A DNA stretch of 64,000 nucleotides from Eledone cirrhosa. Taxonomy: Eukaryota. Position 1 is the first letter of the stretch. Every line of letters begins with the position of its first letter. Below are positions 1 to 64,000 of the stretch, one piece after another. A program made the translations under genes and the position numbers. The notes under the pieces were generated by a model that worked only from the letters and a program-made list of their open reading frames with translations, was not told the DNA's origin and made no database searches. The stretch is from the NCBI GenBank assembly GCA_964016885.1, contig OZ024759.1:23746001-23810000 (forward strand), written 5' to 3'.

Positions 1-517
<517 letters not shown>

Positions 518-869
518 TGAATAACAGAATTGAACGAACATTATTCTGCCGTCACAGAACTAAAACCCTTTTTTCCCACTACAAGCAGAATATTACATAA
601 AAGAGGGACATCCCCCAACTATATAAACCTTAATCTAGTTAGAAAAATATAAAAACAATCTCTTCTCAACATATATTAATAACCTTAAATTACCATACTA
701 ATAATGAAAAGATATGCCGATGAGAATAGGTACAAATATGCGATAATGAATGTGTCTAAAAACGTCCATAAGTATGTATATATATGTGAAAATGTATATA
801 AATAAGTAAATATATATATATGTTTGATGTGTATAGTTAGATGTAAGTGTATTCATGTATTAAAGTGCT

Positions 870-902
<33 letters not shown>

Positions 903-919
903 ATATGTGTGTATATATG

Positions 920-952
<33 letters not shown>

Positions 953-1546
953 ATGTATATGTATATATGTATATATATATATGTGTATGTATGTATGTGT
1001 ATATGGATGTGTATGTATGTGTATGTGTGTACACATGGACTAGAGTATGTATGTATATATGTGTGTGTCTATACGTGTGTATATATAAAGATAAGTTGAG
1101 TATGAAAATGTATACACATGAGCGCGTATGTATGTACATGAATACATGTGTGTATATATATGTGTATGCATGTGTATATATATGTAAGTATGAATATGTG
1201 AATTGTGAGTATATGTATTTTGTAGAGGTGTGCAAATATATTTGTGTGTGAATGCGTGGGTGAAAGAATACGTACACTTGAAAGAAAAATTTAAGTCTGA
1301 ATGTTAAGTGCAAACACAAAACCAACCACGCATATCTTTACTATCTCTAATCCTTCTATAGATTTAGAAAAATAACCAATAATATATTCTATAAAAAATG
1401 TCAAAACAACAGATGGGAATCTAATTAATCACTGCCACCAAGAATTCTCACTGCTATCGAAAAACCACTCCTTCAACTATTCTTCTAACAACTTCACCCC
1501 TCCCTCCTAATATTCTCTATAAAAACTAAATAGGTCCTCAGTAATA

Positions 1547-1663
1547 TTATTCTGATGAAATGACAGTAAATAATAACATTGAAATATTGAATGTCTGCAT
1601 AACTAAAAGTTTGTAGATAGCTGTTTTAGGTTATGTAACTGTTATAGAAACACGTGTCAATAA
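1547..1663 (+). ncRNA. Type I hammerhead ribozyme with minimal stem III and extended stem II (family A pLTR1)
   Basis: ttatt-CTGATGA(1552)-stem II atgacagt...actgttat-GAAAC(1647)-acgt-GTC(1656-58)-aataa. Confidence 0.85.
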
Positions 1664-1867
1664 ATTCCTTTCAACTAAACTGTATCCATTCAAATCTTTC
1701 TATTTTTCTCCGGATTACTTTTGGAACTACAACTGGAACCGTCGAGCAAACTCTACGTGAGCTGATAATCTACTGTGTGTAATATTTATATTACAACACA
1801 ACGGAAAAAACTGTATATTTACCTCCTGTAAAGTCGAGCAACCCACACAGCAAACGCAACCACAACA

Positions 1868-4188
1868 ATGGAAAAACACTACCTGGATATGTCACTCAAA
1901 AACATACCAACCCAAGGTAGAAAGGAATATTTATTGAGCATGATTCAAAAAACTAATGAATTCATTCGACGTGTCAGGTGGAAAACGCTCCACTATGATA
2001 GAAGCCGTATGAACTCAACATTAGAAAGTGGTGTAAACAAAAAATTCGGTTTTAGGACTTGTAAAAACCCACCCACCAACCCACTATTAGATGCATTTGA
2101 GCAGGACCTTATGAACTTAATCCTTAAAATTAAATTCAAAGGACGCAACACCAACAGCAAATTACAGAAAGATATAAAAAAACTACTGGACGACCTTAAA
2201 AACACCAAAGGAATTGTAGTAAAAGCGGACAAAACATCAAACCTGTACACTATGGATTGCACTACATACAACAACTTCATTCGAAAAGAATTACATAAAA
2301 AATATAGAAAAACGAGTGAAGTAACCCTTAAGCACATCAATGATGAGGCATGCGAAATAGTGAAAAATCTCGGAATCGAAGATAGGACAGGACCACTCTT
2401 ACCGGCGGTACCCACTTTCAATCTTAAGGACCACAAGGTAAACTTTGATAATGACCCTAAAATTAGATTAATCTGCCCCTCTAAATCAGATATAGGTAAA
2501 ATAAGCAAATATATCTTAGATAGAATCATCCCCCAAATTAAGGCTAAGGTTAACATTAAACTCTGGGGGAAGACCCAAGAAGCAATAAGATGGTTTAATA
2601 GCATTAGCAATAAGAATAAATCTAAGTTTATCCAGTTTGATATCGATGAATATTACTCATCGATATCACCTGAAACTTTGAATAGAGCCATTAAGTTTGC
2701 TAAGGATAACTCCGACCTTACAAACGATGAAATTAAGATTATATTAGAAGCTAGGAAAACTATAGTCAAATTTGAGAACAGTTATTGGGTACGTAAAGAT
2801 AGACCCTCTAACTTTGACATAACAATGGGCTCTTAACGATTCGGCGGAAATAACTGATATTGTGGGGTTATTTATCGCCTTTAGACTCCAGAAAATTCAG
2901 CAATCTCCACGGCGGAATATACCGCGACGATGTTCTCCTCCTAGCTAAAAACCTTAATAACCAAAAACTAGAAAAACTACGCAAAGATATAAGAAAACTA
3001 CTACTCGAAATAGGACTAACTATAACATATGAATACAACCTTAAAGTAGTTAACTTCCTGGATGTCACACTCAATTTAAACTCTGGTTTGATTAAACCGT
3101 TTCATAAATTGAATGAAAATCTCAAATACGTAAATGTTGGGTCTAACCACCCCATCTCTATAATTAAATCTATCCCTAAAAATATTTCCCTTAGAATCTC
3201 GAGTCTATCTTCTAACATACAAGTATTTAAGGAACACGCCGAGTACTACGATAACGCCCTTAGTAAAGCAGGCTACCTCAACAAAATAGAGTACATAGAT
3301 GGGAACAATCAAAACACCCAAAATAAATCCCACATAGGTAGATATAATAACACAACACCAAACCACACTTACTACCATAGTATGCACACCAGTAAACCAA
3401 CAAACAAAACTAATAGAAAGCGATGCAAAGAGTACTTATGGTATAACCCCGAATACAATAGCTCCATTAGTACAAATTTACCAGTACTCTTCTTTAAAAT
3501 AATTAAAAGACATTTTCCCACATCACACAAATACCACAAAATCCTAAACCCTACCACTATAAGACTGTCATACTCTACAGCGTTAAACCTTGAACAACAC
3601 ATAAAAAGATCAATACTAGAAGGTTAAACGAAAACACTAAGAACTTAAGTACAAAGAACACAAAAAAAACAGTAGACAATACACTACAGAACATAAATAA
3701 ACCACACCTAAGTTCGTCCGCAATACTACTCCAGAGAAAACCCAACGTACACAACTGTAACTGCACCTATCCTGACAACTGCCCCCTCGGCAATAACTGC
3801 CTGGAAAAAAATATTATTTATAAGTGTACCATTAAATCCGGAGGCAACGAGTGGTATTACGTGGGATCAACGGCAACATCGTTTAAATCTCGATTGTATA
3901 GGCATTCTTACTCAATAAAACACCAGAGCCAAAGAAATGTAACAACTTTAGCAGAAAAAGCTTGGACGCTCAGGGATAGCAATCAAAAGTTTACCCTAAA
4001 ATAGGAAAAATTAGCTAAAACCCTGAGCTTTTCCAGGAGCCAAAATTTCTGCAAATTGTGTAATCTTGAGATTTATTACATAATCACACACAAGAAGAAA
4101 CTGCTGAATAACAGAATTGAACGAACATTATTCTGCCGTCACAGAACTAAAACCCTTTTTTTCCCACTACAAGCAGAATATTACATAA
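1868..4188 (+). pseudogene. PLE ORF (RT + GIY-YIG endonuclease), disrupted by frameshifts and a stop
   Basis: Motifs KADKT, IRLICP, FDIDEYYSSI, ITMGS, IYRDD, FLDV, then CNCx5C, IIYKC..YVGST, CKLC and CRHR. Relative to the copy at 14320-15831 there are 1-nt indels near 2833, 2890, 3605 and 4160, and TGG>TAG near 4002. Confidence 0.9.
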
Positions 4189-4456
4189 AAGAGGGACATC
4201 CCCCAACTATATAAACCTTAATCTAGTTAGAAAAATATAAAAACAATCTCTTCTCAACATATATTAATAACCTTAAATTACCATACTAATAATGAAAAGA
4301 TATGCCGATGAGAATAGGTACAAATATGCGATAATGAATGTGTCTAAAAACGTCCATAAGTATGTATATATATGTGAAAATGTATATAAATAAGTAAATA
4401 TATATATATGTTTGATGTGTATGGTTAGATGTAAGTGTATTCATGTATTAAAGTGC

Positions 4457-4494
<38 letters not shown>

Positions 4495-4511
4495 ATATGT
4501 GTGTATATATG

Positions 4512-4544
<33 letters not shown>

Positions 4545-5138
4545 ATGTATATGTATATATGTATATATATATATGTGTATGTATGTATGTGTATATGGAT
4601 GTGTATGTATGTGTATGTGTGTACACATGGACTAGAGTATGTATGTATATATGTGTGTGTCTATACGTGTGTATATATAAAGATAAGTTGAGTATGAAAA
4701 TGTATACACATGAGCGCGTATGTATGTACATGAATACATGTGTGTATATATATGTGTATGCATGTGTATATATATGTAAGTATGAATATGTGAATTGTGA
4801 GTATATGTATTTTGTAGAGGTGTGCAAATATATTTGTGTGTGAATGCGTGGGTGAAAGAATACGTACACTTGAAAGAAAAATTTAAGTCTGAATGTTAAG
4901 TGCAAACACAAAACCAACCACGCATATCTTTACTATCTCTAATCCTTCTATAGATTTAGAAAAATAACCAATAATATATTCTATAAAAAATGTCAAAACA
5001 ACAGATGGGAATCTAATTAATCACTGCCACCAAGAATTCTCACTGCTATCGAAAAACCACTCCTTCAACTATTCTTCTAACAACTTCACCCCTTCCTCCT
5101 AATATTCTCTATAAAAACTAAATAGGTCCTCAGTAATA

Positions 5139-5255
5139 TTATTCTGATGAAATGACAGTAAACAATAACATTGAAATATTGAATGTCTGCATAACTAAAA
5201 GTTTGTAGATAGCTGTTTTAGGTTATGTAACTGTTATAGAAACACGTGTCAATAA
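5139..5255 (+). ncRNA. Type I hammerhead ribozyme (family A pLTR2)
   Basis: Same fold as 1547-1663: CTGATGA 5144, GAAAC 5239, GTC 5248-50. Confidence 0.85.
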
Positions 5256-5294
5256 ATTCCTTTCAACTAAACTGTATCCATTCAAATCTTTCTA

Positions 5295-5316
5295 TATATA
5301 TATATGTATATATATG

Positions 5317-5365
<49 letters not shown>

Positions 5366-6038
5366 GTATATATATATGTATATATATATGTATATATATA
5401 TGTATATGTATATATGTATATGTATATATGTATATGTATATATATATATGTATATGTATATATATATATGTATATATATATATGTATATATATATATGTA
5501 TATATATATATGTATATGTATATATGTATATGTATATATATATATGTCTATATATATATGTATATGTATATATATATATGTATATATATATATGTATATA
5601 TATATATGTATATATATATATGTATATGTATATATATATATGTATATGTATATATATATATGTATATATATATATGTATATATATATATGTATATGTATA
5701 TATATATATGTATATATATATATGTATATATATATATGTATATATATGTATATATATATATGTATATATATATATGTATATATATATATGTATATATATA
5801 TATGTATATATATATATGTATATATATATATGTATATATGTATATATATATATATATGTATATATATATGTATATATATATATGTATATGTATATATGTA
5901 TATATATATATGTATATATATGTATATGTATATATATGTATATGTATATATATGTATATGTATATATATATGTATATGTATATATATATATGTATATGTA
6001 TATATATATATATGTATATATATATATGTATATATATG

Positions 6039-6071
<33 letters not shown>

Positions 6072-6284
6072 GTATATATGTATATATATATATGTATATA
6101 TATATATATGTATATATATATGTATGTATATATATATGTATGTATATATATATATGTATATATATATGTATGTATATATGTATGTATATATATATGTATG
6201 TATATATATATGTATATATATATGTATATATATATATGTATATATATATCTATGTATATATATCTATGTATATATATATATATG

Positions 6285-6322
<38 letters not shown>

Positions 6323-6380
6323 TATGTATGTATGTATGTATATATATATATGTATGTATATATATATATGTATATATATG

Positions 6381-6427
<47 letters not shown>

Positions 6428-6453
6428 GTATATATATGTATATATATATATAT
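5295..6453. repeat. (TA)n/(TATG)n microsatellite
   Basis: Direct reading. Confidence 0.97.
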
Positions 6454-6455
6454 GC

Positions 6456-7114
6456 GAACTAAGGAAAAAATTAGAAATAAGAGGGATCAGATGTTGTTTA
6501 CTCGAGAGAAGGCTACGTTGGTATGGACACTTGATGCGCATGAAAGTCGATAGCTGTATAACAAAGTGCAGGCCAATAAAGATAGACGGTAGCCACGGAA
6601 TAGGCAGACCTAGAAAAACCTGGGACGAGCTGATAAACTCCGACCTCACACACTTACACCTCTCCAAGACAATGTCACTGGACCGAGACCTTTGGCGGTA
6701 CTCAGTAACAGAGAAGACCCGCCTTACCTAAATACATAGTAAAACCTACTACAGCCAGTAGGCATCTCTAACAAAATACACACCCCCACCTCATCCACAC
6801 CACCCCGTTCTATGTAAAGTTATGTTGGTGTCGCGCCATCCAGGCCGAAACAAATGAGATCGTGTAGGTGTCACGACAAAAAAACACACAGTCCACGCTG
6901 TAATGTGGCCGTGTAGGCAACACGGTAAAAACCTCCCAGACCCACACTGTAAATGTGGTTGGTGTTAGGAAGGGCATCCAACTGTAGAAAACCTGCCAGA
7001 CAGTCCTATGCGAGCAAGACAATCACTCTTGCCTCAAGTGGGACTACCCCCGTCCAAACCCATGCAAGCGTGGAACACGGACGTTAAACGTTGATGATGA
7101 TGATGATGATGATG
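6456..7114 (+). mobile_element. RTE-clade LINE, 5'-truncated 3' end
   Basis: [13 protein letters not shown]...GRPRKTW...DRDLWR C-terminus, 3'UTR and (GAT)n tail; highly similar to 52780-53444. Confidence 0.85.
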
Positions 7115-7366
7115 TATATATATATATATGTATATATCTATATATATGTATATATCTATATATATGTATATATCTATATATATGTATATATATATATATG
7201 TATGTATATATATATATATGTATATATCTATATATATGTATATATATGTATATATCTATATATATGTATATATCTATATATATGTATATATCTATATATA
7301 TGTATATATCTATATATATGTATATATCTATATGTATATATATATATGTATATATCTATATATATG

Positions 7367-7398
<32 letters not shown>

Positions 7399-7412
7399 TA
7401 TAATTATTTCAC

Positions 7413-7460
<48 letters not shown>

Positions 7461-7470
7461 TTCACCCTAG

Positions 7471-7501
<31 letters not shown>

Positions 7502-7527
7502 ATTATTTCACGTATATATATATATAC

Positions 7528-7601
<74 letters not shown>

Positions 7602-7769
7602 GTATATATATATATAATAATTATTTCACGTTGCTCCTTCTACCTGGAGTTGCGACCGATAGATAGTATTAGCAATTGGAAAGACCAACGGAAACATTGT
7701 TTCCTCGGTCCGATTTGACGAAAGTCGATCGATAAAAAAAATATATATATATACATATATATAAGTTAT

Positions 7770-7955
7770 TCCGGGTTGAATCGGAGGTAACTACAGTAAA
7801 TAAGGTACTCAATACATAGCAGAGTATAAATGTTTTAATATAGAAGAGCTTCTACAGGACTAGAACTGTTTCATTCGTGAGAAATCATCAGGAAGCTCCT
7901 GATGATATCTCATGAATGAAACAGTTCTATTCCTGCAGAAGCTCTTCTATATTAA
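7770..7955. mobile_element. Short non-coding PLE-type insertion: tail plus inverted pair of hammerheads
   Basis: Palindrome ~7835-7955 centred on ggaAGCtcc; same layout and upstream tail as 32860-33054. Confidence 0.75.
7847..7897 (-). ncRNA. Type I hammerhead ribozyme
   Basis: Minus strand reads agcttc-CTGATGA-tttctcacgaat-GAAAC-ag-ttctagtc-ct-GTA-gaagct, with a 6-bp stem I. The plus-strand mirror (7894-7943) has GCA instead of GTA. Confidence 0.82.
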
Positions 7956-8095
7956 TATATATATAAGCAGAAGGGATATTCAATTTGTTGGTAATTCAAC
8001 AAATATAAATGTTTATAACTGATTCAGAGCACTCAACAGTTTTCTGGAGTATAATATACAATGATATTAAATAAATGGAAACTATATATATAAAA

Positions 8096-9516
8096 CACTC
8101 TCAAGCCACATACAACAACCTAGCCTTTGAACATCTAAGCGACAATGAACTATATACAGAGATCCCGGACATGACTGCAGCCCAGATCGAAAAACAGACC
8201 AACTCCATCTGGTCCGACATCTGAAGGAGAAGACAACCCCCAAATAAAGTTAAGCTCAACTATACCACTAGAAATAGCAGACTTCCCACTTTCTACCACC
8301 TCATCAAGACCCACAAGAATAGTACTAAGATCCATCGTCTCTAACATAGTAGGACCCCTATACAAAATCTCCTGGCTCCTCTCCCAGGTCCTCAAGCCTC
8401 TACTCTCCACCTTTCCCGGGCATGTCAGTAGCTCCGACGAAGTCATATGTAGACTACACCAACTCCAGCCAGAACAACTTAAACTAAATAGATACGCCTT
8501 TAGCCTCGACGTTGTCTCCCTCTACACTACAGTCCCCGCTCACCCAGCTGTTGATTTATTGGTGGACTGCGTGATCGCAGAGGACATCCACTACTACGGC
8601 CTCCATCCGACGGACGTACACCAACTTTTGTCCTTCACAGTGGACAACACGTACGTCACCTTCCACCACCACACATACAGACAGTCCCTACTGGACTTCC
8701 AACTCAGGATAACAGAGGAAGGCAACATCCACACCTGCTTCTATAAAAAAAAGCCGCCAGTAGGGACCTGTTCTTACATTTCAGACCCCCCCCCCCCCAG
8801 CCACCGCTAAGTTCGGATACATAAGGACGAACTAACACGTATCCGGAACAAATGCACCGACGCTAGAGACCGAGACACACACCACACATTTCCTGGAAGT
8901 ACTCAAACTGAACGGATACACGACATCCACCACAAACCGTGCTAGAAAGAACTGGACACCACACCCGAGGCACTAACACTTGCTTCCTGAAGCTCCCACA
9001 CTTCAGTGATGAAACAACAACAGCCATCCGCAGAGCTATCAGACGAGAGGGACTAGATATCCAACTGGCCCACTCAGGACCTTCTCTACGCGGACAGCTA
9101 ACCAAAAGACACTCCACCAGACATGACAACCGCTGCAGGCTAGCCAACTGCCCCATCAACGACACAGACCTATGCCACCAGGCTTACGTCGTATACAAAC
9201 TAGAGTGCGACAAATGCAGCAACTTCTACGTAGGTAGCACCACCATACCACTCCACATAAGAATAAAAGAACACCTCAATACTAACGCTTCCTCATTTAA
9301 GAAACACCTAGTGAAATCCAAAAACACCGACAAAACCATAACAGTTAGGATAGAAACTAAGGAAAGAAACCTCGGCAATCTTAGAATTAAGGAAGCACTA
9401 ATTATAGACAAAACACAACCACCAATCAATAATAGACTAGAACTCAACACCCAATTTATAACTTGATAGAGCATCTAGCCCCATAATTACCCCCCCCCTA
9501 CCCCCCCACACACACG

Positions 9517-9598
<82 letters not shown>

Positions 9599-10076
9599 TA
9601 CACCTCCACTTATTCTCTCTCACACACACACACACAAAGACCAGTTCTATCCCCCACATTTACGTATAGACATATATTCTCACACTCACACACACACATA
9701 CTTACACATTCACGCATTCTCCCACACACTTAAACAGACATGTACAAAAAAAACCTTTAAAGGGAGACTACTCTTTATCCACCTAACCTTAACTCTTTGA
9801 CATAGAGATAGAACAGATACTCTATACCATTTCCTGTCAGCATGACTTGGCAAGCTATTTAGAACACTGGTTTAATCGCTTTAGTTCCCTCCGAAGAAGA
9901 GATATCTCGAAAATTAAGGACATTTAAATAAATCTAAGGTAAAAGACTAATTGTCAACAATATCTTTTCCATTTGCATTTTTTTTATTCTATGTCCATAC
10001 CTGCATTGTTTGGCTTTACAAATTCAAACGTTTATACCTCATTACACAATGCTTCAAGTGAACTATAACTTCCTCC
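8096..10076 (+). mobile_element. Penelope-like retroelement family B, 5'-truncated and internally deleted
   Basis: RT remnants (FYHLIKTHK, SIVSN, SLDVVSLYTTVP, DNTYVTF) and a GIY-YIG domain (VVYKLECDKCSNFYVGST..RIKEH..IKEALII..IN) ending at 9466. The MGS/YxDD block is missing near 8685. Confidence 0.85.
9888..9919 (+). ncRNA. Candidate minimal hammerhead in the family B 3' region
   Basis: cct-CCGAAGA-a-gagatatctc-GAAA-at-TA-agg. Variant core (CCGA) and only a 3-bp stem I. Confidence 0.4.
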
Positions 10077-10143
10077 ATATATATATATATATGAAAGACG
10101 TAAATAAGAAAGTTATGAAAATTGACTTACTTACTAAAATTTC

Positions 10144-10224
10144 ACTCCAACTAATTAGTTTCTGTAAGGGGATAAATATGGTTACGGAGCGTATCCATAG
10201 AGAAGCCTTACGTCATCAGGGAGT
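10144..10224 (-). ncRNA. Type I hammerhead ribozyme with extended stem II
   Basis: Minus strand reads actcc-CTGATGA-c-gtaagg...ccttac-a-GAAAC-taatta-GTT-ggagt. Perfect stem I and palindromic ACTAATTAGT at stem III. Confidence 0.78.
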
Positions 10225-10573
10225 CTATTCTCAGCTAAGCTTCCAGGCAATGCGGGGACACTGGGAACTTATATAAAGATAATTCAGTGGATGGAAAAAG
10301 CGAGCGGGGGCTAGATTCCAAGACATTGAAAAATTCACTGCCTACTTGGTCAAGTGGCAAATTCAAAAGAATCAATCACGCGACACTGAGGTTAATCAGC
10401 GAGGAGTGGGGTGCTATTAAGACAGAGCCTAGCCACTACTATTAATCACAGTAGTAATTTCGGCAAGTTTTGCTCACAAATAATTTGGAGATAATTATAA
10501 AGAATTAGTATATCTACCAACATATATATACAGATGCATACCTATGTTAGCAAATATATATGTTTTGTCTTAG

Positions 10574-12937
<2,364 letters not shown>

Positions 12938-12992
12938 TATATATATATATATATAGAAAGATTTGAATGGATACAGTTTAGTTGAAAGGAAT

Positions 12993-13109
12993 TTATTGAC
13001 ACGTGTTTCTATAACAGTTACATAACTTAAAACAGCTATCTACAAACTTTTAGTTATGCAGACATTCAATATTTCAATGTTATTATTTACTGTCATTTCA
13101 TCAGAATAA
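12993..13109 (-). ncRNA. Type I hammerhead ribozyme (family A inverted pLTR)
   Basis: Reverse complement of the 1547-1663 motif. Confidence 0.85.
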
Positions 13110-13520
13110 TATTACTGAGGACCTATTTAGTTTTTATAGAGAATATTAGGAGGGAGGGGTGAAGTTGTTGGAAGAATAGTTGAAGGAGTGGTTTTTCGAT
13201 AGCAGTGAGAATTCTTGGTGGCAGTGAGTAATTAGATTCCCATCTGTTGTTTTGACATTTTTTATAGAATATATTATTGGTTATTTTTCTAAATCTATAG
13301 AAGGATTAGAGATAGTAAAGATATGCGTGGTTGGTTTTGTGTTTGCACTTAATTAACATTCAGACTTAAATTTTTCTTTCAAGTGTACGTATCCTTTCAC
13401 CCACGCATTCACACACAAATATATTTGCACACCTCTACAAAATACATATACTCACAATTCACATATTCATACTTACACATCCATATACACATATATACAT
13501 ACATATATATATATACATAC

Positions 13521-13567
<47 letters not shown>

Positions 13568-14040
13568 CATATATACATACACATACATATACACATATAT
13601 ACATACACATATATATATAAGCACTTTAATACATGAATACACTTACATCTAACTATACACATCAAACATATATATATATTTACTTATTTATATACATTTT
13701 CACATATATATACATACTTATGGACGTTTTTAGACACATTCATTATCGCATATTTGTACCTATTCTCATCAGCATATCTTTTCATTATTAGTATGGTAAT
13801 TTAAGGTTATTAATATATGTTGAGAAGAGATTGTTTTTATATTTTTCTAACTAGATTAAGGTTTATATAGTTGGGGGATGTCCCTCTTTTATGTAATATT
13901 CGGCTTGTAGTGGGAAAAAAGGGTTTTAGTTCTGTGACGGCAGAATAATGTTCGTTCAATTCTGTTATTCAGCAGTTTCTTCTTGTGTGTGATTATGTAA
14001 TAAATCTCAAGATTACATAATTTGCAGAAATTTTGGCTCC

Positions 14041-15831
14041 TTACCGGCGGTACCCACCTTCAATCTTAAGGACCACAAGGTAAACTTTGATAATGACCCT
14101 AAAATTAGATTAATCTGCCCCTCTAAATCAGATATAGGTAAAATAAGCAAATATATCTTAGATAGAATCATCCCCCAAATTAAGGCTAAGGTTAACATTA
14201 AACTCTGGGGGAAGACCCAAGAAGCAATAAGATGGTTTAATAGCATTAGCAATAAGAATAAATCTAAGTTTATCCAGTTTGATATCGATGAATATTACTC
14301 ATCGATATCACCTGAAACTTTGAATAGAGCCATTAAGTTTGCTAAGGATAACTCCGACCTTACAAACGATGAAATTAAGATTATATTAGAAGCTAGGAAA
14401 ACTATAGTCAAATTTGAGAACAGTTATTGGGTACGTAAAGATAGACCCTCTAACTTTGACATAACAATGGGCTCTAACGATTCGGCGGAAATAACTGATA
14501 TTGTGGGGTTATTTATCGCCTTTAGACTCCAGGAAAAATTCAGCAATCTCCACGGCGGAATATACCGCGACGATGTTCTCCTCCTAGCTAAAAACCTTAA
14601 TAACCAAAAACTAGAAAAACTACGCAAAGATATAAGAAAACTACTACTCGAAATAGGACTAACTATAACATATGAATACAACCTTAAAGTAGTTAACTTC
14701 CTGGATGTCACACTCAATTTAAACTCTGGTTTGATTAAACCGTTTCATAAATTGAATGAAAATCTCAAATACGTAAATGTTGGGTCTAACCACCCCATCT
14801 CTATAATTAAATCTATCCCTAAAAATATTTCCCTTAGAATCTCGAGTCTATCTTCTAACATACAAGTATTTAAGGAACACGCCGAGTACTACGATAACGC
14901 CCTTAGTAAAGCAGGCTACCTCAACAAAATAGAGTACATAGATGGGAACAATCAAAACACCCAAAATAAATCCCACATAGGTAGATATAATAACACAACA
15001 CCAAACCACACTTACTACCATAGTATGCACACCAGTAAACCAACAAACAAAACTAATAGAAAGCGATGCAAAGAGTACTTATGGTATAACCCCGAATACA
15101 ATAGCTCCATTAGTACAAATTTACCAGTACTCTTCTTTAAAATAATTAAAAGACATTTTCCCACATCACACAAATACCACAAAATCCTAAACCCTACCAC
15201 TATAAGACTGTCATACTCTACAGCGTTAAACCTTGAACAACACATAAAAAAGATCAATACTAGAAGGTTAAACGAAAACACTAAGAACTTAAGTACAAAG
15301 AACACAAAAAAAACAGTAGACAATACACTACAGAACATAAATAAACCACACCTAAGTTCGTCCGCAATACTACTCCAGAGAAAACCCAACGTACACAACT
15401 GTAACTGCACCTATCCTGACAACTGCCCCCTCGGCAATAACTGCCTGGAAAAAAATATTATTTATAAGTGTACCATTAAATCCGGAGGCAACGAGTGGTA
15501 TTACGTGGGATCAACGGCAACATCGTTTAAATCTCGATTGTATAGGCATTCTTACTCAATAAAACACCAGAGCCAAAGAAATGTAACAACTTTAGCAGAA
15601 AAAGCTTGGACGCTCAGGGATAGCGACCAAAAGTTTACCCTAAAATGGGAAAAATTAGCTAAAACCCAAAGCTTTTCCAGGAGCCAAAATTTCTGCAAAT
15701 TATGTAATCTTGAGATTTATTACATAATCACACACAAGAAGAAACTGCTGAATAACAGAATTGAACGAACATTATTCTGCCGTCACAGAACTAAAACCCT
15801 TTTTTCCCACTACAAGCCGAATATTACATAA
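14041..15831 (+). CDS. PLE RT + GIY-YIG ORF, open frame but 5'-truncated
   Basis: Track ORF 14320-15831 (503 aa) has ITMGS, IYRDD, CNCx5C, YVGST, CKLC and CRHR. The frame continues upstream to the inversion junction. Confidence 0.85.
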   Translation, partial: LPAVPTFNLKDHKVNFDNDPKIRLICPSKSDIGKISKYILDRIIPQIKAKVNIKLWGKTQEAIRWFNSISNKNKSKFIQFDIDEYYSSISPETLNRAIKFAKDNSDLTNDEIKIILEARKTIVKFENSYWVRKDRPSNFDITMGSNDSAEITDIVGLFIAFRLQEKFSNLHGGIYRDDVLLLAKNLNNQKLEKLRKDIRKLLLEIGLTITYEYNLKVVNFLDVTLNLNSGLIKPFHKLNENLKYVNVGSNHPISIIKSIPKNISLRISSLSSNIQVFKEHAEYYDNALSKAGYLNKIEYIDGNNQNTQNKSHIGRYNNTTPNHTYYHSMHTSKPTNKTNRKRCKEYLWYNPEYNSSISTNLPVLFFKIIKRHFPTSHKYHKILNPTTIRLSYSTALNLEQHIKKINTRRLNENTKNLSTKNTKKTVDNTLQNINKPHLSSSAILLQRKPNVHNCNCTYPDNCPLGNNCLEKNIIYKCTIKSGGNEWYYVGSTATSFKSRLYRHSYSIKHQSQRNVTTLAEKAWTLRDSDQKFTLKWEKLAKTQSFSRSQNFCKLCNLEIYYIITHKKKLLNNRIERTLFCRHRTKTLFSHYKPNIT

Positions 15832-16152
15832 AAGAGGGACATCCCCCAACTATATAAACCTTAATCTAGTTAGAAAAATATAAAAACAATCTCTTCTCAA
15901 CATATATTAATAACCTTAAATTACCATACTAATAATGAAAAGATATGCTGATGAGAATAGGTACAAATATGCGATAATGAATGTGTCTAAAAACGTCCAT
16001 AAGTATGTATATATATGTGAAAATGTATATAAATAAGTAAATATATATATATGTTTGATGTGTATAGTTAGATGTAAGTGTATTCATGTATTAAAGTGCT
16101 TATATATATATGTGTATGTATATATGTGTATATGTATGTGTATGTATATATG

Positions 16153-16193
<41 letters not shown>

Positions 16194-16775
16194 GTATGTA
16201 TATATATATATGTATGTATATATGTGTATATGGATGTGTAAGTATGTGTATGTGTGTACACATGGACTAGAGTATGTATGTATATATGAGTGTGTCTATA
16301 CGTGTGTATATAAAGATAAGTTGAGTATGAAAATGTATACACATGAGCGCGTATGTATGTACATGAATACATGTGTGTATATATATGTGTATGCATGTGT
16401 ATATATATGTAAGTATGAATATGTGAATTGTGAGTATATGTATTTTGTAGAGGTGTGCAAATATATTTGTGTGTGAATGCGTGGGTGAAAGGATACGTAC
16501 ACTTGAAAGAAAAATTTAAGTCTGAATGTTAATTAAGTGCAAACACAAAACCAACCACGCATATCTTTACTATCTCTAATCCTTCTATAGATTTAGAAAA
16601 ATAACCAATAATATATTCTATAAAAAATGTCAAAACAACAGATGGGAATCTAATTACTCACTGCCACCAAGAATTCTCACTGCTATCGAAAAACCACTCC
16701 TTCAACTATTCTTCCAACAACTTCACCCCTCCCTCCTAATATTCTCTATAAAAACTAAATAGGTCCTCAGTAATA

Positions 16776-16892
16776 TTATTCTGATGAAATGACAGTAAAT
16801 AATAACATTGAAATATTGAATGTCTGCATAACTAAAAGTTTGTAGATAGCTGTTTTAGGTTATGTAACTGTTATAGAAACACGTGTCAATAA
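16776..16892 (+). ncRNA. Type I hammerhead ribozyme (family A pLTR)
   Basis: CTGATGA 16781, GAAAC 16876, GTC 16885-87. Confidence 0.85.
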
Positions 16893-17042
16893 ATTCCTTT
16901 CAACTAAACTGTATCCATTCAAATCTTTCTATTTTTCTCCGGATTACTTTTGGAACTACAACTGGAACCGTCGAGCAAACTCTACGTGAGCTGATAATCT
17001 ACTGTGTGTAATATTTATATTACAACACAACGGAAAATACTG

Positions 17043-17076
<34 letters not shown>

Positions 17077-17093
17077 TATATATATATATACAC

Positions 17094-17189
<96 letters not shown>

Positions 17190-17204
17190 TGTCATTACTA
17201 CAGC

Positions 17205-17295
17205 AGAGGTCCGATGAGCTGTAGATTACAGAGTCCGGCTAGATCGATACTGATCGAAACTTCAGCAGATCAATAGCGAAACACGCGTTACTACT
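17205..17295 (+). ncRNA. Degenerate hammerhead with extended stem II
   Basis: CCGATGA-gct...agc-GAAAC-acgc-GTT-actact; imperfect stem I; follows (TA)n. Confidence 0.5.
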
Positions 17296-17319
17296 CAATA
17301 ACCTAACAGTAAAGTTCGT

Positions 17320-17515
17320 GGGCGAGTGTGTGGCTGAGTGGTTAGAGAATTGGATTCGTAGTCATGAGTTTCTGAGTTGGATTCCTGGACCGGGTGATGC
17401 TTTATTTCACGCTGCTCCTTCTACCTTGAGTTGCGACCCATAGAGAGTATTAGCAACTGGAAAGACCAACGGAAACATTGTTTCCTCGGCCCGATGTGAC
17501 GAAAGCCGATCAACT
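17320..17515 (+). mobile_element. tRNA-derived SINE (related copies at 36110-36260, 46625-46800; 3' part at 7620-7730)
   Basis: A-box-like TGGCTGAGTGG and B-box-like GAGTTGGATTCC, followed by a shared ttatttcacgctgctcc core. Confidence 0.6.
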
Positions 17516-19026
17516 GTCGATATCTATATATATATATAAGGTAAACAGAAATAATAAAACAAACGGCACAGTACACGGAAGAAATATATTAGTTTAACAC
17601 GAATTATTCACGGTTTGTAGATCGGAACGATCACAAAGTCGGTCACTTAGTTTTTAATACGTGTTTAGATGAAGAGTAGATCATACATATTCGTTATAAT
17701 GTCAACAGAAAGTCCTCTGTTCAGATCCAACCACTTATCCACCCTCATCTATCGATCCATCCATCACTCTATCCATCCTTACACCTGTCAATCGACCCAT
17801 TCATTCATTCATTTTTCTCCAGTTACTTTATTTTTTACCTTTGAAAATAAATGTGTCCCAATTCGGTTTGATTCAAGGTACGATTATATACATACATTTG
17901 TGAAATTATAAAACCAGAAGAACATACATACATGGTGGCTGCCAACTCGTTTTCGAGTACGGCCACTACTTTATATCCATGTAGGAGAATCCCCTACCGA
18001 TGCGCTGAACGAGTGTGACTTTTTAGTCCAGCCAGCGACTTGAAAACTCTGGTACAAACACTACACTTGTGACAAATATTGACACATAGTGCTGGACCCA
18101 TGGTACCATGTAACGACAAGTGCAGAGAGATCTCCAGATATAAAGCAATGCCTATGCCGTGAAGCTTTTATAGTGAGCAAAGGCACTGCACAAAGCCAGT
18201 CCCACTCTCTTAACCAAGATGATATTTACCAAAAAGAAGAACAAGTCAACATCATTGGATACCATCAGAGTTGCAGGTGTTATATCAGAGTTTTCCTTCT
18301 CCTAGAATTCTACCTTGACAAAGGCTAAGGGGTCATCTCTCCCGGTGATTTTGGATGGCCATTGACTCTTAAGAGCTCCTTTTCCCTTTGACAGGTTTTG
18401 TTTTTAGTCCTGCAGGATGTCCAAAGTCACCCTCCTCACCAAGAAACCTTGGTGGGGTTGCCAGCTTAGTCGCCAACGGTAACATGTACTGGGATACATG
18501 TTACCAGTAGCACCAACTGGTGACCTGACATACATACATACATACATACATACATACATACATACATACATACATACATACATACATACATACATACATT
18601 TGAGACGTTAACCGGTAATTGAGATCATAAAAATGGAAAATCCACAGTCACCGACACTTTGAGCGCAGCCATTTAGAATCTTAAATTTCCTTCACCGATA
18701 ACAATGTATTTCATGTCTGAAATTATTAACTCAACCGTAACGAGTTAACACTATGTAGATCTATTTTATTCCCTATTGTATAAATAATATTACAAATAAA
18801 AAAAGGAAAAGAAAAAAACAGAAGCGAGTAGAACACACATCTAGGAGCACATAATTTAACGGTATGAGAATATAAATATAAAAGAACAGACACACATACA
18901 CTCACATAAACTTATTAAAAACACACTCAGAGTTTCATCTCCAGCCAGCGTTTCGTTATGTTTGTCGTCACAGAAAAGTATGTGTACTGACACACATATA
19001 CTTGTCAGTCATCACATATGTGTGTG

Positions 19027-19089
<63 letters not shown>

Positions 19090-19096
19090 CCGTCTG

Positions 19097-19430
19097 TCTG
19101 TCTGTGTCTATCTGTATAAATCACTAAAACACGAGAAGTACCCGACGGATTTTTTTTCCTTTTCTATTCGTATGTGTTTGCGCGTTCGTTACGTACGTTA
19201 AGCCTTAGTTCGTTACAAACACAAATATACACATATATATGTGTATATGTGTGTGCGTGTGTTTCATTCTTTGTGTATCTGATTAAATATTTACGTGAAG
19301 ATGTGCGTGTTTGTAACGAACTAAGGCTTAACGTACGTAACGAACGCGCAAACACATACGAATAGAAAAGGAAAAAAAATCCGTCGGGTACTTCTCGTGT
19401 TTTAGTGATTTATACAGACAGACACAAACA
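19097..19430. mobile_element. MITE-like fold-back with ~125-bp inverted arms
   Basis: 19097-19222 is the reverse complement of ~19308-19430; spacer ~85 bp. Confidence 0.75.
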
Positions 19431-19550
19431 GACACACACACACACACACACACAGACATCCTGTTTTATATAGAGAGAGATATAGAACCCTTATTGAGGT
19501 CTCTCTGGATTTTGGAGTTTATATTTACTATTACTTATATGTATATATAC

Positions 19551-19607
<57 letters not shown>

Positions 19608-19642
19608 ATATGTATGTGTGTGTATTACACACCTGCATATAT

Positions 19643-22039
19643 ATCATCATCATCATCAACATCGTTTAGCATCCATCTTCCACGCTAGCATGGGTCTGGA
19701 CGGGAATTGTCCCACTTGAGGCAAGATTGGTTGATTGGTTGTCTTGCTCAGGACTGTCTGGCGGGTTTTCTACGGCTGGATGCCCTTCCTAACACCAACC
19801 ACGTTTACAGTGTGGACTGGGAGGTTTTTACCGTGTTACCTACACGGCCACATTACAGTGTGGACTGTGTGTTTTTGTCGTGACACCTACACGACCTCAT
19901 TTGTTTCGGACTGGATGTTGTGGTACCAACATAGCTTTACATCGAAAGGGGTGGTGTAGATGGCGGTTGGAGTAGGGGTAGTGGGACGGGGTGTATTTTG
20001 GTTAAGAGGTGCCTACTAACTGTAGGTTTCACTTTGTACTTAGGCAAGGCGGGTCTTCTGTATTACTGCGTAGCGCCAAAGATCTCAGTCCAGTGACATT
20101 GTCTTGGAGAGGTGTAAGTGTGTGAGGGCGGAATTTATCAAGTCATCCCAGGTTTTTCTGGGTCTGCCTACTCCGTAGCTACCGTCTATTTTGATCGCCC
20201 TACACTTTTTTTTATACAGCTGCCGTCTTTCATGCGCATCATGTGACGATACCAAGTAGTCTTCTCTCGAGTAAACACCATCTGATCCCTCTTATTCCTA
20301 ATTTCTCACTTAGTTCATTTATGCTTTGCCGTTCGCGTATATTACTATTACACATCGGCTTCGTTCCTCTCCAGTCTGCGTAGGTCCTCTGCACACAAGG
20401 CCCATGTCTCACTGCCATGGAACATCGCTGTTCGTATGCAGGCATCATACAGCCTACCTTTCATTTTTAGAGAGAAACCTTTAGCGGCCGCTAGTGGTAT
20501 AAGCTCTCTGAACTTTTTCCATCCCGTTCTGATTCTAGCTACTGTATTTTGGAGCACCCTCCACCACTGGTGATTTTGTCACCCAGGTAACGGAAGGTGT
20601 CCACTATTTCTATAGAACCATCTGGACAATGGAATGAGTTAGTATTCTGTGGGCATTTGCTGCTACTTATTGCACCTGAACACCGGCCACATATAAAATC
20701 TATATTCTTAGTTAACTTACCTGTGATCCCACTACATCTTTTATGCACCCATACTTTGCATTTGGGACATAAAATGGAGTTTCTGCCTACTCCTTTCCTA
20801 CACACTGAGCATGGCCATTTCCCAGATGGGACCAGTGCCCTATTTTCCTTCCTACATATTAGAACTTTAGCCTTAGACAAGTTAATGTTAAGGCCTTTTG
20901 ATTCTAGGGCATGCTTCCATGTTTGGAATGTCTTCTCTAGTTCAGCCATTGATTCGGCTATAAGCATTAGATCATCTGCGTATAGAAGTTCCCTTGGGCA
21001 GCCGGTCTTGAACTCCTCTGTTATAGCCTGAAGGACGATAATAAATAGGAGGGGGCTAAGGACGGAGCCCTGATGAACACCAACTTTTACGCTAAACTAT
21101 TCATTATATTCGTTGTTAACTCTAACCTTGCTGACTGTTTCTTTATACATGGCTTGTATAGCTCTCACAAGCCATTCATCAACCCCTAGTTTTCTAAGGG
21201 CCCACCAGATAATGGCGCGGGGGACTCTGTCAGAGGCTTTCTCCAAGTCAACGAAAGCTAAGTAAGGGGTTTACTTTTAGCTAGGTACTTCTCCTGTAGT
21301 TGTCGTACAATGAAAAGAGCGTCTGTGGTACTTTTACATGACACAAACCGGATCTGCATTTCATCTAGATCAATTCTCTCTCTGATTAGTTGCGCTATTA
21401 CTTTTTCTGTGACCTTCATGACCTGGTCAATTAATTTAATGCCTCTATAGTTTCCCCTATCTAGGGCATATCCTTTACACTTGTAGCAGTTAATGATGAT
21501 GCTGTTACGCCAGTCCTTTGTTACGACCCCATTCTGTATGACTTGGTTTACTATCCGGATGACCATAGTGTGTCCAACCGTTCCAGATACTTTCAACATT
21601 TCAGCAAGTATTTCCGATGGCCCAGCCGCCTTGCCCGTCTTCATATCTTTGATTGCCTTACTTATTATACTACCTTTAACTTGCACTGCTGGTCCCTCTA
21701 TTGGCTCGATGTGGGGGAGACTGTCTTTCTCCCATTTATTCTCCTCATTTAGTAGCCTTTCGTAGTGACACACAAGCTACCTTCTTATCAGCGTCAGTGA
21801 TGCCAAGTACACCATTGTCATTACGGACACACTTTTCCCCGACAATATGACGGTTTTCCTTGACGCATTTCCTAGCAATCCTGAACACCTCACATCTTTT
21901 GCCCTCGCGTTGTAGAACATGCTTGAACGTTCTTTCCTCTGCTTCTCTTCTTGCGAAGTACACTTGTCTCCTAGCTTCCCTCCTAGCTACTTGATAGTGT
22001 TCTCTACTTCCCCATCCGCCATACTTTCCAAGCCTGCTT
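19643..22039 (-). mobile_element. RTE-clade LINE fragment (RT, Cys-rich insert, 3'UTR, (GAT)n tail), degenerate
   Basis: GKAAGP, NYRGIKL, STTDALF, GVHQGSVLSPLLF, YADDL and FRYLG motifs spread over shifted frames. Confidence 0.9.
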
Positions 22040-22042
22040 TAT

Positions 22043-22136
<94 letters not shown>

Positions 22137-22169
22137 ACATATACATATACATATATATATATGTACACA

Positions 22170-22360
22170 TCTATCTATCTAAGGCGGGTAAAATTCCCGA
22201 GATCCATGGACGAGTTCTCTCCAGCGGTCTCTGTCCCTCATTATCGCTGCCATATCCTGCATCTCCAACAGACCAGTGTCTGTCCTTAGGGCATCAACAT
22301 ATGTTAACCTTGGTCTTCCCCTTCTAGTGTGTCCATGTAGGGGCTCCCAAAGGAGTACTG
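22170..22360 (-). mobile_element. 3' end of another RTE-like LINE (mirror copy at 25550-25740, +)
   Basis: LLWEP.HG..RRGRP..TYVD.L..DTG..DRDRWR followed by an (ATAG)n tail. Confidence 0.7.
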
Positions 22361-22446
22361 AATGTATATATATATGTACACATATATATATACATATAAA
22401 TGAAAGGTATAGAAATTGTTTTAGCGAGAAGCTAACAGTATTTCAT

Positions 22447-25458
<3,012 letters not shown>

Positions 25459-25462
<4 letters not shown>

Positions 25463-25772
25463 ATGAAATACTGTTAGCTTCTCGCTAAAACAATTTCTAT
25501 ACCTTTCATTTATATGTATATATATATGTGTACATATATATATACATTCAGTGCTCCTTTGGGAGCCCCTACATGGACACACTAGAAGGGGAAGACCAAG
25601 GTTAACATATGTTGATGCCCTAAGGACAGACACTGGTCTGTTGGAGATGCAGGATATGGCAGCGATAATGAGGGACAGAGACCGCCGGAGAGAACTCGTC
25701 CATGGATCTCGGGAATTTTACCCGCCTTAGATAGATAGATGTGTACATATATATATATGTATATGTATATGT

Positions 25773-25854
<82 letters not shown>

Positions 25855-26888
25855 ATAAAGCAGGCTTGGAAAGTATGGCGGATGGGGAAGTAGAGAACAC
25901 TATCAAGTAGCTAGGAGGGAAGCTAGGAGACAAGTGTACTTCGCAAGAAGAGAAGCAGAGGAAAGAACGTTCAAGCATGTTCTACAACGCGAGGACAAAA
26001 GATGTGAGGTGTTCAGGATTGCTAGGAAATGCGTCAAGGAAAACCGTCATATTGTCGGGGAAAAGTGTGCCCGTAATGACAATGGTGTACTTGGCATCAC
26101 TGACGCTGATAAGAAGGTAGCTTGTGTGTCACTACGAAAGGCTACTAAATGAGGAGAATAAATGGGAGAAAGACAGTCTCCCCCACATCGAGCCAATAGA
26201 GGGACCGGCAGTGCAAGTTAAAGGTAGTATAATAAGTAAGGCAATCAATGATATGAAGACGGGCAAGGCGGCTGGGCCATCGGAAATACTTGCTGAAATG
26301 TTGAAAGTATCTGGAACGGTTGGACACACTATGGTCATCCGGATAGTAAACCAAGTCATACAGAATGGGGTCGTAACAAAGGACTGGCGTAACAGCATCA
26401 TCATTAACTGCTACAAGTGTAAAGGATATGCCCTAGATAGGGGAAACTATAGAGGCATTAAATTAATTGACCAGGTCATGAAGGTCACAGAAAAAGTAAT
26501 AGCGCAACTAATCAGAGAGAGAATTGATCTAGATGAAATGCAGATCCGGTTTGTGTCATGTAAAAGTACCACAGACGCTCTTTTCATTGTACGACAACTA
26601 CAGGAGAAGTACCTAGCTAAAAGTAAACCCCTTACTTAGCTTTCGTTGACTTGGAGAAAGCCTCTGACAGAGTCCCCCGCGCCATTATCTGGTGGGCCCT
26701 TAGAAAACTAGGGGTTGATGAATGGCTTGTGAGAGCTATACAAGCCATGTATAAAGAAACAGTCAGCAAGGTTAGAGTTAACAACGAATATAATGAATAG
26801 TTTAGCGTAAAAGTTGGTGTTCATCAGGGCTCCGTCCTTAGCCCCCTCCTATTTATTATCGTCCTTCAGGCTATAACAGAGGAGTTCA
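25459..26888 (+). repeat. Inverted duplicate of 21009-22450 (RTE LINE fragment)
   Basis: Reverse complement with at least 6 substitutions; ends at the N gap. Confidence 0.93.
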
Positions 26889-27088
26889 NNNNNNNNNNNN
26901 NNNNNNNNNNNNNNNNNNNNNNNNNNNNNNNNNNNNNNNNNNNNNNNNNNNNNNNNNNNNNNNNNNNNNNNNNNNNNNNNNNNNNNNNNNNNNNNNNNNN
27001 NNNNNNNNNNNNNNNNNNNNNNNNNNNNNNNNNNNNNNNNNNNNNNNNNNNNNNNNNNNNNNNNNNNNNNNNNNNNNNNNNNNNNNNN
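26889..27088. other. Assembly gap (200 N)
   Basis: Run of n. Confidence 1.
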
Positions 27089-27402
27089 TAAATTCTACTC
27101 CGTATAAATAGAGCTAGCATCTAATACAATTTTTTTAGTGCCCTAGGCTAGTTCACTCAAATATAATAATTCTAACTAGCAGTTAAGAAACCTGTCATGT
27201 GGACAACTTGCTTCGGGCCATACTCTACTCCGTACTTATAAATAAAACTAGCATCTAGGTATTTAATGAGTGTCCTAGGCTAGTTCTACAATGCGCTCCG
27301 CCCTCTCCCAGTTATGCGCCCAAATTCTCCCAAATGTGATAATTTCAACTAACAGTTATAAACGTAATTTGTAATAAGGAAATCACTGAGCCTGCATTTT
27401 CT

Positions 27403-27780
27403 AATACGGCTGGAGAGAAATGAAGCAAGCATGCTCCGTTGGATGTGCAATGTCAATGTGCGTGAACGACCATGCATAGATGAGTTGAGAGAGAAACTGT
27501 TTATAAGTGGGATAAGTTGTAGTGTGCGGGAGAGAAGATTGCGATGGTATGGACATGTGATGCGCATGGAGGATGACCACTGGGTAAAGAAGTGCCAAGA
27601 AATCCCAGTAGAGGGAAGACGCTGGAGAGGAAGACCACGAAAAACATGGGCGGATGTGGTGAGAGCAGACCTCGCTGGAGCCCACGGAGGAAATGACGAA
27701 GGACCGTGACGAGTGGGGAGATGCCGTGCTAAATGCAAGCAGGGAAAAGTGGACGTAAAATGATGATGATGATGATGTTG
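27403..27780 (+). mobile_element. RTE-clade LINE 3' end (related family)
   Basis: [27 protein letters not shown] and a (TGA)n tail. Confidence 0.8.
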
Positions 27781-27813
<33 letters not shown>

Positions 27814-27925
27814 GATATTGTTATACTTGGGGAGGGTCATATTTGTGTAATATTGCCAGAATTAATAACAGAACACACTCACTGTTTGGTTGGTTTTCGC
27901 TTCTCGCTGTCTTTTATATCTGCGA

Positions 27926-27982
<57 letters not shown>

Positions 27983-28135
27983 AATAAATATACACGGGTG
28001 TGTATGATTTGTGTATAGAAGATTATATTAATAAAAGGAATTCGAACTTTATCTGATTAACTCGTTTTATTTACAATCCTTTAAAATTATAATGATATTA
28101 TAATGAAATAGTATGGTAGAATATTAAATGTTAAT

Positions 28136-28174
28136 TGAACAAGTACTTTCATGCTTTCGCAATCTTCAGGTTCA
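28136..28174 (-). ncRNA. Minimal type I hammerhead
   Basis: Minus strand reads tgaac-CTGAAGA-t-tgc(gaaa)gca-t-GAAA-gtac-TT-gttca. Perfect stem I, GNRA loop II, palindromic AGTACT. Confidence 0.75.
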
Positions 28175-28604
28175 TATTCAGTGGTGGCAGTCAAATATAT
28201 ATATATACATATATACTTAGGTTAATAGGAGTTAGGTATTGTATACCCGTGTCCCATTAAGGTATTGGCAGCATAATAATTAGCTCTATGCTTTGGAGCA
28301 GAGCCGTATATATGATAAAGAACACAAGAGCGTCTACAACATCAAAAGATTTTTATTGGCTTACAATGTTTTTTCCTTACGTAACCGTAGGATTCGTCAG
28401 AGCTATAAAAGGGGTTTGATTGGTGTTATGAACTCTACCAACCAAACATTCAAGAACAAAGAGTAAAGAGAGTAAAGAGCAAAAGTAGGGGACGATAAGT
28501 CTAATTTTGGTGCGGGAGGGTGGGGTGTGGGTCCTTGTTTACTAGCTGCGGTCATATTCATTCCCGGGAGTCGAGTGGTTAGCTGTCCCTGAAAGGCCGG
28601 GCGG

Positions 28605-29935
28605 AGGTGGCGTATGCGTACATAGCATCCGTCATCTGCTACCGCCTCACCGTCGTCCCTTGCCCCGGCCCAACTCTCACCAAAAGAGAGCGCCTCCTCT
28701 TCCGCTTTTTGTGGAAGGGACGCGGACCCATGTTCAGACGATCCATCTGCTGTCAACATCCGTTGCGTGGAGGACTGGGCATGCCATGGCTGATGATGCG
28801 CAAACATGCGCTGAGGCTGCGACATCTCCGGTGCTTCCTTGACGGTGAACATGTGTGGTCGCCGTTCGCCAGGCACGTTTTCTCCTTGACGGAACTGCAG
28901 TCCTGGGTCAGGAAAAGACCGGGGGATAGCGCTTGGAAACTGTATTGTCTCCAGGCGCTCACTGCCCTCTGCCAGTTGGGCACCAGTATCGGTGGAACAT
29001 CCACCTCGGCGTTCTGTAGAGGAGTAGTGGAGGGGAAGAGCGACGACGTTCTCTGAGAGATCCTGGGCGTTGAAGAAGATCAGCTGTTTGCTCTCTTCCG
29101 GAGAACTTTCAGCCCAGGCTCTATGGATAACTTCCAAAAATCCCTGGCCTGGCAGTGCTACCGGGGAGCGTTGCCGGTTCGAGATAAGCTCTACAGGCAC
29201 GGAAGTGCCGTCAGCCGAGCCTGTCCGAGATGCGCGCAGAGCGACGAAACCGTCGCGCACGCACTCGTTCAGTGCCCGAGCATTGCTGACTTGTGGAACT
29301 ATGTCGAACAGTTGCTGTCGCGTGTAGGACTGATCCGGTTATCGACTGAGTCCATTGTGCAGATGGTCTCGCCGTCTTCCTTCGAGGAGGAAGAGCAGGC
29401 GGTCTTCATCTGCCTGGTGGCCATGGCGAAAGATATTGTGTGGTGGACAAGGTTGAAAGAGTTAAAAACAGACACTTTTTCTCTTCGGCGAATCCCTAAT
29501 TAACTTTTTCAAGTTTCACTTGAAGAGGAAAATCAGAGTGGAGAGGCAAGTGCTGCCTTCTAGCGAGTATGGTCCGAGTGAACGGGACCGCTCTGAATAT
29601 ACGCCTGTAGTTTGAGAAATGTAAAAATTGAGAGTGGGCGCTTGCTCTGGTGGTCAGGGTGGCCGTGGTCTTTTGTGTGGTTTTCGCCACGAGTAACCCT
29701 CGGCGGTTTCCCCCTTATTGGGGAATTTTTCATTGTTTCAATTTTCATTGTTTCAATTTTATTGTTTATATATATATATATATGTTTCTATGTCTTTTTT
29801 TGTCTTTTCTTATATAAATAATAAAAAATCTTTACACGCACAAAACCCACATCGTACCGTCCTGTGCCGCCTGTAATGTTTTTTCTTGATGTCAGCCCTT
29901 GTAGCCAATAAAGAAATCATTATTATTATTATTAT
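28605..29935 (+). mobile_element. L1/Tx1-like LINE 3' portion
   Basis: FRFLWKG..GGLGMP and the zf-RVT-type CPRC..ETVAHALVQC motif; 3'UTR ends AATAAAGAAAT plus (TAT)n. Confidence 0.8.
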
Positions 29936-29957
29936 TTTTAGTTGATTGGATCAAATC

Positions 29958-30116
29958 ATGAACGAAGAAAAAGCTGCCGAAGATTATATTAAGAAAGTCG
30001 GTGATGAAGATAAAAGTGCTTATCAAAGAAACTTTAGTGCACACAAGAGGGGAATCAGTCGAGAAGATATGACAAATTCCTATTCTGACTGGGTCACGAA
30101 GGGTAGCTATGAAATT
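29958..30116 (+). CDS. METTL27: METTL27/WBSCR27-like SAM-dependent methyltransferase, coding exon 1
   Basis: AG acceptor at 29940-41, ATG 29958, MNEEKAAEDY...YSDWVTKGSYEI, then GTAAG (phase 0). Confidence 0.8.
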
Positions 30117-30193
30117 GTAAGAGTTATCTATTATTATTATTCTTGTTTTTATTTTATTTCATCATTGTTTCTGAGATATATATGCCGAGTGTC

Positions 30194-30234
<41 letters not shown>

Positions 30235-30640
30235 TGGATTGGCAGTATTGGTAGAGGGTTGGACGTCATGCTTTGATGCATAGAGTTACGGCCCTTTCCA
30301 TTCTGAGTTCAAACCTCGCCGCCGTGGTTAACTTTGTCTTTCATCCTTACGGGATCGATAAAATAAAGTACCAGTAATGCACTGATATAATTGTTGGCCC
30401 TGTGCCAAAAATAGAAATTATTATCCCGCCGAGGTTAGCTTTGCCTTTCATTCTTAGAGGGTCGCTAAAATAAAGCACCAGTTACGTCTGAGGTAAATTT
30501 AATCGACTTTCCCCTCCTCCAAAATTGCTGGCTTGCACCTAAATCAGAAACCATAACAATTATTATTATCCTCAGTATCCGTAGAGATATAGAGAAAGGA
30601 TCGACCCAGTACTTGACTGGTACTTTTTTATCGACCTCGA
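30235..30640. mobile_element. tRNA-derived SINE copies (abundant family)
   Basis: A-box TGGCAGTATTGG, B-box GAGTTCAAACC, core ctttcatccttacgggatcgataaaataaagtaccag. Other copies near 36510-36830, 37420-37560, 41350-41500, 43660-43850, 50910-51105 and 57265-57600. Confidence 0.75.
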
Positions 30641-31090
30641 ATGTTCTTAGATTCTTCCGCGTCGTTCGGCGCATCGAGCAGTAAGTACTCGCCAAACGTC
30701 ACGATCAGCGGCAACTTTTTCGAGACCGTGCCAGGTGATGTTGACTGCCATCAGGTCCTTCCGGAACGTTCGTCGCCAGGTGATCCTTGGGCAACCCCGC
30801 CTCCGTTTACCGCCAGGCGGAGTCCAGTTCATCGCTGTTTTCGAATGCCGTTCATTTGGCAGACGCAGAATATGGCCAGCCCAGACGGCACCGGCGCTCC
30901 GTGTCCCCTCTCTGTAGCGCCCACGACTCGGCTCTCCGCAGGATCTCCTCGTTTCGCACTCGGTCGCGCCAGGACACACGAAGGATCTTTCGCAGGCACC
31001 ACTGGTGGAAAGCGCTCAGCCGTCTCTCTATTTTTGCCGTACTCTTCCAGGTCTCGCTCGCATAAAGCACTGTCGGCAGCACGATGCTCG
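30641..31090 (-). mobile_element. RTE-like LINE 3' fragment (GC-rich family)
   Basis: VLYASETW..FHQWCLRKILRVSWRDRVRNEEIL..WAGHILR..KRRRGCPRITW..AADRDVWR. Confidence 0.82.
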
Positions 31091-31112
31091 AATGAATATC
31101 TATCTATCTATC

Positions 31113-31177
<65 letters not shown>

Positions 31178-31380
31178 GCTGTATATCGGGATTAAATCTA
31201 GTTTAGCATTATCATTTTTGTTGTTTTATTTAAATCGTTGGAATTGTTCAACGAATGTCTTTTTTTATTAGTTTCATTCTCTGTGAATATGTCAGTCAAT
31301 CTCCTTGATACTTTTTTCCCTTTTCTTCTCCCAGACAAACTAACCGTGTAATACTTGTTTTTCCAGTTTTACATATCCGG

Positions 31381-31463
<83 letters not shown>

Positions 31464-31825
31464 CTCATTTTTTCAAGTAAAAAGAAATTCAAACACTCAT
31501 ATATGAAAAAACAACCTGTGACAACCCCCCCCCCCCCCCTCTCTTATTTGAAGAACTATTGTAACGCGAACTGGCGCGAAATTTATTATAATTATTGACA
31601 AACCAATCAAATTACTTCTCGAAAAACCTGCTTTCGAGCCACTTTTTCCATATAAAACAAGTAACATTTAGAGACCAACCAGATGTGAGAAAAACCACAG
31701 ACCCTCCATCTCAACTCACCTTTTGAAAAGCAGAAGAACTGCGAAACCGGTAAAGGAACCAAATAAATATATATATTTTTTTTAAAAATAAGACTTCAGT
31801 TGCATTTTCGATTTCATCTCTTTTT

Positions 31826-31932
<107 letters not shown>

Positions 31933-32366
31933 TATACATATATATATATATCACCTTGATCACCTTGACCGACCAGTCTGTCGGGCGCCAAGCGGCGCCG
32001 CTTGTCACAGCACGTCGTGCTGTTTTAGCCATAAAATTTAGCCATAAAATAACGCCATCCCACTGGCTGGGCGGGCAGGCCGATATATATATATATATAT
32101 ATATATATCATAAATCATATCCTTAGAATTATTAGATAAAATATATACCATTTCCTCTCCCAATTAGCATAATTAACCATATAAAAAAATCAATTAGACC
32201 AAGCTATAAGAATAAAGGCTCTTATGAAGAAATTTCCGACAAATAACCGAAAGCGGCCTCTTCGCGGTGGCCCCAATAGAGTATTTATCCAAAATTATTA
32301 ACAGCATGTTGAAACTGACTAAATATACCGTCAACCATACACAATTAGGTGCATGTATATGTAAAC

Positions 32367-32400
<34 letters not shown>

Positions 32401-32488
32401 ATATCCACCTGTCTCTCTCTATATATATATATTTATATATATAAAGATAAATAAAAAGTCAAATGATTAAAATTTAGCTTCGTTTATT

Positions 32489-32543
32489 ACTACTATATAT
32501 ATTTCAGTGACAGCCATCTTTGGCTGTGACCTCTTCAGGCAGT
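32489..32543 (-). ncRNA. Type I hammerhead with TATATA stem III
   Basis: Minus strand reads actgc-CTGAAGA-ggtcacagcca(aaga)tggctgtcact-GAAA-tatata-TA-gtagt. Confidence 0.75.
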
Positions 32544-32659
32544 TTGAATTAGTATGGTATAGACAAGTACATATGTTGTTGAGGTGTATAATATTGTCAA
32601 TACTCTGATATGCCCAGTTCCTGGCTGGGTTGTCATTTCATTGAGGAACTGGAATCATA

Positions 32660-32720
<61 letters not shown>

Positions 32721-32721
32721 G

Positions 32722-32776
<55 letters not shown>

Positions 32777-32791
32777 TTTTATATATATATG

Positions 32792-32854
<63 letters not shown>

Positions 32855-32940
32855 GTAGGTCCCGGGTTGAGTCGGGGATAACCACAGTAAGTAAGGTACT
32901 CAATACATGGCAGAGTAAAATTTTTTTATTTTATAGAAGG

Positions 32941-32991
32941 AGCTTCTACAGGACTAGTACTGTTTCATTCAGATGAAATCTTCAGGAAGCT
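32941..32991 (-). ncRNA. Type I hammerhead ribozyme with a complete canonical core
   Basis: Minus strand reads agcttc-CTGAAGA-tttcatctgaat-GAAAC-ag-tactagtc-ct-GTA-gaagct. Confidence 0.85.
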
Positions 32992-33037
32992 CCTGAAGAT
33001 TTCATCTGAATGAAACAGTACTAGTCCTGTAGAAGCT
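32988..33037 (+). ncRNA. Type I hammerhead ribozyme, mirror copy, sense to the host intron
   Basis: agctc-CTGAAGA(32993)...GAAAC(33012)...GTA(33029-31)-gaagct. Confidence 0.8.
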
Positions 33038-33585
33038 CCTTCTATAAAATAAAATATATATATATATATATATATATATTAGAGAGAGAGAGAGAGAGAG
33101 AGAGAGTGACAGGTGGAAAAGAAAACGAGTGCATTGGGGGCGTTGTCTGGTTTACAGTATGAGGCGAGGCCGGGGAGAGAGAGAGAAATAGTTCTGGTTT
33201 TCGTCAGGATCGGGATTTAACAATTCGGCGCTTATGATTTTATCAATTTGATCTGAAAATTTCAAAGACTGGTAAAACGACTTCAACTGATCTACAGGTT
33301 AAACCGAATCTAGACTTTTGTGGCACACACACACAGCCTCTCTCTCTGAATGTGCGGTCTAATTCAGTTTCTTCTACTCCGCTATAAACTTCTCTCTGTG
33401 TCTCTACCCCCTCTCTCTCTCTTCTTTGAATATCTAACGCTTTAATTGTATCTATCTCTGTCTAACGGCCTATCTCTCTCTCTCTGCTTCTCCCTCTGTG
33501 ACGCTCTCTCTTTCTCTCTATCTCTATCTAACGCTTTAATTGTATCTCTCTGTCTAACGACCTATATATATATATATATATATAT

Positions 33586-34177
33586 AATGCAATGAAATAT
33601 CTATGATCTTCGGCAAATCACTGATGAGGGACTTATTTTATTACATGTTACCCATGTGCTACCTGCAGTATTTTTCTCTATATTTTAATACATATATTTA
33701 CCACTGCGATTCTGTGTTTTTTCTCTCTCTCTTACTGTTCCCCCATTCTCTCTGTTTCTCCCCCTCTGTCTTGTCCGTTAACTCTTCCTCACACTTTCAC
33801 TCACTCACTGTTTTTCTCCCTCTTCTCTTCATTCCATCCTGCACTCACGAACGCTATTTTTTCTCTCTCTGCTCATAGCCCTCGTTCGTGTAGGTTCTAT
33901 TCTCTAAGCGCTCATATATTCACCTAGCTTACGCTAAACAGAATAATTTTTGAAGCTTGTTTCTCCCTTACGGTATGCTATATTTTCTGTTGTTCTCCTG
34001 TCTCACTCGCTTTACGTGTTTTAATTGTCCTAATAACTTATTTTGGTTATTATTGCACCGAAGTGAGATATATGATTTTTAATGCAATGAAATATCTATG
34101 ATCTTTGGCAAATCACTGATGAGGGACTTATTTTATTACATGTTACCCATGTGCTACCTGCAGTATTTTTCTCTATA

Positions 34178-34185
<8 letters not shown>
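33586..34185 (+). mobile_element. Non-coding partial-tandem element (495-bp period, 105-bp direct repeats) in (TA)n
   Basis: 33586-33690 equals 34081-34185 with one mismatch; TA runs on both sides; the repeats carry GAAA..TA..CTGATGA. Confidence 0.7.
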
Positions 34186-34218
<33 letters not shown>

Positions 34219-34220
34219 GT

Positions 34221-34844
34221 TAGGTTAAGTTTAACGTCCTCGAAAATGAAACTAGGTTTTCTGACAAGTGAATGTGTTGGTTTTTTTTTTACAATGAAAT
34301 TTACGTGTCGTGTGATTATTTTCTCTTATATATATATGTGTGGGTGTGTATATGTGTGTATATATATGTGTGTCTGTATGTATATATATATGTGTGTTTG
34401 TATATATATATGTGTTTGTGTCATCATCATCGTTTACATGTTTTTACCCAAATCCCTTATCATTCTCTGTCCTTCTTATGACCCGGCCTTAATTTGTTTA
34501 TAGTTGGTGCCAACTTTGGCAAGATATTACAAAAACATCTAAACGATGATGATGACACAAACACATATATATATATATACAAACACACATATATATATAC
34601 ATACAGACACACATATATATATACATACAGACACACATATATATACACACATATACACACCCACACATATATATATAAGAGAAAATAATCACACACGCAA
34701 TACTAATTAACACCATATCACTATAGAGACCTGTTGTAAATAAACAAAGAGTGTATCGTAAATTTCATTGTAAAAAAAAAAAAAAAAACACATTCACTTG
34801 TCAGAAAACCTAGTTTCATTTTCGAGGACGTTAAACTTAACCTA
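34221..34844. mobile_element. Fold-back/MITE with ~215-bp inverted arms
   Basis: taggttaagtttaacgtcctcgaaaatg...cattttcgaggacgttaaacttaaccta; the right arm has a ~50-bp extra segment. Confidence 0.8.
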
Positions 34845-35200
34845 TGCCTATATATATATATCTGCCTCTCCCTCTGTGTCTCTCTCCCTTTAGATATATG
34901 TGCGTTTGTGTGTGTAGTTTTCGTGTGATTAAAACAACCAATAAACTTTTCTCTTTTATATTATATATATATATATACACACACACATATTCATATATAT
35001 ATAAGCGAAGAGATATTTATATATATATATATATATATATAATTAGACATAGTCACAGATACATATATGAGTTTGGCAACCTTTTTTCTTCATAAGTACA
35101 TTTTAAACTTATAGCCTCGTTTAAATTATTTTTTATGTGGTTAATTTATACTGATTGGGAGAGGAAATACTGTGTATATTTTATCTAATGGTTCTTTGGA

Positions 35201-35244
<44 letters not shown>

Positions 35245-35696
35245 CACTTACATATACACACATATACATTCATGTAACAACAGAAATCCAGTCTAGGTAT
35301 AAATTTTTTTGACAACAGTAAAAGCGCATCAGCTGGTTGTGAAATATACAAAATGATATTGTTAGTCTCAAGGAAGCGTACCTTTTGTTTCAAGTACAAA
35401 GAGTAAATTAAAATCCGAATGAGTCGAATTACGAAAGATAACTCTTGTCTTACAGAAAGATAACTCCTGTCTTACTTAATCACGAAAATTGACACAAATA
35501 ACCGAAACTTTTTAATCTCTCCAAAGGCCCCAATATCGATTTTTGAAAGCCTTTGTAGATTATGTACAGGTTTTGTGCAAGGAGAAGCTCTGTAAAAAAT
35601 TTCAAAGAAATCGCATGAATGGTTTAGAATGTATGAGCCCTTATTAAAAATTGTCCACACACACATACACAAAACCTCATCTTTATATATATATAC

Positions 35697-35759
<63 letters not shown>

Positions 35760-35945
35760 AGCGTGGAAGATGAACGTTAAACGATGATGATGATGATGAT
35801 GATGATATATTCTATATGCATACTCCCACACAATTGTAGTTTGTGAATTTTAGTTCTTTCTCTTTCTTTTTTTTCCTTTTAATCACCATATTATTTCATA
35901 TCTAAAATTCAATTGTGGTTTCTTTTCGTTTTATGAATTTCTTAG

Positions 35946-36077
35946 GATTTGGGTCCGAATCGGTACCGAGGACCAACGTATGCCAGTGAGGCCTTAGCAG
36001 GTTTATATGAGGAAAAACTGAGACCATCTATAACAATCCTCGATGTAGCTGCTGGTAGTGGCTTTCTTGGAGAAAAG
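35946..36077 (+). CDS. METTL27: METTL27-like coding exon 2
   Basis: cttAG|DLGPNRYRGPTYASEALAGLYEEKLRPSITILDVAAGSGFLGEK|GTAAC; contains SAM-binding motif I (ILDVAAGSG). Confidence 0.9.
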
Positions 36078-36336
36078 GTAACATAGATTTTATCCTTCTG
36101 CTATTCGTATCATGTGGTAAGGGGGTTGGAATTTCAATGATTATGTTGTAGATTCGATTCCTGGATTGGGTTGTGTATTGTGTTCTTGAGTAAAATACTT
36201 CATTTCAAGTTGCTCCAGTATACTCAGCTGAAAATGAGTATCAGTAATAGCTGGAGTTTTAACCCTGTGGTTGACTGCCTGAAGAAACTTAGGATGTTGA
36301 AATGAAGGGGAAACTCCAAGGATGAATAGCATAGCT

Positions 36337-36508
36337 ACCGTATTTCCCGGCGTTGAAGACGCTACTTTTTTCCTAAAATAAGTCTAAAAAATCTACCATG
36401 CGTCCTGGAGGCCGAAGATTGTTTATTATTTTTTTTCTAAACTTTTGGTTGCCAAAATTAGGATGGGTCCTCGAAGATGAAACGTCTTCGGCGGTGGGAA
36501 ATACGGTA
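36337..36508. mobile_element. Tc1/pogo-type MITE (second copy 56576-56751)
   Basis: TA|ccgtatttccc...gggaaatacgg|TA terminal inverted repeats. Confidence 0.7.
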
Positions 36509-38363
36509 ACCTCAGCGGAATTTGAACTCAGAATGTAAAGAGCCATAACTATATGCCACAAAGCACGTGGTCTGACGCTCCACTGATACAACAAATCCAC
36601 TTCCCTTACTGTGTTAATAATAATTTCTGATTCAGTCACAAGGCCAACAATTTGAAGGGAAGGGGAAAGTTGACTAAATCGACCCAGTGCGTTACTGGTA
36701 CTTTATTTCATCGACCCCGTAAGGATGAAAGACAAAGCTACCCTCTGTGAGATTTGAACTCAGAACGTAAAGAGCCGTAACTCTGTGCGACGTTTTACTA
36801 CCGATACTACAAACCCATTTCCCTTACTGTGTTTATAACAATATTTCAAACAATTAGTACGTAGTTATTGTTCTTTGTTTTGTGGTCATTGTCATTCTCT
36901 TGTCATACCATTGAAATCTAAATTGCTTCTTATGTATATTTTCATGTATAAAACAATAAGTATACTCGTGTCTCTTGCTGGCCACTCTTATTTCTTTGTT
37001 TGGGAGGTTGGGTGGGAGTAAGAAGTAGGGAGGTGGAGAGAGAGCATTACTTTTGTTCTTATAACATTCTTTTGAAGAGATGAAATAAAATGAATTTACC
37101 AAAAAAGAGGCGGAGAGAGAGAGAGCAGCGTAAAGAAGAGAGAGAAACATGCCACCTGATCTCATGTCTGGGAATGTATACTGGGAATGTATACTGGGAA
37201 TGTATACAGCGCTGTCGAACTCGATACGCATGTATGTGTTGTCTCGTAACGTTTGAGAGAATCGTAGAGGCGCCGTATTGACTTTCAGCGTTTCTTGGGC
37301 ATTTTAGGCCTGACAGAGCCCATCCCTCTCCAGGCCCGAGTACAGCAGATTTATTTCGGAGAAAGATAGAAAGTGTGAGAGTGGAAATGAGAAAGAGATA
37401 TAGAGGGAAAATCCACCCCCAGTACTAGATTGGTACTTTTTTTTATCGACCTCGAAAGGATGAAAGACAAAGTTGACCTCAGCGGGATTTGAACTCCGAG
37501 AGCAGAGAGTCGGAACGAATGCCATAAAATACTCTAACGACTCTGCCAATTCGCCGCCTGTCGAATTTGGTACGTTCATACAAATTTGGTGCTCTTTGCC
37601 CTTAATTTGACTTTTCTGTACTTTTGGTACCACGTCCGGATTTTTTGGTACGTTTTAGAGATTGTACTTGCTTTGCAAATGTGACTTAATCTATCTATAT
37701 ACTACTAAAACTCTGTGATTGTATGCTTGTCTGTAATTTAATACAACCAACACGGCGCATAATGGGAAAATACTTTGAAAGGAAGTTGCCTCTGAAATGG
37801 GATACAAATGGAATAAAACAAGTTTCGCGTAAATCGGAGCACGGGTTCCAGAGATACGGGGTTCTTTTGGGTACCTTCATAAATAGCCAACAGCTCCGTG
37901 ATAACCAATCAGGTCGCTATCGCACTAACCGCTGTGTTTCATTTCCGAAAAGCCTTAGTGCAGTCGAGTTAAAGACAGACAGGAAGAGATCTCGCTTAGG
38001 TAACAACTAGATTACCCTTGACCCGTCAGGTCACAGGTGGTTAAGTTGCTATCATAAAATCACCATTTAATGACTTACCATTCATCAGCTATAACGACTT
38101 TTCTTTTTTAACATTTATGGGGTTTCATATTGATGTATTAGGTCGTCAAGTATGAAATTTGTAGAATTTTTTTTTTCTACAAATTTCATACTTGACGACC
38201 CAATAATTGGATTTGGTACTATTTAAACAAAGTTTTTGGTACTATTGAGAAAAATGTTTCGGCAACCCTGCTGATGAGTGTTAACAGGGACTGAGCCAGA
38301 CTTGTATCCAGGACTTTTGAGGAAATCTGGCGACTATTTCCAGCATGTCGAGTGACCACGTAG

Positions 38364-38683
38364 TACGAGGGTCGACTAAAAAATTCATAGGCTAACTATG
38401 AAGGATTGATGTTAGAGCTGTGAAATCTTGCATGCATTAATTTCTATTAATTTCCATTGACTATGTTGAAAAATAAACTTCATTTGCTCATTCCATGAGA
38501 GTATCTTGGTCAGCCTATGCATTTTTCAGCTGACCCTCGTAGGTACAACCTCATTTGCTCATTCCATGAGAGTATCTTGGTCAGCCTATGCATTTTTCAG
38601 CTGACCCTCGTAGGTACAACCTCATTTGCTCATTCCATGAGAGTATCTTGGTCAGCCTATGCATTTTTCAGCCGACCCTCGTA
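38364..38683. mobile_element. Mariner-type MITE with triplicated right end (related copies 38720-38873, 51160-51369)
   Basis: TAcgagggtc..cataggct / agcctatg..gaccctcgTA; a 71-bp unit is repeated three times. Confidence 0.78.
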
Positions 38684-38904
38684 GGTACAGGTATGGCTGT
38701 GTGGTTAAGGAGTTTGCATTATGAAGGTGGGTTGAAAAGTTCATAAGTTGACGATGAAGGAGTGATTGCTAGAGCTGTGAAATCTTGCGGGAATTAATTT
38801 CAACCTTTCTTATTAACAGCTCTATTATCACTCATTCATAGTCAATCTTTGAACTTTTCAACCTCCTCTCGTATATTTAAGTAAATCATACAAATTTGTA
38901 TAAA

Positions 38905-39375
38905 ACTATGTTATAAAGTATTTGAAGGCTAAGATCTTTGTTCCTTACATCCTACCAGTTGTGTTATATGGTCTTGACTGTGTTAATTGGACGACAACGT
39001 CACTTCAGAAGCTCTCTACATTCTAGAACCACATCATGAGACTTATGACAGTCAAGCGGCTCAGCGATCGTATCTGTATCAGTGAGCTACTCAACATTAC
39101 TAAACTTAGACCAATTAATTCAATTGTCAAGTCAAGAGTACTCAAACTATACGGCCATATAAAAAGATCAACTCGTGGTGTGAGTATATTATGCCAGGAA
39201 GGAAGGTTGGCTGGTAAGAGAAGCAAAGGCCGGCAGCCAAAACGATGGTTTGATAATGTCAACTTATGGAATGGACTTGATCTTTGCTCTTTGAACTCTG
39301 CTGTTGGTGATCGAACTTTGTGGAGAGAGATATCACATGTTAATGGTCAGTCTGCAACTGGCGGTGTTTAGCGTC
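38905..39375 (+). mobile_element. Old RTE-like LINE 3' fragment
   Basis: ILPVVLYG..KSRVLKLYGHIKR..GKRSKGRQPKRWFD..DRTLWR. Confidence 0.7.
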
Positions 39376-39564
39376 AGAAAGAAGATATTATAAAGAGGTT
39401 TAGTAATGTACTTCTCTGAGCTCTATGTCCAAGGTGACTGCCTAGTTACTTTAATGATAGCACCAGCCCTACATGTAGCAGACTACCATATTTTAGGGAG
39501 GTCTAGCTGTTCTTTTTAGCAAACTGTGTGATCACGTAGAAGGTCTTTTGTTGGTTAGATGGCA

Positions 39565-39800
39565 TCATTACTGTCAGAGTTAGTAATTGGTTATTTAGAG
39601 ACCTAGACTAGCTCTACAATGAGTGCTCTGCCTGAGAGGTCAGTAGTTCTGATTAAGTTCTGACAATGGCCTGTGATGACCCATTGTTGTCAGAGTTGGT
39701 AATTGGTTATTTAGAGACCTAGACTAGCTCTACAATGAGTTCCCTGCCTGAGAGGTCAGTAGTTCTGATTAAGTTCTGACAATTGTCTGTGATGAGCCAT
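39565..39800. repeat. Tandem duplication, ~118 bp x2
   Basis: tgtcagagtt.gtaattggttatttagagacctagac... occurs twice. Confidence 0.8.
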
Positions 39801-40056
39801 TCAACCCTTGCCAGCAGGGAAAATAGATGTCAAATGATGAGGACTGTAACTAGTTACAGAATAATCTATATATAAATTTGAACGACTTCCGTCCATCCGT
39901 CCGTCACACAATGTGTGTGTATGTGTTTATGTAAATGTACGTGTGTGTAAAAGGAAGGAAGTTGATGGTGAAAAAACTATAGCAAAACGGCGGTTGGCGT
40001 TCCATTAGTTACGCTGTGTGTGAATGTATGTGTGTGTGTGTGTGTGTTTGTGTAAA

Positions 40057-40088
<32 letters not shown>

Positions 40089-40331
40089 TATGTATGTGAG
40101 TGTGTCTGTGTTTGCGCGTTTATATTTATATACCCATACATATAAATGTATGCATATGCACACACACACACACACACGCGGACACATATACACATATGCA
40201 CACACACACACACACACGCATATACATATATACACATACACGCCAGCATGTTGAAAAGAATCCTAGTAAAATAAAAATATATATATATATATATTTTCAT
40301 CGTCCTTATCTTTTCTTACCTCTTTTCAAAG

Positions 40332-40464
40332 TTGGCAGAATATAATTTCAAGAACATAGATGCACTCGACCCATCAGATGCAATGTTAGAAAAGGCTAAA
40401 GCAAAGGGGGTTTATACGAACTTCTACTGCAAATATTTTGATAAAGACACCGATATTCCAAATG
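40332..40464 (+). CDS. METTL27: METTL27-like coding exon 3
   Basis: aAG|LAEYNFKNIDALDPSDAMLEKAKAKGVYTNFYCKYFDKDTDIPN-g|GTAAG (phase 1). Confidence 0.9.
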
Positions 40465-40622
40465 GTAAGGCAGCTTTTATTGTCAGCTAGTTGTCAACCG
40501 GTTTCCCGTGACACGCGTATTGACAAACTTACAGTTAAAATTCTCGTTTTCAATCAAAACTAGATAGTTCCTTTGGTGAGAACACTACATATCTATCTTT
40601 CACACACACCCACACACACACA

Positions 40623-40680
<58 letters not shown>

Positions 40681-40830
40681 GTATTCCTCTCTCAATAACT
40701 ATAAAAACAACAGCAACCTGTCATTATAGTGCAACCCTTGTTGACTATATGTTGAATGACATACAGAAACAGACAGATACAGAGAGAAAGAGGGAGAAAG
40801 AGAAATACACACAACCCACCAAATAACTAT

Positions 40831-40862
<32 letters not shown>

Positions 40863-41219
40863 AAATTATCATTTAAAACATCACAATCTAGAAGAGTGGG
40901 AATAACATTTATTGCATAACACGTGTTTCATCGTATGTATTACACACGTGATGGACAGGTCTTGTTTTATAATATAATTTTTTTTATCAAACGAGAGTGT
41001 TACCATGAAGGTGCGTGACTTAGCAGTTAGAATATTTGACTCCCGATCGTAATGTTGTGAGTTCTTACATATGAATGTGTGTACACACACACACACACAC
41101 ACATACCGTATCTTGCAACCTAACGATTCCGAATCCAATTCTCTAACCACTAAGCCGTGTGCATTCACAACCTAACCATTGTCCTACTTGCTTTGTTTTC
41201 TTTCTTTCTTCCTCCACAG

Positions 41220-41312
41220 GCTCATACGATGTCTTGATCATTTCCGGTGGTATGGGAGAGGGGCATATACCATCAAATGCAGTGCCCAAAATGGCAGATA
41301 TTGTGAAAGAAG
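41220..41312 (+). CDS. METTL27: METTL27-like coding exon 4
   Basis: Pyrimidine tract, cAG|(G)SYDVLIISGGMGEGHIPSNAVPKMADIVKE-g|GTAAC. Confidence 0.9.
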
Positions 41313-41623
41313 GTAACAGTAAAAATGTTTTATTATATTATTTTTACTTCAGCGGATTGGCAGTATCGGTAGAGCCTCAGACACCATGCTTTGCAGCATA
41401 GAGTTATGACCATTTACGTTCTGAGTTCAAATCCCACCGACGTTAACTTTGATGCACTGGGGGTAATTGCAGGACTTGTGCCAAAAGTAGAAACAATTAT
41501 TTTTATTTTACTTCACTATTAATTCACAAATAATCTGTAGAAAACGTGCCAGACAAAAATGTTGGGAGGATCTTTCAGTCGTGTCAATGGTATGACAACC
41601 TCCTTAGTGTTAATAATCTACAG

Positions 41624-42381
41624 CACAGGTTCTCAACCCATTTAGGCCAAACGCCCCCTTTTGTCCCTCGAAATCACGAAACGCCCCCCCCCCCTCTATT
41701 TTTCCATTTTTCAATATACTACTGATTTTTATATCAGTAGATTACTAAAAAATTGATTAACAATATTCTAAAGATGTGTGTATTATCTGATTATGTGTTG
41801 TGTGGGGTCCTAGATGTGTGTATTACCTGATTATGTGTTGTATGTGGTCCTAGATGTGTGTTTTTTCTTTTCTTTTTTTTTATTTGTAATATTATTTATA
41901 CAATAGGGAATAAAATAGATCTACATAGTGTTAACTCGTTGCGGTTGAGTTAATAATTTGTTATCAGTGAAGGAGAGATAAGATTCTAACTGGCTGCGCT
42001 CAAAGTGTCTTTGACCCAGTTGACTGTGGGTTTTTTCCATTCTTAGGATCTCAATTACCGGACATGCCCGCAAACCTGCTCACAGGTACGGTCAGACTAT
42101 AGTTATGCTGTCTGCAAGCTCATTGAAATGCATTCACACTGGCTGTCTCAAAGACAAACAAATATGGCTTATAAAACTTACCAAAATAAAGACCCTTCCA
42201 GCGCCCTAACGCGGCCTTGCTCCCAAACGCCCCTCCCCCTGGAGTTCCGAAACGCCCCCCCGGGGGTGCATATGCCCCCCGTTGAGAACCTTTGATCTAC
42301 AGCTCAGGTCTCAACCCATTTAGGCCAAACGCCCCCTTTTGTCCCTCGATTGTACGAAACGCCCCCCGTCGAGAACCTTTG
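41624..42381. mobile_element. Two tandem hAT-type MITEs (41624-42294 and 42303-42381)
   Basis: TIRs cacaggttctcaac / gttgagaacctttg; 8-bp TSD atctacag at 41616, 42295 and 42382. Confidence 0.85.
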
Positions 42382-44165
42382 ATCTACAGCTTTAATTATG
42401 AGAGAATTTTAATTGAATGTATCACGGATTAACAGTGATATAGCTGCATGGTTTAACTCAATCCCATTACTGCACTAGGACATGGTGAACACAACCACAA
42501 GAATATGGTCCGAACGTGGAAGAGCCGAACTCCCACTGTCATCGCTTCCATCTCTCTCACCCTCCCCATCTCTCCCTATGGTGAGCAAATGGGGTTCTAC
42601 GTGCTGGCCTCCTCACAGCCCCGGTGGACAAAATGGAGAAGGCGTTTCTCCGGAGGATGGTAAGGGAGATGCGCTGGAAGAGTCATTCCAACTCGCGAGG
42701 CTCACACCTGCGGCTGGCCAGCTCAGCGCCTATGGTGGTGAACTGTATAAACGCATCCAGTACATATTGTAAAGTGGTTGCTGTTAGAAAGTGACATAAT
42801 GCAGACACAGCCAGACATACAGACAGATATTATAAGGGCGCGACGTTATAAGTATGTATCTATCTAAAAAGAGAAAGACTAAGAATTATGGAGAGAGTTC
42901 GCTAAATCACCTAATGCGGTCCCTAGGGCATTGAAAATTTGAAATTTTTTTCCCTCAGAACACTCCCTGAAACATAAGTATTACATGTGTAAAGTTTGAA
43001 AACAGTCGGTTGGGTGCTTCTCTAGTTTTAGGGATTCAAACTAACAAACACACAGACAGACATCCTCAGTTTTATATATATAGAGATTGTGTTTGTTTGT
43101 GTACACATACGTGTGCGTGTATGCCTATTTTGTGTGCGCACGTGTGTGTGTACATATTCATGTGCATGTATGTATATTTCGTGCGTGTGTGCATGTGTAG
43201 ATATTGTGGAGGTACAAGGGGAATAACCCATGACAAATATATGTCTGGTTTTATTAGTGGAGATTAATTAAACATGAGAAAATGTATTATAGTGTTCCCA
43301 TTAGAGTGGGATAATGGATGTTTTTCGTTAAAATCTTTGCTGATAATTCCCATTAAGTGATAAATTAGGGGCATTCCGTATCGGTAGAGCGTCAGGCACC
43401 ATGCTTTGCAGCATAGAGTTATTTCCCTTTACGTTCTGAGTTCAAATCCCACCATAAAGCAGGTACTATGCGAGTTGTTTTGAGACAATCACAAAGCACT
43501 CAATGGGTCGATAAGCTAACCATTGGCGTCCACAGTAAAACACAACAGTTATAAAGTGTGACACCAAGAAAAACGACCGAATGCAGTTGCCATACTTATA
43601 TACCACAACAAATACAAAAAGACACATTTGTATTCATTATCTTGTGTATTAAAAGGGTAGTGGATTGGCAGTATCGGTAGAGGGTCGGACGCCATGCTTT
43701 CCAGCATAGTTACGTCCCTTTACGATCTGAGTTCAAATCCCGCCGAGGTTGACTTTGCCTTTCATCCTTACGGGGTCGATAAAATAAAGTACCAGTAATG
43801 CACTGGGTAATTGCTGGCCTTGTGCCAAAAATAGAAACAATTATTATTTATCCTAATTGGATTGGCAGTGTCGGTAGAACACAACACATACCCTAGTCTA
43901 GGAATCGAACCCACGATATTATGATCGTAAGTCCAAAACCTTTACTACTAGGACTCACACCTCCAGTATTGTGTCATTGGTTAGTGGCCAACTGTAGTCA
44001 TTTTAACTTGCAGAAATTACTTGAAATGGCTGTGGCCATAAGACGAAGGATTTCCATATTATTTTCAGATGCTAACCGAGTGAATGAATGATGTTAGGTT
44101 ACTGGAGGCATATTTCAACATTGTATGCGTCCAAGTGGCTCATGCAGTAAAATCTCACAAAAATC

Positions 44166-45094
44166 GGAATAAAACCACTGTAAGTAAATTGGAATAAAAC
44201 CACTAAGTAAATTGGAATAAAACCACTGTAAGTAAATTGGAATAAAACTACTGTAAGTAAATTGGAATAAAACCACTAAGTAAATTGGAATAAAACCACT
44301 GTAAGTAAATTGGAATAAAACCACTGTAAGTAAATTGGAATAAAACCACTGTAAGTAAATTGGAATAAAACCACTGTAAGTAAATTGGAATAAAACCACT
44401 AAGTAAATTGGAATAAAACCACTGTAAGTAAATTGGAATAAAACCACTGTAAGTAAATTGGAATAAAACCACTGTAAGTAAATTGGAATAAAACCAATGT
44501 AAGTAAATTGGAATAAAACCACTGTAAGTAAATTGGAATAAAACCAATGTAAGTAAATTGGAATAAAACCACTGTAAGTAAATTGGAATAAAACCACTGT
44601 AAGTAAATTGGAATAAAACCACTGTAAGTAAATTGGAATAAAACTACTGTAAGTAAATTGGAATAAAACCACTGTAAGTAAATTGGAATAAAACCACTGT
44701 AAGTAAATTGGAATAAAACCACTGTAAGTAAATTGGAATAAAACCACTAAGTAAATTGGAATAAAACCACTAAGTAAATTGGAATAAAACCACTAAGTAA
44801 ATTGGAATAAAACTACTGTAAGTAAATTGGAATAAAACTACTGTAAGTAAATTGGAATAAAACCACTGTAAGTAAATTGGAATAAAACCACTAAGTAAAT
44901 TGGAATAAAACCACTGTAAGTAAATTGGAATAAAACCACTGTAAGTAAATTGGAATAAAACCACTGTAAGTAAATTGGAATAAAACCACTAAGTAAATTG
45001 GAATAAAACCAATGTAAGTAAATTGGAATAAAACCAATGTAAGTAAATTGGAATAAAACCACTAAGTAAATTGGAATAAAACCACTGTAAGTAA
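44166..45094. repeat. 25-bp minisatellite (ggaataaaaccactgtaagtaaatt), ~37 copies with 23-bp variants
   Basis: Direct reading; lies in intron 4. Confidence 0.97.
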
Positions 45095-45484
45095 ATAATG
45101 CATTTGGAATACAAAGCCAACAAGAAACTAAGGAATAATCAGACAAGACCGTCAGACACCAAACTTGTAAAAATTACAATTATTAAAGCCAAGCCAATCA
45201 TGAACTAAATGTTTCGGTGATAACAATTGTGCAATAGCTATGACCTCATCAGACAGCTAGAATTTGAACAGAAAAAACAGAAAAACATAATGATGGAATA
45301 AAGTTTACTTCTGTTATTTCGATTTTTGTATATGGTCAGTGCTGAAGTTTGGTGTTGTTTTCTCAAAGCACGGGTCGCGTATGTATAGAGATGTCAACAT
45401 GAATGGACCTGTTATTTTTATCTAAAGACATTTTTTCCAATTCCAAACTGCCCGTACCCTCAATCTATCTGATTTCTAATTTTT

Positions 45485-45520
45485 TGTTCTGATGAAGGAC
45501 TAGCGTCCGAAACGTCAAGA
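45485..45520 (+). ncRNA. Minimal hammerhead (GAAACGTC type)
   Basis: tt-CTGATGA-a-ggac(tagc)gtcc-GAAAC-GTC-aa; weak stem I. Confidence 0.68.
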
Positions 45521-45754
45521 CTCTCTTCCTGCTACTGTAAGTGTTAACCTAATATATTCCTTCCATATCCTGTGCCGATTGTGTTGTTATTTCTGTTTAC
45601 CTTTTACATATATATCAGTCCTATACGAGCAAGACAACCAATCTTGCCTCAAGTGGGAAAATTCCCGTCCAAACCCATGCAAGCGTGGAAGATGGACGTT
45701 AAGCGATGATGATGATGATGATGATAATTGAATGTATTTGTATCTTCTGAACAG

Positions 45755-45939
45755 GTGGCCATGTGGTGATTGTGATGAGGAAGGAGTACCTGAGTTATGT
45801 AACAGATTACAAAGACAATCTATTGACAACATTTCGTTGTCTTGAAGAGGAGAAGAAATGGAAGATGATCTGTAACAGGGAAGTGGAGAACTACTCATTT
45901 GACAAAACAGGAATAGTTTTCATATTTTCGGTGCTTTAA
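45755..45939 (+). CDS. METTL27: METTL27-like coding exon 5 (terminal)
   Basis: acAG|(G)GHVVIVMRKEYL...W..ENYSFDKTGIVFIFSVL*. Phases are compatible across all exons and give 233 aa. Confidence 0.88.
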
Positions 45940-47080
45940 TACAGATTACATTATATTCATATATATATGACTACACCTCTCTCTCTATACACAATGGAGA
46001 GTTCATTCTCCAGTCTCCCTGTCAAGAAGGAAGATGAAAAAAAAATTACCTCTTAATTTAAATCTTTAATTTTTAGCTTTTAATTCTTATTAATTCTTTT
46101 TAATTAAAATACTTAACATTTGATAAGATGAATTTTAATAATACATCGAAACCGGTAATACTTTATATACTTTATAAAACCGTTTTTAAAAAGAATTGTC
46201 CCTCTCAATTTTTCAATCTTTGAATCAAAGAAAAAACAGACCTTAAAATATATTTTCCGTGTTATTTCCAACTTCTCATTCTCTCTTTATATATATAATG
46301 ATATAATATGATATAATAATATATATATAATATGATATAATATAATATATTATATATATGTATATAATATATTATATATATGTATATAATATATAATATA
46401 TTATATATATATAATATTATATATATATTATATAATATATACATAATATATATTAGCTATAGATTTATATATTATATATAGACAGAGTGAATTTGCAGTG
46501 CAGAGACTGGGGAGACCATTAATCAGGGGAGTATTCTATGTATGGGATAATATAATGATGATCATCATCATATATATATTTTATATGTATATATTATACA
46601 TATATATATATTATATATATATGTAAGGTGCATGGCTTAGTGGTAAGAGCATTGGGCTTGCAATCGAAAGGTTGTGAGTTCAATTCTCGGACCGGGTGAT
46701 GTGTTGTTTCCTTGAGCAAGACACTTTATTTCACATTGCTCCAGTTTACTCAACTGTAGAAATGAGATGATAGGACTGGGGTCCCTATCATTCCACTGCA
46801 AAGTGGTCATGGAGGTGCTACGGCAAAAAAGAACCCAGCCCACACTGTTATTATATATATTATATATATATATTTTAATATAAGCAAAGAGATATTTAAT
46901 TTGTTGGTAATTCAACAAATATATTTATAACAGATTCGAAGCACTCAATAGGTTTTCTGGAGTATAATATCAATGATATTAATAAATGGCAACTATATTT
47001 ATAAAACCATTTGGATCCAAACAGAACCTGAACTGTTAAGGTCTGATTCCTGGGTATGTCACTATCTATAAAACAAATGT

Positions 47081-47145
47081 TGTATTTTATCTGATGAGAG
47101 TGTACCAAAGTTTTGGTACCCTTGAAATATATATAATAGAATATG
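47081..47145 (+). ncRNA. Type I hammerhead with TATATA stem III, inside short inverted PLE-type insertion 46880-47183
   Basis: tgtattttat-CTGATGA-gag.gtaccaaa/tttggtac.ctt-GAAA-tatata-TA-atagaatatg. Confidence 0.78.
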
Positions 47146-47253
47146 GTTTTATAAATATAGTTTCCATTTATTAATATCATTGAAATATTTTAATATATAT
47201 ATATTATATATATGTTTTATATATATATTATATATGTATATATTATATATATA

Positions 47254-47296
<43 letters not shown>

Positions 47297-47816
47297 ATAT
47301 ATATATATTATATATATATATATTATATATATATATATTACATATATATATATTATATATATCTATTACATATATATATATTATATATATCTATATATAT
47401 TTTATATATATATATATTATATATATATATATATTTTATATATATATATTATCTATCTATATATATTTTATATATATATAATATATATATATATTTTATA
47501 TATATATAATATATATGTATTTTATATATATATTATATATCTATATATATTTTATATATATATACTATATATATGTATTTTATATATATATTATATATAT
47601 ATTTTATATATATATTTCATATATTATCATCATCATCATTTCACGTCCGCTTTTCCCTGCTTGCAAGGGTTGAACGGGTCCTATTCAGCACAGCATCTCT
47701 CCACTTGTCATAATATATATATTTCATATATATATATATATATATATTTTCATATATATATACATATATATTTTATATATATATATATATTTCATATATA
47801 TATATATATTTTCATA

Positions 47817-47862
<46 letters not shown>

Positions 47863-48091
47863 ACACACACGCATATATAATCTTATATTGGGATTTTAAT
47901 TCTAAAATTTCTTTCATATTTTATTCATATGCCCCTTTGCAATAATAGTAACCCAATGTCCAAACATGGCTGCAATTCAATGACAAGAAGAATAAAACAT
48001 AAAAATGAAAATAAATAACGAGCATGAAACAATTATTTGAAGACTACACTCATTAACAGTATAATTATCAACCCAATTTAACCCTTTAACA

Positions 48092-48169
<78 letters not shown>

Positions 48170-48317
48170 GGAACAAGTAAGACTCCGACGGCAGAGCTCA
48201 AGCCGTTTCGACGACTAATTCTGGAACAATATTTTGTTCCTATTACCCACTCTACTACCCTAAGTATTGAGTACTTTAGTGCATTATGGTCCATCTGGTT
48301 CCTTACCACATTTCCTT

Positions 48318-48437
<120 letters not shown>

Positions 48438-49435
48438 CCATTTTTGTGGTAATGGCTATATCTTACATAATTATCTAACAAAATGTCGAATCTACAAGAT
48501 TTTGAAGTTATTTATTTTGTGAACAATACTTAACATAAGTATGAGCAGCTAGTTACACCAAGTTTGAACAGGAATAGGTAAGAGAATTCTGACCAGGTAA
48601 GGGCTGGTTTAATTTGTAAAGGGCTAATAAAAAAAAAAACCTTGACCATTGCTGCATTCAGCTGAGTCCACATTTTAGCCACAGATGTAGTTGGCTGGAA
48701 GATAACTTGATCTGAGACCTTGTGTTAAAACTAAAGTAATTACATCACGCAAGAATCATTTTAGCCATCCAAATACACACAAAAACTGTTTCACTTGATT
48801 ATTATCATATATTTTCTGGTGTCAAATCTAAGGAGCTGTATCAGTGATCAAGCTGTAAGCAGCGTGACAACATAAACATCAGGAAATAAATGATGAAAGT
48901 ATAGAAGTTAATATTTTTTTTGTTGGGTGTTGGGGATTATGATTTCATATTATTTTACTTGTTAATGAAATTAACTCCAAATGATAATCGGGGCTCACAT
49001 CTATATATCTGTCACCTTTTAAAAGATATAAGATGTCGAAAGTAAAGATGAAAATAGGTGCTTATGAATATATATTTTCTATAATGGATAACCTATGTAT
49101 ATATGTGTTCTGAAATACTTTTCTTGGGTGAATAATAAAACATTTTATTAATCATATTCATGGTGTTTTCTTTTTCTATAATATGCATTAAATGTTTATG
49201 TCATTATACACAATTTAGGAAGTTCAGAAGCTAACAAGGGAAGAGACAATCACAACGTAAATTTAAGCCTGTTCCCTTGCATCTAGGACTGCCTCAGAAA
49301 TGTAATCTTTTACTCAATTTTGAGATGAGATCATGAGAATGGTTAGATAATCATGTGACCATGATTGTCATTGAAATATGTATCACAGTTATAATATAGA
49401 ACTCTTTAACATCTACAACTTCACATTTTACTCAT

Positions 49436-49487
<52 letters not shown>

Positions 49488-49506
49488 TCAGTGTATATAT
49501 AATATA

Positions 49507-49549
<43 letters not shown>

Positions 49550-49731
49550 AAAGTTTTATTTAAATTGTTGGGATACAACAAGCAAATATTTTTATAACTG
49601 ATATAAAGCACTCGACAAATATTTGGAGTAGATATACGATATTAATAAATGGAAACTGATGGCCTCCAAAAACAATGGTCAATTTTTAAAAGGGGTACGT
49701 CAATGTCTATTTATAAAACTGTTATATATTG

Positions 49732-49796
49732 TATTTTGTCTGATGAAGGCATACCATAATGTAACTTGGTATCCTTGAAATATATATAATGAAATA
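49732..49796 (+). ncRNA. Type I hammerhead with TATATA stem III, inside short inverted PLE-type insertion 49547-49840
   Basis: tattttgt-CTGATGA-agg.atacca/tggtat.cct-t-GAAA-tatata-TA-atgaaata. Confidence 0.78.
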
Positions 49797-49835
49797 AATA
49801 TGGTTTTATAAATATAGTTTCCATTTATTAATATC

Positions 49836-49884
<49 letters not shown>

Positions 49885-50322
49885 TATCAAGTAATATGAT
49901 TTCAAATACGAAAGCAAGGAATTATAGGTGAGGAAGTTATACAGTTAAAAAAATATGGGATTTTTACACACACAAGGCTACATACAATTTTATAGACAAA
50001 TATGAAACCCTTCTGTGAATGATTATGAATTCACCAGATGTAGCAACACTATTCAATACAAAGACGAATGGTAGATATATAAAGATATAAGAAACTTTCA
50101 GGTGTGAACAGTTTTTCGGCATGACAGAGTAAACTAACTTTTTGAGCAGCAAACTTGTCAATTGATGTGGTATAATCTTTCCAGCTCAAATCAGTGAAAA
50201 ATGTTGGAACAAAACGCAGAAAAGGTTGCTCTCTTTGAGGTTATGATAGCCATACAATGGCAAGCAAAATTGGTTGTCTATGTTGATTAAACGATAGCAG
50301 TTCAATCATAGATGCATTAAAG

Positions 50323-50621
50323 CAGCGGTCACCAACCAGTGGTCTGAGAGAAAATGGTGGTGGTCCACAGAAAAATTTGGACATTATTTGCAATTTTTAT
50401 GTTTTATTAATAATAAAACAAAAATAATATTCAGTTAAAATATATTTTATAACCTCCCTAAAAATGTTTTAATAGGCGCATTTCATATTAATAAAATAGA
50501 AGTTCTCTGATCATTATTTTACAAATGTATTTATCTTTTTAAAAGAATTGATATTAGTGGTCCACGGGATTTAAAATTATGAATTTAGTGGTCCATGAGG
50601 TTCAAAAGGTTGGCGACCACT
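50323..50621. mobile_element. hAT-type MITE
   Basis: TIRs cagcggtcaccaac / gttggcgaccact; 8-bp TSD cattaaag on both sides. Confidence 0.82.
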
Positions 50622-50629
50622 CATTAAAG

Positions 50630-50850
50630 GTAATAAACCATTTCTTGCCCCACTCAACAACACATCTAAGGTTATAGTCAAGATCTGCTGCTAATTCAAC
50701 TTTATCAAACATATCAAACTTACTATTAAGACAAAAATAAAGAGTTGTGTCATTAGCAAAGATACAATATTGAGAAAATATGTCATCAGGAAGATCATTG
50801 ATGAAAATTATAAACAATGTAGGGTCCAAGACAGCATTTAATACGGATGT
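50630..50850 (-). mobile_element. CR1/L2-like LINE RT fragment
   Basis: VLDPTLFIIFINDLP..IFANDTTLY..EWGKKWFITFN. Confidence 0.7.
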
Positions 50851-51599
50851 TAACAAAATAAAAATAACAACTTGATTTAAAATAACAGAACAGTAACATG
50901 AGATTAGTATTAAAATAATTGTTTCTACTTTAGGCACAAGGCGAGCAATTATCGCAGTGCATTACTGGTACTTTATTTTATCGACCCCGTAAGGATGAAA
51001 GGCAAAGTTAACCTCGGCAGGATTTGAACTCAGACCATAAAGGGGCGTAACTCTATGCTGCAAAGCATGGCGTCCGACCTTCTACCAATACTACCAGTCC
51101 CCCAAAATAATGCAATGCTATGTAAAAATAGAAACTTAATTTACAATCACAAACTCCTAGTACGAGGGTCAACTGAAAACTTCATAGGCTGACTATGAAG
51201 GAATGATGCTAGAGCCGTGAAATCTTGCATGTATTTTCAGCATTTTCAACTGAATTGTTTTACTTTTAGGGATTATGTTGAAATATAAACCTCATTTGGT
51301 GATTCCATGAGAGTATCTTTGTCAGCTTATGAATTTATCAGCCTATGAAGTATTCGGCTGAACCTCGTACATTGAAAATAGTGGATTAGTATAAAATCAG
51401 AATGCTGTGGAACATAATCTTAATACCAAAACACAGTATTGCAGCAAAAGTTATGTTAATAATTTTGAAATTTCCTACCTTATAGCATTGCCTTTCATCC
51501 AAATAAATAACTGGACCTAAAAGAAAAGAGAAGTTATATTGTTAAAAGAGAAGTCATCTTGTACAGCGATGAAGTGAATTGGGTTCTGTAAATAAACTG

Positions 51600-51945
51600 G
51601 TAGGACCTGAGAATCTCAGGTCATAATAGCTAATGTACTTACCCTAATTGTCGATAACAACAAGAGCTGGGCTAACCATATCAATAGCAAAGTTAACATA
51701 GCCTACAGAATGTGTTCCTGGATTCTCAGAACTTTCCAGTCGAAAGATATCCACTCTATTATCCTTCTCTTCTCTACCTTTGCCTAACCCCACCTTGAAT
51801 ACTGTTGTCCACTGTGGTCTCCCCACACGAAAAGTATTATGAAAATTGAAGTACCTCAAAGGTCAATCACAAAAAAAGCTAGACAGCATGACAGGCCTTG
51901 ACTATTGGGATCAACTAGAAAGGCTCAAACTCTATTCTCTCAAAT
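51600..51945 (+). mobile_element. CR1/L2-like LINE 3' ORF fragment
   Basis: ILRTF..PHLEYCCPLWSPH..DYWDQLERLKLYSL. Confidence 0.72.
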
Positions 51946-51949
51946 TCCA

Positions 51950-53444
51950 CAGAGCCCCCCGCTCCATTATCTGGTGGACTCTTAGAAAACTAGGTGTAGA
52001 TGAATGGCTTGTGAGAGCTATACAAGCCATGTATAAAGAAACAGTCAGTAAGGTTAGAATTAACAATGAATATAGTGAAGAATTTAGTGTAAAAGTTGGT
52101 GTTCATCAAGGCTCTGTCCTTAGCCCCCTCCTATTTATTAGTGCCCTTCAGGCTATAACAGAGGAGTTTAAGACCGGTTGCCCATGGGAACTCCTATATG
52201 CAAATGATCTAACTCTCATAGCTGAATCCATGGCTGAACTAGAGAAGAAATTCCAAACATGGAAGCATGGCCTAGAATCAAAAGGCCTTAAAGTTAACTT
52301 GTATAAGACTAAAGTTCTAGTATGTAGAAAGGAAATTAGGACACAGGTACCTGAGAAATGGCCATGCCCAGTGTGTAGGAAAGGAATAGGTAGAAATTCT
52401 ATTTTATGTCCCAAATGCAAACTATGGGTACATAAAAGATGTAGTGGGATCACAGGTAAACTATCTAATAACGTAGATTTTATATGTGGCTGATGCTCAG
52501 GTGCAATAAGTAGCAAGTGCCCACAGAATACTAGCCCCTTCTATTGCCCAGATGGTTCTATAGAAATAGTGGAAACTTTCCATTACCTGGGTGACAAAAT
52601 CAGCAGTGGTGGAGGGTGCTCTGAAAGTATGATGCTTGTATATGAACAGCATTGTTCCATGGCAGTGAGACACGGGCATTGTGTGAAGAGGACCTGCGCA
52701 GACTGGAAAGGAACGAAGCATGCATGCTCCGTTGGATGTGTAATAGTAATATACGTGAACGGCAAAACATAAATGAACTAAGTGAGAAATTAGGAATAAG
52801 AGAGATCAGATGCTGTTTACTTGAGAGAAGACTACGTTGGTATGGTTACATGATGCACATGAAAGACGACAGTTGTATAAAAAAGTGTAGGGCGATCAAA
52901 ATTGATGGAAGTTACGGAGTAGGCAAACCCAGAAAAACCTGGGACGACTTGATAAATTCCGACCTCACACACTTACACCTCTCCAAGACAATGTCACTGG
53001 ACCGAGATCTTTGGCGCTACACAGTAATAGAGAAGACCCGCCTTACCTAAGTACAAAGTGAAACCAACTACAGTCAGTAGCCACCTCTAACAAAATACAC
53101 CCCCGTCCCACTACCCCCACCCCATCCACACCACCCCTTTCAATGTAAAGTTATGTTGGTACCACAACATCCAGGCCGAAACAAATGAGGTCGTGTAGGT
53201 GTCACGACAAAAAAACACACAGTCCACGCTGTAATGTGGCTGTGTAGGCAACACGGTAAAAACCTCCCAGCCCCACACTGTAAATGTGGTTGGTGTTAGG
53301 AAGGGCATCCAGCCGTAGAAAACCTGCCAGACAGTCCTATGCGAGCAAGACAACCACTCTTGCCTCAAGTGGGAAAACTCCCGTCCAAACCCATGCAAGC
53401 GTGGAATATGGACGTTAAACGATGATGATGATGATGATGATGAT
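51950..53444 (+). mobile_element. RTE-clade LINE, 5'-truncated (same family as 19643-22039)
   Basis: GVHQGSVLSPLLF, YANDL, Cys-rich insert, RRLRWYG, 3'UTR and (GAT)n tail. Confidence 0.9.
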
Positions 53445-53451
53445 ATATATA

Positions 53452-53727
53452 TAACAAAGGAATTGTGGTAAGGAACCAGATGGACTATAAAAAAAAAAAG
53501 AAAAAATTCAGTGTTGTCAAAAAATTTACTTTCACTTTCCGGAACGCCCGTCTTAACGTATGCCCTATAACGCACCAGAGTACTCAATACTTAGGGTAGT
53601 AGAGTGGGAAATAGGAAAAAGTATGACCCCGACGGCAGAGCTCAAGCTGTTTCGACGGCTATTTCTGGACTAGTCCAGAAATAGCCGTCGAAACGGATTG
53701 AGCTCTGCCGTCGGGGTCATACTTTTT

Positions 53728-53732
<5 letters not shown>
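53452..53732. mobile_element. Short tail + palindrome insertion in TA repeat (related copy 48167-48320)
   Basis: 122-bp loop-less palindrome 53611-53732 centred on ggactagtcc; tail shares gtactcaatac with the ribozyme palindromes. Confidence 0.7.
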
Positions 53733-53770
<38 letters not shown>

Positions 53771-53903
53771 CTTTTTCTACTATTGCACCAAGGTTAGCTA
53801 TGCGGAAGACCGGTTCTATCCAGTGGTAAACAACCAACTTCAATGAATATAAACATATATATATATCATCATCATTTTACATCCGCTTTTCCCTGCTTGT
53901 AAG

Positions 53904-53959
<56 letters not shown>

Positions 53960-54414
53960 ATGAGAGAGATAGAGACTATATATATATAGACAATACGTAT
54001 ATAGAGAGAGAGGATAGACTATATAGTCTATCTGTCTCTATACATATAACCAGAAACTTGTATAAGCAAGCTGTATTTTTATTTATTTTCATTTCTTATA
54101 CAAATACCAGGTTTTGGTTCCAATGTTCAATCAACTTGCCCCACAACCTCCAGGTAGACTCAAAGACCCCAGTGGCGGTGGTGGGAGGAGCTTGGAGGGA
54201 GTAGGAGGGGATCTATATGTCGATATAGACCACTGTGAGGCGATCTCATGTAAAAAGGTTGCCACGATAACTCGCTGTGGACTTTTATATCTTGGGTGAA
54301 TATTTTCCTCGATCACCGAATATTATTTGTTAAAAACAAAAATACCTGCAAAACATTGAGCGACACTTCGGTGAGTTGTTCTTAATCTTTTCTTCGTAAG
54401 ATTTGTTATTATTG

Positions 54415-55555
54415 CTGTTGTTTAGCCCCAGGTCATCCTTGATCGAGCAGACTTATGATCGAAGCATTCCAATCGTGACCATCCCGTTATTATCAACATT
54501 ATAAAATGTTTTTATCTACATTATATAATATACCCTCCCCCTTTTCAAGACGTTAGTGGGGGTTTAAGAGAATTTGATTATTCTTTGTAGCACATCGAAG
54601 GATGTTTTGTGTAGCCATAGGTCATCCTTGATCGAGCAGACTTATGATCAATGTCATCCCAGCCATGACCTTCCCGTTATTTCATTTACGACTACATTAT
54701 ATAATATACCCTCCCTTTTTCTAGACGTTAGGGTGTGGATTAAGTGAAATTGACTACTGTTACAAACAGATCGAGCGAGTTATTGTTTAGCTCTACGTGA
54801 TCCTTGATCGAGCAGAATTATGATCGAAGGCATTCCAGCCGTGACCATCCTGTTATTAATTATATTTACAAAATTATCTTATATACTATCATTTTTTCTA
54901 GACGTTAGGATGTGAATTAAAGGAATTTGGCTACTGTTCCTAGCAGATCGAATGAGTTTTTGTTTGTTTAGCCTCAGGTTATCATTGATCAAGTAAATTT
55001 ATCATTAATGGCATTCCCGCCGTGACCATCCAGTTATTATTAACGTTATAAAATATATCGTCCCCTTGTTTTCTAGACGTTAGGGTGTGGCTTAAGTGAA
55101 ATTGACTACTGTTACAAGTAGATCGAGCGAGTTATTGTTTAGCTCTAGGTGGTCCTTGATCGAGCAGAATTATGATCGAAGGCATTCCAGCCGTGACCAT
55201 CCTGTCATTAATTATATTTACTACATTATATGATATACCCCCACTTTTTCATGATATGAGGGCGTGTGTTAAGGGAAATTGACTACTGTTCCTAGCAGAT
55301 CGAATGAGTTTTTGTTTGTTTAGCCCCAGGTTATCCTTGATCAAGTAAATTTATTATTAATGGCATTCCAGCCGTGACCATCCTGTCATTAATTATTTTT
55401 ACTACATTATATAATATACCCTCACCTTTTCATGATGCTGGGGCGTGTGTTAAGGGAAATTGACTACTGTTCCTAGCAGATTGAATGAGTTTTTGTTTAG
55501 CCCCAGGTTATCCTTGATTGGGCAGACTTATAACTCATTCCAACTGTGACCAATT
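54415..55555. repeat. Diverged tandem array, ~180-bp unit, about 6.5 copies
   Basis: Recurring tccttgatcgagcaga..attccagccgtgaccatcc motif. Confidence 0.85.
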
Positions 55556-55563
55556 CATTATTA

Positions 55564-56375
55564 TTGGCAGTATCGGTAGAGGGTCGGACGCCATGCTTTG
55601 ACACATAGAGTTACGGCCCTTGCCATTCTGAGTTCAAATCCCGCCGAGGTTAACTTTGCCTTTTATCCTTACGGGGTCGATAAAATAAAGTACCAGTAAT
55701 GCACTGAGTAATTGCTGGCCTTGTGCCAAAAGTAGAAACAATTATTATATATAGAGAGTTATGGCTCTTTACGTTCTGAGTTCAAATCCCGCCGAGTTTA
55801 ACTTTGCCTTTTATCCTTACGGGGTCGATAAAATAAAGCACCAGTCACGCACTGGGGTCGATTTAATCGACTTTCCCCTCCCCCAAAATTGCTGACCTTG
55901 TACCTATATAAGAAACTATTATTATATATATATATAGAGGGCGGTGGATTGGCAGTATCGGTAGAGGGTCGGACGCCATGCTTTGACGCATAGAGTTACG
56001 GCCCTTATCATTCTGAGTTCAAATCCTACCGAGGTTAACTTTGCCTTTCATCCTTATGGGGTCGATAAAATAAAGTACCAGTAATGTACTGGATAATTGC
56101 TGGCCTTGTGCCAAAAGTAGAAACAATTATTATATATATAGAGAGAGAGAGAACGAAAGAGGGAGAGAGATGATGATGAGAGTGGAATAGTCCACTGGCA
56201 GTATCGGTGGAGGGTCGGACGCCATGCTTTCCAGCATAGTTACGTCCCTTTACGATCTGAGTTCAAATCCCGCCGAGGTTGACTTTGCCTTTCATCCTTA
56301 CGGGGTCGATAAAATAAAGTTCCAGTAATGCACTGGGTAATTGCTGGCCTTGTGCCTAAAGTAGAAACAATTATT
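55564..56375 (+). mobile_element. Cluster of four head-to-tail tRNA-derived SINEs
   Basis: Repeated TGGCAGTATCGG / GAGTTCAAATCC boxes and a shared core. Confidence 0.85.
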
Positions 56376-57996
56376 TTGGTAAGGAGCTTTAAGCTTGATG
56401 CGTTATTAAAGTCGACAGAATGCAGGAATCCAAGTCAAAGGTGTACTGGGTTACGATTTAGCAGACCTGCATCAAAGATATTCCAACCGCGACCATACTT
56501 TTAGGATGAATTAGGTCTACATTATCTAACTATTGTAACTATCCCAAACTTGCTGAAAATTAATAAAATAATAGGTACCGTATTTCCCGGCGCCAAAGAC
56601 GCTTCGTCCTTCTGGACGCACCCTAATTTTGACAACCAAAAAGTTGAAAAAAAAAATATATATAAAGAAACTTTGGCCTCCAGGATGCATGGTAGCTTTT
56701 TGAGACCAATTTTAGGGAAAAAGTTGTGTCTTCGACGCCTGGAAATACGATATATATAGTTTTTTATTACTACACCCGTCTCTCAAGCGGCTGTTAGTTA
56801 GGGGCGGGGTATGACCACCACCACAGAAAATGAGTAATTTACGACAGCTTTCAAGGTCGTATTAATTTAAATCCAGATTCTAACCAAATCTATCAATTAA
56901 CTACCCTTAAAATCAAAAATATTGTTTTAACCCTTTAGTATTTACATTACTCTATATTTATTATTATATTTTCACAGTAAAGGCTTTATCTCACATAATA
57001 TTGAATCTATGAGATTTTGATGTTATTTATGTTGAGAACAATACCTTAACATCAGTAGGAACGGCCAGTTACGGCCCATTTGAGCAGATAGAGGTGAGAG
57101 AATTCTGGCTGGATATGGCCGGAATAAATGCTAAAGTCTTAAGTTTCCACATTTTAACAATTTCTATTTCAAGATCTTTGTATTTGCTCAAATTTTTGGT
57201 GGGTAGATTTATATCGCCTGGGGAGTCATGTAATTGAGAAGGCATGATTTTTGTCTGAAATCCTTTGGATTGGCAGTATCGGTAGAGCGTCGGGCAACAT
57301 GTTTTGCGCCATAGTGTTATGGCTCTTTACTTTCTGAGTTTAAATCCCGCCAAGGTTAGCTTTGCCTTTCATCTTTACAGGGTCAATTAAATAAAGACTC
57401 ATGCACTCTTCATTTTCCTGATGTTTGTACATTACCCTATATACTATACATACACTTTTGATGAATTGAAGTGCACCTGAGCACTGTACACAAATCCCAC
57501 CCAGGTTGACTTTGCCTTTCATCCTTACGGGGTCGATAAAATAAAGTACCAGTAATGCACTGGGTAATTGCTGGCCTTGTACCAAAAGTAGAAACAATTA
57601 TTAGGTATTAAAACCTTTTGTATTACATCTAGGACTCTGATGTAAGTTCAGTAGAAAATATGTCTTATTTAATTCAGTAAATGAAAACATGTTTTAGTTT
57701 TCATTTCTCCTCTTCCACCTCATCATCATCATTATCTCTTCCTCTCACTTACTTCTGGGAGAGACGTGGGGACAGAGTCCTCACGTACACCTTCCAGCAG
57801 GTCCTGTCAGAAGCAACCGTCTCCAATTGATTAGGCTGGATCCCCAAGCGAGACCAACTGAGTTCATGGATGTTATCTAACCATCTTGCTCATGGTTTAC
57901 CCCTGGGTCTCCTGCCAGTTTGTTTTGCCAGTAAAATCTGTCCGGCGATCTTTTTCTGAGATGTTCTAACCACATGTCTATTTTCTCATATTCAAG

Positions 57997-58083
57997 CATT
58001 CATGAAGACAAAAACCTCACTGGACATATGAACTTAATGAGAGGAGTCGATAGACCAATATTTAGGGATCCATGCTGGAACAG
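57997..58083 (+). CDS. Possible isolated internal exon of an unidentified gene
   Basis: aAG acceptor, 87-nt open frame (IHEDKNLTGHMNLMRGVDRPIFRDPCWN), CAG|GTAAGT donor. No homology recognised. Confidence 0.25.
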
Positions 58084-58298
58084 GTAAGTACATAATATAT
58101 TGCATTTTTATTTATCTATTTTTTTTATTGGTTTCAGTCATCAGACTAGGTCATGCTGCGGCAACACGATTCCAAGGTTCTCAGTCTATTATATCAATGC
58201 CTGTACCTGCAGGCTGTTAATTAGCTCTTATTTTATTGACCTTTTATTCTCATAGGTTCCTGCACTGTACTGAATGCTTAGATGGGCCTACATCTCAC

Positions 58299-58523
58299 TT
58301 AACCCTTTAGCATTTAAACCGGCTGTATCCGGCCAGATTTCTCTCACCTCTTTTCAAACTGGTTGTAACTGGCTGCTCATATTTGTGTTAAGGTGTTGTT
58401 CTCAAAATAAATAATATCAAAATCACATAGATTCGATATTTTGAGAGATAATTATGTGAGATAAAGTGTTTACCATGAAAATACAATAGTAAATATAGAG
58501 TAATGTAAATGCTAAAGGGTTAA
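58299..58523. mobile_element. piggyBac-type MITE (other copies 56927-57142, 58912-59140, 59811-60026)
   Basis: TTAA|ccctttagcattt...aaatgctaaaggg|TTAA. Confidence 0.82.
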
Positions 58524-60253
58524 ATATGTTCAAGCACACCACAAGTGTATTTTATCCTGGTACCAGCACTAGGGAAGTTGTTATATCTATCACACATCTG
58601 AAGAGTCCTCCTGACTTTTGGTTTAGCAGATTTTTCTATGTTTGGATACCCTTCATATCACCAATCACCTTACAGAGTGTACAGGGTGCGTTTAATCTTT
58701 ATGCACAAAATTCTGTTTTCCAAGGGTTGGCTGATGAAGCAAAACGATTTTGTTCATTTGTCCTTCATATTCATTTTCCATGTGCAACTATACTAATATC
58801 TATATTTTATATTGTAATACCTCATACCCATCTTTGATTATCAGCACAGGGCTATATTTAAAGATTTTTTTTTTTTAATCCAGCATAATGAATATTTTTA
58901 TAATTGTTACATTAACCCTTTAGCATTCAAACAGATTTTATCTGGCCAGAATTCTCTCACCTCTTTTTGTTCAAACTGGCTGTAACTGGCTGCTGAGACC
59001 TATATAAAGGTATTGTTCTCAAAATAAGTAATATCAAAATCTCGTAGATTTGATATTATGTGAGATAATTATGTAAGATAAAGCCTTTACTGTAAAAATA
59101 CAATAGGAAATATAGAATAATGTAAATGCTAAAGGGTTAAGTGGATTTCAATTTTGTGAAATATTATTGGTTTCGATTAGTATGTCAATCTTATCAAATA
59201 TTTAAAAAAATGTTCTCATATTTTGTGGACAGTTAGAACATTGAAATTTTTTTCAAAATTTCTTCTTATATGTATATGTTACAAGAGCAGTGCCCCAGCA
59301 TAGCCTCAGCCGGAGGCTGCAACAGGTAAAAGAGTAAAAGAGATATGTTCTTTATGAAGGTGGAGTATTGATGGTGGAAGTAGGGTTCTACTGATCAGGA
59401 TTCAATTAATTCACTTTGTATATGTACAACTTGTCGCTTCGCCCCCAAAAAAGCGCAAGCTTCATTGCCCCCAATGCGGAGTAGATGAATGTTGTCAAAT
59501 ACCAGGGCCTGACTGACCGCTTCCTCTTTGTACTGGTCTCTATTGAAACTGCTGGCATCCTTGGTTCCTGCACTGCTGATTTCCTCCATAAAGTCGGAAA
59601 GATAGTGACCCACTTGAGGAGGGAATCTGGATGTTTCCAGCTGTTCTCCGCAGTAACACTTTTGCATTTTGTCCGTGGGGCATGGCTAAGGCACTGCTCA
59701 GATTAGGGTGTAGTGTCTGTCCCTCCCCACTCCCTTTCTTTTGTTGCTTCATCCTTCTTTCTTTTTCTCCCTTTCATTTTCTTTTTTTTTTCCTTCCTTT
59801 TCTGTTCCCTTTAACCCTTTAGCATTTAAACCAGCCATATCCCTCAAGAATTCTTTTACCCCTTTCTGTTCAAACCGGCTGTAACCAGTCAATCATACTG
59901 ATGTTAAGTTATTGTTCACAAAATAAATAATATCAAAATTTCATAGATTCAATATTATGTGAGATAAAGCCTTTACCATGAACATACAATAATATATATA
60001 GAGTAATGTAAATGCTTAAGAGTTAACTAAAGCAAATATACATATAATTCAAAATCTGAACATGCATGACATGGGTAGAGTGTGGAAAACACTGGGCAGC
60101 TCTCTATATCATACACTGTACCTTAGAGATCTCCACCACTCTCCACAACACACACACACACAAACCCTTAAAAGGGGACAATACATTTCTTTATCCTTTG
60201 AATTTCTCTCTCTCAGACTGACACAACTAGTCACCTATATAGTTATACATGTG

Positions 60254-60889
60254 TGCGCACCGAGGAAACCGTCGCACACGCATTTGTACACTGCCCAGGC
60301 GTTACCGACCTGTGGGGCTATGTAGAATGACTATTGTCGCGGGTGGGACCAATCCAGTTAACCACCGAGTCCATTGTCATGATCAAACCGCCACCCTCCT
60401 TCAAAAACGAGGGAGAGGCGGTTTTCCTGTGTGTTATGGCTATGGTGAAAGAGGTTATATGGTGGACGAGGTTAAGAGGGCTGAGGTCAGACACCTTTCT
60501 CTCCAGCGAGCAACTGATTCGTTTTTTCAAATATCATTTCGGAAGAAGAATCAGGATGGAGAGAGAGGTGCTGTACCCAGCAAATTTTATAAAAGGTGGG
60601 TGAATGTGGCAAAGATGGCCCGAGTGATTGGGCCTTCTCTCTATATAAGCTTGTAGGTTGAGGAAAAAGAGGAAGAGAGGAAGGGAGTACTCACTCTTGG
60701 TGCTCCTGGAGATGAGGGTTGTACATTTTTTCGGGGTGTGTACAACCCCTGTGTAATGCCTCCTCCCTATTGGGGATTTCAATTGCTATTTGTTATTTTA
60801 TTAATAGTTTTATTTTCATATACCTGTATGTAAACTCCCCATTTGTATTTGTCCCCTTCTTTTGTGCCATTGTGGCTAATAAAGAAATT
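60254..60889 (+). mobile_element. L1/Tx1-like LINE 3' end with 18-bp target-site duplication
   Basis: ETVAH..HC and AVFLCVMAMVKEVIWWTR resemble 29250-29600. tatatagttatacatgtg occurs at 60236-60253 and 60890-60907. Confidence 0.85.
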
Positions 60890-61039
60890 TATATAGTTAT
60901 ACATGTGGTCAGTCAGTACAGTAAGGCCATAAACTGGTATGAATGGGGTGCTTATGGGTGGGAATGTTTGTGTATGTGTGTGTGGGATTGTGAGGTGGGT
61001 GGCTTATATCTGTCCCTTGAAATAATTATTCCCCAGTCT

Positions 61040-61183
61040 ACCACTGCACCCAATTCCACCACCACCACCAGCACCAATACTACCTACACCATCACCACTA
61101 CAAACATTACCAACACCATCACCATCACAACTACAGCAACCAACCCCACCACTACCAGCAGCACCAACGCCACCATTATCACC

Positions 61184-61214
<31 letters not shown>

Positions 61215-61530
61215 CCAGTACCAACATCACCATTATCGCTACTACTAACACCACCACCATTACCACTTCATCAACACTACCACCACCACCACTATTAACA
61301 CCACCACTATCACCACCACCATCAACATTACTACCACCACCACCAATATCCAACACTACTGCTAGCATTACCACCAAACACCACCCCACCACCACTATCA
61401 CCAACACCACCACCATTACCACCACCACTATCACCAACACCACCACCATTACCACCACCACTATCACCAACACCACCTCCATTACCACCACCACTATCAA
61501 CACCACCACCACCACCAAACACCACCCCAC
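61040..61530. repeat. Degenerate (ACC)n simple repeat
   Basis: Direct reading. Confidence 0.9.
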
Positions 61531-61709
61531 TGCACCATGCCACCCTTAATGATCCTGTGCATCTGTTGATACCACTAGATGTTGCTCCTTTCACCCACTA
61601 ACAATCCCCCCCGGGGTCCCCGGCATTGGAGGTGGGGGGGGGATTAGGGTGAGTACACTCTGTTATCTACTACAGCTGTTGCCACTCCTCTGCCTTCCAC
61701 CACAACCAT

Positions 61710-61770
61710 CTGTCTTTCTCCTCCTTCTCTGTCTCTCCTTCACCCTACTTTTCTCTCTCTCTTCCTTCCA

Positions 61771-61817
<47 letters not shown>

Positions 61818-63200
61818 TCTCACTCTTTCTCACACCCTCTCTTTGTCGCCCCTTTCTCTGTCTGACTCTTTCTTTTCCCTCTCTCTCTCTTACCCCTTTC
61901 TTTGACTCTCTCTCTCTCTCTTCCCTTTTCCTTCTCACCCCCTCTCTTTACCTCCTCTTTTCTCTCTCTTTCATTCTTCCTCTCTTAACCCCTTTTCTCT
62001 CTCTGTCTCTGCCTTCTCTATCTTTCCCCCTTCTTTCTCTCTCTCTCACCTTTTTCTCTCTCACACCCTCTCTTTGCACCCCCCCCCTCTTATGTCTGTC
62101 TCTGTCTTTCCCCTTCTTTCTCTCTCTCTTCCTCTCTATCTTTCTCTCTCTCTCTCTCTTTCTCACAACCTCACATAAGAATTTCCAAACAATTTGATAT
62201 TAAACAATAAAGATACCTTAAGTTATTATTTTAATAATGAAATAATTAATAATGTTAGTAAGTCACTCTGTATTCTTCATTAATTATTTAAACCAGAGAA
62301 AAATGGTCACGAAAGGGTTAAAATATTTTGACACTAACTTAATTACAGTTTTGTTATTAACTTAACTTACTTTTCCTGTTGGTTCGGGCTCATTGAAAAT
62401 GTTGCTGGTGAAGCTGCCAGCACTCTCTGCCACATACATTTTTTCGTTCTCTCTTGTTGTCTCCCCCTTTTTCGCTTTCTTCTTTCTAGTTATCTCCCTT
62501 TTCTCCAGCTGTCTCCGCCTCTCTCTTTCTTCTCTCTAGCTGTCTGTCCCTCTCTCTTCCTTTCTAGTTGTCTCCCTCTCTCTCTAGCTGTCTCCTTTTT
62601 CTCTAGTTGTTTCCCTCTCTCTAGTTGTATCCCTTTCTCTCTTTTTCTCTCTAGTTGTCTCCCTCCCTCTCTCTCTCTCTAGCTGTCTCCCCATCTTCCT
62701 TCTCTCTAACTATCTCTTACTTTCTGCTGTTCCCCTCTCTCATTGCCTCAACCCTTTACTTCTCTCTCTCGCTTAATTTCTTTACTCTCTATCCTCCTCC
62801 TTCTCCCTCATTCTTCTTACTCTTTATCATCTCTGTCTATCCCTTACCTTTTCTTCTCTCTCTCTCTCTCTCTCCCTCTCTTACCATATGTCCACTTCTC
62901 TCTTTTTCCTTGTTGCTTTCTTACTTTCTGTTCTCTCCTCCTCTCTCTTTAACCTTCTGCTTTCCCCCTCCCCTTCTCTTTTCTTTATCCCCCTCTGTCT
63001 CTCTCTTCAGTCTCTCAAGCACTCACCCTCTCGCTCTCTCTTCAGTCTCTCAAGCACTCACCCTCTCTCTCTCTTCAGTCTCTCAAGCACTCACCCTCTC
63101 GCTCTCTCTTCAGTCTCTCAAGCACTCACCCTCTCGCTCTCTCTTCAGTCTCTCAAGCACTCACCCTCTCTTTTCGGTCTCTCAAACACTCACCCTTCCA
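61710..63200. repeat. CT-rich low-complexity tracts with a ~36-bp minisatellite at 63000-63195
   Basis: ctcttcagtctctcaagcactcaccctctc is repeated ~5 times. Confidence 0.85.
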
Positions 63201-64000
63201 CTTTCTGACCATCTAATAAACAGTAATTTATAATCCCCATTTACGTAGTTTTTCGTTGTTCCTATTTTTTCTTTCTATTTATTTATTTATTTATCTATCT
63301 ATCTATCTACCTAAAGATATCTATCTATAGTTTTTCTCTCTTCTCACTTTATCTCCGGGTGTGGATGGATGTATCTATATCTTTCTTTCCTGAAATGTCG
63401 GAACTTCTAGGAAGAACTAACTACTCAAATTATCTGCACGGATATATATATGAAGCAAACAAAAAGACAACATATTTCTACAGTTCAGAGTTGCCTGGCT
63501 GTTGTTTATATTTATATATATAAATATATATAACATCTATGTGGGTGTTTTACGTCCGCCTGTTGGTAGTCTTGTTTATATATGTATAAGTAGTGAGTTT
63601 GTCGCCCGTCCGAGTGAGTCGACACATATGCCGCTGTTCCAAAACTGCCATATTCTATGGGTAAGATCCACATATATTTCTATCTATCATTATTGTTGTT
63701 CTGATCACTTTAACATCGTAAAATACTCTTTAGAAAGCTCAGGATGAAACTCGCCACTTCTTAAGTTTTCTCTCACCTAGTAACATTTCATAAACATTTC
63801 ATTAAAAGAGCCTTTGTGTGCTGTATTCAGGCCGAAGGAATCGTGGTAATCTTTCGTTTTAATATCACAGATAACTTCTATATATAATGACATTATATAT
63901 ATATATTGTATAATTAAAATTTCATACACTTAGCATGTATGCGTGACCTTAGGTTTTGGAGTCCAGTTATGGCTACCTCTGTATAGTGGATGGACCGTTC

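Follow-up and report, generated by a model that had tools for sequence, protein, structure and literature searches.

The short, hammerhead-bearing palindromes of the Eledone cirrhosa genome are promoterless double copies of the 5' part of a Hydra-type Penelope-like element (PLE), joined head-to-head; one copy takes in the first ~135 bases after the TATA box and the other the first ~65. They are likely made anew at each insertion rather than mobile as a unit. Two of these stubs, copy B (family B) and copy A (of an older sister family, A), are located in the window, the 64,000-nucleotide stretch of contig OZ024759.1 analyzed here (positions 23,746,001 to 23,810,000, forward strand) from the 3.0-Gb assembly GCA_964016885.1. 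The coordinates are listed in Table 1.

Palindromes of the window and their parent element

The 131-bp palindrome reported at 32924-33054 in the preliminary description is borne out: its arms (32924-32987 and 32991-33054) are complementary at 64 of 64 positions around a 3-nt AGC loop, with a predicted fold of -108.1 kcal/mol (z -24.6) that none of 200 shuffles equalled. The diverged copy at 7770-7955 likewise has the junction and tail ascribed to it, with arms (7835-7893 and 7897-7955) that are complementary at 55 of 59 positions around the same AGC loop and ~84% identity to copy B across ~190 nt. This span includes the ~70-nt tail, which is present on only one arm of each palindrome. The 1-kb flanks of copies A and B do not align, and a segmental duplication that includes them is thus rejected as the origin of the pair; the flanks of copy B match those of 2 of 29 other copies, solely via an unrelated repeat at least 500 nt away. 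An assembly artefact is unlikely, as hundreds of loci have their own unique flanks and junctions. One listed record covers the centre with at least 31 letters on each side, gapped, and counts for little, as its reads may derive from the source sample.

The claim of a complete hammerhead on each strand holds in part. The core boxes and the GUA site are present in both arms of copy B, but a full stem I (8 bp; hammerhead fold of -14.1 kcal/mol) is found only in the minus-strand arm, the stem I of the plus-strand arm being 2 contiguous bp (fold of +0.8 kcal/mol). The elements of a type I hammerhead (CUGANGA, GAAA, NUH, and stems I and III) are present in the minus-strand and source arms. Stem II has 3 bp and is closed by U.U rather than by the G10.1-C11.1 pair of retrozymes and minimal PLE hammerheads, and a search of Rfam at the gathering score gave no hits. 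A transcript through the palindrome would be predicted to form one 64-bp hairpin that hides both ribozymes.

Table 1. Palindromic insertions, solo arms and short-form loci (positions in the window unless given as loci)
Feature	Position	Strand	Description
Copy B, whole insertion (family B)	32854..33054	.	Two head-to-head arms of a putative Hydra-type PLE transcript 5' end, inside (TA)n
Copy B, tail-bearing arm	32854..32991	-	+1 A at 32991; hammerhead core from 32985
Copy B, tail-bearing arm, predicted cleavage	between 32947 and 32946	-	Followed by the A-rich stretch and the tail to the fixed distal site
Copy B, tail	32854..32923	-	In the parent, the 5' UTR section between hammerhead and ATG
Copy B, junction	32988..32992	.	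32992 is the sense-strand G at -1; the parent has C there
Copy B, tail-less arm	32991..33054	+	Begins at +5, with the hammerhead core from 32993 and the outer end in the proximal, A-rich site
Copy A (older sister family)	7764..7955	.	Same architecture as copy B
Copy A, arms	+1 at 7897 (tail arm); 7897-7955 (tail-less arm)	- (tail arm)	
Family E, solo tail-less arm	32450..32661	-	Adjoins copy B, separate insertion; putative +1 at 32660, extra G at 32661
Family E, hammerhead core of solo arm	32538	-	122 nt after +1
Family C palindrome	53550..53735 (approximate limits)	.	One-tail, head-to-head layout; no CUGANGA box
+46 short-form loci	L031, L033, L034, L036, L037, L039-L042		

The autonomous PLE partner that the earlier description called for exists at locus L281 (G000:C1:164615500-164623500), where an 814-codon RT/GIY-YIG open reading frame (ORF) is unbroken. 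In this element the TATA box (2138) is followed after 29 nt by +1, the A (2167) of AGCTTC, and then by the hammerhead, an A-rich stretch, the tail, the 5' UTR, the ORF (ATG at 2351, 184 nt after +1) and a 3' pLTR. The tail sequence continues straight into the 5' UTR, and the ORF has a pLTR on both sides. Between +1 and the 3' pLTR the parent measures about 4 kb, and its 3' UTR is rich in microsatellites. Of the eight ORF loci fetched, L282, L283, L286, L287 and L288 also have a pLTR in the ORF orientation; ~25 of 150 scored RT matches are at least 90% identical to the L281 family, and tandem or inverted pLTR arrangements with a one-sided tail are observed in the parent family. A non-palindromic upstream region with a TATA box was first seen at 4 of 15 loci having a non-TA base after the tail, and tracing the TATA-bearing upstream revealed inverted insertions 0.2-6 kb long, in which fragments of the ORF separate the arms, and then L281. 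Searches for the parent ORF by the extended stem I, the L038 junction (one match) and the non-TA base after the tail found none.

The organization of the parent, a single RT and C-terminal GIY-YIG ORF between pLTRs, is that of an EN+ PLE, to which it is assigned from its predicted protein. The RT and GIY-YIG identity is taken from motifs; Pfam gives no match to either domain in the L186 copy, and a PDB search gave no match. The motifs include DKT, CxCX5C, YRDD, a YIC...YIG core with one Cys, CxxC and CxH, whereas CCHH (as read from the single Cys in the core) and GxKF/Y are absent. The Hydra clade is described as having DKT, a CxCX5C linker, CxxC, CxH and RWK, no CCHH and no GxKF/Y, in units that tend to be <3 kb (PMC8557442). 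The parent shares with this clade DKT, CxCX5C, CxxC/CxH, the C-terminal GIY-YIG, the hammerhead core and the (TA)n target, has RWR (residue 38) where the clade has RWK, and differs in its length of ~4 kb and evident pLTRs. It is therefore called Hydra-type, from these motifs.

Other PLEs are noted nearby. The broken PLE directly after copy A (8175-9466) is of a different type, with a GIY-YIG Pfam match, and is rejected as the partner since no A or B pLTR follows it. A second Hydra-type family, which is 39% identical to the L281 partner and has RWK, is found at 1832-4004 and 13993-15831, the latter copy with an inverted pLTR on its 5' side; the hammerhead cores associated with this family are at 1552, 5144, 16781 (+) and 13104 (-). 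A sister family with ~74% RT identity to the parent has many copies with a 758-aa open frame and, to judge from these frames, is probably active.

Junctions and arms across families

Exact-seed patterns, which give lower bounds, detect 682/684 junction matches of family B genome-wide, corresponding to about 680 junctions, 392/360 of family A, 1,805 tails (mostly B-type) and 512 arms that run on upstream. The 40 top-scoring matches to copy B are 98-100% identical to it over 192-195 nt, and four of these are 100% identical over 195 nt. All 30 inspected matches are in (TA)n with unrelated flanks, and the stub units are single head-to-head insertions, not tandem. Junctions were sampled on one contig by patterns that detect centres of up to 30 nt. 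The B sample is all 53 loci behind the first 100 junction matches listed, of which 52 are orientable; L099, with a partly deleted tail, is left out. For family A, 39 of ~62 listed loci were fetched and 6 that could not be oriented were left out, giving 33. For family E, 26 of 50 listed loci were fetched. A separate tabulation of arm ends leaves out L147 (one of 27).

When tabulated as the preliminary description proposed, the inversion points are heterogeneous, with 35 junction types among 52 B copies and 28 among 33 A copies, yet the arms stop sharply at +1. Among the 104 arms of the B junctions, 36 end exactly at +1 (the A 29 nt after TATA), seven run one base past it, all within partner microhomology or inserts, and none reaches further, although the search pattern allowed it. 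The junction of copies A and B is identical, as had been claimed, but is merely the commonest of many types, found in 6 of the 52 sampled B copies in this orientation and in 4 in mirror image. The tail arm is the longer in 23 B copies, the tail-less arm in 18 and neither in 11 (n = 52; binomial p 0.53 for symmetry); the corresponding counts for family A are 13, 10 and 10 (n = 33). Junctions are formed by 1-4-nt overlaps, blunt joins and inserts no longer than 21 nt, which are frequently copies of neighbouring arm sequence. Such overlaps, blunt joins and templated inserts are expected of microhomology-mediated end joining.

At their outer ends, the arms begin at two fixed 3' sites, the tail end and the A-rich site, with one of each per insertion. 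The tail end is identical in 50 of 52 B copies, and the outer end of the tail-less arm is ragged, within the A-rich stretch. Two-tailed insertions are absent from the 52 B, 33 A and 50 C loci sampled. An unbiased, tail-anchored sample of 30 loci includes 19 short palindromes, 10 promoter-bearing loci and 1 other, and an arm starts at 0..+3 in 16 of its 18 B-type short palindromes. In the long inverted insertions the tailed arm ends at +140 and the tail-less arm near +65; the tailed arm is the longer in several, and in L194 the tail-less arm is longer by ~1 kb. The tail-less arm is also longer, by >40 nt, in L238 and L152, and the two arms of L081, L083 and L096 carry differing extra bases. The stubs are without the parent promoter, having lost the TATA box, and would be dead ends.

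At gapped junctions of three families, 20 of 26 arms have a C directly after +1, a position at which G or A would be expected from the parent (p 7e-6 against 1/3, a rough null as templated inserts here often start with C). An untemplated G at L1/SVA 5' ends is attributed to the cap (PMC3287187), and the extra C would, within this rough null, be the mark expected from cap copying. The G at 32992 (position -1) of copy B may be a cap-derived base or a base of the partner arm. In 10 of 13 extended-stem-I loci, the tail arm ends instead at +46, immediately past the predicted cleavage site (+45/+46), and is joined to a nearly full partner; the mirror case is absent among the 13. This form, which occurs in two subtypes and has a 6-nt microhomology, accounts for <2% of junctions, and its tail-arm ends may record ribozyme cleavage in vivo or merely the microhomology. 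A complex insertion, L038, has two tails and 38 nt of parent 5' UTR in tandem with the +1 of another arm, which suggests a template jump.

Families E and C serve as controls. Family E, which is without a TATA box, has 448 palindromic junctions centred ~120 nt upstream of the hammerhead, with one tailed and one tail-less arm wherever both are readable; 21 of 52 arms end ambiguously, inside a self-complementary overlap. Family C, also found at 48170-48330 of the window, has at least 10,070 palindromic junctions genome-wide, centred ~29 nt after a TATA-like box. It keeps GAAAC (the 3' half of the hammerhead core), a GUC site and a palindromic loop but no CUGANGA box, and has an 11-nt tail motif common to families A and B. 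One tail is present in 48 of 50 C loci and none in the other 2, and the arm reach is more scattered than in B, with 21 of 104 arms 1-4 nt past +1. Because the E centre is far upstream of the ribozyme and C is without an intact core, the position of the junction is tied to the 5' end of the unit rather than to the ribozyme.

The two arms of an insertion share variants more often than expected (5 vs 0.33 in B; 20 vs 8.45 in A), and both arms are of the same subtype in 41 of 50 C loci, compared to a shuffle mean of 14.4 and maximum of 24 (5000 shuffles). Two of the nine C loci scored as different (L291 and L338) are misalignments, and L303 is the only locus with a multi-base subtype mismatch between its arms. 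Private mismatches rise from 2.2% in B to 6.7% in A, and arm-specific mismatches are not common among loci, except at the ragged end and a CpG site. The shared variants indicate that the arms have a single source when inserted and diverge afterwards, which explains the earlier observation, here confirmed, that arm matches arm better than copy matches copy (CTGAAGA in both arms of B, CTGATGA in both arms of A). Arm concordance alone does not separate one RNA copied twice from fold-back. In an A subtype (L229, L235, L257 and L185), both strands of stem I are changed together, from AGCUUC/GAAGCU to AGAUUC/GAAUCU, and the loop of stem II varies among families while its 3 bp are kept; these paired changes and the kept stem are a sign, read from sequence, of selection on the fold.

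Formation of the inverted junction

The palindromes are probably formed by double priming, in which each nicked strand of the (TA)n target primes reverse transcription at one of two fixed sites, and the cDNAs reach the capped 5' end of the RNA and are end-joined. The +1 site is taken as the likely transcription start of this capped parent RNA. The enzyme would begin synthesis at internal positions close to the 5' end of its own mRNA, yielding short cDNAs; priming would occur at the tail site for one target end and at the A-rich site for the other, the template being either a single RNA or transcripts from one source locus. Both cDNAs would run to the cap within 65-140 nt, after which their 3' ends would anneal, often at the self-complementary AGCT, and be sealed by end joining. 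The long inverted insertions would result from priming at the downstream pLTR of a read-through RNA. A PLE protein studied in vitro nicks both target strands and extends them, with reverse transcription starting from two adjacent internal sites that delimit the tail (PMC11167929). The earlier suggestion that the palindrome is regenerated at each insertion is supported by the number of junction types in B and A and by the promoterless stubs. Points against double priming are the scattered reach of family C, the lack of a TATA box in family E, the two tails of L038 and the two tail-less C loci. That this is the normal integration route of PLEs, with two programmed start sites and joining at the cap, is a tentative proposal, somewhat less probable than its negation.

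One alternative is fold-back, in which the tail-primed cDNA, once at the 5' end of the RNA, turns back and is extended on itself until it meets the target end at the A-rich stretch; later repair of a break at the centre would scramble the junction to both sides. One tail and no more is the natural outcome of such a course, the ragged tail-less end is in keeping with it, and the near-total arm concordance, with source variants nearly always shared, is predicted by fold-back too. The self-complementary words at +1 (4 nt in B, 8 nt in E) would also favour hairpin priming. By contrast, simple fold-back from a tail-primed cDNA fails, since without a central break a longer tail-less arm is impossible, and this arm is the longer in 18 of 52 B and 10 of 33 A copies and exceeds its partner by the large margins seen in L238, L152 and L194. 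The young family B is already as varied as described above, as is the older A; the differing extra bases on two arms and the two subtypes of L303 also count against fold-back, which is unlikely. Self-priming on an antisense pLTR transcript, the standing proposal for the inverted structures of rotifer Penelopes (PMC3846280), would make the palindrome before integration and predicts both head-to-head geometry and arm identity. It is quite improbable here, as it requires antisense RNA ending at +1 in three families and leaves the sense TATA at -29, the extra G at -1 and the occurrence of both polarities unexplained.

The preliminary description had also considered a junction fixed at the ribozyme boundary and a ~190-nt palindromic unit that is itself mobile. 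A junction set by the ribozyme, via stem I structure or cleavage, is consistent with +1 being the start of stem I in A and B and with the one-sided +46 ends of the tail arm. Cleavage at +45/+46 is, however, away from the main junction, the +46 form has its own microhomology and is rare, and families E and C, in which the ribozyme is distant or incomplete, share the same behaviour; the transcription start fits better, and a ribozyme-set junction is very improbable. The mobile unit, as a non-autonomous element of SINE, MITE or retrozyme type, would account for many near-identical dispersed copies with fixed outer ends, including the four identical matches to copy B. Against it, variation sits at the centre rather than the ends, arm-specific mismatches are not inherited, the unit has no promoter and is not in tandem as a retrozyme-like element would be, one subtype variant occurs in standard, short and long layouts alike, and the layout grades into kb-long inverted PLE insertions. 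Thus, this reading is largely refuted and scarcely credible.

If double priming is true, the >11,000 events in four families form a natural dataset that maps the transcription start of each family, shows cap copying and may, in the +46 tail arms, record ribozyme cleavage in vivo.

Relation to known elements

Inverted pLTRs, one-sided tails and junction palindromes are known in PLEs (PMC3846280, PMC8557442, PMC8969392), and the formation of the inverted structures is called unresolved (PMC8557442). The stubs share with the inverted pLTRs described for EN+ PLEs the head-to-head arms, a tail at one end, an AT-rich target and solo pLTR structures. They differ in being ~200-bp units with hundreds to ten thousand copies per family, in a sharp junction site 29 nt after TATA that is symmetric between the arms, and in a tail of ~70 nt compared to the 30-40 nt described. 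The junctions, countable in their thousands, speak for two cDNAs rather than self-priming and link the point of joining to the promoter. An internal, TATA-less promoter is described for Penelope (PMC2377424).

A biochemical parallel is offered by PAc (Poseidon from Anolis), in which the tail lies between two adjacent internal RT start sites close to the 5' end of the transcript, nicking and extension take place on both target strands, and an upstream hammerhead is dispensable for insertion (PMC11167929). The PAc start sites are inside the ORF, whereas those proposed here are in the 5' UTR, and the available account of the in vitro work offers no explanation of inverted junctions (PMC11167929). 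In L1 twin priming, as proposed here, both target ends act as primers on one RNA and the cDNA ends are joined by microhomology. The two L1 arms, however, mostly derive from different parts of the RNA, with a spurious second primer site (bioRxiv 2024.08.27.596794), whereas the arms of a stub are copies of one and the same stretch, begun at two fixed sites, and together form a palindrome.

Non-LTR retrozymes and minimal PLE hammerheads are, like the stubs, short, PLE-derived and protein-free, with a type I hammerhead and a palindromic loop III (bioRxiv 2026.07.22.740005, PMC4209133). Retrozymes are head-to-tail tandems thought to move via circular RNA, whereas the stubs are head-to-head and promoterless and would form a hairpin. 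Opposite-strand pairs of PLE hammerheads 100-700 bp apart were described in 2014 (PMC4209133). Mass minimal stubs, or a mapping of junctions to start sites, were not found in searches of open-access literature, a result on which Repbase/Dfam, subscription papers, Figs S1-S2 of PMC11167929 and File S2 of PMC8557442 may bear. Many of the dispersed 'hammerheads' and short palindromes of such genomes would be dead-end by-products rather than mobile ribozyme units and, as perfect hairpins, the stubs could feed small-RNA silencing.

Other features of the window include further type I hammerhead-like motifs of other families (45489, 47091 and 49740). The whole-window repeat scan is swamped by (TA)n; a large inverted repeat at 22055-25854 consists of LINE-like RT fragments mirrored about a ~3-kb TA array.
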